The notes under the pieces were generated by a model, which was not told where the DNA came from, searched no databases, and saw only the letters and a list, made by a program, of their open reading frames with translations. From the NCBI RefSeq assembly GCF_000315625.1, contig NW_005434657.1, forward strand, positions 116,837 to 180,836: a stretch of DNA of 64,000 nt. The letters are read 5' to 3'. Of the stretch, positions 1-64,000 are shown one piece after another; positions within the stretch are counted from its first letter, which is position 1, and each line of letters starts with the position of its first letter. Source of the stretch: Guillardia theta CCMP2712 (lineage: Eukaryota > Protista > Cryptophyta). The position numbers and the translations under genes are program-made.

Positions 1-2500
1 AGTAGACCGTCAGGTCTTGGAAGGAACCGACGCCCGGTGGAGCGATGCAGACAATCGCTGGGATGGGGTTGGGAGGAACCCAGTCAGCGCAGAGGGTGTC
101 AGCATTGTTGGTACCACTGACAGCCTTGAACACGATGCTGCATGCTGTGGCAAACGTCTCCGGGGAGGAGGGAGACTGTCGGACGGAGACAGCAAGGTAC
201 TGAGAGTTGATGACTGTGTCTTGATCTGTAGGAGTTGAGTCGATGTTGGACAGGTTGGCAGCTCCGAGGATGCCTGACGGGCCTTGTCTGTCGACGTCAG
301 AGGGCAGCATGTAGTATCCCTGGATCGTGATCACGTTTCCTCCTGACGTCTGTCCCTTTGCTGGGCCCACGGGGATGGGCAGCGACTTATAAGCCGTTAT
401 GATCTGCGTCGAACGGTCTCAGCCTTGACCTCTGGCTCCTCCCCCACCTTGATGTTCGAGTCCGTCGACGCACAGGTGCCGGTCTTGAGCTGGGCATTCA
501 GAGGACAGTAGGGGCCTAGAGCGAGGTCAGCTGGTCGTCTCGCCTCCAAGCCATACGTGACATACCGACTGAGGTGTTGCAGAGAAAGGAGAGGTACTGG
601 GGAACTTCACAGCCGCACTGCTTGGAGACTGCAGCGGTCCTGTAAACGCTTCCAGCTGTTGACAATGTTCAGGTCGTCTCTACCCCGACAACTCCAGCTG
701 TTCTTTACCGTCTCGGTTCACCCGATACTGCGTGAGACCATACTTGCCCGAAAGATAATTGCCAACTCGATCCATTTCCTGCAGCGAGAGAGACTCGTTG
801 TAGATCAGTAGCTCCGCAAGGTCGATCGTTCCGAACCCTGCAGCTCCTCGTCATGTTGTCACTCTCACGTCACCATTCAACACCAGCAGACGCCCTGTTT
901 GCTTGATCCAACACTCCAAGTCGAAGTTGTTGAATTGCCGGGGGGGTGGCGTTGACGACACTGAGGGGAGGGGTGGGAGAGGCTGGAGAAACGAAGTGAG
1001 GGGACGTCGCTTGTTAAGTGAGATGTACCAACAAACCCATCGATGAAACCTTCTGCCAGGCTGCCGTTCACTCGCAGAGACACGATATGCCAGTTGTTGG
1101 AGCTCTGATAAGATCGGGCACCTGATGGCCCCCATAGATCTAGACATGCTGTTGGGATGCTGCGGTCCCATTCATCTCCTGCATCCAATCCTGCAGTTCA
1201 TTCACCTCGAAAAGCTGCAGCCTCCCTGAGCCGAGCAGACAGCAGCGCAACTGTTATCGTCGAGCTTCTCTCCGTACTCCAACTGTGATATTCAAACATC
1301 AAATCCTGTATTTTGATACTGTGCATGGCTTTGCGTACGTTGAGGGTTGAGAAGGATGTGATTCGCCCCTGCTCGCATTGAGGACAACTAGTCCCCGAGC
1401 ATCCCAACCCTTGCAGGCCTGAGTTGTTGACGCAGCTCGTGCAGGAGGAGAAGAGCGACAGACTAGCCAAGGAGTTGCTCGCGGAGCTCTGTGCGATCGT
1501 GTCAGGAGAGAAGAATGCAAGCAAGCAAGCGTCACTTCGGCTAGGTTGAGAATGCCCATCACTCCTGTATCGCCCACGTTTTGATGTGTGCGAACAACAA
1601 GGAAGATGGTGTATCTGAGAGACACAGGCATGACTGAGGAAGCAGCCGAAGTTCAAACCTGTTCTGTTGGAAGGGGTTCGTCTCGAAACCTGTCCCTATC
1701 ACTCAATTGCTGCTTGACTCTCTATGATCGCAAACCTGCTTGCCCGTTGGTTTCCATCTGCAGAAATTGACCTGAGGAAACGCCTCAGCCATACAAGCGG
1801 CGACTCGAGGCTTTACCTTGCGTGCCCTCAGTGTTATTTCGAGAGAATCGAACTACCCCCCATCCATTCAAGACGTTGGCCTGATACGTCGGTTGCCTAG
1901 TCGTCGAGCTTCGTTAGTCGTCCCACGTGCTGAGGTAGAATGGTATGCTCTACCACATTGACACGTTCTGAACCAGTTTCTCGTTGGCTTCATTGGCTGT
2001 GAAGTTTGACTGAGATGTCTCCCTTTCAAAGATTTCGGAATGTCACTCGCCTCCCACGAGAATCTTCTGCTGGGAGCAGGACGAGGTTGAGGGCATTCCG
2101 TTGTAGCAGATGTTCGCGACGTTCTGCCTGCACGAGGACGAGGCTGAGACTCAAGCGAGAAGGATCGGATCAGTCACACCATTCGCTGACGGAGCTTCCG
2201 CTGGCAACCTTGTCTCGCAGGAAGACATCAGGCGTGTACCAGAACCTTGAAGCCGTTAGGGCGGTCACTAGCGGAGGGGCCCACCTCAGGTTAGGATGAT
2301 AGGCGTTGGGCTGCTTGTATCTGCTGCCCCGTCAGAGCCGGCGGAAGTGACGGGAACTCGCCTGGTCGTCAACGTAGTCGGTAGCTTGACACCTCCCACG
2401 CTACTGCCAGGAGGAAAGTAGGACGAGCTGCGGACAAGAGTGAGGCTCCCCTAGCAACACAAGTGAAGAGAAAGTGAGGAGAAGAGCGAGTGAGGAGAAG
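1..2500 (-). CDS. Multi-exon Cys-rich secreted/surface protein with an IPT/TIG-like repeat; 3' end runs off the window
   Basis: Minus-strand exon at ~404-200 reads IITAYKSLPIPVGPAKGQTSGGNVITIQGYY (GPxxGGxxITIxG, IPT/TIG-like). Cys-rich exon SCTSCVNNSGLQGLGCSGTSCPQCEQGR at ~1450-1360. Short GT-AG introns. Start position uncertain. Confidence 0.5.
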
Positions 2501-2804
2501 AATTTGATCAAACGGTTCTAAACGTGTCCACATACCTGCCTGTAATGACAGAGAGGGAAACATCCGACCATTGTGTTGATGTGGAGTGTATCATGGACAC
2601 GAGTATCATGATCCTCCAGGTCATGCTTGGCTCCACGTTTCTCTCTTGCTTCCTTCCCATCACAGGCACCTGTGTCTGTGCCCACCTTGTCGTCCTGGTC
2701 TACCTTCTCCTCTCACCTCCCCGCTTCTCACCTTCCCTCCCTCTGTATGGCTACCTCGCTAATTGTTTTTGACTCGTCTGCCTACATATTTCTACCTGCA
2801 GCTG

Positions 2805-2940
2805 TTTCCTCCTCTCCTCTCCCCTCCTCTCCTCTCCTCTCCTCTCTCCTCCTCTCCTCTCCTCTCCTCTTCTCCTCCCCTTGCATCCTCCTTTCATCCC
2901 CTTGCATCCTCCTCTACCCTCTCCTGCGTTCTTCCCCCAT
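2805..2940. repeat. (CTCCT)n-like pyrimidine microsatellite
   Basis: Degenerate ctcct/ctctc units seen directly. Confidence 0.85.
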
Positions 2941-3005
2941 CTAGTCCGCTTTTTGTAGGGCCAGTAAACTGCAACCTTATCCTGAGAAACTATTCCTGTC
3001 CCGTC

Positions 3006-5140
3006 TTAAGTCACATGCTGATAAGTTTCGCCGGACACACTCGACATTTCAGATCTGAGGTGGGCATATAAATTTATTTTCGCCGGATTAATGGGGAACG
3101 TCACGGCGTTGCTCGTCTGGCTGATGCCATAACAGGAAGGTATCCAGCAGAAGCAGAGAAGTCCACCGGCTGCAAGGACGTCAGACGACAAACATGGCGG
3201 CGAGTCGTCAAGGCAACTCACTGCTTGATGGACTGCAGGCACTTGTGCAGGAAGTGTTTCTTGTCTATCAGGAACTTCCAACCTCAAGCAAACTTTTATG
3301 AAGCCTGGCAGACCATGACTTCATATGATACCTTTGACTATCTTTGGAATGACAACTCCCCATGCATGTGCCTCCCCCAAAGGCCTTTCTCTTGCTCCTA
3401 GGGGTAACGTCATGTCAACGATGAAGCATTCAAGTACTACTCTTCCTCTTGATATTGTCAAGAATTGTATTCCTTGTTTGATTTTCACCCTCTTAGAGAC
3501 ATACCTGCAAAAACAAGATTAAGCATCATTGAAAGGCCGTTTGAATATTTCCTGACATTTTCCACTCATTGAAGCTCTCGAGAACTCCTTTTGGCATCCA
3601 GACATTCAATATCTGAGATTGTGGATGTAATTACTCATTGTCAGAAAGTTTCTTAATTTAGGTTCACCTGAAGAGAATGATAGTGGGAACTGAAGAATGC
3701 ATATGTCAATCATTGCCGTCTTAGGATTTGAACGCAGAATCAGTGTGAGGCTTGCTATACTTGCCTGCCACTGAAGTCTCGTTGAAGAGCAATAAATTCC
3801 TATCAAAGTACATCGATCAGTTGGACAATTATACCACAGTCTCTGTCACATTGATGCGCTTTAATTCCTGTCGAATATGAAGCTGTATAGAACACGTAAG
3901 TATTGTACACCAGTGATTTGAAATCGATCTGATACTTGTCTTCCCCTAACAACCATCAATTGTTGTTTCATGTTCAGCGACTACCATAGCAATCGCATAT
4001 CAGAGTCAGTAAGTTGTTTCTTATCTTCAGATTGAAGAACCCGAATTATTGTATCACTTGCTTCACTTAAAATCTTCATCCGACGTATATCTACGATGAA
4101 GTGGATTGAAAACATGAAATCGTTGCTTGCAGAAGTTCTCACCTAAATCAACACTTGCGTCTTCTGTATCAGGCATTGTTGATCTTTTGATCTTTGACAA
4201 CAATCAAGAGCTCGGGATGTTGCGCATTACAAACCTCGGAGCCAAAGCGCTTCTTATCTTCATCCCACTCTCCGTAAAATCTGTCTAAGTCTTCTATCTG
4301 GTCAACAAACATCTCGTGAGATGATTTAAGAGTTTGATTGCAGGGATGAGCAGTTAAACACCATTTCTGCAACGGCGCCGAGATTCTTGACGAGAAGGTG
4401 CTTCTTGTAATTCAGCCACCTGATGAGATCTCAGCCTCAAAGAGGACAACTCATCTTGAGATTCAACAGTATGTCGACTTCATCCGCGCTCCCCGCCGAA
4501 TGGGAGTGAAACCCTTGCTCTTCCTTCCAGAGCTGATATCAGCGAAACAAACACTTGCGGTTGCCTTAGAGTGTTTCTACTTCATGCGCACTCGAAGGTT
4601 CCTTGCTGTGGATAATTCTGGCTACTTGAACATCCCGTTCTCTGTTTTCCTATCAAGATATGTTCACACGTTGTGTATAGGTTACATCCGAGATCTTGAC
4701 CATTTCTCTTCGGCTGCTATCTCTTATCATCCTTCGTTTTCTCAGTTTGTCTTCTCTCTAAAAGTAATGTCAGATTGGTAGTTGGTGTCCTGCCAGCTCG
4801 AGCAAGATACCAGACGGTTTCCCGCATCTTCATTTCTCCTCCTAATCAGCTGCGTTACATGATGTTGCTTTGCATCTCCTGTAACCCGCAAAGATCAGGC
4901 TAGTGAAGACATGAGAAGAAGCACCAGGACCGTCGCTCCACATCCTATCCACGATTTCTTGTAGACTGTCCTCCAACCTTGAGTCATCGTCTAGCGCTGT
5001 ACAGACGTCTTGAGACAAAGGACATGGTCGAGGTGATGAGAAGTACCATCAGTCAAGGCTGAGATCTTGTCTTCGATGTATTCTTCTACCCCCCCCTTCC
5101 TTCCCACATCACTCCTGCTTATGCCACTCCGCTTCTGCAT
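3006..5140 (-). CDS. Multi-exon hypothetical protein, head-to-head with ZMYND10
   Basis: Chain of minus-strand open segments (4169-4372, 3606-3806, 3006-3287) separated by short GT-AG introns; candidate ATG at 5140. No family recognised. Confidence 0.4.
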
Positions 5141-5146
5141 CCCGGA

Positions 5147-5255
5147 CCGTTGACCGAGCCGGGGGGGGGGAGTCGAGTCAGAGTCAAGACATCAGGGTTA
5201 CGGTTATGGACTTCTGGAATTTAACGGATTAATAACGAGCTGTAACGATCAACGG
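5147..5255. promoter_or_regulatory. Short bidirectional promoter with clustered YAACG(G) Myb-type motifs
   Basis: CCGTTG 5147, TAACGG 5222, TAACGA 5233 and 5243, CAACGG 5250, all between two divergent ATGs (5140 and 5268). Confidence 0.45.
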
Positions 5256-5267
5256 CTTGTCTGCATC

Positions 5268-7049
5268 ATGGCTGGGGCGAGGGGCGACGTTATGGTACAG
5301 GGGGAGGCTGAGAGGCTGGTGGAGGAGATTCGAGTGTTCGGAATCGAAGAGATCGGGCTGAAAGCGTGGACGAAGCAGCACCAGGTCATCGAGAAGCTGA
5401 ACATGCAGGCCCAGATCAGCGTCATGAACCAATCCGATGAGTATGTTGTAGAGGCCCTGATAGACCACGAGAAGATTTCAACATTGATCCACTGCCTGAT
5501 TGTATGTGAGGTATGGAAGGACACAGTGCTGGTAAAGGTACAGCAAGACTTAGCAAGCTCTCATTACGTCAAGCTCTACCTCATCATGTACCATGAAGCT
5601 GTCATCCTCGGTTTACTCGAGAAAGCCTTCTACCATTCGTCGGCCGTGAGCATGGCGGGAGATAGTCTCATCGAGCTCTCAGATTACTGCTATAGGAAGA
5701 CTGTTTATCTTAACAGCTTTCACTCTGATACTGAAGAAGAATCACCCAAGAGAGATCAAATTCTCAATATGAAAGACATTGAAAGATTGGAGGAACAAAA
5801 GAAGAAAATTGACTTCTCATGTGCTATCAGTGCTCTGACAGTGTTGCGGTTCATTGTCGAAAATGCCGAAACTGTTCCCATATCTGTTTTGAGCAGATTG
5901 CTCACCGAACAGGTAGAGATCACTTGGTTTGAAACCCCTTCGCTGATGCCTTTTTGCAAGGACATTATGCAAACGTTGATACCCTTATTAGATGATGCAC
6001 CGTGGACTCGGAAGAAGGACAAAGTGATAGAGAAATACGAGGATGGAAAATGGATAGAGGTTTCTCAGGATGATTTACACCGAATTTCAAAAACAGAGGC
6101 ACAGGTTTGAGATTGAACAATTTCTCAACAACAGTGATTTGTGTCCAGGTTTGGTTGACTCTGAACTGCCTTCTCCTACATCCTGAATGCCGAAGAAAAT
6201 ATGAATGGACTGAGAACAGAAAGTCCCTCGTCATGAAATTGAGCAAATACTTCAACGAGCTCCTTATTGATCAAGTAACTAATGCATTTTTGTTGTCTAC
6301 GGTTGATTTGCCTGTAGCTCCCCATTCTGTCTGAGATGAGAAGGTTGGTTGAAACTCTTGCATTCAGTGCACCCAATTCAGGGACAGAACCGCGATCTGT
6401 CGTGATAGAACAGATTCCTGAACTCCGAGATAAGATTATGCGGGTGAATCGCTCGATTACCTGTAGCGATTGTATGACTGGTTGTGGCCAGAGCGATTTC
6501 AAGGCGATCGCTGCGATGTTTAAGTCCAAAATGCAGAACGAAAGCCCGGAAGATCAGAAGGTGATTCTCCTTTTGAATCTTGAACGAGTTGAAGGGAACC
6601 ACTGACAGGCGGAGATGAGTGAGCTAGCCGCAATGTATGACATGCTGAATGTCGAAGATTTCATGGAGGTAGGACCAACATGCTTCTTTGCATGCAATCG
6701 TGACCCAGTACTGTTCAGGACCCGAAATGTGCTGTCTGTGGAGCGCCTGCGGAGAAACGTTGCTCGAAGTGCAAGATGGAATGGTACTTGAGAAATCGGA
6801 TTATGATGAAGTGGTCTGACAGTGGTCAAGGTATTGTGGAAGGAAATGTCAAGTAGCAGCATGGAAGAAGCACAAGCCCTTTTGCGAAATGATCTCAGGT
6901 ATTTCCTTGGTTTCAAATGTTTGTACATTGAATTCTAGAACTCTACAGGACTAGCTGATGAACGCAAAGGGAGCGAGGGGGCTCCATGTACTAGCAACGA
7001 GGATTCTGCTCAAAAGAACAGCTATCATCAAATAGAAATTCTAGACTGA
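5268..7049 (+). CDS. ZMYND10: Zinc finger MYND domain protein 10 (axonemal dynein assembly factor), multi-exon
   Basis: N-terminus W..QH..IEKLNMQA...DEYVVEALIDHEKI..LIH.LI..EVWK, YHEA.ILGLLE, DDAPW, K.EAQVW. Spliced C-terminal MYND finger PKCAVCGAPAEKRCSKCKMEW|YCGRKCQVAAWKKHKPFC (6720-6885). Confidence 0.93.
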
Positions 7050-7133
7050 GTACAAGTTTGTCTTCAACACGTACTTCCATAACACACTTTTATGCCTTGA
7101 CTCGGCTGAATCTTTGACTCTAATTCATGGCCT

Positions 7134-7991
7134 TCAAACCGATGTATCTTCATACTCCGTGAGGAGAAAGCAGTTCGCGTTCTTTTCCATGTATCGCAAG
7201 AACTCGACGAGCCGTGGGTGCAAATTCTTTGCCGTAACCTCAGAGACATTTGCTTTCGCGAGAATTGAAGGCAACTTGACAATGAGACGCAGCAAGTGTT
7301 CTCCTCCATAGATCTCGCTTGCTGGAGTCTTGCCCTTACTCCTCCTGATCTTTTCGTACTGGTTTCTTTCCTGTTGATAAAGTAGCATCATGCTGAGAGC
7401 CTTGTCAAAATATTCCCGCAACCCATCAGTCATTTCTTTCAATATTTCCGCCTCCACTGAAGTGGGAGGCTTATTGTTTGTTTTCACGAACGAGACAAGA
7501 ATTTCCTTGACTGAAGGACTACGAGGCAAAGGCACTAACTTTTCGCTGTGCACCTGCTCAGCTTCCTTCATCAGATGCACTTGAAGCGTATGGGGAATGA
7601 TCAAGGTAATCACTGGTTTGGTTGATTCAACAGTGTGGATAAAGTCATCCCCTGGTTGGGAGCTTTTGCCGTTGCTGCTTGCAAGACTTTCCTTTAACCT
7701 TGCAGACAGCTCATTTTGCACCTTGCGACTCTCTTCATTATCAGGGTAGAGCATTGCTTCTTTGACCCATTCATCCCACCTCGCTTTCCAGCCTTGATAA
7801 TGTACGTAGTATTCCCAGTTCAGCCCCACCTTACGCATTTTCAAGATCTTCGCTGCATACAATTGTCCCCTGTTCAACGCCAGCAAGAGTTGATTCAAGG
7901 CATACTTGCAATCCCCTACCACGAGATCATCTTTACTCGGAGGGGGAGCGGCAGCTGCTACTTCGCGTTTCTGCTTTTTGGATGGCGGCAT
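7134..7991 (-). CDS. EAF3: MRG15/EAF3-family chromatin protein (chromo barrel + MRG domain)
   Basis: YYVHYQGWKARWDEWV chromo barrel; LVPLPRSPSV, GLREYFDKAL..MLLY.QER.QY and IYGGEHLLRL.VKLP MRG motifs. Confidence 0.93.
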   Translation of the reverse strand: MPPSKKQKREVAAAAPPPSKDDLVVGDCKYALNQLLLALNRGQLYAAKILKMRKVGLNWEYYVHYQGWKARWDEWVKEAMLYPDNEESRKVQNELSARLKESLASSNGKSSQPGDDFIHTVESTKPVITLIIPHTLQVHLMKEAEQVHSEKLVPLPRSPSVKEILVSFVKTNNKPPTSVEAEILKEMTDGLREYFDKALSMMLLYQQERNQYEKIRRSKGKTPASEIYGGEHLLRLIVKLPSILAKANVSEVTAKNLHPRLVEFLRYMEKNANCFLLTEYEDTSV

Positions 7992-8054
7992 TAAAAATAC
8001 CTTAAAAGAACGAGTCAGATGAGATTAGATAAAATTTTTGTAGAGAAAACATAT

Positions 8055-8790
8055 CAGGATCAGGAGCAAGGAGCAGGAAAAGCGGGGCGAGCAGGAGCAG
8101 GATCAGGAGCCAGGAGCAGCAGGGATAGGCGTGCAGAGCGAGGAGGAAGGGGAGGAGGAGGAGGAGGAGGAGGAGGAGGAGGAGGAGGAGGAGGAGGAGG
8201 AGGATCGGGAGGAGCGGGAGGAGCGGGAGGAGCAGGAGGAGGAAGGAGGAGGAGGAGGAGGAGGAGGAGGAAGGGGATCGGGAGGAGCGGGAGGAGCAGG
8301 AGGAGGAATGAGGAGGATGAAGGAGGAGCAGGAGCACGGATCAGGAGCAAGGGAGCAGTTATGTGGATAAGTACGGAACAATGGAAAAATGATTCAGAGT
8401 ATCACCGCCTGCTCGCGATCATCCTGAAGACTCTAGTACAGTTCGAGGATGTCAACCAGAAGTTCATATGGATCCGCGTAGCAGACCTCCTGCTCTTCTG
8501 CTTNNNNNNNNNNNNNNNNNNNNNNNNNNNNNNNNNNNNNNNNNNNNNNNNNNNNNNNNNNNNNNNNNNNNNNNNNNNNNNNNNNNNNNNNNNNNNNNNN
8601 NNNGGAGCAGGAGCAGGAGCAAGGAGCAAGGAGCAAGGAGCAAGGAGCAAGGAGCAAGGAGCAAGAGGAGAAGGAGCAGGAGGATGAGCAGCAGGAGGAG
8701 GACGAGCGGGAGGAGGAGGAGGAGGAGGAGGAGGAGGAGGAGGAGGATGAGCAGCAAGGAGCGGGGGAGCAGCTCCTCCTGCTCCTTCTG
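8055..8790. repeat. (GGA)n / (GGAGCA)n / (GGAGCAA)n low-complexity tract spanning a 100-N gap
   Basis: Seen directly; gap at 8504-8603. Confidence 0.85.
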
Positions 8791-9014
8791 CTCCTGCTGC
8801 TGCTGCTTCTCTCCCGCCAAAACTGAAAAGAGGAAGCAAACCCGAGGAAACGATCGCAGGATCATATCCTGCGCAATTGTCCGGTGAGCTAACTACTTGG
8901 GTCCGCCTCAGTGAACTAGGTTCTAGATCACTAGGTGGAAATAGAGGACAGAAACCTTACTTTGATTTTCACACATATACACTGAATCGCTGCCATTGAA
9001 AATATAGTGTCGCC

Positions 9015-11958
9015 ATGCGGAGAGCGATGTTACTATGCATCGCTTTCGTATGCACGAGCCTGGAAGAGGAGCGGATACTTTCGCTTCATCCTCCTCCAGA
9101 CCAGCTGTGCTGTCTCCTTCCGAGTACATGTCTAGTATGTCTCCACCCTCAAACTGGATCTCTCCAGTCCTGTCCGTCTAGACATCAGCAGCAAACGGAT
9201 CGAACTGAACTTCATTACCAACCTCCCTTCGTCCTCTCTACTGCTCCGATGCGACTTACTGGAGGATTCTTGTCTCCTCCACGCACCTTCATTGACGACG
9301 CAAAGGTCAGACTCGCTCTAGCTCGATTCATTCTCCTCGCAAACCTGATGCGACCCATCCTCCTCCCATTTTGCTGCTGGCACTCGCTCTTGCTGGCTTG
9401 CTGACTCTCTGCCTCCTAGGCGATGGGGCTCGAACACATCGATGAAGGGTGAGTCGAGGTTCAACCTGATGGCAGCTTCGTTCACCACTACTGTTGATCC
9501 TACCAGACCGATGTATTATGACGAATCAGAACAAGTTCGTGAGGAAGGAGGTGAGGAGCTCTTGGTGCGGTTCGCTCAGGCTGACCTTCCTTCTTCAAGA
9601 TCTTCGAAACAAAGTTCGGTCATCACGATACCTTGACTCCGATACTTTAGAATGGGTTCTCGCATGCGAAGAGAAACTATGCTTCCAGTCTGACATGTCA
9701 TCCAAGGTACACGTGGACGAAACTCGTCAAAATCGGAAGCCATCGGGGGAGCACGTTGTCAAGTATGAGCAGAGACCGTTGGACGCATCTCAGGTAGTCC
9801 TTTGGGTTCTCTTGCGTCTGGTTGGTCAAGGGCTGAAGTGATGTCTTCTAGAACAATATGAAGCAGTGCCGTACTGTGAATCCTCAGATGGATCGTTTCG
9901 TGCCGCCAGCACTGGAACCCTTCAGAGCATATGTCATCAAGTAAGTTCGCATGCATCTCCTTGCAACCAATGAGATCTTGGAGTAGAAGGCCATCCATCC
10001 AGAAGTCCCCGAGTGAGAAGAAGGAATCTTGCGTCCCTAGAGGGCCGATCTTAAGGTCCAACAACCGAGGAGAGATGAATTGCTCAGGTTCTTGGCAGTT
10101 TGGAGAAAGAGCTGATTGAAAGCTGGCGCAATACAAACGAGTACTTGATCCCTCACTTCGCCAAGCTCGAGTTGGTGGGTGGTCTGGGTTTCAAAACACA
10201 CTCTTGTTTATTTTCGTCACAGGCCAAAGGGGTCAACCAAACTATGTTGAAAGAAAACGAACGGTGATTTCAAATTCTTACCCAGGGAGGTTGATACGGT
10301 GGTAGGTTTTTGACTGAAGGAAATGTAACTGGAACGATTTTTTCGAATTTGCCGGTTGAGAGACTTCAAATTGGATTGCACCCCTGAATTTTCGTTAGGA
10401 TGAGTCGAACATTTCATCGCTTCTTGGAGAGCCTCTCGAAGAGAAGAGAGATCTTGTTGGTACGGGCAACTTCTTCATCTGAGTCTGATTCTGATATGCC
10501 TATCTCAAGTCCAAAAGAATGAAACTCCTGAGGTGATCAGGATGGGAGCAGCAACGAGGATGCTCCGACGTATCGCAAACCGCAATGCTCGGAAAGCCAA
10601 GAACGCAGAGGTTGCAACAGCGATGTTGAGCTCGATGCTGACCCGAGAGTCAGGGCATGAATAAGGAGGAGAGCGAATACAGCATCACTAAGAAGTACGG
10701 AGGAGCCTTATCGCAGAACACTTTCAATCCATGCACCAGACCGGACCATGAGAACAGACCTTGGCTGGTAGGAGTCTTTGTTGCAGCACTCCTTTCTGAG
10801 CACTCATTGTATCGAATAGTCGAGATACAATCAGGACGAAGCAAGTCCATATCAAGCAGAAGAAGCCGGACCCAACGAGACCGAAGAGGAATGCAGGTGA
10901 TATTGATTCGTTTCTGCTTGCCTGCTGCAGTCAAGAGATTTCAGGGCGAGACGAGCTGCGACAGTTGTTTCTATCATTGGCTGTGGAAAGATGGGGAGTA
11001 GACTTGCCGGTAAGCAACAAGATCGTCGTGTGATCGAAGCTGAATGGTCTCCACAGAGTTGTGGGCAAGGGGAGGATATAAGGTCCTCGTTGGCTCCAGA
11101 GATCAGCTTCGAGGTGAAGAGACCGCACGACGTCTGACAGAAAGGTCTGAGGTCTTGCGGGGTCTTTATTCAATTCTAAGTCATTGGAATAGCATTTCCA
11201 ATCAAGTCACTTCGTCCATCGAAGGAGGGACGATGGAGTGGGCGGCGGATCAAGGGGATATTATCGTTCTGGCCACTCCCTTCACTGCGACCATTCAGGT
11301 TGATTCTTGGTGCATAGTCTACAGACAAGGTTTGATGGTGTCGTTGAAGGTTCTGAGCGTAATTCAAGAATTCATTCATGGACAACATAAGATTATTCTC
11401 GATATTACGAATCCCATCTACGATCACAATGTGAACTCCAGCAAATTTGAGCAATTAACGTTCTGACTTGTTTTGAAGGCTATCGAAAGTGTAGCAGCAC
11501 TTGACTTGCATATGGCATTCTTAGATGACCCCACGGCTAGTTGGGCCGTCGGGTGTGCGAACAGGAGCATCGAGCGGCATGGCCATTGACATGTTCGCAG
11601 TTACAAATCTGTCTTTGTGAATCGATTGAACTTCGGCTCTCGGCACTCACAGGAATCTGCAAGATCGAAGTCATTCGGGTGCGGGTGACGGTTGTTGCAG
11701 ACTATCGACATCTGTGGAGATCGCAAAGCTCGGATGGCCGTCGCTGACCTGGTGAAGGAGAATCTGTTCCCTCATCTCCCAGTCAAAGGTTGAGCAGGTG
11801 AGGTGCCATGGGTGGACTCCGAGGATACGGGGAGAGGTCAGCATGGCACGAGTGAGTTTGTTGTGCGCACGTGCTTGCTGAGGTTGAGCCTCCTGCCCCA
11901 GGCACTTGAGCCAGGGAGACGAGTGGCGTATATCAAACAGATGTTTGGAGATTCATGA
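9015..11958 (+). CDS. Many-exon protein with a C-terminal F420-dependent NADP oxidoreductase-type Rossmann domain and a long unknown N-terminus
   Basis: Spliced VVSIIGCGKMGSRLAELWARGGYKVLVGSRD...GDIIVLATPF...KIILDITNP (10964-11420). Exons can be chained upstream in frame through ~10220. Joining to the 9015-10160 exons is tentative. Stop TGA at 11956-11958. Confidence 0.65.
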
Positions 11959-11994
11959 ATGAGAGCGAAGAGGATGTCATGCTCAGGTATTTAA

Positions 11995-12795
11995 TCAAGG
12001 TTTTTTCTTCTTCAAGTAACCCTTTTGGTTGGCAATATAGCACACGTGCAACCGTTCGATCATCGACGGGTCTACACCATCAAAATGTGATACCAGGCTT
12101 TCCTTCTCGTCCATCTCCATGCCATCCGCATTGATTTCATCTCCTGGAAACGAAGTCACGCCCGAGCTCTCTTCACGAGTATCGTTATTACCATTCTTTC
12201 TTTCCATGATTTCAAGATGCTTCACTAATTCTTGAAATCTGCAAACAAGAATCACTAAATTTCGCGATATGACATCCAAGACTATTACACTTCAGATTCA
12301 TCTCCGGTCAGAATTATTTCCATGAACTGTAGCAATCTCCACATCAACTGCAGATGCATCACGATACAACAGCAGACCTGCCCTAGATGCGATGTTTGAG
12401 ATCTGCCTCTTTCTGACGCTAACAAAATGATCTTCCAACGATTTCGATTCTCCTTATTCTCTGTCGTGTCGGGATAATCCATCACTACGAACGACAGCAC
12501 CTGCCTTCGCTCAGTATTGTCACGTTCCAACGGGAGACAAGAACCATGGTTGACAGGTTGTATAAAGCCTCCGGGCTGCTGCATTCTGCCACGATCTCAG
12601 CTGGTCGCTGGTCTTTGTAGTGTATGAGTTGCAATCGCACAGTTTCCTCCTATTCGATTGTTGAGTCAAGTGATGTGCGGAAACGACTTCCCCATTCCTC
12701 ACCGTTCGTGTGAGACCAAACGCTGTGCATTCCCCAAAGGTTTCAATCTGTATGACAGGACACGCATTCATCTTTGTTGTCATCACACAGCCCAC
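11995..12795 (-). CDS. Multi-exon hypothetical protein
   Basis: Three consecutive minus-strand ORFs with GT-AG boundaries; begins MGC (possible myristoylation/palmitoylation). Confidence 0.45.
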
Positions 12796-13420
12796 ATAGC
12801 TGGCTTGTCACCTAGCTCTAGCCTCTAAACCTCACTTCTACCTCTCTCACCCTCCCTCCCTCCATTCCTCTCCCTCTCCCTCCCTACTTACCTGCCTATG
12901 TTGATCGCTCGCTCGCACCCTTCCCCTCGCTCGCTTGCTCGCTCGCTCTCCCTCCCTCCCTCCCTCCCTCCCTGCCTGTGTCGCTCACCGCTCGCTCACT
13001 CCCTGACTCCCTTTCGCTCTACCTCCCTCTTAACCTCTCTATCTCTTATCATCCTCCTCCTCCTCCTCCTCCTTCTCATCATCATCATCATCCTCATCCT
13101 CCTCCTCCTCATCATCTCTTACCGTGTGCTGTCCGCGCCCTTGCCATACGTTAGGCATGAACCCGCTAAGAAATGCCAGACGACTTTAGCTCAATTCAGG
13201 AACTCTGACCCAAACATCATTAGCTGAAACAATATGTTGCCTTCTCCGACCCTTGGTCATTTCTGTCTTTTTATGACATTATAAAATTTCTTTGAGGCGG
13301 ACTTGAATTCTTAAATGCCTATCAGTGATGACCTGATGAGTAAAATTGTGTGTATTTTGGGTGAAATCGCACCGCCATGTTCGAGGTTCTATCTATGCAG
13401 GTGCGTTGATGACGGCAAGA

Positions 13421-14050
13421 TGGGAATGTTATGAGAAGAGAAGAGGGATGTTATGAGAAGAGAAGAGGGATGTTATGAGAAGAGGAATGTTATGAGAAGA
13501 GAAGAGGGATGTTATGAGAAGAGGAATGTTATGAGAAGAGAAGAGGGATGTTATGAGAAGAGGGATGTTATGAGCAGAGAAGATGGATGTTATGAGAAGA
13601 GGGATGTTATGAGAAGAGAAGAGGGATGTTATGAGAAGAGAAGAGGGATGTTATGAGAAGAGAAGAGGGATGTTATGAGAAGAGGGATGTTATGAGAAGA
13701 GAAGAGGATGTAAGAAGAGGAATGTTATGAGAAGAGAAGAGATATAAGAAAAGAAGAGGAATGTTATGAGAAGAGAAGAGGGATGTTATGAGAAGAGGGA
13801 TGTTATGAGCAGAGAAGATGGATGTTATGAGAAGAGAGGAAAGATATGAGAAGAGGAGAGGAAAGATATGAGAAGAGAAGAGATGTAAGAAGAGGAATGT
13901 TATGAGAAGAGAAGAGATATAAGAAAAGAAGAGGAATGTTATGAGAAGAGAAGAGATATAAGAAAAGAAGAGGAATGTTATGAGCAGAGAAGAGATATAA
14001 GAAAAGAAGAGGAATGTTATGAGCAGAGAAGAGGAATGAGAAGAGAAGAG
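13421..14050. repeat. Purine-rich minisatellite of 22-nt (GATGTTATGAGAAGAGAAGAGG) and 17-nt units
   Basis: Core ATGTTATGAG(A/C)AGAG repeated more than 20 times; variant GATATAAGAAAAGAAGAGG units appear toward the 3' end. Confidence 0.95.
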
Positions 14051-14523
14051 TGAAAGAAGTTTAGGGTTTAGTCAAGAAAAATCTTTGAGATGAGGAGAGA
14101 AGAGCAAGGAAGTACCATAGTTCAGCAAGGAACAGAGGAATGTTTCAAGTCGACCAGATTAGTCAGTCGGGAAGGAGATTATATGAACGTATGCTCGAGG
14201 AGGAGAAAGACGAAGAAGTTTTCGGTGATGCTACACATACACCTTTGTTTTTGAAAAACGTTTCCTTCACAGTCGAAAGTTTGCTTCGCCTTTTCATGCC
14301 ATGTTTGACTGCTCTCACAGATGCTTGTTTCTACCTATTCAAATGACAAGCTTTTGCGGTCTTCGTTTTCTTTCTCTGGTCAAGACAGTCAGGGAGCTCC
14401 TTGGTAAAGATCTGTACCCTAGTGCACACAAATAACAATACAGTCTCTTAGAGACACGACTCTGGTCATCTTCGTTTATTAGGTTGCAAGAGTACGACTC
14501 TCAAACCTAGAGCATCTTTCATT

Positions 14524-17500
14524 CTATTCCAAATCCTCCACTGTGATGTTAGCTGCATTCGGGTGTTGTGCCGTCGAGGCCGAGTTCCTCCTTGGGTGCT
14601 CCGGGTTCCAAACACGAACGAAGTCGTTGCCGATCTCGATGGCGGTAGCGGATCCAGAGCGCTTCCTGGCGATGTTGGGCTGTACTTCGCCGACTCCTGA
14701 CCTCGATCGGTCGCGACGAGCGAGAGAGAAGGCGAGAGCGAAGTCGCGTTCGTTGATGCTGTTCCGTCGCTGCCGGCTGACGTCGGAGTTGAAGTACTGG
14801 ACCACTGAGAGCCGGGGAGCGACCTTCTCCCGCCGTCGTCGAACACCGCTGTAGCTCAAGCAGTAGAAGACGATGACGGCGAGGAGTACGCCTCCTAGTG
14901 CGCAGGCTGCGATCATTGCCGTGTACGACAGAGGGACTCCCGAGCTAGTGCTGGCCGAGAAGGAGGTGATCTGAGGGTTTGTAGTCGCCGACGCCTCCGG
15001 TAAGCCATGTCGTCTGAACTGCTCGTTGAGGTTCTTGAGGTTCAGGTTCCCCGCCACTGCCCTCGCGTCCGTCTGAGTAGCAGTGACGATGCTGAAGCCG
15101 ACCTGAACGTTGCTCGAGCTACGTCTCGCTGCCTGTACCTTGTTGATAATCACCGTCGATGGGTCCACCGCTGCTGTCGCAGCCACGGAAGTTCGGAATT
15201 GGACGCGTTTGGCGTTGTCGAAGGACTGCAAGGCGATTGGAAGCGTGACCTGCATCTGGACTTGGATGTTAGGAGTCACGCCGGACGACGACGGGGAAAG
15301 CTGCGAGCTGGTCGAGTCCTGCAAGTCACTTCTAAGGGAGCGAAGCAGCGGGCAACTGGAGGGACCTGACTCTGATTCACGTAGTAGATCAATTTCTCCA
15401 CCAGATGCGTTCTGTTGATGTAGATGACCTGTGGCGAGGTTACATGGTTGAGATGATCGTCAGAATCGTACTCACTTTTGGTATCTCGACTGTTCGATTC
15501 AGGAAGGCCATCTGAGGCAAGACCGTGAAGTCAGACATGAACTGAAGAAGTCGAGATAACCTTTGGGAAGACCATTTTGTCAAGAGACACGTAGTAAGAA
15601 AGGTTGGAACAGAGCGTCTGAGAGCAAGAGTAAGATGATTCCTCCATTTGCAAGGAGACAAACCTTGTATGAAATGTCTGAAGTGTCAAAATCTGAGCAA
15701 TCAGCAAAGTTACAATCAATCGTTGCAGAAAAAAAAATATTGAACCTGGAAATGATTGAAAATATCTGCAAAGAGCATCGGCTATCCCGAACAAATTGAC
15801 AGCAAGAAACGAATTCAAATGGGGCTGAAAACAAGTGAGAAGCGAAACAAAATAAACAAATACAGCACCTTGCAGGTTACAAACAGTCGCCCATGATTGA
15901 AAATAATCTAAGAAAAGACAGCTTCAGTAAACAAGAAAAGAGCATTTTAGGATAAACCTCCGCCTGGCAGTCCTCCCCGTTGATATTGACCGTAACATTG
16001 GATTGGTTCTGAAAAAAGAAGATGAAAAACCAAGCACTCTGCCTGTCCTTCCTCCCTACCTGTGGAGCTTGGCACATGATCTCCTTGCACGTCACGTACT
16101 CCTTCCCGTCCATGTACCGTATCTGCCCCGGCCCCGTCAGCCCGCCCTCCGCCCCGCCTGTCTCCTCTCCTCCTCCCCTCCTNNNNNNNNNNNNNNNNNN
16201 NNNNNNNNNNNNNNNNNNNNNNNNNNNNNNNNNNNNNNNNNNNNNNNNNNNNNNNNNNNNNNNNNNNNNNNNNNNNNNNNNNTCCCGGCCTCTCCCCCCT
16301 TGGATCCTCCCCGTGTCCTTACCTCTCCCTGGCAGTCCTCCCCGTTGATATTGAGCGTGACGTTGGTCTGGTTCTGCGTACACGCCCCCCGTCGTCAGTG
16401 TCGCCTGCCCCCGCCTCCTCCCTGCCTCCCTACCTGTGGAGCTTGGCACATGATCTCCTTGCACGTCACGTACTCCTTCCCGTCCATGTACCGTATCTGC
16501 CCCGGCCCCGTCAGCCCGCCCTCCGCCCCGCCTGTCTCCTCTCCTCCTCCCCTCCTGCCTCCCCCTTCTCCCTCGCGCTCTCCCGGCCTCTCCCCCCTTG
16601 GATCCTCCCCGTGTCCTTACCTCCGCCTGGCAGTCCTCCCCGTTGATATTTACAGTAGTATTTGTTTGGTTCGCTGGCTGTTTTTATCTTTCAGATTCAT
16701 TGTACGAATTCTCAGGTTTACCTGAGTTTGCACATTGACGTTATACTGGTATGTTTGCTGAATTTGAATCTGTTTTTTAAGTCATCGTGTCTTTCAAAAT
16801 ATTTGCTTTTCTCTTTGCCTGGTTGTTGACAGTTGTCTGATTTTCGAGGTAAACAATCTTCTCTTGGTATAGAGGTATTTGATCGGAGCTATTTACATAT
16901 ACGAGGACTTGAACCTAAAAGTCTTTCAATGTTTGGTCAAGGTTGCAATCTCTTCGACACGTCACCTCCTTTGGTATCTCTACAATTTTCTCGATATAGA
17001 CAGGTTTCTCTATGTAGATCACTTTCTCTACCTGCAGACATTGAAGTCAATCATTGACATGTTTCCGACGTCTCAAACCGTTAAGATGCGACTGACAGGG
17101 TTTTGCGCCTGCACCTGTAATCGCTCTTTAGACGAGTTGGAAGCTCAGTGTTGTCCTACCGGAATCGCAATAAAGCATGTCCCGAACCCAGAGAGAGAGA
17201 AAGTCCCTTGAGGGCAGGGAGAACATGAACTTGAATGAGGAGTTGAGTAGGATCCATCCGGACAGACTGTACATGACGAGGAGCCTTGCACAGAGAACGT
17301 CCCAGCTTCGCAAGGGAGGCAGGACCCCATGTCGTGATAGTACCCGGCTGCACAAGTCCATTCACAGTTGCTGGAGACTGGCAAACTTTCTTGGAGATAG
17401 ACAGCGTTTGCAGGTTTGTTAGTGCAAACACTGCAGGCTTGCGGTCCACTGGAGGGTTTGAAAGAGCCAGCCGGGCATATCGTGCAATTCTTCGATCCAA

Positions 17501-18463
17501 CAGGACCCGTGTAGCCGGGATCGCAATAGCACTGCGGATGTCCCGGATCCTTGTGGCAAGATACGGTCCCGCACTGATGAAGATTCAGAAATCTCAGAAG
17601 AGCAAAACACAAACAATCTCGTACTTCCTGGAGTCACAGCAGAGATAAAAGGGACAGCGGAGGATGGAAAACAGTCTTGATTAGTGAAGGAAGGCAACGA
17701 AAAGAACAATCACCATCGTGGGATTGTCCTGTAGATCAAAAGAAAGTTGTCAAGTCGTAAACCTTCACAATTTGATGCAAGCTCACGTAAAAACACTGCA
17801 GTCCGCGAGGTCGATCGCAACAAAGAATCGGTTACACCATCAACGAAGATTGAATGCATTTTACATACTGTCAGCAAATCAGTCAGTGCGATGGCAACGA
17901 AACTCCACAAAAGGTGAATGAGAAGGAAAGTTGAGATGAGGATGACTTACATTCTGTAGTCCGAAATCAGCCAGGACAAGCAAAAAAGCGTTCATCAGAT
18001 TTGACAAGTTCAACAACAAGGTCTTACATCTTGGAATCCCTCCGGCTTCGCACAGGAAATGAAAAGCAATCGCAAAACGTTCAACATGACTCAATTTCAG
18101 AGGAGAAAGATCTTCACCTTCTGCAATGGACAGACAGGTCAGTGAAGCACAGAGTTCATGAGGGTCAGCGTACCGGCTGCACCAGGGAAGATGGTAGCGG
18201 GAGCGAGATAGACATCAGTCAGACGTACGGTTAAGACTCGATGGGAACAACTTACCCCCTAGCCAAGGAACATGGATCAGTATGAACCCTCATCAGCGAG
18301 TAGAGAAACGACTTACACAGTCGAACTTGTACGAGAATCCGAATCGTGTCGGAACATCGCTGCATCCGTGGTAATCGCAGTCCGCTTGCTCGGTACAATT
18401 CACTGCTAAAGTCAAACAAAGGCGCAAAGAGAAGAGAAGAGAGAATAAGATTGAAAATTTCAT
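14524..18463 (-). CDS. Type I membrane glycoprotein: signal peptide, EGF and TNFR/GCC2-like Cys repeats, repeated N-glycosylated modules, SEA-like juxtamembrane region, TM helix, cytosolic tail
   Basis: Signal MKFSILFSLLFSLRLCLTLA. EGF-like CYCDPGYTG; CTICPAGSFK, CLPCEAGTFS and CSPCPQGTFS repeats; TM AMIAACALGGVLLAVIVFYCL followed by RRRR. Confidence 0.8.
15958..16670 (-). repeat. Intragenic tandem duplication of an exon pair and its intron
   Basis: Three copies of the NxxNxTxNINGEDCQxE exon; two identical copies of the IRYMDGKEYVTCKEIMCQAPQ exon with the adjacent intron; 100-N gap inside. Confidence 0.8.
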
Positions 18464-19363
18464 GAGCGAACAAGAATTCTTTGTCACAGCCATCTCCTGG
18501 AATCCTTCATCGTCGTCAAATACAGCGTCACCTGCGTGCAATTGAGGACAAAGTGGTGGGATCTTGTACCGTGAGAGATCGAGATGATTCTCCTGACTAT
18601 CCAAGAATTGGATTGCAGACTGATAAACATCGTTTTCAACTTTTCGCTCTCGACGCCATCTCCCTTCTGCCTTCCAAAGCTTTGCCTCTACCTTCTCCAA
18701 AAATCCTCTCCCCTCTCCTACCTGTCCTCCCCACTCAAATCCTCTCCTCTCCTCATCTGGTCTTTTCTCTCTTCCCATATCTTTTCTTTTTGTTCTCCCC
18801 TTCCCTCCTCCTATGACCTCTCTTGCCTCCTCCCCTCCCTCGTCCCCCCCATTCAACCTCCTTTTTCGGCTTCTCCCCTTTTCCTTTCCTCGCCTCGCCT
18901 CACCTCTTCCCTCCTGTTTTCTCTCCCCTTTCACTCTGCAAGCTTGCTTTCCCTGATCTGCCCCCTTTTTTTCCCCTCTTTTCTCTCCTTGAACAGTTGA
19001 TTTTCGTCCTTGTAAAGCACGGTCATTATTTGTTTCTCCCAGTCAAATCATGTCTTGACTGCTCTCCTTGTCGTTTCCATCCCCCATATCCTTCACATTC
19101 CTCTATGTTCATCTAGTTCTCTCCTCCTCTCTCCTCCTCTCCTCCTCTCTCCCCCTTGTCTTCCTCAACCCCCCAACTTCCTTCCCCTGTCCCGCTCATG
19201 CAGTCGTACATTCTTCATGGTTGGAGTAAACCCTTTATAATTACTAATTGAGGTTTATAATTGTTTTGAGTTGTTTTATTATTTTTGGCTGGTCATCAGT
19301 CGCAAAAACAGGCAGATATTGAGTGATTTTGCTCCTGCGGGCAATGGCCGGACAAGATTTCAT

Positions 19364-19480
19364 GGCTGGAGGAGAGGGAGAAAGTAAGACGAACGGCAAT
19401 GGCTGGAGGGGCGGGAGAAAGTAAGACGAACGGCAATGGCTGGAGGAGAGGGAGAAAGTAAGACGAACGGCAATTGCTGG
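19364..19480. repeat. 36-nt tandem repeat, about 3 copies
   Basis: GGCTGGAGG(A/G)G(A/C)GGGAGAAAGTAAGACGAACGGCAAT x3. Confidence 0.9.
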
Positions 19481-20044
19481 AGAAGTGGTAGATAGTTGAA
19501 CGAGTGGAAGATTGTTAAAAAGAGATCAGGATTAGGGGAGAGCATGCTTCACTGTGATGAGAATGTTCGAAAGAGCGTTGAGGCTCCTCTATGACACATC
19601 ATTCTTTGAGAAGTGATGTCCCAATAGTAGGGGAGCGCATGTTTTTTGGATGGTATGAGAGCCATGGCGGAGGCCAAGGACATGACGTGTCGAGAAGAAG
19701 TCGAAGATACTTCTTCTGATATCATTGATATTGCAGACGAGGATGTGAAGATCGTCAACTCCTCAGATCTGACATGTACAAGAACAAGAGCTCAAGGACC
19801 AGGCAAAGGGCCAGCACTTGTTGTAGCTGCTCTCCAACAAAGCTCTCCTCGAGTATCTCGGGTTTGAGGCCCATGTTCTTCTTTTCCACCTTTGTACTGC
19901 TATCGCTGTTGCTTGCACGATTGCATATCATCAGCACTGTAGCTTTGACGAAACATCAGTATTATTTCTTCAACGACATTGCACGACTTGTAGAGCGAAT
20001 TTATTCTTTGTGACAAATGAAAGACCATCTTATCACTGTTGTTG

Positions 20045-20670
20045 TTCTAAGCCTTCTTGAGCTTGGCCAGCTTTTGAAGGACTTCGTGCCGGACTTGGGA
20101 CACGCGATCAGCATGATCCTTTTCTTCACATTCATACTTCAGTGATTCAAACGCCATCTCAAAATGTGGGCATACCTATTTCGTCGAAGTTGATGTTCAA
20201 ATCTTCCACAATTCTCGAAATGACTGAGTTTGTCTGAGATTTCATGCTGCATCAGATCGAAGTACACTTTCCTCAAAATTTTACCTTGCCATGAATAGTG
20301 GTAGCTTTGTTGACAAACGAATCAAAATAATTTTCGGCATCCGAGAATTCGGAAGATCTTTCTACTTTGAGCTGAAAGTTGCACAGATCTTCAAGTGCTG
20401 CAAGTGCTTTCTGAGAGAGAAAAATGCTTTAGGAAATAAAAACTTGAGGCGGTAAAACAGATTGTCAAATCGCATCATGTCAGAGTAAGACAGTAAGATT
20501 TTTATCTCTTGTTCACACGGAAAGGTAGTCGTGTTGATTGGATCGCGATAAGAATTTGATGATGGTGGAGTTATCTAGAAGATCTCGACGAGTGATAATG
20601 AACAGATGTAGGCAAGAATTCAATCATGAAGGTTTCGCACTCGCAAGTTTCTGGGGATTTCCCGCCATGT
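20045..20670 (-). CDS. Probable small multi-exon hypothetical protein
   Basis: Open minus-strand segments (ITPPSSNSYRDPINTTTF...; ALAALEDLCNFQLKVERSSEFSDAENYFDSFVNKATTIHGK followed by GTAAA); lies downstream of a GGGGTA cluster. Confidence 0.3.
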
Positions 20671-20928
20671 CGGCGACTTCTTACCGATCGATCTGCCATT
20701 ATGAAAGTTTGTGGTCTGAATGAAACTGCGGGGGTAGGGGTCCCAAATTGAAAGCCGAATGTCTTTGTAGACCGGTGTGCCTCTGTGTAATGAGTGGGTA
20801 GATAGTGGGTAGGGGTACTTCAGTCAAAATGTTGTTAGGGGTGGGGGTCTGGCAAGGGCGGGAAACTGGGACCCCCCGAAAGATTCTGGAAAATGGTGGG
20901 GGTGGGGGTGGGGTGGAGAGCGGTTTTG

Positions 20929-21877
20929 ATGGATGATGTACATGAAATCCAGTTGGAAGTCGAGGAGGAGGAGGAGGAGGAGGAGGAGAGGAGGAGGAGG
21001 AGAGAGCGTTCTGAGGTTGGTCAAGGGAGCCTCGGAGGAACAGACGATGGATGGAGAGAAGAGGCAGGAGGGAGACCCCACGCTAAGGGGAGGAAGGTGA
21101 CATTCAGGGATGATGCTAGGGTAGCAGACGACATTGGTGCAGAGCCAACAGGTGAGGGGGCGGGGGAGGTGTTCTTGTGAATGACATGTATGCCGTAGTC
21201 CAGGGGAAGGAGAATGGCATGAGCGAATTCATCCAGCAATATTATGATGACGATGCCGTAGACATCATCGGCAGGCCTTTGAAGCAGATGTGAGCCTGTT
21301 GCTGCTGATGCGTTCGAAGATCCTCTAACAAAGAAAGCGATGTAGGATGGAGCTCAGGATCAAGGCACAGGAAGATCAAGATGCAGCTTTCCAGCAAGGT
21401 GTTGGATATCCCACGAAGGGGGGTAAAGATAAGTCTTCAGCTCCGACATTGAATTGATTAATTTTCTCAGTCGAAGTTGCGGACGACCGAGCAAGCTGCT
21501 ATCTGAAGCTCTTCATCTTGGGCTTGATCGTTAGTATCGTCGCACTAGGAACATGTGGTATCTTGTGCATCGCATCGAATGGTTGACGTCCTGCTGGTTG
21601 GACTCCTGTGAGCTAACTGTCTTGACGATTGCAGGCGAGGGACCGACGTGCGGGTCTGGTTTGGGAGCAGGGATCGCCATGGTCGGGACTTCTTCTTGCT
21701 CCCCCACCTGACCTTGAGCCCCAGACTGTGATCGCCTTTGTCCTGGCTGGTCGTGGAGCGATATTTCTGCGGAAGTATGAGAGGATTGTCAAACGAAGCT
21801 TGAGGGGTGAGGAGGAGGATGAAAAGAAGAGGAATGCGAGTGAAATTGGCGCAGGTCCCATCTATCGCTCGACTTGA
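20929..21877 (+). CDS. Small membrane protein with acidic N-terminus and RKVTF motif
   Basis: MDDVHEIQLEVEEEE...GRKVTFRDD; hydrophobic exon YLKLFILGLIVSIVALGTCGILCIA (~21500-21580); short introns. Confidence 0.5.
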
Positions 21878-21913
21878 GGAGCATGTTTGCTAGAAAACAA
21901 AATGATCTAAACA

Positions 21914-22530
21914 TCAATGCGCGTCATCGCAGAGAAGTCTCTGCACATCGATAACGACTGAGACCCACTCGTGTACGAGACCGCAGGTCTCTGATAGAGC
22001 CCAGGCCTGTTGCAACTCAGTTCCATCGGCATCAACAGCATCCTTACCTGCGAGGAAGACGACCGAGCGAAGATCTTTGCGGCGAGTTTCGTCCTCTCCA
22101 TGTACTCTTTCTTCCCCGCCGCTCTAACTTCTTCCTTGCTGAGCTGCAGCGAGCCCATCTTGGCTGGCAGGTTATTCCCGAGCTTGTCCCTCAGCTCCGC
22201 CCATGTGAGCGCCTCGTCCTTGCTGAGACCGAGAAGGACGGCAAGAGCTCCTAGAGTTGCAGTGGCCGTCCTTGAAGGCTCCCCGCTTCTTGCAGCCATC
22301 GCAGAGCTGCCTGGTTGGCATCCGTAGCCTCCTGTAGCTGGGACTCCAGTCTCTCCTTCTGGGCTCTCCCGATCTCCTGGTGTGACGTGTCAGATTCTGT
22401 TCACTCCTCTCGCGGTTGGAACCCACCACCAGATCCTCGTCTTCAGAGGCTCTCGAGGTCTCGGGAAACGAGGATCGCTTCGAGGGTTGCGACGAGTGAG
22501 ACCTGGCTGAATGTCACCTCCGCGCTGAAG

Positions 22531-22617
<87 letters not shown>

Positions 22618-25600
22618 ACATCGTCATCATCATCATCATCATCATCATCATCCCGCTCCTCCACGCTACCTCAAAGTTTCTAGCTCTGCCCGGAGCTGAT
22701 CTCTCTCATTTTGCAGCTTTTGCAGCTCCTTCTCCGCCTCCTGCAACACCTTCTGCGAGTTTCGGATGTCGAGCATCCGCTGGGCCTGGAGGGCCTCGAA
22801 CCTCTCCTCTATCTCCCGCTGCCGGCGCTTGGAGTATTCTTCTCTCTCCTCCACCTCCGTCACTTTCTTCTCCAGCTCAGAAATGTTCATAAGCGCCTGT
22901 GAGAACCAGCCAAGTCAACACCCTCCTCTCCTCCTTTTCTCTCTCCTCCTTCTCTCTCGTTCTTCTCGTCCTCTACCATCGCCTCTTCATCCTCTCCACC
23001 TCACCATGTCCAGAGCTGTCCCCTGCGGCTCAAGCGCAACGAGCTCCAACTGAAGCTTCTCCTCCGCAGCTTTCCGATCCTCCAGCTCAGCCCGCAAACT
23101 TCTCCTCTCATCCCGCAGCCCCTCCACCTCCTCCTCAAGCTGGGAAAGCTTGTGCTGGGCCGCCGACAATTCCTCCTTTGCCTTTCTCAGCTGCGAGCAA
23201 GGTGAGAACAGATCTTCCAGAACAGGCTCAACTACCTCGCCCTTGACGCCCTCTGCTGCTTCCTCCTCGGCTCCAGCAGACTTCTGCAGCTCCTTCTCCA
23301 CCGCCTTGAGAGCTTTTCGGAGCGTCTCTGACTCCTCGCGCGCGATCTTCAAGCTGCGGGTCAGCTCCGAGCTCTCTGACTTCTGCTGCTGCAGCTCCCC
23401 CCTCATGTGCGAGAGCTCCGCTTCCCTCTCCTTCACCCGCTTCCCCCAGCTCTCCTCGGCCTCCACCTTGGCCTTCAGCAGCTCCTCCTTGGCATCGTTG
23501 AGCTGCCTTGTCACTGCCAGCAGGTTCTGCTGGGACGAGTGCAACTCGAGTCTTGTGTCCATCAGCTCCTGCCTCGCCCGTGCCAGCTCCTCCTCCTCCT
23601 CCTCCTTGCAGCCCAGACCTCGTCGCTCCATCTGAGGCTCATCCTTGACAAGTTTGACAAGCTCGTCCGTATGGCTGTGACTCTTCGCCTTCAGGTTGAC
23701 GTTCTCAACCTTGAGATCCTTGACTTGTCTCACGAGACTGTCGTGCAGCTTCATCCGCTCCTTCAGCTCCTCCTTCACCGACGACAGCCGCCTGTCCAGC
23801 TCCTCTGCGGCTTCGCGGCTCCTCTTCGTGTCGTACTCACACTGGCCCAATCTCTCCTCCGCATTATCCCTCTCCCTCTGCAAAGTCTTCAATCGCTCCC
23901 TGTACTTCTTCTGCACCGACAAAGTCAGGACGCAGAATAGTGTCAAGGAAACAACTGACCTCGCTCTCTCCTATCTCCTCCTCCTTCTTCTCAAGGACCT
24001 TACACAAGTTCTCGTTCGTCTCTTTCATCTGCGCGATCTGCTTGCGCAGCTTGTCCACGTACGAGTCATGCTCCTGCTTCAGATTCTTCACGTACGACTG
24101 CTCGTTCTTCAGGAGCGTCTGCGCAGACTGCAGCTCTCGCTGAAGGAAGAGGTTCGAGCTCCTCCCTTCCTCCAGCACTTTCTTGACACCAGCAAGCTCC
24201 TCCTCGAGCTTGCCCGCCTTCTCCTTGAAGCTCTCTCTGCTCCTCTTCGCTTCTGCCTCACTTCGGCTCAACGCTGACTGACTTGCCTTCAACTGGTTGC
24301 TCCACTCCTCCTCTACCATCTTCGAACGATCGACCTGGCTTGCCAGAGCTTTCTTCGCTTCCTCCAGCGCCTCTTGACACGTTCCCAACGCCTCTCGAAG
24401 GCTGCTGATCGTCTTTCCCTTCAGCTCTGCCTCCACCTTCTCTTTCCTCTTCGCTTCTTCCAGCTCCCCTCTCAGACCTTTCTGCTTCTCCTGCAGTCTC
24501 CCGATCTCTTCCCTCAGCTCTGACGCCTCCGTCTCCGCCTTTTCTGCGCGCTTAACGAGTTTGTCCTTGCGGCACGAGTCAACTAAGGAAGGAGGAGGAG
24601 GCGACAGACAGACAGGAGGAAGAGAATGCTGAACAAGACAGGCCAAGGGAGTAAAGGTAGAGGAGAGAGCTGGGGAGGAGAAACAACGGGAAGGGAGGGG
24701 GTCTGGCAGAAGGGATCAGGGGTTGGAGAAGGCAAGGACTTACATGCTTTTCGACGGCAGTTCGAAGTTCCCTCTGTGCGTTCGACTCTGCAAACTGCGC
24801 ATCCTTTATCGTCGATTCGACGGCAGCAGAGAGACTCGCGTGCTCCTGGGCCGCTCGTGCCTTGAACGAGTCGATCTCTCGCTGGAGCTCCACCATCCTC
24901 TTCCTCAGCTCGTCGATCAGCATCGAGTCCTCCTGCTTCTTTTCTTCCATCCTCTTGATCGCTTCCACGAGGTTCTGCAGCCAGCACAAGTCAGGCAAGC
25001 GAACATTCAGGTGTCCTTCTTAACCTCTCTTTCCTTCTGTTTGCTCTCCTCCAGCCGCGCTAGCTCGCTATGAAGCCCTTTCACTTGCGCCTCGAACTCC
25101 CTCCTAGCCCTTTCGCTCTCAATCTTCTCCTCCTCCATCTGGAGACGAGTCTCCTCTTCACGCTCCTCAAGCTTCTCCGTCGCCCTCCGAAGCTTGTCCT
25201 TCAGGGCCTCGGCCTCTGCCGCCTGCTCTCTGTTCCTCTTCAGCGCTTCTCCGAGCAAGTCCTGCATCTCCTCCTGCATCTTCCTGACCTGCACCTGAAA
25301 AGTCTCGCTGTCCTTCTCCTGCAGGTCTTGAAAGTCTCGATTCGACCTCCGCAGGTTCTCCTTCGCCTCCAGACAATCTTGGCGAAGCTGCAGGCAGGCA
25401 AGAACGATCAGAAGTGGAGGAAGGAGGAGCAAGCGAGAGGGAGAGGGAGCAGGAGTGGAGACAAGGAAAGTGGAAGTGCGAGTGCAACTGAGCAGCAGGT
25501 GAGCAGCGCTGGGGTCATCGGGCTGTCACCTGCAAGCAGACGGATTCTTGCTCTGCCAGCTTACTCGTCAGGTCTTGGATCGTAGACTTCTGCTCGTCGA

Positions 25601-26669
25601 GCAGCCGCATCGCAGAGCTGACTGTCTCAACAGGATCGAGGAGGTTGGTGTTCACCAGCTGGTCCCGAGCTGCCGACAGCACAGACTCTAACTTGCAGAT
25701 CTGAAAAGGGAGCAGGCACTGATGAGAAGGAGAAAAAGAGAGGAGCAGGTTCGACAGCGGGCAGAGGGCAAACAAAGGAGTGCGAGGGAGGAGAGGTGAG
25801 GGTGGGGAAGGGGGGAGACACAGCAGCGCATGGCTGACCTTCTCTTCAGCCTTGGCTGCGCGATCCTCGGCTGCGGCCAGGAGGGACTGGAAGGAACGGG
25901 TAGCGTCCTCAGTGCTCTGGTCCGATGAGGCGAGCTTGGCACGGAGGATCCGGAGCTCCTCGGACTTGCTCGCCAGGCTCATCTTGGCGGCGTCTGCTGC
26001 CTCCTTGGCAGTGAAGACCTCATGCGCACAAGTTGCCCTGACATGCTCCAGCTGATACAGGAGCTCGTCGCTGCGATCCTGCTCGTCCTTGAGCTCTTTC
26101 CTGCACTCCAGCGCATCCTCGTGCGCCTTCTCCAGCGCCTGCAGCAGCTCGTGGATCTGAGAGGAGTAGTCGAGCGACATGTGGGAGGGCTCTGGCTTCC
26201 GCTCATTGTGCTGGGGTACCGACTGGAGCACCTGCTCCTCATTCATGGGATGGCTGCTGTGAAGGGACCGAAACGATCGCTCGGTGAGCTTGAACTTCAG
26301 TTCTCGGACCTCCGTCTCGAGCCGCTCTACTGCCCGCTGACTCTCGTTGGCGCTCCTGCGGTTCATTTCGCGAGCATGCTGTAGGTCGACCTCAGCCTGC
26401 TGGAGCTTGCTCTCAAGCTCTCGCACTCTCCCCTGCAGCTTCAGGTTCTCCTTGAGCGCCACCACCTCGATCGACCTGTCAGAATCTTCTGATCCGAAGG
26501 CTGTCGAGGGCCACGAGGTTGTTAGGGGGATCGAGCTGTAGCGCGAGGCCATGGCCAATGAGTGTGGTCTTGGAGGGTCTGCCTGTGGGCCCGTAGACCA
26601 GTCCCTTCTTCCTTGGACCTGCAAGGAACCGACCCTTCCTCCCTGATATCTGCTGTCCGATGGGTTCAT
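21914..26669 (-). CDS. Large multi-exon coiled-coil protein with a C-terminal dynein MTBD-like segment (apparent frameshift near 22283)
   Basis: Successive E/K/R/L-rich heptad ORFs (25515-26669, 25007-25432, 24579-24998, 23864-24646, 22987-23946, 22666-22890) linked by GT-AG introns. Confidence 0.8.
22531..22652. repeat. Intronic (TCA)n/(TCATCG)n microsatellite
   Basis: Seen directly. Confidence 0.95.
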
Positions 26670-26747
26670 CGAGACTGACGGTCACTCCCTTGAACCACAC
26701 ATCCTCCTCTAGCTCTAGCAGAGTTCTCTTGCTTGTTGCCTCAGAAA

Positions 26748-26934
<187 letters not shown>

Positions 26935-28214
26935 CTTCGCTCCCTCAAGCTGCTTCGCCACTTTGTGTTCTCATCCCGAGGATCCTCTTGGTTTACTCAA
27001 AGTTAAGTTAAAATCAGTACGAGGACAATCCTCTAGAAATAGCTGGGCCCTCATCCCACCGCTGACTCCGGACTCCGGGAGCAGTCCTGGGAGCAGTCCA
27101 GGGAGCAGTCGGTGGCAGGGAGTAAGTTACGGTATGGTGGATGGACAGGCCCTCCGAACGGAATGCAGTAGGATCTACAATCATGGAAGAAAGGGGGCAG
27201 CAAGACTCGACACCTTGAGCTGCTCTTCAGTCACGAAACTTCTTGAGAAGCCTTCATCAGCCTTCGGGGTGCTGGCAATCTTCGGAACTTGATCTCCCGG
27301 CATGGAGTATCTCCCACCTTGTTCATTGTCAAAAACAAGGTATTCCATCTTGTCAAAATCATGGTATTCCATCATGCCATTGTCAAAAACATGGTATCAA
27401 GTGGTGGAACGTATGCCAGCCGTGCCAGTCAGATAGCGCCGAGTTAACTTCTCCTGACGGTAAAGCAAGACATTCGGACTTACTAGCCGCGGCGTGGCAA
27501 GGCGGCGGATGTAGCGTGTGGGGCCGAAGAGGGGGCTTTCCTAACCGTCTTGCTAAGGTCCTCTCATGTCTGGATGCTTGGGTTTCACATCCTAGCATAC
27601 AGTCTATCTCTCATGTGCTCCTCAATACTGGTTTTTGTGTCACAGTGCATTAAACTCGGTCTTGAGCAAAAACTGTCTTGTTACACATTGAACTAAGGTC
27701 GATGTGATATCTGCGTGACTTTGGACTAGTACCCAAGTACCATCATTGTCGGCAAAAACTTTAAAACCGTGATGCCACGGTCACTGATCCCATCATTGTC
27801 AATAATGACAATAGAATAGCATCCCCCTCATACTCACCTGAGGGGGCCGTGGTCTCGAGTAGGTAGGGGGTGAAGTGAATACCGGTGTTTATTCGACATT
27901 CTCGGGTCGTAGAGGGGGTAGGGTTACCTTTCTGGGCAGTGGAGGAGTTAGTTTGACTCACCGGAAATGGAGTTGTGATAGAGCGCGACAGAGGAAGGGG
28001 GAGGAAGGGAAGGGAAGGGAAGGGAAGGGAAGAGATCATACAAGGAAAGAGAAGATAAGGGATCGGAGAAGAGAAGAGAAAGGAGGAAGAGAACAGAGTG
28101 CGAAGGACATGGGAGCAACGAGAGAGGAGGGGAGGAGTCCGGGAAGGGGAGATGCTAGACAGAGGAAGGAGTGCTGAGGACCGGAAGGAGGGGAAGAGGA
28201 TGTGAACAAATGTA

Positions 28215-28331
<117 letters not shown>

Positions 28332-28527
28332 ACGATGGAAAATAGACTCAAATTGTCAAGGAGTCCTGCTGGTCAACGAGAAGTGGAGGGCAGATGAGGG
28401 ATAGGTCACCTCACAACATACTATTTTTAACTGATAGAACAAATCGACCTCGTGGAAACGACGTGACTACCAGTCGCAACACTCGTTGACCTGCCTGCAG
28501 GCGACTCGTCCTCCCGCATTCAGGACC

Positions 28528-31314
28528 ATGGGAAGGGGAGGAGCGATCAAGAAACCAAAGATAAGGCGGTATGTGACCCTGCGGATGTTTCCGACCGGTG
28601 ATGACAAGCTCTGATAGTGATGCGAGTGGGAAATCCTTTCAAGATGCAGACGCAGCGCAAGAGTGAGATCAGTTCATATTCTCTTGTTGCATCTCCTCAC
28701 CATTTCTGCTCCTTCAAACAGGGAGCATCATGTCATGGAAATCGGGGACAAGTACTTTCAGCATGCGCTCGTCATGCGCGCTGAGAAGGATCTGCGTCCC
28801 TCGAGGTACTGCCTACGTGAAGGCACTTGACTTGAAGATTGATGATTCATCCAGCTCTTTGAAGAAAGTTTTCGGAATCGGCCCAAAGGTATTCCTCCCT
28901 CCTCCTCCCTCCTCCTCCTCCTCCTCCTCCTCCTTCTCCTCCTCCAAATTTCTCTCCTTCGCAAACACCACCATCTCATCGCTTTCCTCTCTAGGTCGGG
29001 TTGCTTCCGGGCTCGAAGATTCTGCACCCGTACTCCCCGTTCTCTCACAGCGTCTCATTCCTCTCCTCCTTGCTCCTCCTCTACACCTCCGTCTCCAGCG
29101 CATACAACGCAGGATTCTACTGGAAGGCCGACGGATGTTTCAAAACGTGATTTACATTGGTGCCCCTTTCCTTCCCTGTGCTGAGATCGCGCGCAGGCCA
29201 ACCCTGTACATGGACGCGTTTGTGGACACGTTCTTCCTGATTGAGATTGTCCTGAACTTCTTCACGGGAATCTACGTAGCCGGGGAGTACTGTGACGACC
29301 TGTACATAGTGTCAAGGAGGTACTTCCTCCAAGGGTTCTTCTTCGACCTCCTCACGTCGATCCCGGCGTCTTACTTTGAGGTAAAACATCCTCTGCCTTC
29401 TCCTCCTCCTCTGTCGTTGTCTCCCTCCCTCCACTTGCTGCTCTCCCCCCCCTCCCCCTCCCTCCCTCCCTCCCTCCCATCCCCCTCTCTTCCATCCTCC
29501 CTCCCTCCCTCCCTCCCAAGTAAAGACTTCACCGAACAACACACTCCTTCCTGCTCTGCGCTGATCTACACGTGCAGATCGCAACAGTGTCGGGATGCAA
29601 GGGGAAGGGCAGAACAGTGATCAGGCGATGAGGCTCCTCCGTCTCCTCAAGCCGATCCGCCTCCTCAAGATGCTGCGAACCTTCCGAGCGGTCAACATGC
29701 TGCAGTCGCAGCTGCCCCGAGGAAGCGAGCTCTACTCGTGGATCTCAGGAAAACTTCGGCTGCCGAGCTTCGTATCGAGGGTGATCAAGGTCATGCTGGT
29801 GATCGTGCTAGTCGAGCACGCCGCCGCCTCGCTCTTCTGGCTGGTGAAGGAGAACTCCAACACCTTCGAGCAAGTCCAGGCTTTCCTGATCGACAACAAC
29901 GTGCACACCTGTGACGAATACTACTCGTCGAGGTGCATGACTGACAAGTACATCGTCGTGAGTAGCTACCTGCCTTCCTGTCGCAGCCCTGCGAATCTGA
30001 TCTGTCTTGCAGGCGACTTACTTCGTCGTCATCACCTTCAACACGATCGGCTTCGGCGACATCTCAGCGGTCAACACGCAGGAGAGGCTCATGTGCATCC
30101 TCTTCTCCTACATCTCCGCCATGCTCTTTGGCGCCCTGCTGGCAGAAGTCCAGGAGGCGATGATGCAGGTCAATCAGCACGCGCGAGACAAGTCGTCGCT
30201 GCTCAACCGCCTGGGAGACTTCATGGAGTCTGCCAACCTCAGCCGCACCTTCCAGTTCAAGATCCTGTCCTGGGTTGACTTCGAGCATGACTCGGAGAGG
30301 GGCAGGGGGAAGGAGGAGGAGGTCCTGTCCCTCCTCTGCCCCAACCTCGCTTGCGACTTGAAGTTGTTCCTCCACTCCTCCATGTTCACCAGCATCAGCC
30401 ACTTCAACAACATCGTCGACGACAGGAGGGAACTGTTCATAGTCGCTCTGTGGGACCATCTTGCCTGCATGCTGTTCCCTGCCCTCTCCCGCATCGCTGA
30501 CTTCTCCAAGTCCAGGGAGGCGTGCGGCCTCTACTTTGTCACCAAGGGATCGGCCGTCGTCCTGCACGACAGCGGGGCTGTCATCTGCTCCGTTCCCCAT
30601 GGCTCCCACTACGGCGAGAATATCCTGATGGGGAAGGGGAACGGGCCCGAGGGTCTCGAGCTCTGGTCGGTTACCAACGTCGAGACTCTCTTCCTCTCCC
30701 GCGACAGCTTCCAAGAAGTCGTCAAGACCTTCGGCGGGCTCATTGCCGAGCAGTTCGGCGTGCAGCCGGAACAAGGAGGAGAAGGAGAAGCAGGAGGAGT
30801 GGGGGCGATACAGGACGAGAGCACGCATTTCTCCAGCCAGGTCCCTGCCCACGTCCTCCTCCGCTGGGGGGAGCTGGCGACGAGGCTGATGAGGACCGAG
30901 CATTTGCGGGAGAAGGCGGAGGGAGGAGGAGCAGACAAGAATATCAGTGAGATCCGCCAGTTCAGCGCCGCCGTTGCCAAGTGCCTGTCACCCTCCAGCT
31001 CCTTCAAGGATCAGGCAGAAATCTCCCCAATAGCAGCGGAGGAGGAGCCCAGCCAGCTCGCGAGTATCTCGGTAATCGGGGAGGTCAACGAGACGGAGGG
31101 GATGGCAGTGGAGCAGGCAGCTGGCGTCTTGCTGAGAGGGCCGACGCTCGTCGAGCAGAAGAAGAAGCTGAGGGGCCTGATCAAGTCTTCCCCAGCTGTG
31201 TCCGAGCTGCTGCTGCGGGTGCGCGGGCTGGTGGCGCGTGCGGAGAAGATCTCCAAGGACGTGCATGAGATGGAGGGAGGGAATGTGCTGAGCTTCCCGA
31301 CACCGCGTGTCTGA
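28528..31314 (+). CDS. Voltage-gated K+ channel of the CNBD (KCNH/HCN/plant Shaker-like) superfamily
   Basis: ILHPYSPF before S1; VDTFFLIEIVLNFFTG (S2); FFFDLLTSIP (S3); RLLRLLKPIRLLKMLR (S4); pore YFVVITFNTIGFGDI; C-linker and CNBD LYFVTKGSA...GSHYGE. Start uncertain. Confidence 0.88.
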
Positions 31315-31315
31315 G

Positions 31316-31350
<35 letters not shown>

Positions 31351-31723
31351 TGTGGACGTGGACGTGGACGTGGAGGAGGAGGAGGACGTGGAGGAGGAGG
31401 AGGAGGAGGAGGAGGACGTGGAGGAGGAGGAGGAGGAGGAGGACGTGGAGGAGGAGGAGGAGGCCTGAGCGGAGGGTTCGATGATTTGTTGGTTTACCTT
31501 TTCTGTGTAATTGTTTAATTCCATCTTTTAGTAATTTAGTCTCATGAAATCCTTTGACGGAATCATCCAGCTCCTCCACAGCTCGCACCCTCGTCCCTCC
31601 TCTTTCTCTTCCTCCCCGTCCTCTCCCCCACTGTTCTCTACTTCTCTTCCTCTCCTTCTCTTCCCCTCCTCAACAACCTCCTCCTCCTACTCTTCTCTTC
31701 CTCTGTCTTCTCCTTCTCCTTCA

Positions 31724-34700
31724 TCATCCGTATTTCTGCACAGAGGCATTCAGCTTGTCTGCCTCGCTGATCGCCGCAAACACATCTCGCTGGATCGCGT
31801 CTACAACTTCGAACATGGACAACTGAGGTGAAGTCAGCTAGGGAGCCCCGAGAGCACCAGCATCGCTCACGCTCGTCTCCGCAAGCCTCGAGCGGTTCAG
31901 CTCGCTCCTGCTCCTCTCTATCGCCAGCGACTTGGCGATGGTCATCATTTCCATCTGCCCGTCTTGCCGTCATGCTCCCTCCCTCTTCCTCTCCTCGTGC
32001 TCACTTGGTACTTGTCTCGATCCGACATCGCTAGGATGTAATCGTGCGTCTTGCTCTTGGCGAACTCGCTAGGATCACGTGACAACCAGTCCCCCAAGAG
32101 GAGCCCAGCTGACCTGCTCGCCGACATCTCCCACTGCAGCCTCTCAGTCTTGCTGGCCGCGCTTGACAGGCCGGTCAAAATCTCCTCAACGGTTTCCTCC
32201 AGCTTGCTGATCATCTGAACGATCCCGGGTCAAAGTCACTCAGGTCAACAGTGACGAGTCAAACTTGAGCCATCTCCCCGTTGTCTAGCGGCGGTGATGA
32301 CGTCATCTTCGTCTGCTGCAGGCCGACAAGTCAGCAGAAACCTGACCGACAGAGCAGACGTCACATCGATCTTCGAGAGCGAGCAGTCGAGCCCAGCAGG
32401 CCCCCTGGTGCTCTGACAGGAGACGTCAGAGATGTTCGTGCTCTGCTCTGCCTCTCCGACCCACCAGCACCTCCTGGTACGTCAACTCCGCCCATGACCG
32501 CGTGAGTTCGTTCTGCATGCTCCGCATGTTGGAAGTCAAGACCTCACTGCAGGTGCTCATGAGTGGATAGGAAGGAAGAGGAAGAGGAAGAGGAAGAGGA
32601 AGAGGAAGAGGAAGAGGGAGAGGGAGAGGGAGAGGGAGAGGGAGAGGGAGAGGGAGAGGGAGAGAGAGGGAGAGGGAGAGGGAGAGGGAGAGGGAGAGGG
32701 AGAGGGAGAGGGAGAGGATAGCAAGAAGAAAGGGCATGATGTTTTCTCTCACTTCTTTGCAACGGCCAAGCGAAAGTCATTGACGAGGCACTGCATCATC
32801 GTCCTGCTTGCATTAAGCTTTTCCTCTGTGTCCTGTCAAAAGCATCAGGGGGAGGAAGAGGAGGAAGACGAGAAGCAGAAGCAGGAGGATTAGCAGAAGC
32901 AGGAGCTATTGAAGGAGGAGGATCAGAGTGAGATTAAGGGGATGTAAGTGGCGAAGAAACATCATGTACTTTTAGACTTGTTTCCATCTCAACATTTCGA
33001 GTTTGAAGTTGTTCGATGAGTTTGAGTGAGGAGTTTTCTTTCGCCTGTCTCACATTGTCACGGACATCTAGGGATATCGCACTGACCTTCAGCTCCTCTT
33101 GTGCTTGTAACAAACATCTCGTCTTGCTCTCAGTTGTAGTTCTGAGCATCGACGCTATCATCCTGTACTGCAACGCCTCTGAACACGAGAGCATCCTCTT
33201 CATACAGAATGCCCATCTCCTCCTTATGTTCCTCTTCAGCGACCTGCTCAACCTCAGACACTCCCTTGCAGACGTTGCCAACCCACGCTCTCATAACAGC
33301 GACAGTCTCCGACAATGATGAAACCTTCTCTTGGTACTGACAGCAGGTATTACCGTCCTCACAACCTCGAGTTGCTCCTTGCAACCTTTGTGAACTCGAT
33401 CTGAACCTTCTCGAGGAGTTTCACGTGGGAGATTTTCTGGCTGTTTGTCGAGAAGACATCTGTTGGTCTGTCCCTGCTCGCCATGCTCAGCTACTGAGAC
33501 AACCGGAGAGCCTCCGCACATGGCAAGTTTTGAGATCAGGTCCCAGGTCTGGTTGATCAGTTGGCTGTTGGCCTGTTTGGCGTCCTTCCTCTCCCTCCAC
33601 GGAAATCAGAGCAGAACGAGTGGCACTTACTGCTGTTGTCATACCTTGCGATGTTGTGAATCTCGGCCTCCAGGAGCTGATAGGAGAGGCTCTTGTGAAA
33701 CGACTAGTGCGATTGCAATATCAATCTCTCACCTCCTTCTCCACCTTTGCGGATTTCAACGCGCTGAGTCACGGATAGGTCAGATGAGCAAGTCAGAACT
33801 CTCAACGGCCCCCAAGACCTCGTCAGGTTCTCGTTTTGCCGCTTCTCCGCAAGCAGCTGATTCGACAGCTCTGACAGGCATCGTCACTGAGGCAGGAAGA
33901 CAGCCCAACTGTTCACTACCAGCGAGCTGAAAGTCCAGTCTCGACCGTTCCTGCTTCTCTTGCTTCAGCTGGCCACACACGTCAGCAGACTCGTCGTGCT
34001 CCTCCCGCCTTGTCAAAACCTTAGTTGACAACTCTTCTTGCGAGCTTGTCAGACTCTGCAGGCTCCCCTCATGTATTGTCTTTGCGCTTCCTCGTCTGTC
34101 AGCTCTAGAGCCCGCTTCACGCCACCCCAGCTGCTCACCTTTGAAGGCTCTGGTTCTCTTTCTTCAGGTCCTCCAACTTCCCCCTGAGTTCCACCTGATG
34201 CCAGCACGTCAACAGCTGGAGAAGAGACGAGTCAAGGCTACCAGGGTGCCCTTGCACGTTGTCAGCTCCTGAAGAGAAGTCTCGTGGATCTTTCTCAGGT
34301 CGTTGGCTTCCTGCTTCAACCTGTCGTTGTACTGTTTGAACCCTTCCACGTCCCGAGCAGACTAGGAAGCCTGAAGTTAGGCTGCGCCAGAAGTTCGACA
34401 TGAATCACTTTCTCGAGAGTTTCTATCTGGTGAAGACAATCTTCAAAGGACGCGGCCTTCTTGGAGAGCTCCTGATTGACAAATCATCATGACATGTCCA
34501 GTTGCGACACGATACGACAAAAGAGAGCATTGCAGTGCAGTGCAGGACGAGACGAGACGAGACAAGACAACGCAAGATAAGGCAAGGAAACGTAAGAACT
34601 CACTTCTTGATGTTTCGCTCGCTCAACTTCCCATTCTTGCTCCTTCATCTCTACACGTCTGAGGCAAATCGGTCACATTGTCATAAGAATTGAAGTGTAA

Positions 34701-35880
34701 AGCAAGACCGCAGCTCCTCTTTCGCAAACTCGGAGCTCTGCCAGGGAAGTCATGACCCAACAACATCTCAGGTTCGTGTTTACCTGCTTGTACTCTTCCA
34801 GCTCGGCCCTCAACGACCTGTTGGTCAGTAGGATCTCTGTCTTTGTCTTCTGAGTGAACTGCAGTTTCTCATTGTGTTCCTTAAGCTGCTTCTGCAAGCT
34901 GCATTGAAGATGTAAAGGATACAAAGGATTGACATTTACGTGCCTGTCAATATCCAGTTTGTATCGCGCCAGCTGTTCCTCCAGGAGCTACACGATGTCT
35001 CAATCAACTTCCATCCGTCCTCACATAATCTCAGTCACCGCCCCTCGACGCTTAATCTTGTCGCATTTTATCTTCTCCTTCCAAACCTCCTGCACCTCTT
35101 TTCACAACTGATTGTCAATAGCACAAGACAAGAACCTGGAGCAGCGGAAGGTCGCTCCGCATGGATCTCATGACGGCCTCCATCTCATGATTCACCTGCC
35201 ATGTTTCACCTCAGAACTCGTCGGTGAGTGACTGAGCGCTTCTTGGACGCACCACTGTCGTGTAACTGAGGATGGTACTGCACTTGTGAAGGCATTCCTA
35301 CGAGCGAGTCAGCCAACACGCGGCCATGGCATGGGAGCACGACCGCTATCTCCTTCCTGTATCTCCTGCAGGACTCGCAGTCTCCGTCGTACTCCTGCTG
35401 GTACTTGCCGCGTTTGGGAGAAGAGAGGAGGGCGTCGAAGGTGACAGATTTCAGAACATTCAAGGCTTCGTCATTCTCGCTATCGGTCTCCGAGGCTTTC
35501 CTCCTAGTGGCTGCAAGGTACGACCGAGCTCGATCGCGCTTCAGGGCACTCATCCCAGACAGCTAACGAGTAAGAGGTGAGACGATACCGCCTTTCCTCC
35601 TTCCCTCCGCTAGCCGGGCCCGTCGTTATGCTCCTGCCCCTCCTGCAGGCTTCCGAGTTCCCTTCCTCCAACTTTCCCGCTAGTCTCCTACCTTCCTCAA
35701 CTTCGTACACTTGCTCTTGACGATCTCCTTCCCCTCTCAGCATCTCTCCCCCCCTCCCTCCTCCCCTTCCCCCACCTGGACTGCCCTTCGATCCGCATTT
35801 TTGACAACCAATCCTTTCCCCCTTCCGTCTGGTCTCATCCCCCTCATACTCAAACTCATCCCCCTCATCTTCAGTGTCAT
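31724..35880 (-). CDS. Large multi-exon coiled-coil protein
   Basis: Many short minus-strand exons with heptad character (QLKEHNEKLQFTQKTKTEILLTNRSLRAELEEYKQ; VELRGKLEDLKKENQSLQR; LLQAQEELKVSA). Ends approximate. Confidence 0.6.
32572..32716. repeat. Intronic (GAAGAG)n-(GAGAGG)n compound microsatellite
   Basis: Seen directly. Confidence 0.95.
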
Positions 35881-35904
35881 CGCCCTCACCGCTTTCTAAA
35901 GGAA

Positions 35905-36180
35905 AGGTAACGTGTTTGTAACGGAATCCACGATGCAGAAACGGTAATTGTAACGGTAGAGTCTACGCAGGGAGGGCGGGAAACGTGTCAAGAGGGGTCT
36001 TTGGTTGGGCTGTTGATGTGAGGTGAGGGTGGGGTACTTCACATGGGGGGAAGGGGTACAAATAGACAGGGTGTATTACACCTCAAGAGGGGTATTTCCA
36101 GGGTTCTGTGGTACAAGGAGGATGGTAGGGGTATACTTCCTTTTCTATCAAGTGGGGTAGTGTAGGGGTGACGCCCTAGT
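35905..36180. promoter_or_regulatory. Divergent promoter region with TAACGG and GGGGTA clusters
   Basis: TAACGG at 35919 and 35951, AAACGG at 35939; GGGGTA at ~36031, 36053, 36089, 36128 and 36154. Confidence 0.45.
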
Positions 36181-36591
36181 CTTTGACTTTTTTTTTCTGA
36201 ATAATTATCTTATCTAAAATTATCTCGTCTTTTGTACCAGGACATGTTTTCTTGTACAATTACCACAAAACTATTAGTACTGAGATCGCTGAAAATTGAT
36301 TAACAATCTGTACCACAACTTAATATGCTATTGGTTTCTGGTACAAAAATTATATATTCATGTAGAGATCGTGGATGTAGCAGAGACTGATGATGGGGAT
36401 CAGGCAGGAGGCCCGAGGTTGCAGGACTCATGGTTGAGAGAGAGCGAGAGAGAGCGAGAGAGAGCAGGAGACTTGCGTGAGTAGAGAGCGAGAGCAGGAG
36501 AGAGGAACGAGGAGAGTGAAGAGAAGCTGGGGCTGGTAGAGCAGATCAGGAGAACGTGTCGGATAAGGTAGCAAGGTTGTGCTAAGAAAAT

Positions 36592-37210
36592 ATGGAGGAC
36601 GCATTAGGACTGTCGTCCAAGGATTTGGACAGGACAGGAGAAAGTGCAGGTCTGGTAGATGTGTCATGCGAACATTTCTTCACGGACTCGCTCGCTCCTG
36701 TAAGAGCCGCGAAGAGCCGGGCGACGGTTTCGAAGAAAGAGAGGAAATCGCCGCAGAACTCCAAGAAGAAGCAAGGTTGGGTGAGTTCATGCCCTTCAGA
36801 CGCCAACACCACAGTGGGACGAGGAATCTGCAAGAAGAAGGCCTGTGGTCAAAGCTTGAAGATCTCAAGAAAGCAGAAGCAGCCGAAAACATCGTCACTG
36901 TCGCACTCCAAGAGCAATGACAGCACTATCGGATCAAAGTGCTACGGGCTTGACTCCCTCGCTTACTTTGCGACTCTCATCGCAGACGCAGCAGAGGCAA
37001 AGAATCCAGAAACGTTTGATTTCTCCTCACCGAGAATTCCATCCGAGTCGCTCCCCGGCGACAAATGCGGAGGAGAGTTCTCCGAAGACGAGGACGCAGC
37101 GGGGCTGGAGGACGAGTCTCCCATTTCCTTCTGTCTGCCTCCTCTCCTTCCCCAATTGATTATTTAGGTACAAGGTGTATCTTCCAGAGTGAGTTCTCGA
37201 GCAGGGCTGA
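36592..37210 (+). CDS. Small basic/acidic hypothetical protein, possibly nuclear
   Basis: 191-aa ORF with Lys-rich stretches, LDSLAYFATL motif and acidic tail; 3' end uncertain. Confidence 0.4.
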
Positions 37211-37297
37211 TCCTCCGCTGCTCAAAGTGGTGCAAATTCGTGGTAGAGCTGCGCTTGTTGTGGTTCTTGTGTAATGAAAGCTCGAAAAAATCCTTCC

Positions 37298-39608
37298 TTA
37301 CAGTTCATCATGTCCGGTCAACTTGTCCGTCTGCGGAGATTGACTACCTGCTGCCTTCTGATTGTCCTCCTCCTGGAAGCAAAGGGTGATGAGTTCCTGC
37401 ATGGACCATCCAACAAAGTCAAGCTACCTCCTTCAATTTGGCGATTCTCTCAGCTTTCTTCTTGGCTCTCTCAGCCCCCACTCTCTCGTCTCGCTCCTTT
37501 ATCTGGACCAAGTACGCTTTCCGCTGCTCGTCATCGAGGTGCGGAGTATCGTTCGGGAATTCGAACTTGATGCTCGCCACCTCTTGCGCCCACAACATGA
37601 TCGGTCGAACCTGACAAGAGACTTATGAGCGATGGCGAGAATGAGGGAGAATCCCAAACCTTCGCCTTCCCATGGAACATCTTGTGGGGGGGTGACTTGT
37701 CACGCGCAGGAAACATGACGATCGACGGCAGACTGTCCAGCTCCAAGGAGTCTGGAAGCTGATTTCTCGAAAGATCGTACCTGCCGATCTTCAAAGAGGA
37801 TCAGGCTACTAGCGAAGAGGATCGAAACCAATGTACTCTCACCTTGAGAGTATCGATCTTCAAGGCACGAAATCTCTCCACCGTCTTCTTCCAATACGGC
37901 CAGAAGTCTCTTGTAACCTGCCGGGAGCATGAACTTACAAGGGAAGGAAAGAGGATCAGCTCACTTGTGCCGATGCCGAATAGAACAAAACCATCACATC
38001 AAAGAATTCATCCATGCTAATCGTGTCGGCAGTCAAAACACTCTTGAGAATGTCAGGGAACCCACCAGATCTGATTAAAGTTCTTCCTTGTGATCTCGAT
38101 GAGCCCCACTGCCCCGTCCTTCTCTGCTTGTTGTTGTGCAGCCTTGACCTTCAGGAACAGGCAAGGCTTCAGAGACGAACATACACACACTGTTGCAAGA
38201 GAACCTCTTCATCTGTTGCAGATGCCTGGGAAGGCTGCAGCCTACCTGTGAGAAACCCTTCCACATGCTCTTTGATGTTCCTCTGATCCAACTTCTTCCA
38301 CGAAGGGAAGGGATAGAGCGCCCCTGTCAGAGTATTGAAAGCCATGGCTGGGAGCAAGTCGTCGGTCAGGCCCAAGGCGATCTTCCTCGTCGCGTGCAAC
38401 CGCCCATCGAGGTACCCGAAGCTGACCTTCCCTTGGTAGAAACGAGCGACAGCTTTGAAGTCTTTCAGGACAGCAGAGTTGTCCGCTGTCTTGTTAACGA
38501 AAAGAAGGAGCATCGGTATCCTGAGGCTTTCATAGTATGCGAAGTTGGTGCCGGTGACCTCGTCAACTAGCCGGACGGTCCTCTTTGAGATCCACTCTTG
38601 AACGCTCATGTCAGCAAGTTCCGTGACCACGACGGAGTCAAGATCGCGGTCGTGGAGGTCAAAATTTCGGAAGACGACGATGGCCGGAGCTTTCTTGAAC
38701 CACTTCTCACCCTCGAAGTGAGAGCTAATGGCCTTCGCCTTGACGGTTGCGAAGTAGACGTTGTTGGAGAAGCGAAGACTCTCTGCTGCCTCTCTGAACT
38801 CCTCTTCCTCATCCTCGTACCCGTCAGCCTTGGAGAAGAACGATATGACACTGACATTGTGCTTGATTGAGAAGTCTTGAACCTCCTCCACGCTTGTCAG
38901 TGTTGTCACTGTGTTCGCAAGCAGCTTGTTGGCGTACGAGACGAAGGCGGAAGGCGAGTGATAGCCCTTGTACAGGCCTTTGTCCTTGCAATTCTCCACA
39001 ACTTTCACTGCTGGCATCGTAGAGATCCCCATGTCCCGAGAGAAATCTTTCTCCACATCCACGTCGACCCTTGCTAGGGGTATGCCCAGCTCATCGAGCT
39101 GAGGAGTCGCCCACTTGTAGGCCGGCTCGAAGTCGACACAGTGACGGCATGACCGGGCGGTGAAGGCAACCAGCATGATCGGATGCTTCTTGCACTTGGA
39201 CTTGAACGTCTTGGCAGTCATATTGAAGCTTCCTCCCCAGAACGGATACGGGGGTTCCTGGCAGACCATGTTCTCCGCCTTGCAACCATACACCGCATCT
39301 TCAAGAAAGCCCTTGCATCTACAGATGCACCCTTCCCTGCTCCTCTCCTTGCACCAGTCATCGCAGTCCATGTCTCTGCTGCATTGCTCCTCATCCTCCC
39401 TGCTCACTTTGATCCTCTGGACTAGCGGATCTTTCAACCGATCCTCCCTGCTCAGCCCACCGAGGAAACCATCCATGTCTCCTGCAGCTGAAGCAGAGTC
39501 TTCTCCAGGGCGACCTCCTCCTCCTCCTCTTCCTACTCTGCCCTCGTTGCTGCTTCCGCCGGCAGCCAGGCAGCATGCCAGGCACAGAACAGCCAGCAAC
39601 TTCGCCAT
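37298..39608 (-). CDS. Protein disulfide isomerase family (a-b-b'-a'), ER-retained
   Basis: Signal MAKLLAVLCLACCLAAG; thioredoxin a domain LVAFTARSCRHC..FEPAY...LARVD...MPAV; b and b' domains; spliced C-terminus ...TDKLTGHDEL*. Confidence 0.9.
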
Positions 39609-39946
39609 GGTTTTCGGAGGTCCACAAAAACCTTCAGACCAACAAGATTGTGATGCCCACATCTTCAATATTTTCTTATTATATTTTGAAATTTGATATA
39701 AATATTTCATATAGTCATATATTGGACAGAACTTCTCTGGATCATTCTATTACACCCTCATCCCCACCCATACTACTATAATGAAATGGGGGTAGGGCAT
39801 CGAATGGGTGGGATATGAATGACCAAGGGTGGGTACATGAACCCTTTGTGGAAGTCATATGAGGGGTACATAAGTCCACATGTAGGTGGTACTGATCATG
39901 AGGTCACCAGAAACGGGGTAGGGGTGCTTGTCGGGTCAGAGGCGAA

Positions 39947-42111
39947 ATGGTAGTCCGTCTACACTTATTTTCCTCCTCCTCCTCCTCCTCCTCCTCCTCC
40001 TCATTCTCTCCCAGGCACATAGCTCTCTTGGTCTTCATCATATCTTGCTCTCCTGCCTTGGGATGGCAGTCATCAGGAGTTGGCACCAGCATGCTCGCTG
40101 CGCTCAGGAGTTTGTCCTTGCGACGGATCCTTCGAGCCCCGTCGTCTTTCCCCCCCTCCTCCTACGTGATGATGGCAGGGTTGTCAACCGCCGGCGCAGT
40201 GGCAACCCACCAGGAGTCATGCGCTTCAGAGAGGTTGGATCCGCTGAGAGGCGGAGGGAGCGAGGACCTTGAGAAGAGGTTGGCAGAACTGGGACAAGGG
40301 CATCTGTTTGAGGGCCTTGGGGAGGAGCAGAAGGCGAAGTTGTTGGAGCAAGCAGCAGAGCTGGATGGTCAGCTGCCTGGAGGGCTGGAGGGATACGTCA
40401 CCAACGCCCGCAAGCTCCTCAAGGACTCGAAGGAGGGAGTGAACCCCTACGAGGGGTTTGCCCCCTCGGTGCCGCAGGGAGAGCACTTGAAGGTGGGCTC
40501 GGAAGACTTCGAGAGGATGGAGAAGTTGGGCAGGGAGGCTCTGTCTCAGACAGGCTTCGTGCTCGTTGCTGGAGGCCTTGGGGAGAGGCTGGGATACAAG
40601 GGCATCAAGGTTTCGCTCCCCCTGTACGATGCGCTGGAGTCGGAGTGCTTCTTGAAGTTGTACATCTCCCACATCCTCTACATCCAGGAGAAGTTCGGGA
40701 AGGGGAAGAAGATCCCCCTCGCCATCATGACAAGTGATGACACTCATGCCATGACCGAGAAGCTCCTCCAGGACAACAACTACTTCGGCATGGACAGCTC
40801 TCAGCTGACCATCATGAAGCAGAACAAGGTGCCTGCGATCAAGGACAGCGACGGCCATTTCGCCATCAAGGATGGAAAGATCGAGACAAAGCCGCACGGA
40901 CACGGGGATGTCCACACGCTGATGCATCAGACTGGAGTCGCCAAGTCGTGGAAGGACAGCGGAGTCAAGTACGTTGTGTTCTTCCAGGACACCAATGGCA
41001 TCATCTTCCGCTCTCTCCCTGCTGTTCTCGGAGTTTCTGTGTCGAACAAGTTTGCCGTCAACTCTGTCTGTGTCCCTCGTACGCCTGGAGAAGCTGTCGG
41101 CGGGATCTGCCGCCTGGAGCATAAGGACGGCAGGGCCTTCACTGTCAATGTGGAGTATAACCAGCTCGACCCCCTGCTCCGATCCACCGAGCAGTTTTCC
41201 AACGGGGATGTCGCGGATGCCAAGACAGGGTTCTCACCCTTCCCCGGCAACATCAACGTCCTCGTCATCGACATGGACAGCTATCACTCCACCCTATCCT
41301 CCTCGGGGGGGCGGGTGAACGAGTTTGTGAACCCCAAGTACGCAGACGCGTCGAAGCAAGCCTTCAAGAGCCCCACGAGGCTGGAGTGCATGATGCAAGA
41401 CTTCCCCCTCCTGCTCAGCACTGAATCCAAGGTTGGCTTCACCACCCTAGACCGATGGATCTGCTTCTCTCCGGTCAAGAACAACATCCAGGATGCCGCG
41501 GCCAAGTCAGAGAAGGGCCTCCCTCCAGAGAGTGCCGGCACGGCCGAGCGCGATGCCATGGCGCTCAACACCAGGATGCTGCAGATGGCGGGAGCCAAGA
41601 TCCCTGAGGTTGGACAGGCCGGAACATATGCAGGAATCAAACTCGACTTCAGTCCGATGGTGGTCCTCCTGCCTTCCTTCGGCACCTCCTTGTCCGACAT
41701 CAAGGACAGGATCAGCCCGGGCGCGAGCATTGAGATTACTAGCCGCAGCGCTCTTGTGGTCGAAGGAGAGGTCTTCTTCGAAGGGAAGCTCAAGCTCGAC
41801 GGGGCCCTCGAGCTCCGCGCCCAGCCCGGGTCATCCATCATCGTCAAGAACCTCGAGGGTGAGTGCCCAGCTGTCGAAATGCCCGTGGCCGCAAACTGAC
41901 TTCAAACTTTTCAGTCACCAACTCGGGCTGGGAGATCGTGGAAGTGAAGCAGGACGATCCTTCCGCAACCGTCACGCAAGCCATGAGGGGTTACAAGGTG
42001 AGAGGGAGTTTGACGCGCTGCTGAGCTGACCGAGTTCATGTCAAGGTGGTGAAACATGAGACCCGCAGTATCGTTGCGGACTCGGAAAAGAAAGTAGTCG
42101 ACGAAGCATGA
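39947..42111 (+). CDS. USP: UDP-sugar pyrophosphorylase with N-terminal targeting extension; two 3' introns
   Basis: FVLVAGGLGERLG, IMTSDDTH, KPHGHGDVH, FFQDTN, NVEYNQLDPLL, FPGNIN and RLECMMQD are USP-family motifs. Confidence 0.93.
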
Positions 42112-42189
42112 GAATGGGATCGCGTGTTCTCAGCGTTCATGAAATAACTCACACTACTTGTAACAAGATTCCCTCTGTGCCGCCCCTTC

Positions 42190-43562
42190 TCAAGTCGGTA
42201 GGATGTCGTCAGGGCTGATCAGCGATGGCTCCTCCATTCCATCTGCGGGGAGAAGTGTCAAGAACGAGAGCCGATGGAAGGGTATGAAAATTACAAAAGT
42301 GCGGAAGATCGATTGGGGACTATCGAGGTTGAAGAAAGGGGGAGAGACTCCGCCGGAGAAAAGCGGGGGGAGTTGATCGTAGTTGTTCAGGACGTCTTGG
42401 TGCGAGAAGAAACCATGGTGCTTCTCTGTCCAACCATCAGTCACGTGCCATCGTCGCTGACTAGGGCATCGTCATCGTACCGGTACAGTTGCAGGAGGCT
42501 CGAATCGTTCCACAGCGAAAGCAAAACTGACAACCACAGCTGCGAAAGAGCCATGAGTACAGGGGAAGCAACGTAGGAGCAGGTGAGAAGAGTCACCGGC
42601 AGGTCATCTTGTCGCAGCCATCAAACCCTGTCAACGTCAAAGGGTCACACGACGAATGTCACTCACTTCGCAATACCTGTTGACGCTGCTTTCTCTATCC
42701 ATGACCCACACTGGGGGCACTGCCTCATCCCGGAATTGTACATGGCGTCGTATTCCTCCTGCGTCCCCGTCCACTTGGCTCCTCCCCGATGCGCCTCCTT
42801 GTACTTGATGACGAGCTGGTTGTAGCGCAGCAAGTCTTGCTCTCCAAGACTTGCTCCAATGATCTTCGACCGGATTCTCTGTCCACAGGTTGTGGTCGGA
42901 CAGACCACAGGGAGCCGTCCATCGCCTGCTGAGGTGAGGATGTGCTGGGCAAGACACTCGCTGTGATAGAAGGTGGAGCAGCAGCTCAAGTGGACCACAG
43001 GAAGGGGGTCGTTGAACGACTCGATCAGCGGCCGATACTTCAGCAGACTGCTCATGTCGTCAAGGCAGATCGGACAGCTCCCTTGTGCGGAGATGTGAAC
43101 CCCGTGGGCCCGTTCGAACTCATCCTTCCTCCTCAACCTCATCTCATACTTCTCTGCAACAATTGCCTGTGCCAGCTTCCTTAGGTCATCCATCTCATTG
43201 ATTCCTTTGATGATCCCGCCATGTTTGTGGATAAAAGTCTTGAGGTCCGCGGCTCTCACAAATCCCGAAACCAACTGCAATGACATGCTTTCCACGCTGT
43301 CTTCTTCCTTGGGCCTTTTCAAGTCCTTCGAGCAGGCTGCATGATCGGTGTGATCATACTCCCTCGATCGCTTGCACGGGTCGTCCACAGATTGTTTCCG
43401 AGTTCCACACCCGCTCTTCAGTTCTTCTTCGATGATGCAGTTGATGAAGTCAGACCGTTCGATACAAGTCTTCGAGAGCTGTTCCCTGACCATCCCCCTC
43501 AGAGCCTTCACCGGCAGCTCTTCTAATTCTTTCTTCCTGGCCTCACGCCAAGAGTCCCCCAT
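42190..43562 (-). CDS. RBR-like E3 ubiquitin ligase (two SAP/HeH-like motifs, RING1, Rcat)
   Basis: CPICLDD...CC...HSECL...CPTTTC; spliced CPQCGSWIEK...GCDKMTCRCGCQFCFRC. Confidence 0.82.
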
Positions 43563-44579
43563 GACTGCCGACTTTCAAGGAGCTTTCCTTGTAAGGCTAC
43601 GCGATCATTCCTGGATTCAAACTTCCTGTCGATGCTACAAAGAGAAATCAAGTGAGTACAAAGCTGGCAGGATTACAAGGGCGTCAACTATCAGAGGAGA
43701 TATTAAGGTTGTAAAATCGTCCCATAACTTCGTGATCAATGTTTCCTCTTCGTATTGCTTTCGCCCAATCCAGAGAACAAAGGTGGTAAAAGAAAGAAGG
43801 CGTACTCTTCCCATAAGAAATCAAACATCTGCCCTCTTCTCCTGCTCCTGAATCAGGAGTTATCCATCTCTTGTCAACTTGACTCAAAATCTCATTTGCT
43901 CCATCCCTCGTCCGTCTATCTATCTGTGCCTTCGCCTTCTTGTCTGCTTCATTCTTACATCCTCCAGAACAATTGATGATGCACAAAACTTCATGTATTC
44001 TTCTACTGTCATGTTGATACCTTGTTCTCTTCTCATTCTACATCTTCTTCTATCCACTATCTCCTATCTCTTCTTTCTCTCATGTGTTTTACCTGTGTTT
44101 CTTTCTCTTCCATCGCGTACGGGGAAGGGAAAAGAAGAGGCCAACAAACTGTCCAGAACAGATCTGAAATGTTCGCAATAAATTTATTTTAATCACGTGG
44201 TACCAATTCCAAGAAAATGTTACAAATACCCAGTATTTTAGAGTTATAATAGTTACATATCCTGGTAAATTGAGGCTATTGATTATTACCATGTCGTACA
44301 AAATGCTGGAAAATTTGTACTTTATATGTAGGAAGCACAATTTTAAAAATGTGGCAAGTTTGTACGATGGCATATTGTATCTGAAATTTCAACGCCTCTT
44401 CAAGAAATCGACAGATTTGTTTTCAAGTTTTGATAAAACTTTTCTATTGTTTGAACTCAAATTTATGATTGCTAAGAATCCGTACGCCGGCCCGGGTCGG
44501 GCCCGGCAGGTCCGCGCGGCCCCGGCAGTTTGAGTGACTTTTTTATTCAAAGTCCTGAGTGCTGGATGAGGGGAAACTT

Positions 44580-45025
44580 TCTTGTCCCCACCTACCCCAT
44601 CATCAATTGTCCATACAACCCTCTCATCACATTTATCAAATATATCACCCCTATTTATCAAATGCTTTCCCCCTCCAAATAACCCGTACATAGTTACCCC
44701 TACCCCCCTATTTAACCACCCACGGCAACTATCACCTGGAATCACCCCGACCCCCATCAGACGAAAATAGAAAAAATCTCGGAAATAGTGTAGGCTGCTT
44801 ACGAATGGGGGGTGGTGCACCAATGGGGTAGGGTACCACGTGGTTTCGGGAAACAGGGTGGGGTAGATATTTGAGTAGGGTTATCGTATATACCCCTAGT
44901 ACCAAAGATCCATATGACATTGTGGAAATTAATAAGCAACAGTAGGGGTACCATTCAAAGGTACCCTACCATCGTGACAGTACCGGCTATAGAGAACTTT
45001 TTGGTGTCCTAAGGTAGGGTACTGA
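44580..45025. promoter_or_regulatory. GGGGTA/TACCCC-rich upstream region
   Basis: About ten GGGTA or TACCC words upstream of the gene starting near 45298. Confidence 0.4.
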
Positions 45026-45297
45026 TGCACAAAGGAGGGGTGGTCGGAGGATGTGAGGAGGGGATGAGGGGGGAAAGATCGGAGAGATGGCGAAGCCGTG
45101 GAAAGGGAATGGCAGGGAGAGGGTGGAAGATGCAGACGGGGAGGGGGAGAGGAGGAAGTGGGGAGTGGTGCGAATGGGAGGAGCAGAATGAGCAGTGGAC
45201 GGCCGCAGTGCAAGGAACAAGACTGGACTGCAAGTTGTTCGTGAGGAAAGAGACTGAGGGCGAGACTAATACGAGTACGTAGAAGAGGAGAGGAGAA

Positions 45298-46134
45298 ATG
45301 GAGGATTATCAGGCGAGCTGACCATAGAGATACGAAGTTAGCGACATCTTAGGGAATTTCGATGGGCTGACTTGAATACCACTTCGGTCTCATCAAGTCA
45401 GACAGAGTCAGATGCATGTGCCATTGGGTTGTTTGTAGCAACGAATCCACGAAGAAAGAGCAGAAGAGCAGCATGAATAGAAAGCTTCAAGTGCGAAATG
45501 ATTATGACGTGAATTGTGTCTTGCAGAAGACGAAAGCGTTGGTATGAGATCAGCAACGAGAGTGCCTGGCGTAGGGGCAGCAAATGGCACAACGCTGTGT
45601 ATCTGAACAGGCAGGCGAGAGGCAAGGATGTGTGAGAAGACGAGCGGCATCAGCGTCGAGATGCTCACCAGCGATTCCAGCGCGAGTGTGACAGCGTGGA
45701 ATACGCTGAATGCAAAGATCCCTGTAAAGCTGGAAGATGTCACCTCTGCGACAAGGAGCAGCCATGGTCAGGAGAGAATGCGTCCTGTGACGCCTCCGTA
45801 CGCCATGAGCAGAGAGTTCGATGATGGGGAGGAGATGGACTGGAAGGCGCTGTACCTGCGAGAGGCAGAGAAGAATAAGCAGCTGCTGCAGTGGATCATC
45901 CAGCTACAGTCCACCTTGAACCACGGCTTGCAGATGATTGAGCCTTCGAAGAACAAGAACAACAACCCTGAGGTTCAGAGCAACAAGTGCCCCAAGATCG
46001 CCGGCATCGCGTCCCTTCTCGATGGCAGCTCTGACTTCCGTGACGGTGAGTCCGCTGCTTGCTCCCTGGACGTGGAGGGTGACTTGGCTGCCCTCAGTCC
46101 AGAGGCCAGCAACGAGGGACGCGGAGGAAGGTGA
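45298..46134 (+). CDS. Hypothetical protein with a short coiled coil, possibly a transcription regulator
   Basis: Last exon 45628-46134 has WKALYLREAEKNKQLLQWIIQLQSTL and GIASLLD; upstream mini-exons not resolved. Confidence 0.45.
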
Positions 46135-46360
46135 GGGGTCGAAGGACGAGAACGGGCTGCGGTCCAGCTCTGCGCCTTCACCCGGGCAAGGAGAGGGCAC
46201 GCGAGGGATGATGGTATCAGATGGTCAGAGGGAGGGAGGAAGGGAATCAAGTCAGGGAAGCGAAGGGGGCAGGGAGCAGAAGAACTCGGAAGCGAGGAGT
46301 GAGTTGGGATGACGTGGCTAGAGGGAGGGGATGACGTGGGCTGCAGCATCGGGAGACTCG

Positions 46361-48404
46361 TCAGATCGAGATACAAGCTCTGAACACAACTACGGAACTC
46401 ATGCAGAGATGACCGGGGGCAAGGAGAATTCCAGCTGCACAGTGAGTGGCCACTGTCTGCTTTCCTTCCCCTCGAGCTGACCTTGCACTNNNNNNNNNNN
46501 NNNNNNNNNNNNNNNNNNNNNNNNNNNNNNNNNNNNNNNNNNNNNNNNNNNNNNNNNNNNNNNNNNNNNNNNNNNNNNNNNNNNNNNNNNNNNNNNNNNN
46601 NNNNNNNNNNNNNNNNNNNNNNNNNNNNNNNNNNNNNNNNNNNNNNNNNNNNNNNNNNNNNNNNNNNNNNNNNNNNNNNNNNNNNNNNNNNNNNNNNNNN
46701 NNNNNNNNNNNNNNNNNNNNNNNNNNNNNNNNNNNNNNNNNNNNNNNNNNNNNNNNNNNNNNNNNNNNNNNNNNNNNNNNNNNNNNNNNNNNNNNNNNNN
46801 NNNNNNNNNNNNNNNNNNNNNNNNNNNNNNNNNNNNNNNNNNNNNNNNNNNNNNNNNNNNNNNNNNNNNNNNNNNNNNNNNNNNNNNNNNNNNNNNNNNN
46901 NNNNNNNNNNNNNNNNNNNNNNNNNNNNNNNNNNNNNNNNNNNNNNNNNNNNNNNNNNNNNNNNNNNNNNNNNNNNNNNNNNNNNNNNNNNNNNNNNNNN
47001 NNNNNNNNNNNNNNNNNNNNNNNNNNNNNNNNNNNNNNNNNNNNNNNNNNNNNNNNNNNNNNNNNNNNNNNNNNNNNNNNNNNNNNNNNNNNNNNNNNNN
47101 NNNNNNNNNNNNNNNNNNNNNNNNNNNNNNNNNNNNNNNNNNNNNNNNNNNNNNNNNNNNNNNNNNNNNNNNNNNNNNNNNNNNNNNNNNNNNNNNNNNN
47201 NNNNNNNNNNNNNNNNNNNNNNNNNNNNNNNNNNNNNNNNNNNNNNNNNNNNNNNNNNNNNNNNNNNNNNNNNNNNNNNNNNNNNNNNNNNNNNNNNNNN
47301 NNNNNNNNNNNNNNNNNNNNNNNNNNNNNNNNNNNNNNNNNNNNNNNNNNNNNNNNNNNNNNNNNNNNNNNNNNNNNNNNNNNNNNNNNNNNNNNNNNNN
47401 NNNNNNNAAAAGAGAAAATGTCGAAGCCGGTGTGCATTGATATGGAGAGGAAAGGACGGGAGGTGGGAGTGGGGCAGGCTGAAGGAGGAGGAGGAGGAGG
47501 AGGAGGAGGAGGAGGAGGAGGAGGCTCCACCTGTTGACTTCCAGGCCGGAGTTCATGTCCCAGAAGCGGACGGATGCGTCCTTGCTGCCGGAGATGACGA
47601 GGTTTCCCTGGGAGCTGTAGGCCAGGCAGGTGACGCTGCCCTCGTGCCCGCGGAAGGAGCGGACGGGCTGGGTCCTGTCAACTGTCCACAAGCGAACCTG
47701 CGTGAGAAGGATGAGGATCAAGATGAGAAGGTGAGCAATGAGATGAACGGGTGGGGGTGGGGGAGGTGGAGGTGGAGGAGGAGGAGTGTGCTAGAACGAG
47801 GCGGAGGAAGGGCGAGAGGAGTGATTGGAATAGAGGAAATTGCAAGGAGTGAGAGGAGGGATGGAGGAGGGCGAGACTGACATAGTGGTCGTATCCGCCC
47901 GAAACAACGATTCTCGGCTCCTCCGGATGGCAGGCGACAGCGTAGACGTCTCCCTTGTGCGAGACGAGGGTCTCGGAGGGATCGCAATCATAACTGCAAG
48001 CAGATGAGAGGACAGCGACACAGGAAAGGGGAGGAAGAGGAGGGAGAGGAGGGAGGGGAGGGAGAGGAAGGAGAGGAAAGGGAAGAGGATGAGGAGACAG
48101 GAGGGCACAAGAGGAAGGGAAAGGAGGGAGAGGTGGGGGCAGGAGGAGAGGAAAGGGAGGGGGGGGGGGGGGTCGAGTGCGCTCTTGACCTTCTCCCTTG
48201 ATGCCATGTCCTCATCTCCGAAGGTCGTCGGGTTGTTGAAGAGTTCCCAGCACTGAGCAGCTCAAGTTTCTGCTCGACATTCCAGACCTTGACCGTCGAG
48301 TCGCCTGCGATTCGTCGCCGTCAGACGCTCGCACAAGAGCAAAGTGAATGAGTCAAGCATGTTGTGAAGACATGTGACGAGGGTGGTGGTGGTGATGATG
48401 ATGA

Positions 48405-48435
<31 letters not shown>

Positions 48436-50023
48436 AATGATGATATTAATGAAGATGAAGATGAAGATGAAGATGATGCAGAGAAGGAGGAGGAGAATGA
48501 TTGAGTGTAATCTTTGCTCTCACCCGATGCGCTGCAGATGATGTTTCCGCTAGATGCGATGGAGATGTCCCAGATGCGAGAAGTGTGTCCGCGGAGGAGG
48601 AGGGAAGTTGAAACTCCTCCATGAGGCTCCGCAATGTTCCAAACCCTGACAATGCGAGTCAGTCGGGGATTGAGATCTTGGGGGGGGGGGAGAACGTGGA
48701 GAGAGGAAGGAAGTTGAGGAGAGGGGAGAGGAAGTCATTGAAAGGGAAACCTCGCAGTAAAGAGACATGAAGTAGAGGAGAGGAGAGGAGAGGAGAGGAG
48801 AGGAGAGGAGAGGAGGAGGAGAAGAGAATCTGTGTTTGAGGCACCTCAAAGTCTGATCGCTTGACCCTGAGACAAGATAATTCCTGTCAGCTCCCATGAA
48901 GGCGACACACTTGACGTTGGACGTGTGGCCCTTGTACTCGTGCTTGACTGCATTAGGCAGGACGAAACACTCGTAGTCGCGGAGGAGGGTCGTGATGGGG
49001 GGTCGAATCTGCGGGAGGGAGGACGGGAGGCGGTGTGCCAGTCAAGAGACAGGCAGGTGAGGGCAGACATATCAAGATCTTTCACCTTGGGCTGATAATG
49101 CGACGTGCTGATCTGAAACTCGACAGCCTGCTCTAGCAGTTTCCGCATGCGGCCATGCGGCACCTGAAAGCAATGTGAGGAGGAAGAGGAGGTCAACGCG
49201 GAGGAGGAAGAAAGGGAAAGAGATTCAGGAGTGGGAGTGAAGCGAACAAGTGAAACGGGGGGAGTAGGAGGAACCAGACAAGAAGGAACAAGAAAAGGAG
49301 GAGGAGGAGTAAAACGAGAAGTAAGATGGCAGGCTCAAAAACCTCTGCAATTAGATCCGACCCAGTGTCTGTTCCCTCGGAGTCGGCGAGCAGCGAGTTG
49401 AACATGGAGGCAAGCCTCATCCTAGCCGCCGCGATCCCCTCCCAGTCCTTGTCCACGTCTGCGATTGACTTGCAGGTCAGCAGGTAGCACAGGTCCTTGA
49501 ACTCCTCCGGGTTGGCCCGCTGCTTCTCAAACGGCTTCAGCTTCTTCGTCAGGTACGTGAAAGCCTTCTGGTACTCCTGGCGGTCGACCAGTTCCAGGTA
49601 CTGCTGCTTGTAGACGCAGTACAGAAAGTTCTTCATGCTCTTGATGCTGCTCTTGTTGCAGAACTTCTCCACCTCCGCCCACTCCCCCTCAATGATGGCC
49701 TTCTTCACCTTCTTGCTCCAAGTGCGCCACTCCTGCTCTGCCCTCTTACCCTCTGCCCTCCGCATGTTCGCTTCATCCATCAGCATCATGGAAGACGTCG
49801 AGTATCCTTCTCCCTGCAGGTACGCAGCAATCATGCGGAGAACCTCGTCCTTGATCGACGGGTTCTCCCAATCTATCACCGCCCTCCCGCAGCTCGACTC
49901 TACCGAACTGACGGCCCCCCCGACGTAAGTGGCGTTGGCAGCCTGCTCCCGGATGAAATTCACAGCGTCCATGACCTCACGAGTGCCCTCGGACCTTGTC
50001 GCCTCCTCCCCTGCCGACGACAT
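46361..50023 (-). CDS. LisH-CTLH-WD40 protein (WDR26/GID7-like), interrupted by a 918-N gap
   Basis: LisH EVLRMIAAYLQGEGYSTSSMMLMDEA; CTLH KKAIIEGEWAEV...YKQQYLEL; VPHGRMRKLLEQA; WD repeats GHTSNVKCVAF...SGSSDQT and GHEGSVTCLAYS...SGSKDASVRFWD. Confidence 0.85.
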
Positions 50024-50094
50024 CTTCTTGCAGAAACTATTCCCCACTCAACCCAACCTCCTCCTATGAGACCGCTTGCTCTCTCGCAGACATG

Positions 50095-50607
50095 TCATCT
50101 GGAAGGCACTCCGTGTCCCTTTCCCCGGCCTGTCAGCGCTGTCCTTCCCTCCTTGACGAGTCCTTCCCTCCTTGATGAGTCCTTCCCTCCTCCTCGCTCT
50201 CTCCTCGGCTCCCAGTCCTTGCCTCCTCCTCGCTCTCTCCTCGGCTCCCAGTCCTTCCCTCCTCCTCGCTCTCTCCTCTGCTTGCCCTTGGGCTTCACTG
50301 CCGCCTCTTCATCCTCCTCCCTCCACCATGCTGCCTTCTCCTGCGACTTCTCCGCCCCGCATGAGCGATGAGGGGGATGAGGGGGGGGGGGGGGTCTCAA
50401 ATGCTCCATCGCTGGGGAATGAAACTTCCACCACAAGACAACACTGAAGATCGCCAGAGACAATCCAAACCATGCTGATACCGTTGAAGAATAAAACTTG
50501 ACAAAAGTCGTGATGCCAACGTTGATGACAAAGAATGGGATGGAGACCGCGAACAGGTTCAGGACCTGGATGTAGCGTTTCTCATGCCGCACCTGCAGCA
50601 AGGATCA
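50095..50607 (-). CDS. Orai (CRAC channel)-like protein, last two TM helices and tail; 5' part lies in the gap
   Basis: LFAVSIPFFVINVGITTFVKF-short loop-SAWFGLSLAIFSVVLWW resembles TM3 (..WVKF) and TM4 of Orai-family proteins. Confidence 0.5.
50166..50278 (-). repeat. 36-nt coding tandem repeat (RRERGGGKDWEP), about 3 copies
   Basis: AGTCCTT(C/G)CCTCCTCCTCGCTCTCTCCTCGGCTCCC repeated. Confidence 0.85.
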
Positions 50608-50871
50608 NNNNNNNNNNNNNNNNNNNNNNNNNNNNNNNNNNNNNNNNNNNNNNNNNNNNNNNNNNNNNNNNNNNNNNNNNNNNNNNNNNNNNNNNNNNNN
50701 NNNNNNNTCCCGGCAGTGAGTGCGACCGCCGGCCGGGCCGGCCGCTGGCGGGTCGAGGGCCCGGACCACTCCAAAGGCCGGGATGGTATGGACTCAATGA
50801 CTAAGTTTACTGCATCAGATGACTCGCCGAAGTTCGATGACTGATCAGTCTGCTAGCGTCTTCCGCGTCTC

Positions 50872-51635
50872 TCATGCTTGCTGCTTCTTTAGCGCAAGCG
50901 CGATCGCCTGCTCCGACAGCTCCCACAGCCTCCTCGCCTTCTGTGCGTCCTTGGCCTCGGCACTGACCTCCACCTCCTCGAAGGTATGCTTGCCCGGCTT
51001 CGAGTTCGACCAGAACACTCCTCGCTTGCCCTCCAGGGCATCCGACACTGCCATGGTCACCAGGCAGTCTCCCCCGAAGGAGACTGTCTCTGCTACCCTG
51101 ACCACGTTGTTGGCGATGAAGTCGAAGGCCGAGAGGAAGAAGCCTCCCTGGTCGCGGAAGAGCCCCGTCCTTGTGATGAGGCCGGGGGAGAAGCAGTTGC
51201 AAGTCACTTTGCTCCCCTTGTCCTCCAGCCGTCGCTGTAGCTCGCGCGTGAACAGCACGTTGCACAACTTGGAGTCCTTGTAAGCCTGCTCGCACAGTCA
51301 CCTTCCTCCTTCCTCGTCCTTCTCCTCCTGGTCCTCTTCCTCCTCTTCCTCCTCGACCTCCTCTTCCTCCTCGACCACTCCTCCACATCTTTTTATCTTC
51401 CCTGTCTTCACTATCATTCTGCTCCTAATTCTTCATGCTCTGCTCTTCTTCCTTACCTTGTCAGCGTCCCACCCTCCTCCGTCCACCATCTCCCAATCGA
51501 TGCCGGCGGCCAGTCCTTGCATGTCCCCGAGAGTCGCTTTCGACCCCACGTTTCCTGGAGGCACGCGCGAAGTATGTGAGTACAATGGCGGGAGAGAAGA
51601 AACAGACATGGAGGAGGAGGAGGAGCAGGAGCACG

Positions 51636-51677
<42 letters not shown>

Positions 51678-51686
51678 AGACGCAGT

Positions 51687-51719
<33 letters not shown>

Positions 51720-52650
51720 AGAAGCAGGAGCAGGAGCAGGAGCAGGATCTCATGACAGAGGAGAAAGAAGAGGTTCATAACAGAGAGGAGGGAGGAGGAA
51801 GAGGAGGATGGAAGCGGGAGGGAAGGACTGGCTAGTCACCTCCTGGGGAGCTCGGGTCGTGAACTTGGGACGCCGTCACGACGATTCTTGGCGCAGCAGA
51901 CGACTTCTCGACAGCAGGAAGCAGGAGGTTCGTGAGGTAGAAGTGACCCAGGTGGTTGGTGCCGACGGTAACCTCGAAACCATCCTTGGTGCGGGGGGGG
52001 GGAGGCCGGGCTCCCGTGTTCAGAGCCACTCCGGCGTTGAGGACGAGGACGTCAATGGGTTTGCCTGACTTGTTCCACTCGTCTGCGAACTTCTTGATGC
52101 TCGAGAGGGACGACAGGTCACATTCCATCGCCGTCAGCTCTCCAGGGCTCCTGCCCGCCTTGCTGGCCAGCAACTTCACCTCCTCCTCCACAGAGTCTCT
52201 TGCTTCCATGGCCTTCTCCATCGTCCTGCATGCGAGGAACACGTTGTATCCCCCGGCGGCAAGCTTGCATGCTGCGTCCTTGCCGATGCCGGAGCTGCTC
52301 CCTGTGATGACGATGTTCCTTGGCCCTCCAGGGGGAGCAAGAGGCAACTTAACATCGTCCTGAGCAGCTGCAGAGGTCAAGGTGGGGAGCAAGACGATGG
52401 AAGACAGCACGACCGCTGCCTCTCGCCTGTTCACCCGCGTCTCCTCCACCGTCCTCCTCCCGTCGTCACGAGCAGAGCACCGCCAGGCCCTCGCGCGAGA
52501 TGGGATTGAGCGATAGCCTGCCGAGGAAGAGGAGGAGGGGAAGGGAGAGGAGGACGAGATCCTCGTTGAAGTAAGAGGGAGGAGGGAGGGCTGGAAGGCA
52601 TGCGCGCATGACGTCGCTGCCACCGCCAGGAGGATTGTCGCTGTCGCCAT
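50872..52650 (-). CDS. Plastid-targeted protochlorophyllide reductase (LPOR)-like SDR, 3 exons
   Basis: ITGSSSGIG, LACR, CDLSSL, LVLNAG, RTKDGFEVTVGTNHLGHF, KATLGDMQGL, MVDGG, AYKDSK, TGLFR, LWELSE; leader AHA-FQP. Confidence 0.88.
51610..51747. repeat. Intronic (GAGCAG)n array
   Basis: Seen directly. Confidence 0.9.
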
Positions 52651-52821
52651 GGCAGGATTGCCCAGAGGATCGCCGGTCAGCAGGTCCTGAAAAAAACGAC
52701 CAGGAGATTTTTGTGNNNNNNNNNNNNNNNNNNNNNNNNNNNNNNNNNNNNNNNNNNNNNNNNNNNNNNNNNNNNNNNNNNNNNNNNNNNNNNNNNNNNN
52801 NNNNNNNNNNNNNNNGGGAAT

Positions 52822-52896
<75 letters not shown>
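52822..52896. repeat. (CAGG)n microsatellite next to a 100-N gap
   Basis: Seen directly. Confidence 0.95.
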
Positions 52897-53004
52897 CAGT
52901 TGTTGGTCCCAGACGTGAAAGGAAAGAAGAACTTTGAGGTGTTGACGATGAGAAAGAGATCGTAACATGTCAGCTCGTAGACAGTCATCGGCGAGGGATC
53001 ATGC

Positions 53005-54120
53005 ATGATGATCGAAGAGGGAACAGGCTCAGCATGTAGAGGATCTTGTTGGTGGGAAGGAGCGAGTCTGAGCAGGGCGATCGTTCCGTCCCCTTGTCGT
53101 CCCTTCCTCATCCCTTCCGTGCGCAGGCAAAGGATGGAGACTGCCAGCGAGAGCAGCGTCGACATGCTCATGGATGCCTGCGCGATCGCCTTGGGCGGCT
53201 CGCTCCCCCTCCTGCATGTCAAGGGATGCTCCGCCCTCCTGCAGCCGATCCACGACGTGCTGGACGAGGTCACGAGCGAGGACTTGGGCATGGAGCAGCG
53301 CGGCACCGACGGGAGCAGCAGCGCGGTGGAGATGTACAGAGGAAGGAGCTTCTCCGTGACCGTCCTCTCCCTGCCCCCCGGTGCGTCCCTTCCCATGCAG
53401 GACCTGCAGGTGAAGGGCGAGAGGGAGGGAGAGAGGGAGGAGGAGGAGGAGGCGGAGGCGGAGGAGGGTGAGGGAAGGAGGAGGAAGAGAGAGTGAATGC
53501 GTACAGGACATGTTGATGATTTACAAAGTCTTGAGGGGAGAAGTCAGGAGAAAAGTCTACCGCAGGGTAGAAAGATCCCTTCCTCTCAAGCGAAAGTCTC
53601 GAAGGTGGGGCAGGGAGCACAACGAAGTTCAGGTTGGTCGTCCTATGGCCGCGCGCGCTCACGAGTCGTGACGTAGCGCAGGTCTGCCAACAAGGAGAGG
53701 AGGAGATCATCGATGCCTCCACGACGAGCTCAGCCGAGCTTGACGACAGCTCTCTGCTCCTCTTCACAGCCAAGACGGCAGCCGTCATGGTGATACTGAG
53801 CTTCTTGTCTTCTCTGCCTTTCCTCCTCCTCCTCTGAAGCTGATGATCCTTGCTCAGGTGCAGGTAATGAGGACGCCTCCCGCCCCTCCTCTGCTCTGAC
53901 CGCGTCCACAAAGATCGTAGCTTCTTCGACAGGCGCTCACCAGCGGGCCAAGTTCTTTGTGCTCGGGACGAAAGGTCAGGTCGAGCTGAGGACGAGCTGG
54001 ATTCTGATTCCTGTCTTGCTAGCAGAGGAGGAGGAGTTGATCAAGGAGGAGGGGGAGGCAGCGCGCAGGCACGTCCTGAACCCGTTGGATAGGCCAGGGA
54101 TCCCAAGGAAGAGGTATTGA
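53005..54120 (+). CDS. PCO/ADO (thiol dioxygenase)-like cupin lacking the His triad
   Basis: VLDEVTSEDLG...EMYRGRSFSVTVLSLPPGASLPMQDLQ|DMLMIYKVLRGEV follows the PCO/ADO pattern L..I...DVG...IY....FS..IF.LP....IPLH.HPGM.V.SK.L.G; start may be 53134. Confidence 0.65.
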
Positions 54121-54313
54121 AACATCTGCTCCTTCAACCGTGCTGACCTGGCTAGAAGGTACGAGGGGAAACCCTGGGGCCCTGTTGTGATCGGGACAAG
54201 AATGGAGCATAGTTCAACACAACAGCAAGAGGAGCTGAAGGAGGAGGCAAAGGAGGAGGAGGAGGAGGAGGAGGAGAAGGAGGAGAAGGGTAGGGACTGT
54301 GTGAAAGAAGAAG

Positions 54314-54417
54314 TCAAGGCCTAAGCTTCTTCTGTCCCTTCTTGATGTCCTGAAGATGTTGCTTGATCCTCTCGATATCCCGGTGATGGGCAGCCTCATT
54401 CTGACAAGAGCATGCGT

Positions 54418-54450
<33 letters not shown>

Positions 54451-55470
54451 GAGGAGGCGATGCAGACGTGGAGACGAAAAGGAAGAGAAAAATGGAGGGA
54501 ACGAGCGAGGAGGGCGGGGAGGAGGGGCGAGGGGATGGACGAAAGGAGGGGACAGGGGGCAAGAGGAGGGAGGGAAACGTGAGACGCTTTACCCGCAAGA
54601 GCATCTTCCTGACTTCGCAGAATCTTTCTCTGATCTCGACTGTCTTCCTCGATTGCTCCTGCACCTCCTCATGCTGTCTCTGACATCTCTGAAGGGCCTC
54701 TTGGTAGAAGAACATGTCGTGCTGGATCTGCTTCTTCATGTTCTCCCGCTGCAGCGGCTTCTCCCTCATGGTCTCCTCGAGCTCCACCAGCTTCTTCGTC
54801 AGATACCTCGTATTGTCCACCTCCTTCCTGAACTCCTCCTTGATCACCTCAAGCACCGCCGTCTCCTCCTCCAGCCACTTCTCCAGCTGCCGTAGCTCCA
54901 CCGCCCGGCGGCTCAGCAACGCGGACCGCAGCTTCACCGCCCGCTGCATCTCGGGAGGGCAGAGCTGGAGGTCCTCGTGCGCCACTCCCCTCTGCAGATC
55001 GCTCAGCCCGATTGGGTTGTACACCGTGTGGAGGATGCCGTCCTCGTCCCTCTGTACGCTGACGCTCCCATGGATGTCGTCGGTGTTCACCTTGACCTTC
55101 TCGTGCTTCCCGTCCAGGAACAGGGTGATGGTGCCCGGCGGCTTCTTGTCAACTCTGCGGGTGATGGTCTCGTCGTTGAGAGTCTGCATGTACGCGGAGT
55201 CCAGCTGGTCCAAGATTGATACCTTCTCGTGGAGGGCCAGCGATCGGTCGATCTTTGACTGGAACTTGTCAAACATCCTGTCGCTGTCGGTCTGCAGCAT
55301 TTTGCTCATCTCAACGGGTACAACGCCTGGTATGTAACCGATGGTGAGAGGGATGCCTGTCGAAGACACCAGCCTGGCATCTGCTGCCTCCCCACCTGCC
55401 CCCCTTGCTCGCTGTTGTCGGGCCATGGCCCGTCGATGCATCAGTTCCTGCGTATCTGCCAGATCTTGGA

Positions 55471-55504
<34 letters not shown>

Positions 55505-56446
55505 TGTTGGGAGAGTACTTTCATCCGTGAACGTGCTTGTGTAAGTGACAACAGATGTAGAGGAGCTGCGGTTCAACGAACTCTCAGACCTTGACATGTC
55601 ACCCCAGCTGCTGGGCGAGGAGAGGGCGAGCTCTTGCGGAGGGCGAGTACGACGTTGAGATTCCATGGAAGAAGAGTCGAACGAGCTGTCCACGTCTTCC
55701 AGACTCTGAGTCGCATGCGATGCCCTCGAAACTATCCCCGTCTCTGCCTCGGTACCGGACTCATCCCAGGAGGACAACCCCGAGTCAGAGTCTGCTGGCC
55801 GGTAAGAAGGTTTCCTCTCTTGTCTTCTCCCTTGCGCTACCGTTGTTGTGAGAGGGAGCCTACCTCGAGCATCGTCGCCATCGACCTGGTAGTCATCCTC
55901 CATCCTTGCTTGCGCGTCCAGGGCCAGTTTGAAAGATTTCGCCATCTCCATCACGCTCCTGCGAGTTTCTTCCAGTTGCAGCATGGAAGCATCTGGAACT
56001 TCCTCGGTCACGGTCTCTGCCCTTGACAGAGAATCCTCCATTTTCTTTGTCGTCCAGACTAGCCACTCGAGGTCCGTCCTGTATCCGACATCGAGGGCTA
56101 TCATCCGCTTCTTGCGGGGGGAGGGGGTGACCATGGTAGAAGTTCCCTCCCCAGAGCCTGAGACTTCCTCCATCATCCCTCGACCGTGCCACTCAGCCCA
56201 ACAGGCGTACTCTCTTGCGTCTTCTCCAACCCACATAGCGATTTCCTCCAGCCCTCTCAACCTCCAGCCCTCAGCTCTCGGAGCAACCTGCCTCTCCTCT
56301 AACGCACGTTCTCCGCTCCTCCTCGCCGTGTCTATCCTTCGCTCTACGTCTCTCCTCCTCCTCTCTGCCTCCTCCCTCCTCCTCCTCGTCGCCTTCAGCT
56401 GCATCTCAACCTTCGCCATCTCCACCCCGAAGTCGGACATTGTCAA
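54314..56446 (-). CDS. Coiled-coil/Ser-Thr-rich hypothetical protein (an in-frame intron is likely at ~54403-54592)
   Basis: 710-aa ORF with N- and C-terminal coiled coils; the low-complexity stretch near the 3' end has GT...AG ends. Confidence 0.7.
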
Positions 56447-57426
56447 ACTTGACTAGATGAGCGGACCTCATCCCCGCTGCGGGCTGCCTGGCCCAGCTGC
56501 TGGCCCAGACGGTGCTGGGCCCAGTGCCTGGCCGCCGGGCCCACGGGGCAGTGCCTGGCCGGGCAGCGCAGAGGCCTGGCGCGTGACCGTCCGACCTGAC
56601 CGGGCCTGACTCCCGCCACAGCCTGACCAGCTGGTGACGACCTGGCCTGGGGATTTCGCAACCCCGAGTCAAGTTGCGCAAAGAGAACGCAGTGGCCGGG
56701 TCTCCAGCACGACCAGCCGCGCCGCTCGTCTGTCCTTTGTTCTCTCGGCTGGATGGTACCCGAGTCCGTCACGCGGACGAGCCGGATCTGGTCCTTCCTC
56801 CCCTACCAGCTTCCTTCCTGCGGTTGCATCAGGCCCGGGTTGATCGTGGAGCATATTGACCTCGACGAGCTGATAGCGCACGTCCGAGCAGCGAGATCGC
56901 ATCGCCTGCTCTCTTTCAGCTCGCGGGGGGGCCACCCTGTATCCCCCCCAAGCCTTCAGTCACAGGGCGGTTGATGCAGAGTTTCCTCTGAGCAGGGCGC
57001 AGTTATCCCCAGCTCAGCCTTGAAGCTCTTCCCGGGCTCACGGCAGCTATGCAGTGGATCTCTACCCACCCGAGTCAGCGAGTCAGCCTTGGAGTCAGTT
57101 CCCCCTGCAGCCCCTGCTTCGGAAGACTCAGAGCCCCCAGCGGCGCCTGCACTGCCTCATGACCCAGAGGAAGAGCAGAGGCGAGGCTGGTGATGCGATC
57201 GCATTTTACTATCAAGTTATGGGTTTCAGTGATGGCCTGTACTACTCAGAACATATGAATCATAGGTGAATTTGGATTGTATATCAGTTTTGTGAGTAAA
57301 ATTATCCACATCCCCCCTTGTACGTGAGCATGACGGCTCAGCCTCAACGCACGCTATGAGTGGTCTACTTCCTTCACATCTTCAGCCATCTGAGCAGTTC
57401 CTGGCATCTTCATTCGCCACCCATCA

Positions 57427-59637
57427 CTAACCAACGAACCCTCGATTGAAATCAATACTCGCCGCCTGGACCATCGACCGCTCCTCCCCTTTCTTCCACA
57501 TGTACTGCTCTAGCGCTCCTTCATCCTTGACAGAGGCTATTCGGAACAACATTCCATCCTCCGGCGGGACGACAAAAACGATCCTTATCGTCCATATCTC
57601 ACCTGCAGGAATCCCCAGAGCCTTAAGAGCAGTCAAGAAATACGAGAGCTTGAGAGAGTGATCCTTCGCAACCGTCAGCTGAAAAAACTGCACGACCTTG
57701 TCATCCTGATCTACAATGATTGCATCCCAGCCACCTTGAAATTCACAGATAGGCTTGAGACACACCCTCGTGTGGGGAAGAGAGTCCGTGTCTTGTGACG
57801 GATCGAAGATTACAACGAGATTGCATGCTTTCAAAACTTCAGGCTCGCTTGATCCACGGTAAGTTATGCTCAGGTCTCTTCTCACTTTCTCGAAAAAGAG
57901 CATCTCCAAAAGATACCTATGCATGGCTCGCGGGCCTCTAAAGGCAGTCAACATTCTTCTCAGTATGTCAACCGCACCCACGGACGCCGCAAGATTGCTG
58001 GCTACGTACTTGCTCACAGGAAACCTGACCACCTTCTCCTGAGTGACCATAGTAGCAATCAGCCTGTTCGTCATATCCCCCGAGGAAGCGCCTACATGGC
58101 CCCGAAAAAGATCTTGTAAGTTTGGAGCACTTTGAAGCGCAAGATCCAAGGACCGAAGCACCTCCGCCGCAGTCATGTCGAACATGTACCGACATGACCC
58201 ACCTGCGAGGTAGTGCTTATGTCTCACTCGCTCTTCTTTCGATCTCGGCCGTGTAGTCATCTTGAAACCCAAAGCCTCTCCTGTCACATTCATCTCCAAT
58301 GTGGGAGCCACCTTGCTGTAAAACTCGTCAAACTGCACTGCCTCTAGATATTCATCGATCCTCCATGATGCAACTATGTGCTCCTTCAGCCCCATCTCTC
58401 GATCCTCTTCATCGTAGGCCTTTCCTCGAGAAGCCATTGACGTCACTACCACAAGACGTCGATTCTGCCTGTCAGCATCCCGCCATCTTATACAAGCTAC
58501 CAAAGCTCTCGTGTGAGATTCTTGGTGTGTCAAGTAGCCATCGAGCACCAGGAGGCTCTTTTTGCCGTCTGACAACCCTTCAAGCAACAGTGTCATCTGT
58601 TCCCCCTCAGACTCCTTTGCGAATGAGCATGTTCTTCTCTTGTTGCCTGTCACCTCCACGACACAAGTGTTGCTTCTGGCCTTCAGCCTGATGCATTTGA
58701 AGCTCCACTCATTCCTATCCAGCGTCATACAAAACGAAAGCGTTGTTGTTGTCTTCCCTGTTCCTGGAGAGCCTTGTATCCATCCAAGAGCACCATGCTC
58801 TAGCACTTGCTCTCGCAGGAAACAGAACTGCTCCACGAAGGCTTTTCGGCAGTAGAGAAGAAGATGCTCTCCGCTGTTTACATTTGTGCCCCATAAGTAA
58901 GAGCAATCTAGACGGAAGTATTTCTCCTCCTTGCAAAACCCCATACCGTCAAGCCGAGCTTCTGACTCTGTCCAGGTAAAGGCTGCCTGCTTCTTTTCCT
59001 TCATTTCCTCTCGAAGCTTTGCCTCTTTATCTCGAAGCTTTGCCTCTTTATCTCGAAGCTGTGCCTCTTTATCTCGAAGCTGTCTCTCTCTAACTCGAAG
59101 ATGTCTCTCTCTAACTCCAAGCTGTTTCTTGTCACCTCGAAGCCGTTTCTCTCTGGCCGCAAGCTGTTGCTTTTCACCTTCAAGCTGTTGCTTTTCACCT
59201 TCAAGCTTCGTTTGCTTCATGATCAAGACAGGCTTCATATTGGGGTCTTCTGCCTGGCTGATCTCTTGCTCTACATCAGCCATGGTTTGGTCTACTCCAT
59301 TGATCTTTTTCACTACTCCCTTGATCTCGTCCTCGACTCCATTGATCTTTTCCACTACTCCCTTGATCTCGTCCTCGACTCCATTGATCTTTTCCACTAC
59401 TCCCTTGATCTCGTCCACTACTCCCTTGATCTCGTCCTCTACTCCCTTGATCTCGTCCACTACTCCCTTGATCTCGTCCTCTACTCCATTGATCTTTTCC
59501 ACTACTCCCTTGATCTCTTGCTCTGCAGCAGTGATGGCTTGGTCTGTTTTTTTGACTTTTGTTTGTACCCCCCTAGCCTCTTGCTCTACAGCTGAACTCG
59601 TCTCCTCCTCCTCCAGCTCTCGAACTCTTTTGGCCAT
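57427..59637 (-). CDS. Crinkler/RHS (CR)-type protein: coiled-coil header + P-loop ATPase + PD-(D/E)xK-like nuclease; intronless
   Basis: Walker A GSPGTGKT, Walker B LLVLDG, RLVVVTSM, AGGSCRYMF; C-terminal LLEMLF...CLKPICEFQGGWDAII...VQFFQLTVAKDHSLK, as in oomycete CRN C-termini. Confidence 0.85.
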   Translation of the reverse strand: MAKRVRELEEEETSSAVEQEARGVQTKVKKTDQAITAAEQEIKGVVEKINGVEDEIKGVVDEIKGVEDEIKGVVDEIKGVVEKINGVEDEIKGVVEKINGVEDEIKGVVKKINGVDQTMADVEQEISQAEDPNMKPVLIMKQTKLEGEKQQLEGEKQQLAAREKRLRGDKKQLGVRERHLRVRERQLRDKEAQLRDKEAKLRDKEAKLREEMKEKKQAAFTWTESEARLDGMGFCKEEKYFRLDCSYLWGTNVNSGEHLLLYCRKAFVEQFCFLREQVLEHGALGWIQGSPGTGKTTTTLSFCMTLDRNEWSFKCIRLKARSNTCVVEVTGNKRRTCSFAKESEGEQMTLLLEGLSDGKKSLLVLDGYLTHQESHTRALVACIRWRDADRQNRRLVVVTSMASRGKAYDEEDREMGLKEHIVASWRIDEYLEAVQFDEFYSKVAPTLEMNVTGEALGFKMTTRPRSKEERVRHKHYLAGGSCRYMFDMTAAEVLRSLDLALQSAPNLQDLFRGHVGASSGDMTNRLIATMVTQEKVVRFPVSKYVASNLAASVGAVDILRRMLTAFRGPRAMHRYLLEMLFFEKVRRDLSITYRGSSEPEVLKACNLVVIFDPSQDTDSLPHTRVCLKPICEFQGGWDAIIVDQDDKVVQFFQLTVAKDHSLKLSYFLTALKALGIPAGEIWTIRIVFVVPPEDGMLFRIASVKDEGALEQYMWKKGEERSMVQAASIDFNRGFVG
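59000..59520 (-). repeat. Coding 21/42-nt tandem repeats encoding heptads (EIKGVV[D/E], KINGVED; LRDKEAK; LEGEKQQ)
   Basis: CTCCCTTGATCTCGTCC / CTCCATTGATCTTTTCC units at 59294-59518; TCTCGAAGCTTTGCCTCTTTA units at 59007-59100. Confidence 0.92.
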
Positions 59638-60589
59638 GGTAGCGGCAGTGGCAGCGGTGTGTATCGCAAGATAAATTGTGGAGAATTTTATGTAGAGCTA
59701 TGGGATCTAGGTAGGATTCACCCGATTCACAATGTACTACACATTTGTTTTCTGTCAGGTTTATAGTTCAAACTTGATACCTAAAACGAATCCGCCTCAG
59801 CCAATCAACCGGAGAAAGGATAAGGCAGCGCAATCCACTACTGGTAGGCTCAGTTCACAAAGAGCAGTAGGGCGGGCGGCGGCGGCCCGGCTCTATAACC
59901 GTCGTGAAGTCATTGTTTGTAACGGCCAACCGTGTTGCCAAAACTTAACGGTCGGAGCCAGACAGCCCGGGACCGGCCCGGCGGCCCGCGAGTCCTTCAA
60001 CGGCCATTCAGTTCGCCGGCCGCGCCGACGCGAGACTCTTGACTGAAGAGAAACTTAACTTTGAGTAAAGACTTGACTCGAGCCGCCTGGCACTGCCAGA
60101 GCCAGTGGCGTCACCGGGCCGGGGTGCAGACGGTGCGACTTCAGCGGCTCGATCATCATCCCCTTCGGCCCGACTCGAGGCCCGGTATGCCATGATCATA
60201 CGTCGCTCCAAACCGGCGTCGTGAGCCAGGCGTACTAACGCGGCCGCGTATTCAGCCCCTCTTCTCAGGCGCCGGGCCGGGCAGCCCGCCTGTCCGCCGG
60301 CCCGGGGCCACCCGGCCCAGAGAGTCTGATCCGATCTAGCCTCTCGTACTGCTTGCCAAGTTGACCGAGTCACGTGAGTGACGACAGTTTTAAATTTTGA
60401 GCAAAGCGACTCAGCCTGTGACAACTTGCGCCGGCAGTCACGAGTGCCAGGCGGCTGTGGGTCGGAGGGGTAGATTCAAAGGAGTACGTCGTCGAGCCCG
60501 GTGTATCCTGTCGGGACATAGTGAACTGAGCGGGGCTGGGTGGGGTGGGGGTTCTAAAGGAAAGTCCCTACACCTCCTTTTTCGAGCCA

Positions 60590-61085
60590 AGTCTCGCGAT
60601 TGAATGCCAGTAGGGGTACATTTCCATAGTGAAACGGGGGTACTACCGTGAAGAAAGGTGGGGTACTCCACTGGCCCAAGAGATCACTCAAGAGTGCGTG
60701 CAGGGTGGGGTAGGGGGTCTGAATTGAGTGGTGGGTGGGGTGGATGTCCTTTGGAGGCCGTCTGGAATTGACAAGGACATTGAGCTACTTAAGGGGGGTA
60801 GGGTACATACCCCCACCCCAAGTGGAACCTTTTGTATTCACCGGTCTGATGAAAGAACGCTATACCACCCCACCGTGCCATTCCGCCCCCCGTCTTCTCT
60901 TGTTGACCACCCCCACAATATACATGGCAGGCAGGGGTAGTGAGAGCAGGGAGGTCAGAGTTATGTACCCCCATTTTCACACAGGATTGCGTTTGTATGC
61001 CCAGGTGGGTAGACAGTAACGTAGAGTACCCTATTTTCTTCCTTCACAAAGGGGGGTGAAGGTACCCCCCTATGGCCTTATAAGC
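60590..61085 (+). promoter_or_regulatory. Transketolase upstream region with dense GGGGTAC motifs and a TATA-like TATAAG
   Basis: GGGGTAC at ~60613, 60637 and 60660; GGGGTAGGGTACATACCCC ~60795; GTACCC ~60965, 61027, 61062; TATAAG 61079, about 40 nt before the ATG. Confidence 0.5.
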
Positions 61086-61119
61086 CCTCACCCTCCACGC
61101 ACTCGCCGTCCCTCCCGCC

Positions 61120-63522
61120 ATGCGCACTGCCGTGCTCCTTGCGTGCTTGACGGGCGCCGCGGCCTTCGCGCCGTCTTCCTTCCTCCCCTCCACCAGGGTG
61201 AGAGCCCCAGTGCAGGCTGCTGCCCCCCGTCTCCGCACTCCCGTGGATGCACGCAGGGCTCGTCCTGTCGCCGCCTCCTCGGTGCGCATGCAGACGGCCA
61301 CCGGTGTTGACATTGCTGCCCTCACCCGTGCGGCCAACGAGGCCAGAGGTCTTGCCATGGACTCGATCGCTGCCGCCAAGTCTGGACATCTTGGTCTTCC
61401 CCTTGGCTGTGCTGAGGTGAGTCGCTGTCGTGTTGTCTGGGTGCGACGCGTATTTATGACAGCTTTTCTTTACCTGAGATCTGTCCTCGCTTACGTGAAA
61501 TCATGCGTGGAGCTTGTTGCTGTGTGTGAGAGGAACAAGTTTTCTGTTTTCTCTCTGTGTAGTGCTTGTGAATGTTGTCTCCCACTCGGCGTCGTGCTGC
61601 TCGTGCTTAGCTGACATCCTGGGCAGATCGGAGCCGTCCTTTACTCGGACTTCCTCCAGCACAACCCCAAGGACCCCCAGTGGCTCAACCGCGATCGTTT
61701 CGTTCTCAGTGGAGGCCACGGATCCATGTTCTTGTACTCCTGGCTCCACATCTCCGGCTACAACCTCCCCATGAGCGAGGTCAAGAACTTCCGCCAGCAC
61801 CATTCGATGACCCCCGGCCATCCCGAGTTTCCCAACTCCGAGCACAACACCCCGGGTATCGAGGCCACCACCGGCCCCCTCGGCCAGGGCGTCGTCAACG
61901 CCGCCGGTATCGCTGCTGCCCAGAAGATGGAGCAGGCTATGTTCAACACCAAGGACCACACACTCTTCGACTCGGTGACCGTTGCTCTTTGCGGAGACGG
62001 CTGCCTCCAGGAGGGAGTCTCTGCTGAGGGCGCTGCCTTCGCCGCCCACGAGGGTCTCGACAACCTGATCATCGTCTACGACTCTAACGACGTGACCCTC
62101 GACAAGATGGCTGAGTACACCCAGTCTGAGGACACCGCCGCCCGCTACACTGCCTACGGGTGGGAGGTCGTTACCATCGATGGACATGACATCAATGCTG
62201 TCAAGAACACCCTCGACAAGTTCCGCTCTTCCAAGAACGGAAAGCCCAAGCTTCTCGTCTGCAAGACCATCATCGGCAAGGGTATCGATGAGGTTGCCGG
62301 AACCAACGCTGCTCACGGAGAGGCTGGCGTCAAGTACGTCGCCGAGGCCAAGAAGAAGCTCGGCCTTACCGAGCCGTGGCAGGTCTCCCAGGACACCTAC
62401 AAGTACTTCGAGGGTGTCCAGAAGAGACTTGGCTCCAAGTACGACGCCTGGAAGCAGACCTACAACAGCTGGAAGTCTGTCAACGCTGACAAGGCAAAGC
62501 TTCTCGAGATGCTCCAGTCCAAGAAGACTCCCTCCGCCGCGGACATGTTCAAGGCCATCCCCGAGATCTCCAAGGGCAAGGACATCGCCACCCGTGAGGC
62601 TGGTTCCATCGTCATCAACCACATCTCCGACCTCGTCCCCCAGTTCCTCTCCGGCTCTGCTGATCTTCACGGATCCAACAAGAACTACATCAAGAACGGA
62701 GGAAACTTCGGCAGGGGCTTCGACAAGACCTACACCGGCAAGAACTTCTACTTCGGAATCCGCGAGCACGCTATGGGAGCCATCATGAACGGTATCGCCT
62801 TCCACGGCCTCTACCGCCCCTCCGGCGCTACCTTCCTCGTCTTCGTCGACTACATGCGCGCAAGCATCCGCGTCGCTTCCCTCGCCGAGCTTCCCTGCAC
62901 CTACATCCTCACCCACGACTCCATCGGTGTCGGCGAGGACGGTCCCACCCATCAGCCCGTCGAGACCACGGCCTCCCTCCGCGTCATCCCCAACCTCGAC
63001 GTGATCCGCCCAGCTGATCCCGAGGAGACCGTCGGCGCCTACGTTCACTCCCAGCAGAGGAAGGACGGACCCACCGCTCTGATCCTCACCCGCCAGAACG
63101 TTAAGACCCTCGACTCCGTCCCAGCTCAGACCCGCCGTGAGGGAGTTCTCAAGGGAGCCTACGTCCTCAAGAAGGAGACCGGAGCCCTCAAGCTCATCAT
63201 CCTCGCCGCTGGTTCCGAGGTTCAGCACGCCATGGCCGCTGCCGACGCTCTCGGCGATGGCATCCGTGTCGTCTCCGTTCCTTCCATGAACATCTTCAAC
63301 AAGCAGCCCCAGTCCTACAAGGACGAGGTCCTCCCCCCCTCCTGCACCAAGCGCGTTGCCATGGAGGCTGGAGTTGGCAGCATGTGGTACCAGTACGTCG
63401 GCCTCCAGGGCAAGGTTGTCAGCGTTGAGCGCTTCGGCTTCTCTGCCCCCGGAGACATCGTGATGAAGGAGCTCGGTATGACTGCTGAGAACTTGATCAA
63501 GGAGTGCAAGGCCTACATGTAA
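61120..63522 (+). CDS. TKT: Plastid-targeted transketolase (exons 61120-61416 and 61627-63522; 730 aa)
   Basis: [68 protein letters not shown]; leader [18 protein letters not shown]; strong C-ending codon bias. Confidence 0.97.
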
Positions 63523-64000
63523 GAGCTTCGCTAGTTGATTGTGTTTCAATGTGAATAAACGACGAAAAGAAACTTGGAAGGGATGTAAGCGAGGAAGAGG
63601 AAAGACATGCCATGGAGGAGAACACCCTGCTGCAGCAAGTGGCATGTAAACGTAAGAACTTATGGTATGAGTTTTGAGTATTCCCTCTGGTTTTCTATTT
63701 CTTTCAGTTTCACATCTTCACCTAGTACAACATAACAATTTGTTTTCTGTTACAACTTTGCCGTCAGTTGCTTCGCTTCCACACGGGCGCACTGAACGGA
63801 CGAACCTGAACCTCTCATGTCATCGAGAAGGAGGGAGCCAAGGGGAAAGAGGGAGGGGGAGAGGAGGGGGCGAGGAAGGGAGAGGGAGATGAGAAGGGTG
63901 GTGGGGAAGAGAGAAAGGGGGCGGCGGTGGTGGTGGTGGAGGAGGAGGAGGAGGAGGAGGAGAACAGGTTGAGGAGAAGTATGGGGAGGAGGAGAACAGG

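What the first reader, a model, noticed from the sequence alone, without database searches (positions are those of the whole stretch)
52360..52650. POR-like SDR carries an apparent tripartite leader with a twin-arginine thylakoid-lumen signal
Seen: signal peptide (MATATILLAVAATSCAHA-F), a Ser/Arg-rich transit peptide, then NRREAAVVLSSIVLLPTLTSAAA-QD (RR, hydrophobic core, AxA) just before the Rossmann fold. Known: this is the Tat lumen-targeting pattern; canonical POR is stromal-side; cryptophytes keep phycobiliproteins in the lumen. Inference: a folded, cofactor-loaded tetrapyrrole-binding SDR could be sent to the lumen or anchored in the thylakoid, which would be an unexpected pigment-metabolism or light-sensing role.
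Basis: partly seen in the sequence, partly recalled or inferred. Interest (0 to 1): 0.7.

Follow-up and report, generated by a model that had tools for sequence, protein, structure and literature searches.

The report
Lumen-targeted POR-like reductase in algae
A Guillardia theta gene annotated as protochlorophyllide reductase is a diverged relative of that enzyme, and its leader ends in a twin-arginine export signal conserved across many algal groups, which predicts an NADP(H)-type reductase in the thylakoid lumen, where none is known.

Summary
Window 52650-52363 (minus strand) encodes a signal peptide ending AHA|F, then a Ser/Arg-rich transit peptide. After that come N-R-R, a 19-residue uncharged stretch and AAA|Q, 15 residues before the Rossmann strand.

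The gene has three exons and encodes 440 aa (GenBank EKX49792.1). It is expressed and spliced as modelled.

It is not the cell's protochlorophyllide reductase (LPOR):
- It scores 231 bits against an LPOR cut-off of 331.
- It lacks LPOR's Cys226, Tyr223 and Cys89.
- A canonical LPOR (367 bits, two-part leader only) lies on another contig.

It keeps the LPOR fold (TM 0.90), the NADPH-binding motifs and the catalytic Tyr-x3-Lys.

- RR is at least 90% conserved in 36 orthologues from cryptophytes, ochrophytes, Euglena and green algae, while the rest of the leader varies.
- 30 of 33 leaders pass a strict RR + uncharged core + AxA test. Shuffled leaders average 2.2.
- A G. theta PsbP-family lumen protein has the same leader design.

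Best reading (about 0.6): a folded, cofactor-loaded reductase is exported by the Tat pathway into the lumen. Localisation is inferred, not shown. The link to phycobiliproteins and to tetrapyrrole binding is not supported. I found no publication describing this.

The parts
50872..52650 (-). Whole coding region of the POR-like reductase gene (3 exons, 440 aa; GenBank EKX49792.1 / UniProt L1JMZ3)
   Evidence: Exon translations. Identical to database protein P0209. Spliced transcript contigs in two runs.
51840..52650 (-). Exon 1 (aa 1-270 plus the first base of codon 271); donor GT at 51839-51838
   Evidence: Joint 51553/51839 seen in X1 and X2 contigs.
52597..52650 (-). ER-type signal peptide, aa 1-18, predicted cleavage A-H-A|F
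   Evidence: Sequence. The AXA|F/Y rule for cryptophyte plastid proteins comes from PMC5784005. Orthologues from complex-plastid algae also show a hydrophobic N-terminus followed by F. No predictor was available.
52432..52596 (-). Transit-peptide-like region, aa 19-73 (Ser/Pro/Arg-rich, not conserved)
   Evidence: Low pLDDT and no secondary structure. The columns are unconserved.
52363..52431 (-). Tat-type lumen-targeting domain, aa 74-96: N-R-R-E, uncharged core, A-A-A, predicted cleavage before Q97
   Evidence: R75/R76 are at least 90% conserved. The best 12-residue Kyte-Doolittle window scores 2.41.
52423..52428 (-). Twin-arginine codons (agg cga; R75 R76)
   Evidence: read directly. Conservation.
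52282..52305 (-). Dinucleotide-binding motif T-G-S-S-S-G-I-G (aa 116-123)
   Evidence: T116, G117, G121 and G123 are invariant.
51555..51839 (-). Intron 1 (285 nt, GT..AG), holding a CTG/CTC-rich simple repeat
51457..51554 (-). Exon 2 (aa 271-303), part of the LPOR-type insertion loop
51286..51456 (-). Intron 2 (171 nt, GT..AG)
50875..51285 (-). Exon 3 (aa 304-440), followed by stop TGA at 50874-50872
51268..51282 (-). Catalytic Tyr305-x3-Lys309 (Y-K-D-S-K), equivalent to LPOR Tyr193/Lys197
   Evidence: Invariant in all groups.
51178..51180 (-). Leu339 at the position of LPOR Cys226 (P-G-L-I in place of P-G-C-I)
   Evidence: Cys in 15/15 LPORs; Leu in 32/32 algal and 26/26 picocyanobacterial family members.

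Best explanation
This is a nuclear gene of the cryptophyte Guillardia theta. It encodes a short-chain dehydrogenase/reductase (SDR) from a family that is the nearest relative of light-dependent protochlorophyllide reductase (LPOR) but is not LPOR.

The precursor carries three stacked targeting signals, and the proposed route follows from them:
1. The signal peptide (aa 1-18, cleaved A-H-A|F) takes the precursor into the ER, which forms the outermost plastid membrane.
2. The transit peptide (about aa 19-73) takes it across the periplastid and envelope membranes into the stroma and is then removed.
3. In the stroma the reductase domain folds and binds NADP(H).
4. The exposed N-R-R + moderately hydrophobic core + A-A-A domain is recognised by the thylakoid Tat translocase, which carries the folded, cofactor-loaded protein across the thylakoid membrane.
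5. The lumenal processing peptidase cuts after Ala96. This releases a roughly 37 kDa soluble enzyme (aa 97-440) in the lumen.

In the lumen it most likely oxidises or reduces a lipophilic thylakoid compound from the lumenal face. A xanthophyll or other isoprenoid is more likely than protochlorophyllide. It would work either with a tightly held, internally recycled cofactor or in a limited number of turnovers.

Shown: the gene model, expression and splicing; the sequence features and their conservation; non-membership of LPOR; and retention of cofactor-binding and catalytic residues.

Inferred: every localisation step, the cleavage sites, cofactor loading and the substrate.
For: Gene and expression. 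The three-exon model equals EKX49792.1. Intron-less contigs in two independent runs have GT-AG joints at exactly the modelled sites.

Family.
- Pfam adh_short matches.
- The best NCBIfam model is LPOR, but at 230.9 bits against a 331.35 cut-off. Orthologues score 192-204 bits.
- The PDB sequence search and the Foldseek search both put LPOR first (TM 0.90, 38% identity, model pLDDT above 90 over aa 111-440).
- Tyr-x3-Lys, Asn90, Cys38-Arg and the Gly-rich motif are invariant.

Tat signal.
- R75/R76 are at least 90% conserved in otherwise unalignable leaders.
- 34 of 35 complete leaders have RR 32-59 residues before the Rossmann motif, and one has KR.
- Core hydrophobicity is moderate: the best 12-residue Kyte-Doolittle window is 1.1-2.4.
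- A small-x-small site follows, mostly A-x-A. 30 of 33 pass the strict test, against a shuffled mean of 2.2.

Controls in the same genome.
- A PsbP-domain protein has signal peptide|F + transit peptide + L-D-R-R + core + C-S-A.
- Canonical LPOR has only signal peptide + transit peptide.
- The published G. theta phycoerythrin alpha1 leaders have the same design (PMC5784005).
- A TatA/B-family gene is present in the nuclear genome.

Topology. Green-lineage members have transit peptide + RR domain without a signal peptide, as expected for primary plastids.
Against: - There is no experimental localisation, and no dedicated predictor (SignalP, TargetP, TatP) could be run.
- The thylakoid lumen is not known to hold NADP(H), so a conventional multi-turnover reductase there has no obvious cofactor supply.
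- The closest bacterial relatives (picocyanobacterial LPOR-like SDRs) have no signal at all and are presumably cytoplasmic, so the enzyme chemistry does not require a lumenal setting.
- TatC was not found in the nuclear assembly. By general knowledge it is plastid-encoded in cryptophytes, but that was not checked here.
- The G. theta core is at the hydrophobic end of the family range (2.41), so a membrane anchor is not excluded for this member.
- The 5' flank is interrupted by an assembly gap.
Confidence: 0.6

Rival explanations
1. The signal is used by Tat, or by spontaneous insertion, but is not cleaved. The RR-hydrophobic segment stays as an N-terminal membrane anchor, as in the Rieske protein. 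The reductase domain is then tethered to the lumenal face of the thylakoid membrane.
For: The G. theta core (19 uncharged residues; best 12-residue Kyte-Doolittle window 2.41) is the most hydrophobic in the family. The model gives a short helix at aa 75-83. A lipophilic substrate would favour membrane attachment.
Against: A small-x-small site, mostly A-x-A, follows the core in almost all orthologues. It is often preceded by Pro or Gly, as in cleaved signals. Most orthologue cores are Gly/Ala/Ser-rich and too weakly hydrophobic (1.1-2.2) for a stable transmembrane helix.
Confidence: 0.15
2. The protein stays on the stromal side, where NADPH is available. The RR-hydrophobic stretch is then a membrane-association element, or just the tail of the transit peptide, and its resemblance to a Tat signal is incidental.
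For: NADPH is stromal. LPOR itself is a stromal-side peripheral membrane protein. The picocyanobacterial relatives lack any signal.
Against: Strict conservation of RR, rather than any basic pair, together with the AxA site, across lineages whose transit peptides are otherwise unalignable, is hard to explain without Tat recognition and lumenal cleavage. With the positive charges at the N-terminal side of the core, membrane insertion would place the C-terminal domain in the lumen anyway. The same genome's canonical LPOR has no such segment, and its PsbP-family protein does.
Confidence: 0.15
3. It is a second genuine light-dependent protochlorophyllide reductase isoform, as the database annotation says.
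For: LPOR is the best-scoring family and fold. The LPOR-type insertion loop and Tyr-x3-Lys are present.
Against: It scores 100 bits below the LPOR cut-off. Cys226 is Leu in 32/32 algal family members. Tyr223 is Ser/Gly/Asn/Thr, and Cys89 is mostly Leu. LPORs form a separate, fully supported clade. A published survey counts only one por gene in G. theta (PMC4337275), and the canonical copy is on contig C16.
Confidence: 0.05
4. The protein is not plastid-targeted. The signal peptide sends it into the secretory pathway, and the downstream features have no function.
For: Only the signal peptide is needed for ER entry, and the transit-peptide assignment rests on composition and the +1 Phe rule.
Against: Phe at +1 of the predicted cleavage site is the recognised plastid-import mark in cryptophytes (PMC5784005). 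Green-algal orthologues have plain chloroplast transit peptides. The family occurs only in photosynthetic lineages among the named hits.
Confidence: 0.03

Closest known systems
Light-dependent protochlorophyllide oxidoreductase (LPOR; NCBIfam TIGR01289; PDB 7JK9, 6L1H, 6R48)
   Same: Same fold (Foldseek TM 0.90, 38% identity). Full-length alignment including the LPOR-type insertion loop. The Gly-rich NADPH motif, Cys38-Arg, Asn90, Tyr193-x3-Lys197 and Cys199 are all kept.
   Different: It scores 231 bits against a 331 cut-off. Cys226 is Leu, Tyr223 is Ser and Cys89 is Leu. It falls in a separate clade. It carries an extra Tat-type targeting domain that the organism's true LPOR lacks.
Three-part leaders of known cryptophyte lumen proteins (phycoerythrin alpha1 subunits; PsbP-family protein)
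   Same: Signal peptide cleaved at AXA|F, then a transit peptide, then a twin-arginine + hydrophobic + AXA domain (PMC5784005). The G. theta PsbP-domain gene on contig C65 has the same design.
   Different: The cargo is an NADP(H)-type oxidoreductase, not an antenna subunit or a photosystem II accessory protein.
Glucose-fructose oxidoreductase of Zymomonas mobilis (Tat-exported periplasmic enzyme with tightly bound NADP; from general knowledge, not checked here)
   Same: It is the working principle proposed here: a nicotinamide-cofactor enzyme is folded and loaded before Tat export into a compartment without a free cofactor pool, and then recycles its bound cofactor between two substrates.
   Different: It has a different fold family (GFO/IDH/MocA), and it sits in the bacterial periplasm rather than the thylakoid lumen. 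No evidence here shows tight cofactor binding or a two-substrate cycle.
LPOR-like SDRs of marine and freshwater picocyanobacteria (Prochlorococcus, Synechococcus, Cyanobium)
   Same: They share the same sequence family: Leu at the Cys226 position and an S-G-I-G motif. They group inside the algal family in the tree with SH-aLRT 95. They are mentioned as 'LPOR-like SDR variants' of unknown role in Cyanobium (PMC13588713).
   Different: They have no N-terminal signal of any kind and are presumably cytoplasmic.

Membership tests
LPOR (TIGR01289 equivalog) | Score at or above the curated whole-protein cut-off (331.35 bits) | tested here: not met
   P0209 scores 230.9 bits and orthologues score 192-204. 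The canonical G. theta LPOR on contig C16 scores 366.5.
LPOR (TIGR01289 equivalog) | Conserved active-site cysteines Cys38, Cys89, Cys199 and Cys226, plus Tyr223 in the Y-P-G-C motif | tested here: not met
   Cys38 and Cys199 are kept. Cys89 is Leu, Tyr223 is Ser and Cys226 is Leu. Leu replaces Cys226 in 32/32 family members against Cys in 15/15 LPORs. The list of cysteines comes from bioRxiv 10.1101/2023.04.16.537069.
LPOR (TIGR01289 equivalog) | Catalytic Tyr193-x3-Lys197 and the NADPH-binding Gly-rich motif | tested here: met
   Y-K-D-S-K and T-G-x-x-S-G-I-G are invariant.
LPOR (TIGR01289 equivalog) | Light-dependent reduction of protochlorophyllide | not testable with these tools
   This needs an enzyme assay.
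Classical SDR superfamily (Pfam PF00106) | Pfam gathering score, Rossmann fold, T-G-x3-G-x-G motif and Y-x3-K motif | tested here: met
   Exon 1 alone scores 69 bits against a 26.6 cut-off. The fold is shown, and the motifs.
Thylakoid Tat (twin-arginine) lumen-targeting signal | Consecutive Arg-Arg at the boundary of the n- and h-regions, conserved in orthologues | tested here: met
   R75/R76 are at least 90% conserved in 25- and 36-sequence alignments. RR occurs in 34 of 35 complete leaders and KR in one.
Thylakoid Tat (twin-arginine) lumen-targeting signal | Moderately hydrophobic uncharged core followed by an A-x-A-type processing site | tested here: met
   Core of 12-30 residues, best 12-residue Kyte-Doolittle window 1.1-2.4. 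30 of 33 leaders pass the strict test, against a shuffled mean of 2.2.
Thylakoid Tat (twin-arginine) lumen-targeting signal | Tat machinery present in the organism | tested here: inconclusive
   A TatA/B-family gene is on contig C97. TatC is not in the nuclear assembly. The plastid genome was not searched.
Thylakoid Tat (twin-arginine) lumen-targeting signal | RR-dependent, proton-gradient-dependent transport of the folded protein and lumenal cleavage | not testable with these tools
   This needs import assays or in vivo fusions.
Complex-plastid two-part targeting sequence (signal peptide + transit peptide) | N-terminal hydrophobic signal peptide with AXA cleavage and an aromatic residue at +1, followed by a hydroxylated, basic transit peptide | tested here: met
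   A-H-A|F is followed by a Ser/Arg-rich stretch. The rule comes from PMC5784005. This rests on sequence inspection only, because no predictor was available.

The most novel reading that the evidence does not exclude
The thylakoid lumen of cryptophytes, ochrophytes, euglenids and many green algae holds catalytically active NADP(H)-dependent short-chain reductases. G. theta has at least two unrelated families: this LPOR-like one and a Tic32/retinol-dehydrogenase-like one, both with a conserved RR leader. They would be delivered as folded holo-enzymes by Tat and would modify pigments or other isoprenoid lipids from the lumenal side. This would mean either a so far unrecognised lumenal pyridine-nucleotide chemistry or enzymes that recycle a non-exchangeable cofactor.
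Probability: 0.35. Interest if true: 0.8.

Novelty: new variant of a known kind. Interest (0 to 1): 0.62.

Why it matters
Known lumenal enzymes, such as violaxanthin de-epoxidase, proteases, isomerases and peroxidase-like proteins, do not use NAD(P)H, and the lumen is generally treated as free of pyridine nucleotides.

A widely conserved, expressed, Tat-routed reductase with an intact NADPH site would challenge that picture. It would also give a concrete handle on unassigned lumen-side steps of algal pigment or lipid metabolism.

It corrects a database annotation as well. This gene and hundreds of metagenomic relatives are labelled 'protochlorophyllide reductase', but they fail the defining tests. 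Counts of por genes in algae and in picocyanobacteria can therefore be inflated.

The prediction can be tested directly in transformable diatoms that carry an orthologue.

Tried and rejected
(1) Canonical LPOR. Rejected by score, hallmark residues, tree position and the presence of a separate true LPOR.

(2) A role tied to lumenal phycobiliproteins. Rejected because the family and its leader occur in many algae without them.

(3) Cyanobacterial origin of the Tat signal. The picocyanobacterial relatives have no signal, so the leader is a feature of the eukaryotic members.

(4) Functional clue from bacterial gene neighbourhoods.
- The LPOR-like gene sits next to the lycopene beta-cyclase gene crtL in all 17 Prochlorococcus loci that show this neighbourhood (17 of 42 class-2 loci).
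- It sits next to a distant HpnE/phytoene-desaturase-like flavoprotein in one Synechococcus locus.
- The Prochlorococcus flanks on the other side (MscS, isochorismatase) are equally conserved. This is general synteny and only a weak hint towards carotenoids.

(5) Literature. Eight full-text searches and five papers read found no description of a lumen-targeted POR-like reductase. The supplement of the G. theta antenna proteome paper is not held.

(6) Raw RNA reads of run X20. None laid, with only about 6% of the run read, so it gives no test.

(7) Cluster look-ups meant to find accession numbers in model diatoms or prasinophytes gave almost no names.

(8) The search of earlier findings returned nothing for this place.

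(9) The large representative-protein search was not used, because the word search and the family scans had already placed the protein.

(10) The exons were never joined by hand. The joined protein was used only through the database record P0209, which is identical to the model.

Full report
WHAT IS THERE

The window is nuclear DNA of the cryptophyte Guillardia theta. The exon-1 translation is 100% identical to a UniRef G. theta entry, and the window maps to contig C17 of the assembly.

On the minus strand I read a three-exon gene:
- exon 1: 52650-51840
- exon 2: 51554-51457
- exon 3: 51285-50875, followed by stop TGA at 50874-50872

The exact-sequence cluster look-up returned a 440-aa database protein, P0209 (EKX49792.1 / XP_005836772.1 / UniProt L1JMZ3, named 'protochlorophyllide oxidoreductase'). 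It is identical to the model and was used by reference from then on.

Logan contigs of two runs from different studies are intron-less. They lie on 50790/50810-51284, 51456-51553 and 51839-52656/52681. Both skipped parts have GT..AG ends on the minus strand, and there are no letter differences. The gene is therefore transcribed and spliced as modelled, and the ATG at 52650 is the first ATG in the transcript contigs. A third run (X13) also covers intron sequence and so appears to be DNA (my reading).

THE OBSERVATION

- aa 1-18: a hydrophobic N-terminus ending A-H-A, followed by Phe
- aa 19-73: a Ser/Pro/Arg-rich stretch
- N74-R75-R76-E77
- aa 78-96: an uncharged core ending A-A-A
- then Q-D-D, with the first Rossmann strand starting at aa 111

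In the AlphaFold model the first 105 or so residues score low apart from short helices at aa 3-14 and 75-83. Residues 111-440 are mostly above pLDDT 90.

WHAT THE ENZYME IS

Pfam sees adh_short. The best NCBIfam model is LPOR, but the whole protein scores 230.9 bits against a curated cut-off of 331.35, and orthologues score 192-204 bits.

G. theta has a separate, intron-less canonical LPOR on contig C16. It scores 366.5-367 bits. This matches a published survey that counts a single por gene in this species (PMC4337275).

Sequence search of the PDB and Foldseek both put LPOR structures first (7JK9 with TM 0.90 and 38% identity). The alignment covers the LPOR-type insertion loop.

In a column-by-column comparison:
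- Kept in all algal members: the Gly-rich motif, Asn90 and Tyr193-x3-Lys197. Cys38 and Cys199 are kept in almost all, and the Arg after Cys38 is invariant in the algal members.
- Changed: LPOR's Cys226 is Leu in 32/32 algal and 26/26 picocyanobacterial relatives, against Cys in 15/15 LPORs. Tyr223 is Ser/Gly/Asn/Thr. Cys89 is mostly Leu.

In a maximum-likelihood tree, LPORs form their own fully supported clade, apart from this family.

Conclusion: this is an NADP(H)-type reductase with the LPOR fold, but it is not an LPOR, and there is no evidence that it binds a tetrapyrrole.

IS THE RR SIGNAL REAL?

Word-index searches found several hundred relatives. The named ones come from:
- cryptophytes (Hanusia)
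- diatoms (Cyclotella, Leptocylindrus, Attheya)
- pelagophytes, Phaeomonas and Chrysoparadoxa
- Euglena gracilis
- green algae (Pyramimonas, Pterosperma, Pseudoscourfieldia, Tetraselmis)

Their leaders are otherwise unalignable. Even so, R75 and R76 are at least 90% conserved in alignments of 25 and 36 sequences, and they are the only conserved leader columns.

Of 35 complete leaders, 34 have RR and one has KR. The pair lies 32-59 residues before the Rossmann motif, usually in a (S/T/D/N)-R-R-x-hydrophobic-hydrophobic context. A Gly/Ala/Ser/Leu-rich core of moderate hydrophobicity and a small-x-small site, mostly A-x-A, follow.

A strict test (RR, then at least 12 of 13 uncharged residues, then A-x-A) is passed by 30 of 33 leaders. 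Shuffled leaders give a mean of 2.2 and a maximum of 7 in 500 shuffles.

Members from complex-plastid algae add a signal peptide ending before Phe. Green-algal members have only a chloroplast transit peptide in front of the RR domain. That is what the membrane topologies of the two plastid types require.

CONTROLS IN THE SAME GENOME

- Negative: the canonical LPOR has signal peptide + Phe + transit peptide and no hydrophobic core or AxA.
- Positive: a PsbP-domain protein, from a lumenal family, has signal peptide|Phe, a transit peptide, and then L-D-R-R + Ala-rich core + C-S-A.
- Published: G. theta phycoerythrin alpha1 subunits are described with exactly this three-part design (PMC5784005).
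- Machinery: a TatA/B-family gene is present in the nuclear genome. TatC was not found there. I believe it is plastid-encoded in cryptophytes, but I did not check.

HOW IT MOST LIKELY WORKS

Import runs via the ER and across the periplastid and envelope membranes into the stroma. There the protein folds and binds NADP(H). Tat then exports it across the thylakoid membrane, and it is cleaved after Ala96 to give a soluble enzyme of about 37 kDa in the lumen.

I put this at about 0.6. Tat is the route that accepts folded, cofactor-bearing proteins, which fits a Rossmann enzyme with an intact NADPH site.

Because no lumenal NADP(H) pool is known, the enzyme may hold its cofactor tightly and cycle it between two substrates. 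The Tat-exported glucose-fructose oxidoreductase of Zymomonas does this (general knowledge). This step is speculative.

The substrate is unknown, and the loss of LPOR's pigment-contacting residues argues against protochlorophyllide. There is one weak lead towards carotenoids. In all 17 Prochlorococcus loci that show this neighbourhood, the signal-less relative lies beside the lycopene beta-cyclase gene crtL, and in one Synechococcus locus it abuts a distant phytoene-desaturase/HpnE-like flavoprotein. Synteny in Prochlorococcus is generally high, so I give this little weight.

RIVALS

- An uncleaved anchor with the domain on the lumenal face (0.15).
- A stromal-side protein whose RR segment is incidental (0.15).
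- A true second LPOR (0.05).
- A secretory protein (0.03).

The conserved AxA site and the weak hydrophobicity of most cores argue against the anchor. The strict RR conservation and the positive-inside rule argue against the stromal reading.

COMPARISON WITH WHAT IS KNOWN, AND NOVELTY

Tat lumen signals, three-part cryptophyte leaders and LPOR-like SDRs are each known. What I could not find in eight full-text searches and five papers read is any report of a lumen-targeted LPOR-like or other NAD(P)-dependent SDR in algae or plants. One 2026 paper merely mentions 'LPOR-like SDR variants' in Cyanobium. The library does not hold subscription-only papers, so this is absence of evidence only.

I rate the finding a new variant of a known kind. 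The gene itself is already in GenBank, but under a name that it fails to earn.

LIMITS

- No targeting predictor, no proteomic data and no experiment were available.
- The 5' flank has an assembly gap 66 nt upstream of the ATG.
- The taxonomic range is known only from the quarter of hits that carry names. Absence from land plants or Chlamydomonas was not tested.
- The tree used the quick method, and its base is unresolved.

Noticed in passing
G000:C85, locus L004 ORF 1411-2430 (minus); GUITHDRAFT_77282: A second, unrelated SDR of G. theta (Tic32/retinol-dehydrogenase-like) has the same leader design: a signal peptide ending before Phe, a transit peptide, then F-T-R-R-E-I-L + core + V-S-A. The RR + core + small-x-A site is kept in Hanusia phi (P0212) and in two metagenomic relatives (P0214, P0215). 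The GenBank model (P0213, 289 aa) starts after the leader and so misses it.
   Followed up: partly
Loci L010-L089 (picocyanobacteria), e.g. L028:2992-4014, L041:2995-3978: Prochlorococcus, Synechococcus and Cyanobium carry, besides canonical LPOR, an LPOR-like SDR with no signal peptide. It scores about 144 bits on the LPOR model and has Leu at the Cys226 position. In the tree it nests inside the algal RR-bearing family, next to green-algal members (SH-aLRT 95). That would fit gene transfer between green algae and picocyanobacteria, direction unknown. Long branches and odd composition make this uncertain.
   Followed up: partly
L028:1403-2689 (minus) and 16 other Prochlorococcus loci; L041:1362-2993: The picocyanobacterial LPOR-like gene is divergently adjacent to the lycopene beta-cyclase gene crtL in 17 Prochlorococcus loci. 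In Synechococcus WH 8017 it starts 2 nt after a distant HpnE/phytoene-desaturase-like flavoprotein gene. This is a weak hint towards isoprenoid or carotenoid chemistry.
   Followed up: partly
window 51999-52007 (run of C on the minus strand, codons for P-P-P-P): The UniRef transcript-derived entry A0A7S4JA31 (P0001, 257 aa) leaves the reading frame just after this homopolymer and ends early. The genome frame agrees with Hanusia phi and with two transcript contigs that show no indel here, so the UniRef entry carries an assembly frameshift.
   Followed up: yes
window 52716-52815 and 50614-50707; 52820-52896; 51598-51754: Assembly gaps (N runs) flank the gene on both sides. The upstream one begins 66 nt before the ATG and so removes the promoter region. 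A (CAGG)n microsatellite follows that gap, and intron 1 holds a long CTG/CTC simple repeat that the reads tool skipped.
   Followed up: no
window 52660: One low-depth contig of run X13 (apparently DNA, since its contigs also cover intron sequence) has an extra C behind 52660 in the 5' untranslated region. It may be a strain or allele difference, or an error.
   Followed up: no
window 54314-56446 (minus) and 53130-53470 (plus): Neighbouring open frames: a 710-aa Glu/Arg/Ser-rich ORF that looks coiled-coil-like by eye, on the minus strand, and a Glu-rich ORF on the plus strand upstream of the gene. Neither was examined.
   Followed up: no

What the first reader, a model, noticed from the sequence alone, without database searches (positions are those of the whole stretch)
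57427..59637. Intronless Crinkler-type ATPase-nuclease gene in an apparently free-living alga
Seen: a 736-aa single-exon ORF among heavily spliced neighbours, with intact Walker A/B, GGxxR and a C-terminal P..(F)QGGWDA...FFQLTVA..H motif. Known: this ATPase + REase-fold architecture defines Crinkler/RHS effectors, which are linked to transposon-derived conflict systems and normally carry an LFLAK ubiquitin-like or other header. Here there is no signal peptide or LFLAK. Inference: an intracellular nuclease-ATPase module, either an anti-viral/anti-parasite defence resembling prokaryotic NTPase-nuclease systems or a selfish mobile gene.
Basis: partly seen in the sequence, partly recalled or inferred. 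Interest (0 to 1): 0.8.

Follow-up and report, generated by a model that had tools for sequence, protein, structure and literature searches.

The report
Crinkler-type NTPase-nuclease gene family in Guillardia
This is a real, transcribed, intron-free gene of the free-living alga Guillardia theta, one of about ninety copies of the ATPase-plus-nuclease-fold module that plant-pathogen "Crinkler" effectors carry; here it has a coiled-coil front end instead of the usual delivery domain, so it is a new member of a known family.

Summary
Window 57427-59637 (-) is an uninterrupted 736-aa ORF with Walker A (GSPGTGKT), a Walker B Asp followed by Gly (not Glu), the AGGSCR motif and the C-terminal QGGWD...FFQLT..H motif.

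The genome is Guillardia theta CCMP2712. A family profile finds 2357 cluster representatives. Of 61 strong full-length hits, 12 carry the Pfam Crinkler header (PF20147), including Phytophthora, Pythium and Thraustotheca CRNs. The AlphaFold model superposes on fungal Crinkler/RHS clusters (TM 0.77 over 476 residues). The C-terminal domain alone matches mostly restriction-endonuclease folds, at modest Z (up to 6.2).

The gene is one of at least 88 matches in the genome, about 44 of them intact. They lie in gene-sized duplicons and tandem arrays, are very young (dS 0.003-0.07), and are under moderate purifying selection (dN/dS 0.3-0.55). Most form one cryptophyte clade with Hanusia. Probable RNA contigs cover only the ORF and show no splice joints.

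This copy has no leader and no LFLAK header. It starts with a basic KRVR motif followed by heptad repeats.

Function is untested. I favour an NTP-gated DNA-targeting protein acting inside the alga, in a semi-selfish, RHS-like gene family. Crinkler-type proteins in free-living eukaryotes have been known since 2016. The scan had already noted this family elsewhere in this genome (38 notes, one followed up).

The parts
57427..59637 (-). Complete single-exon ORF, 736 aa plus stop
   Evidence: ORF list; translation. One search shows no splice joints in the contigs.
58951..59637 (-). Header, aa 1-229: basic start MAKRVRE (KRVR, NLS-like by inspection), then coiled coil
   Evidence: Only coiled-coil and SMC-type weak hits. 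Length and repeat order differ between the 90-95% paralogues. dN/dS is above 1, but the repeats align unreliably.
59292..59517 (-). Heptad array 1: 10.8 copies of a 21-nt unit (E-D/E-E-I-K-G-V type)
   Evidence: Tandem Repeats Finder
59009..59207 (-). Heptad array 2: 21-nt units (K-E-A-K/Q-L-R-D type), about 5.6 plus 4.4 copies
   Evidence: Tandem Repeats Finder
58228..58950 (-). P-loop NTPase domain (AAA+/STAND-like), aa 230-470
   Evidence: Weak Pfam AAA_11/AAA_16/AAA_19 hits and nSTAND3/nSTAND5 hits in relatives. Structure: 2qen Z 12.3, Avs5 11.6, MuB 11.3, TnsC 10-11, plus Foldseek hits to RFC, Apaf-1 and CED-4.
58750..58773 (-). Walker A, G289-SPGTGK295-T296
   Evidence: K is invariant in the family.
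58537..58554 (-). Walker B, LLVLD366-G367 (Asp invariant; next residue is Gly, not Glu/Asp)
   Evidence: D 61/61; G 54/61
57943..58227 (-). Helical / winged-helix linker, aa 471-565, including the invariant K474 and AGGSCR483 motif (58180-58218)
   Evidence: Secondary structure of the model is helices plus a beta-hairpin. K245, G250 and R254 of the query are invariant. The archaeal ATPase+wHTH chains 2qen and 2fna align over model residues 6-322.
57430..57942 (-). REase-fold domain, aa 566-736, with conserved E578 (helix), D638 (GGWD, start of strand), Q653-x-T655 (next strand) and H660. The core motif lies at 57649-57738.
   Evidence: Domain model pLDDT 91. VIA-align list dominated by restriction-endonuclease folds, Z 5-6.2. 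Foldseek against PDB not significant. Conservation counts.
56733..59774 (-). Gene-sized duplicon (about 3 kb): the ORF plus about 137 bp upstream and about 690 bp downstream. It is 90-92% identical to three plus-strand copies 42-60 kb away on the same contig; homology to the first of these extends to 59943.
   Evidence: blastn; alignment of the ends; no terminal inverted repeats.
59761..59774 (-). 5' edge of the duplicon: half-palindrome AGTT-TG-AACTAT, 137 nt upstream of the ATG. The central two bases are TG or CA in different copies. It occurs only in this closest subfamily.
56733..57150 (.). 3' flank: a dispersed non-coding repeat (at least 30 copies at 70-98% identity on many contigs, some next to other family members, many not)
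   Evidence: Own-genome DNA search; no convincing ORF.
57328..59672 (-). Approximate extent of the transcript as seen in contigs of probable RNA runs
   Evidence: tables 2 and 8: X1 and X4 have depth only within this span. Strand and exact ends are not shown by contigs, and the raw RNA run gave only 21 reads.

Best explanation
The ORF is a functional member of a cryptophyte-specific expansion of the Crinkler-RHS (CR) type module: P-loop NTPase, winged-helix linker and REase-fold domain. The usual ubiquitin-like LxLFLAK header is replaced by a fast-changing coiled coil built from 21-nt heptad repeats. Shown here: homology to header-bearing oomycete Crinklers, the three-domain fold, transcription as one exon, high copy number, young gene-sized duplicates, and purifying selection on the module. 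Inferred: the coiled coil oligomerises the protein. The NTPase has a Walker B of D-G and so lacks the catalytic Glu; it probably acts as a nucleotide-binding switch rather than a motor, gating DNA binding or cutting by the wHTH and REase-like domains. This copy has no secretion signal or Ubl header and begins with a basic KRVR motif, so it probably acts on DNA inside the alga's own cell, most likely in the nucleus. The family as a whole behaves like trypanosome RHS genes: a semi-selfish, TE-associated, rapidly duplicating conflict gene family rather than a housekeeping gene or a classical secreted effector. My confidence in the family and architecture assignment is about 0.9. The figure below is for the whole statement, including the intracellular, semi-selfish reading.
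For: Family assignment: a profile of 21 members finds 2357 representatives at E<=1e-3. Of 61 hits at E<=1e-66, 12 carry Pfam PF20147 Crinkler (best 7e-25), and the named ones are Phytophthora oleae, P. cinnamomi, Pythium and Thraustotheca CRNs. The whole-module model (pLDDT 83.6) aligns to Crinkler clusters at TM 0.77 over 476 aa and TM 0.73, and to a kinetoplastid RHS cluster at TM 0.64. The language-model feature search agrees (0.99). REase fold. Conserved K295, D366, K474, R483, E578, D638, Q653 and H660. Expansion: 88 matches, about 48 near full length and about 44 without stops. Sixteen of 18 sampled copies plus Hanusia form one clade with support 99. Young duplicates and selection: dS 0.003-0.07 and module dN/dS 0.3-0.55. 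Gene-sized duplicons occur on different contigs. TE context: a dispersed repeat at the 3' flank, and a Crypton-like ORF beside the sister copies in the array. Transcription without joints. No leader or LFLAK.
Against: No biochemical or localisation data exist. The REase motif lacks the canonical Lys (QxT instead of ExK), structural Z scores are only 5-6.2, and Foldseek was not significant, so the domain might bind rather than cut. The NLS reading rests on four residues seen by eye. Other paralogues carry hydrophobic signal-like leaders, so part of the family may be exported or sent to organelles. No transposon ends (TIR/TSD) bound the duplicon, and this copy has no recombinase beside it, so 'selfish' is circumstantial. 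dN/dS below 1 shows that the host, or the element, keeps the protein working, but not for what.
Confidence: 0.5

Rival explanations
1. An innate-immunity protein: a STAND/AAA+-like NTPase that senses a virus or invading DNA and unleashes the C-terminal nuclease, analogous to prokaryotic Avs/AVAST or McrBC-type NTPase-nuclease defences.
For: The best solved-structure matches of the NTPase include Avs5 SIR2-STAND (Foldseek rank 1; Z 11.6) and AVAST5 (Z 11.3). Relatives give weak Pfam nSTAND3/nSTAND5 hits. The REase hits include McrC, Card1 and Can2. Large, fast-turning gene families with variable N-termini are typical of immune genes.
Against: There is no C-terminal sensor array (TPR, LRR or WD40); the protein ends with the nuclease-fold domain. 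No PADLOC model matches beyond the coiled coil. The same Z range is reached by RFC, ORC, MuB, TnsC and many other AAA+ proteins. No induction data exist.
Confidence: 0.2
2. A delivered toxin or effector used against other organisms (grazers, competitors, bacteria), as proposed for header-bearing Crinklers, with the coiled coil serving as an alternative delivery header.
For: There is direct homology to oomycete CRN effector modules. The review of Zhang et al. 2016 (PMC5289972) states that CR proteins occur with various alpha-helical headers and in free-living eukaryotes, and are read as inter-organismal toxins. Several Guillardia paralogues start with signal-peptide-like leaders.
Against: This copy and its closest relatives have no hydrophobic leader and no Ubl header. 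Guillardia is a free-living phototroph with no known delivery apparatus (general knowledge). Nothing here shows export.
Confidence: 0.15
3. A component of a mobile element: the NTPase-REase pair is the working machinery or passenger of a transposon (compare TnsC/TnsA or MuB, or a Crypton passenger), and the copies are transposition products.
For: Gene-sized duplicons that carry their own promoter region lie scattered over many contigs, some pairs with dS near 0. MuB and TnsC are among the structural matches (Z 10-11). A Crypton-like tyrosine-recombinase ORF sits about 520 bp upstream of the sister copies and near some other copies. A dispersed repeat abuts the 3' end. The review relays the view that CR modules derive from prokaryotic transposon genes.
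Against: There are no terminal inverted repeats or recognisable target duplications at the ends of this unit. Duplicon boundaries differ between subfamilies. This copy has no recombinase nearby. The tandem array is equally explained by unequal crossing-over (an earlier follow-up, s1-436999, reached the same view).
Confidence: 0.1
4. A non-catalytic derivative: the REase-like domain has lost nuclease activity (QxT replaces ExK) and the protein is an NTP-dependent DNA- or chromatin-binding factor.
For: The canonical Lys is missing family-wide: T in 44 of 61, A or S in most others. The Walker B lacks the catalytic Glu. Z scores to true nucleases are modest.
Against: E578, D638 and Q653 sit at the canonical metal-ligand positions and are kept in at least 90% of 61 diverse relatives, along with H660 (50 of 61). 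That pattern is expected of a live active site; a Lys or His moved to a neighbouring element is known in the REase superfamily (general knowledge).
Confidence: 0.05

Closest known systems
Oomycete Crinkler (CRN) effectors with the NTPase + HTH + REase C-terminus (CR proteins of Zhang et al. 2016, as summarised in PMC5289972)
   Same: Homologous module over its full length: HMMER E 1e-73 to 1e-90 for Phytophthora, Pythium and Thraustotheca proteins, at 25-30% identity. Same conserved K, D, K..R, E, D, Q and H positions and the same three-domain fold.
   Different: No ubiquitin-like LxLFLAK/HVLVxxP header; a coiled coil of heptad repeats takes its place. The host is a free-living photosynthetic cryptophyte. 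The copies form their own clade.
Kinetoplastid retrotransposon hot spot (RHS) proteins, Pfam PF07999/PF20445
   Same: Similar overall fold (TM 0.64 by query; feature score 0.94). Also a large, multi-copy, partly pseudogenised family embedded in repeat- and TE-rich DNA.
   Different: No Pfam RHSP hit even at E<=1. The relationship is visible only through structure and features. The N-terminal regions differ.
Chytrid and aphelid CR-type proteins (Gorgonomyces haynaldii, Chytriomyces hyalinus, Amoeboaphelidium occidentale)
   Same: Among the closest non-cryptophyte relatives (E 1e-126 to 1e-157). Some also start with a short coiled coil instead of a Ubl header and are multi-copy (7 members in one 90% cluster).
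   Different: Separate clades in the tree. The sister group of the cryptophyte clade is unresolved.
Prokaryotic NTPase-nuclease systems (McrBC, Avs/AVAST STAND proteins, TnsC/TnsA, MuB)
   Same: An AAA+/STAND-like NTPase coupled to a PD-(D/E)xK-fold domain. These are structural matches at Z 10-12 (NTPase) and 5-6 (REase).
   Different: No detectable sequence homology. Domain order and partners differ, and there is no sensor domain.

Membership tests
CR (Crinkler-RHS-type) NTPase-HTH-REase module | Sequence homology of the module to proteins that carry a bona fide Crinkler header | tested here: met
   Of 61 hits at E<=1e-66, 12 have Pfam PF20147 (best 7e-25). The named ones are oomycete CRNs.
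CR (Crinkler-RHS-type) NTPase-HTH-REase module | P-loop NTPase with Walker A and Walker B | tested here: met
   GSPGTGK295T and LLVLD366 are invariant. The fold is AAA+/STAND-like. The residue after the Walker B Asp is Gly.
CR (Crinkler-RHS-type) NTPase-HTH-REase module | Helical/HTH linker between the NTPase and the nuclease | tested here: inconclusive
   The model shows helices plus a beta-hairpin at aa 467-565. The archaeal ATPase+wHTH chains 2qen and 2fna align through this region. No separate domain search was run.
CR (Crinkler-RHS-type) NTPase-HTH-REase module | C-terminal restriction-endonuclease (PD-(D/E)xK) fold | tested here: met
   Domain model pLDDT 91. Most of the 50 listed VIA-align matches are REase-fold nucleases, top Z 6.2. 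Foldseek was not significant.
PD-(D/E)xK nucleases (catalytically active) | Catalytic D ... (D/E)xK triad | tested here: not met
   E578 and D638 are present, but the third motif is Q653-L-T655; the Lys is absent family-wide. Activity cannot be judged with these tools.
Crinkler effectors in the strict (oomycete) sense | N-terminal ubiquitin-like header with LxLFLAK (Pfam PF20147) | tested here: not met
   No PF20147 hit in the window protein or in 15 cryptophyte and liverwort relatives. The N-terminus is coiled coil.
Kinetoplastid RHS proteins (Pfam PF07999 RHSP) | Match to the RHSP profile | tested here: not met
   No hit at E<=1. The similarity is structural only.
STAND/NLR-type immune NTPases | Sensor repeat domain (TPR/LRR/WD40) C-terminal to the NTPase | tested here: not met
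   The protein ends in the REase-fold domain, and no repeat domain appears in the model or in Pfam.

The most novel reading that the evidence does not exclude
In Guillardia, an organism with four genomes, the CR family may have turned its headers into address labels. Some copies start with an NLS-like basic motif (this one: KRVR). Others start with a signal-peptide or bipartite-presequence-like leader that ends in a ubiquitin-tail-like L-R-x-R-G-G site before the coiled coil. The same NTP-gated nuclease-fold module would then be sent to different DNA-containing compartments (nucleus, periplastid space with the nucleomorph, plastid) or exported and released by a ubiquitin-type protease. That would be a compartment-addressed genome-conflict system.
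Probability: 0.08. Interest if true: 0.8.

Novelty: new member of a known kind. Interest (0 to 1): 0.38.

Why it matters
It places a large, young, transcribed expansion of the Crinkler/RHS NTPase-nuclease-fold module in a well-studied, culturable, free-living cryptophyte alga whose genome is sequenced. This supports the view that these 'effector' modules are general eukaryotic conflict or selfish genes rather than pathogen tools. Guillardia offers a system to test what the module does, since no member of the NTPase-REase class has a solved structure. The unusual conserved E..D..QxT..H site and the D-G Walker B are shared with oomycete CRNs. Biochemistry on the algal protein would therefore inform crop-pathogen effector biology without working on a pathogen.

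Tried and rejected
- Pfam, NCBIfam and PADLOC scans of the protein gave only generic P-loop and coiled-coil hits.
- Sequence searches of the PDB, with the single protein and with the profile, found only weak RFC/ORC Walker A matches.
- Foldseek of the C-terminal domain against the PDB was not significant.
- Pfam scans of paralogue and liverwort N-termini found no header domain.
- No terminal inverted repeats lie at the duplicon ends.
- The palindrome at the 5' edge occurs only in the closest subfamily, so it is not a family-wide signal.
- The Crypton-like ORF has no Pfam hit. Its identification rests on a feature search and a motif seen by eye.
- The bacterial promoter/terminator scan is irrelevant for a eukaryote and I ignored it.
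- The raw RNA run gave only 21 reads, so strand and transcript ends are undetermined.
- The key paper, Zhang et al. 2016 (PMC4857004), is not held. I relied on the review PMC5289972. No held paper mentions both Guillardia and Crinkler, but I cannot exclude that Zhang et al. list Guillardia.
The header classes therefore rest on 28 ORFs.
- I ran no complex prediction.
Full report
OBSERVATION. One search lists an ATG-to-stop ORF of 736 aa at 57427..59637 on the minus strand, exactly as reported. The translation shows these motifs:
- Walker A, G289-SPGTGKT.
- Walker B, LLVLD366 followed by Gly.
- K474-HYLAGGSCR483.
- At the C-terminus, P629-ICEFQGGWD638, FFQ653-L-T655-VAKDH660.

The first 229 residues are coiled coil. 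They are built from two arrays of 21-nt (heptad) repeats, at 59292-59517 (10.8 copies) and 59009-59207. The protein starts MAKRVRELEEE, with no hydrophobic leader and no LxLFLAK motif. GC content across the gene (0.47-0.51) is lower than in most of the flanking DNA.

ORGANISM AND COPY NUMBER. Named database hits identify the genome as Guillardia theta CCMP2712, a free-living marine cryptophyte. A six-frame search of the 87-Mb assembly with aa 230-736 gave 88 matches. About 48 cover nearly the whole module, about 44 of these have no stop, and the rest are fragments. Identities range from 28% to 95%. Tandem clusters lie on contigs C17, C84, C193, C19, C13 and C28. In the 28 loci I examined, every copy is a single long ORF of 580-1070 aa.

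FAMILY ASSIGNMENT. Curated libraries give only weak generic P-loop and coiled-coil hits. A profile of 21 module sequences (A4) searched by HMMER against 1.84 billion representatives found 2357 proteins at E<=1e-3 and 588 at E<=1e-30. Of 61 strong hits with N-terminal extensions, 12 carry the Pfam Crinkler header PF20147 (best E 7e-25), and several show textbook LFLAK or LYLAK/R motifs. Named relatives are:
- Crinkler proteins of Phytophthora oleae, P. cinnamomi, Pythium insidiosum and Thraustotheca clavata.
- Proteins of the chytrids Gorgonomyces and Chytriomyces, and of the aphelid Amoeboaphelidium.
- Proteins of the liverwort Calypogeia fissa.
- Proteins of the cryptophyte Hanusia phi.

The ESM-Atlas feature search and shape search point independently to the same family:
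- TM 0.77 over 476 residues to a basidiomycete 'Crinkler' cluster.
- TM 0.73 to a CRN/RHSP cluster.
- TM 0.64 to kinetoplastid RHS.
- TM 0.59 to chytrid Crinklers.

STRUCTURE. The AlphaFold2 model of aa 230-736 has pLDDT 83.6 and pTM 0.78.
- The N-terminal two thirds match AAA+/STAND NTPases that carry a helical or winged-helix appendage. Matches include the archaeal ATPases 2qen (Z 12.3) and 2fna, Avs5, AVAST5, MuB, TnsC, ORC/Cdc6, RFC, Apaf-1, CED-4 and mS29.
- The C-terminal 181 residues, folded alone, give pLDDT 91. Their VIA-align list is made up almost entirely of PD-(D/E)xK folds: R.BspD6I (Z 6.2), N.BspD6I, McrC (6.1), FokI (5.5), Card1, SdaI, LlaBIII, HsdR, SgrAI, Can1/Can2, Hna, Hjc and VRR-NUC.
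- These Z scores are modest and Foldseek was not significant. The fold call therefore rests on the consistency of the list, not on any single score.

Mapping conservation onto the secondary structure gives the following:
- E578 lies in the first helix.
- D638 lies at the start of a strand.
- Q653-x-T655 lie in the next strand.
- H660 lies in the following hairpin.

E578, D638 and Q653 occupy the canonical E, D and (D/E) positions, but Thr replaces the Lys. Across 61 diverse relatives, oomycete CRNs included, E is kept in 59, D in 59, Q in 55, T in 44 and H in 50. This looks like a maintained, non-canonical site, and I cannot say whether it cuts. Likewise the Walker B is D-G in 54 of 61, which suggests a nucleotide switch rather than a fast hydrolase (inference).

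EXPRESSION AND GENE STRUCTURE. Contigs from two studies that are probably RNA (X1, X4) cover 57328-59672 at depth of about 100. They show nothing in either flank, while a DNA run (X12) covers the whole 5 kb. No joints were reported. This supports a single-exon transcript with short UTRs. Two caveats apply: some of those contigs differ at a few positions and may come from paralogues, and the one raw RNA run yielded only 21 reads, so strand and transcript ends are not established. Family members also occur in Guillardia and Hanusia transcriptome-derived protein sets.

GENOMIC BEHAVIOUR.
- The window copy lies in a duplicon of about 3 kb (56733-59774). It is 90-92% identical to three plus-strand copies 42-60 kb away on the same contig.
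- Those three copies sit in a 7.25-kb tandem unit. The rest of that unit holds a 516-aa ORF with a tyrosine-recombinase-like H-x-x-R...Y motif, seen by eye. Its features match NDC10_II/GCR1_C (Crypton-type) clusters, and it is itself a family of at least 99 matches in this genome.
- The window copy has no such neighbour.
- The duplicon's 5' edge is a half-palindrome 137 nt upstream of the ATG. Its 3' part (56733-57150) is a dispersed non-coding repeat with at least 30 copies. No terminal inverted repeats bound the unit.
- Other subfamilies also duplicate as gene-sized units of 2.7-4.1 kb onto different contigs.
- Pairwise Nei-Gojobori estimates give dS of 0.003-0.07 for the youngest pairs and a module dN/dS of 0.3-0.55, lowest in the REase part. 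The header gives values above 1, but its repeats align poorly.
- A maximum-likelihood tree of 89 modules puts 16 of 18 sampled Guillardia copies together with Hanusia in one clade (support 99). Two copies form a second, deeper clade. The sister group is unresolved among the oomycete, chytrid/aphelid and environmental clades (quick search, LG+G4, midpoint root for drawing only).

INTERPRETATION. The family and architecture assignment is firm (about 0.9). For function, I favour an NTP-gated DNA-targeting protein that acts inside the producing cell. The reasons are:
- It has no export signal.
- It starts with a basic KRVR motif.
- Characterised CRNs act in nuclei and on DNA, according to the review PMC5289972.

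The family turns over like trypanosome RHS genes. The rivals are a STAND-like immune protein, a delivered toxin, transposon machinery, and a non-catalytic DNA-binding derivative. All remain open, and the report sections list what would separate them.

COMPARISON WITH WHAT IS KNOWN. The review PMC5289972 relays several points from Zhang et al. 2016:
- NTPase+HTH+REase is their commonest C-terminal architecture.
- Alpha-helical headers exist besides the Ubl header.
- The modules are thought to derive from prokaryotic transposon-linked genes.

The present gene fits all of this, so it is a new member of a known kind. No held paper links Guillardia with Crinklers, but the primary paper was not available to check.

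EARLIER SCAN NOTES. The scan had already flagged this family many times in this genome: 38 notes mention Crinkler. One followed-up report covers the tandem array 37.7 kb beyond this window and describes Crypton pieces between the copies. My independent analysis agrees with it.

Noticed in passing
L025:1290-4097:+, L026:2518-5724:-, L009:1510-3687:-, L008:844-3033:+, L029:1677-3989:+, L016:1054-2985:+; proteins P0005, P0007-P0011, P0017: Other paralogues begin with a hydrophobic, signal-peptide-like leader. This is followed 30-60 residues later by a ubiquitin-tail-like motif (L-[RT]-[LI]-[RK]-G-G, e.g. LRIRGG, LTLRGG, LRLKGG) just before the coiled coil. A second class, including the window copy, begins M-x-K-R-(R/V)-R. 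This suggests alternative targeting or processing of the same module. No Pfam domain is found in these leaders.
   Followed up: partly
L037:3857-5407:+ (contig C17:223856-225403), repeated in each 7.25-kb unit of the array beyond the window: A 516-aa ORF about 520 bp upstream of each sister Crinkler-type copy, with a tyrosine-recombinase-like H-S-I-R-K-G..T-Y...Y-L-R-Y motif. It has no Pfam hit. Its ESM features match NDC10_II/GCR1_C (Crypton-type) clusters. It gives at least 99 matches in the genome, some of them near other family members (contigs C2, C147, C502).
   Followed up: partly
window 56733-57150: A GC-rich non-coding dispersed repeat directly downstream of the gene. It has at least 30 copies at 70-98% identity on many contigs, both beside family members and alone. 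Its nature is unknown.
   Followed up: partly
window 59761-59774 and the equivalent sites at C17 ~218.56k, 225.81k and 233.41k: The 5' boundary of the duplicon is a 12-14-nt palindrome, (AT)AGTT-NN-AACTAT. The central dinucleotide is TG in two copies and CA in the other two, i.e. the site read in the opposite orientation. It lies about 100 nt upstream of where the transcript contigs begin.
   Followed up: partly
window 54314-56446 (-): A neighbouring 710-aa open frame, rich in charged coiled-coil segments and Ser/Thr runs, with no Pfam hit. It is not part of the duplicon.
   Followed up: no
P0020, P0021, P0027 (Calypogeia fissa): The liverwort assembly holds several close relatives (32-33% identity to the window module). 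Their short N-terminal region looks beta-rich by eye but gives no Pfam Crinkler hit. I did not check whether they belong to the plant or to an associated fungus.
   Followed up: no
window 46490-47407, 50608-50707, 52716-52815, 8504-8603, 16183-16282: Runs of N (assembly gaps) inside the window.
   Followed up: no
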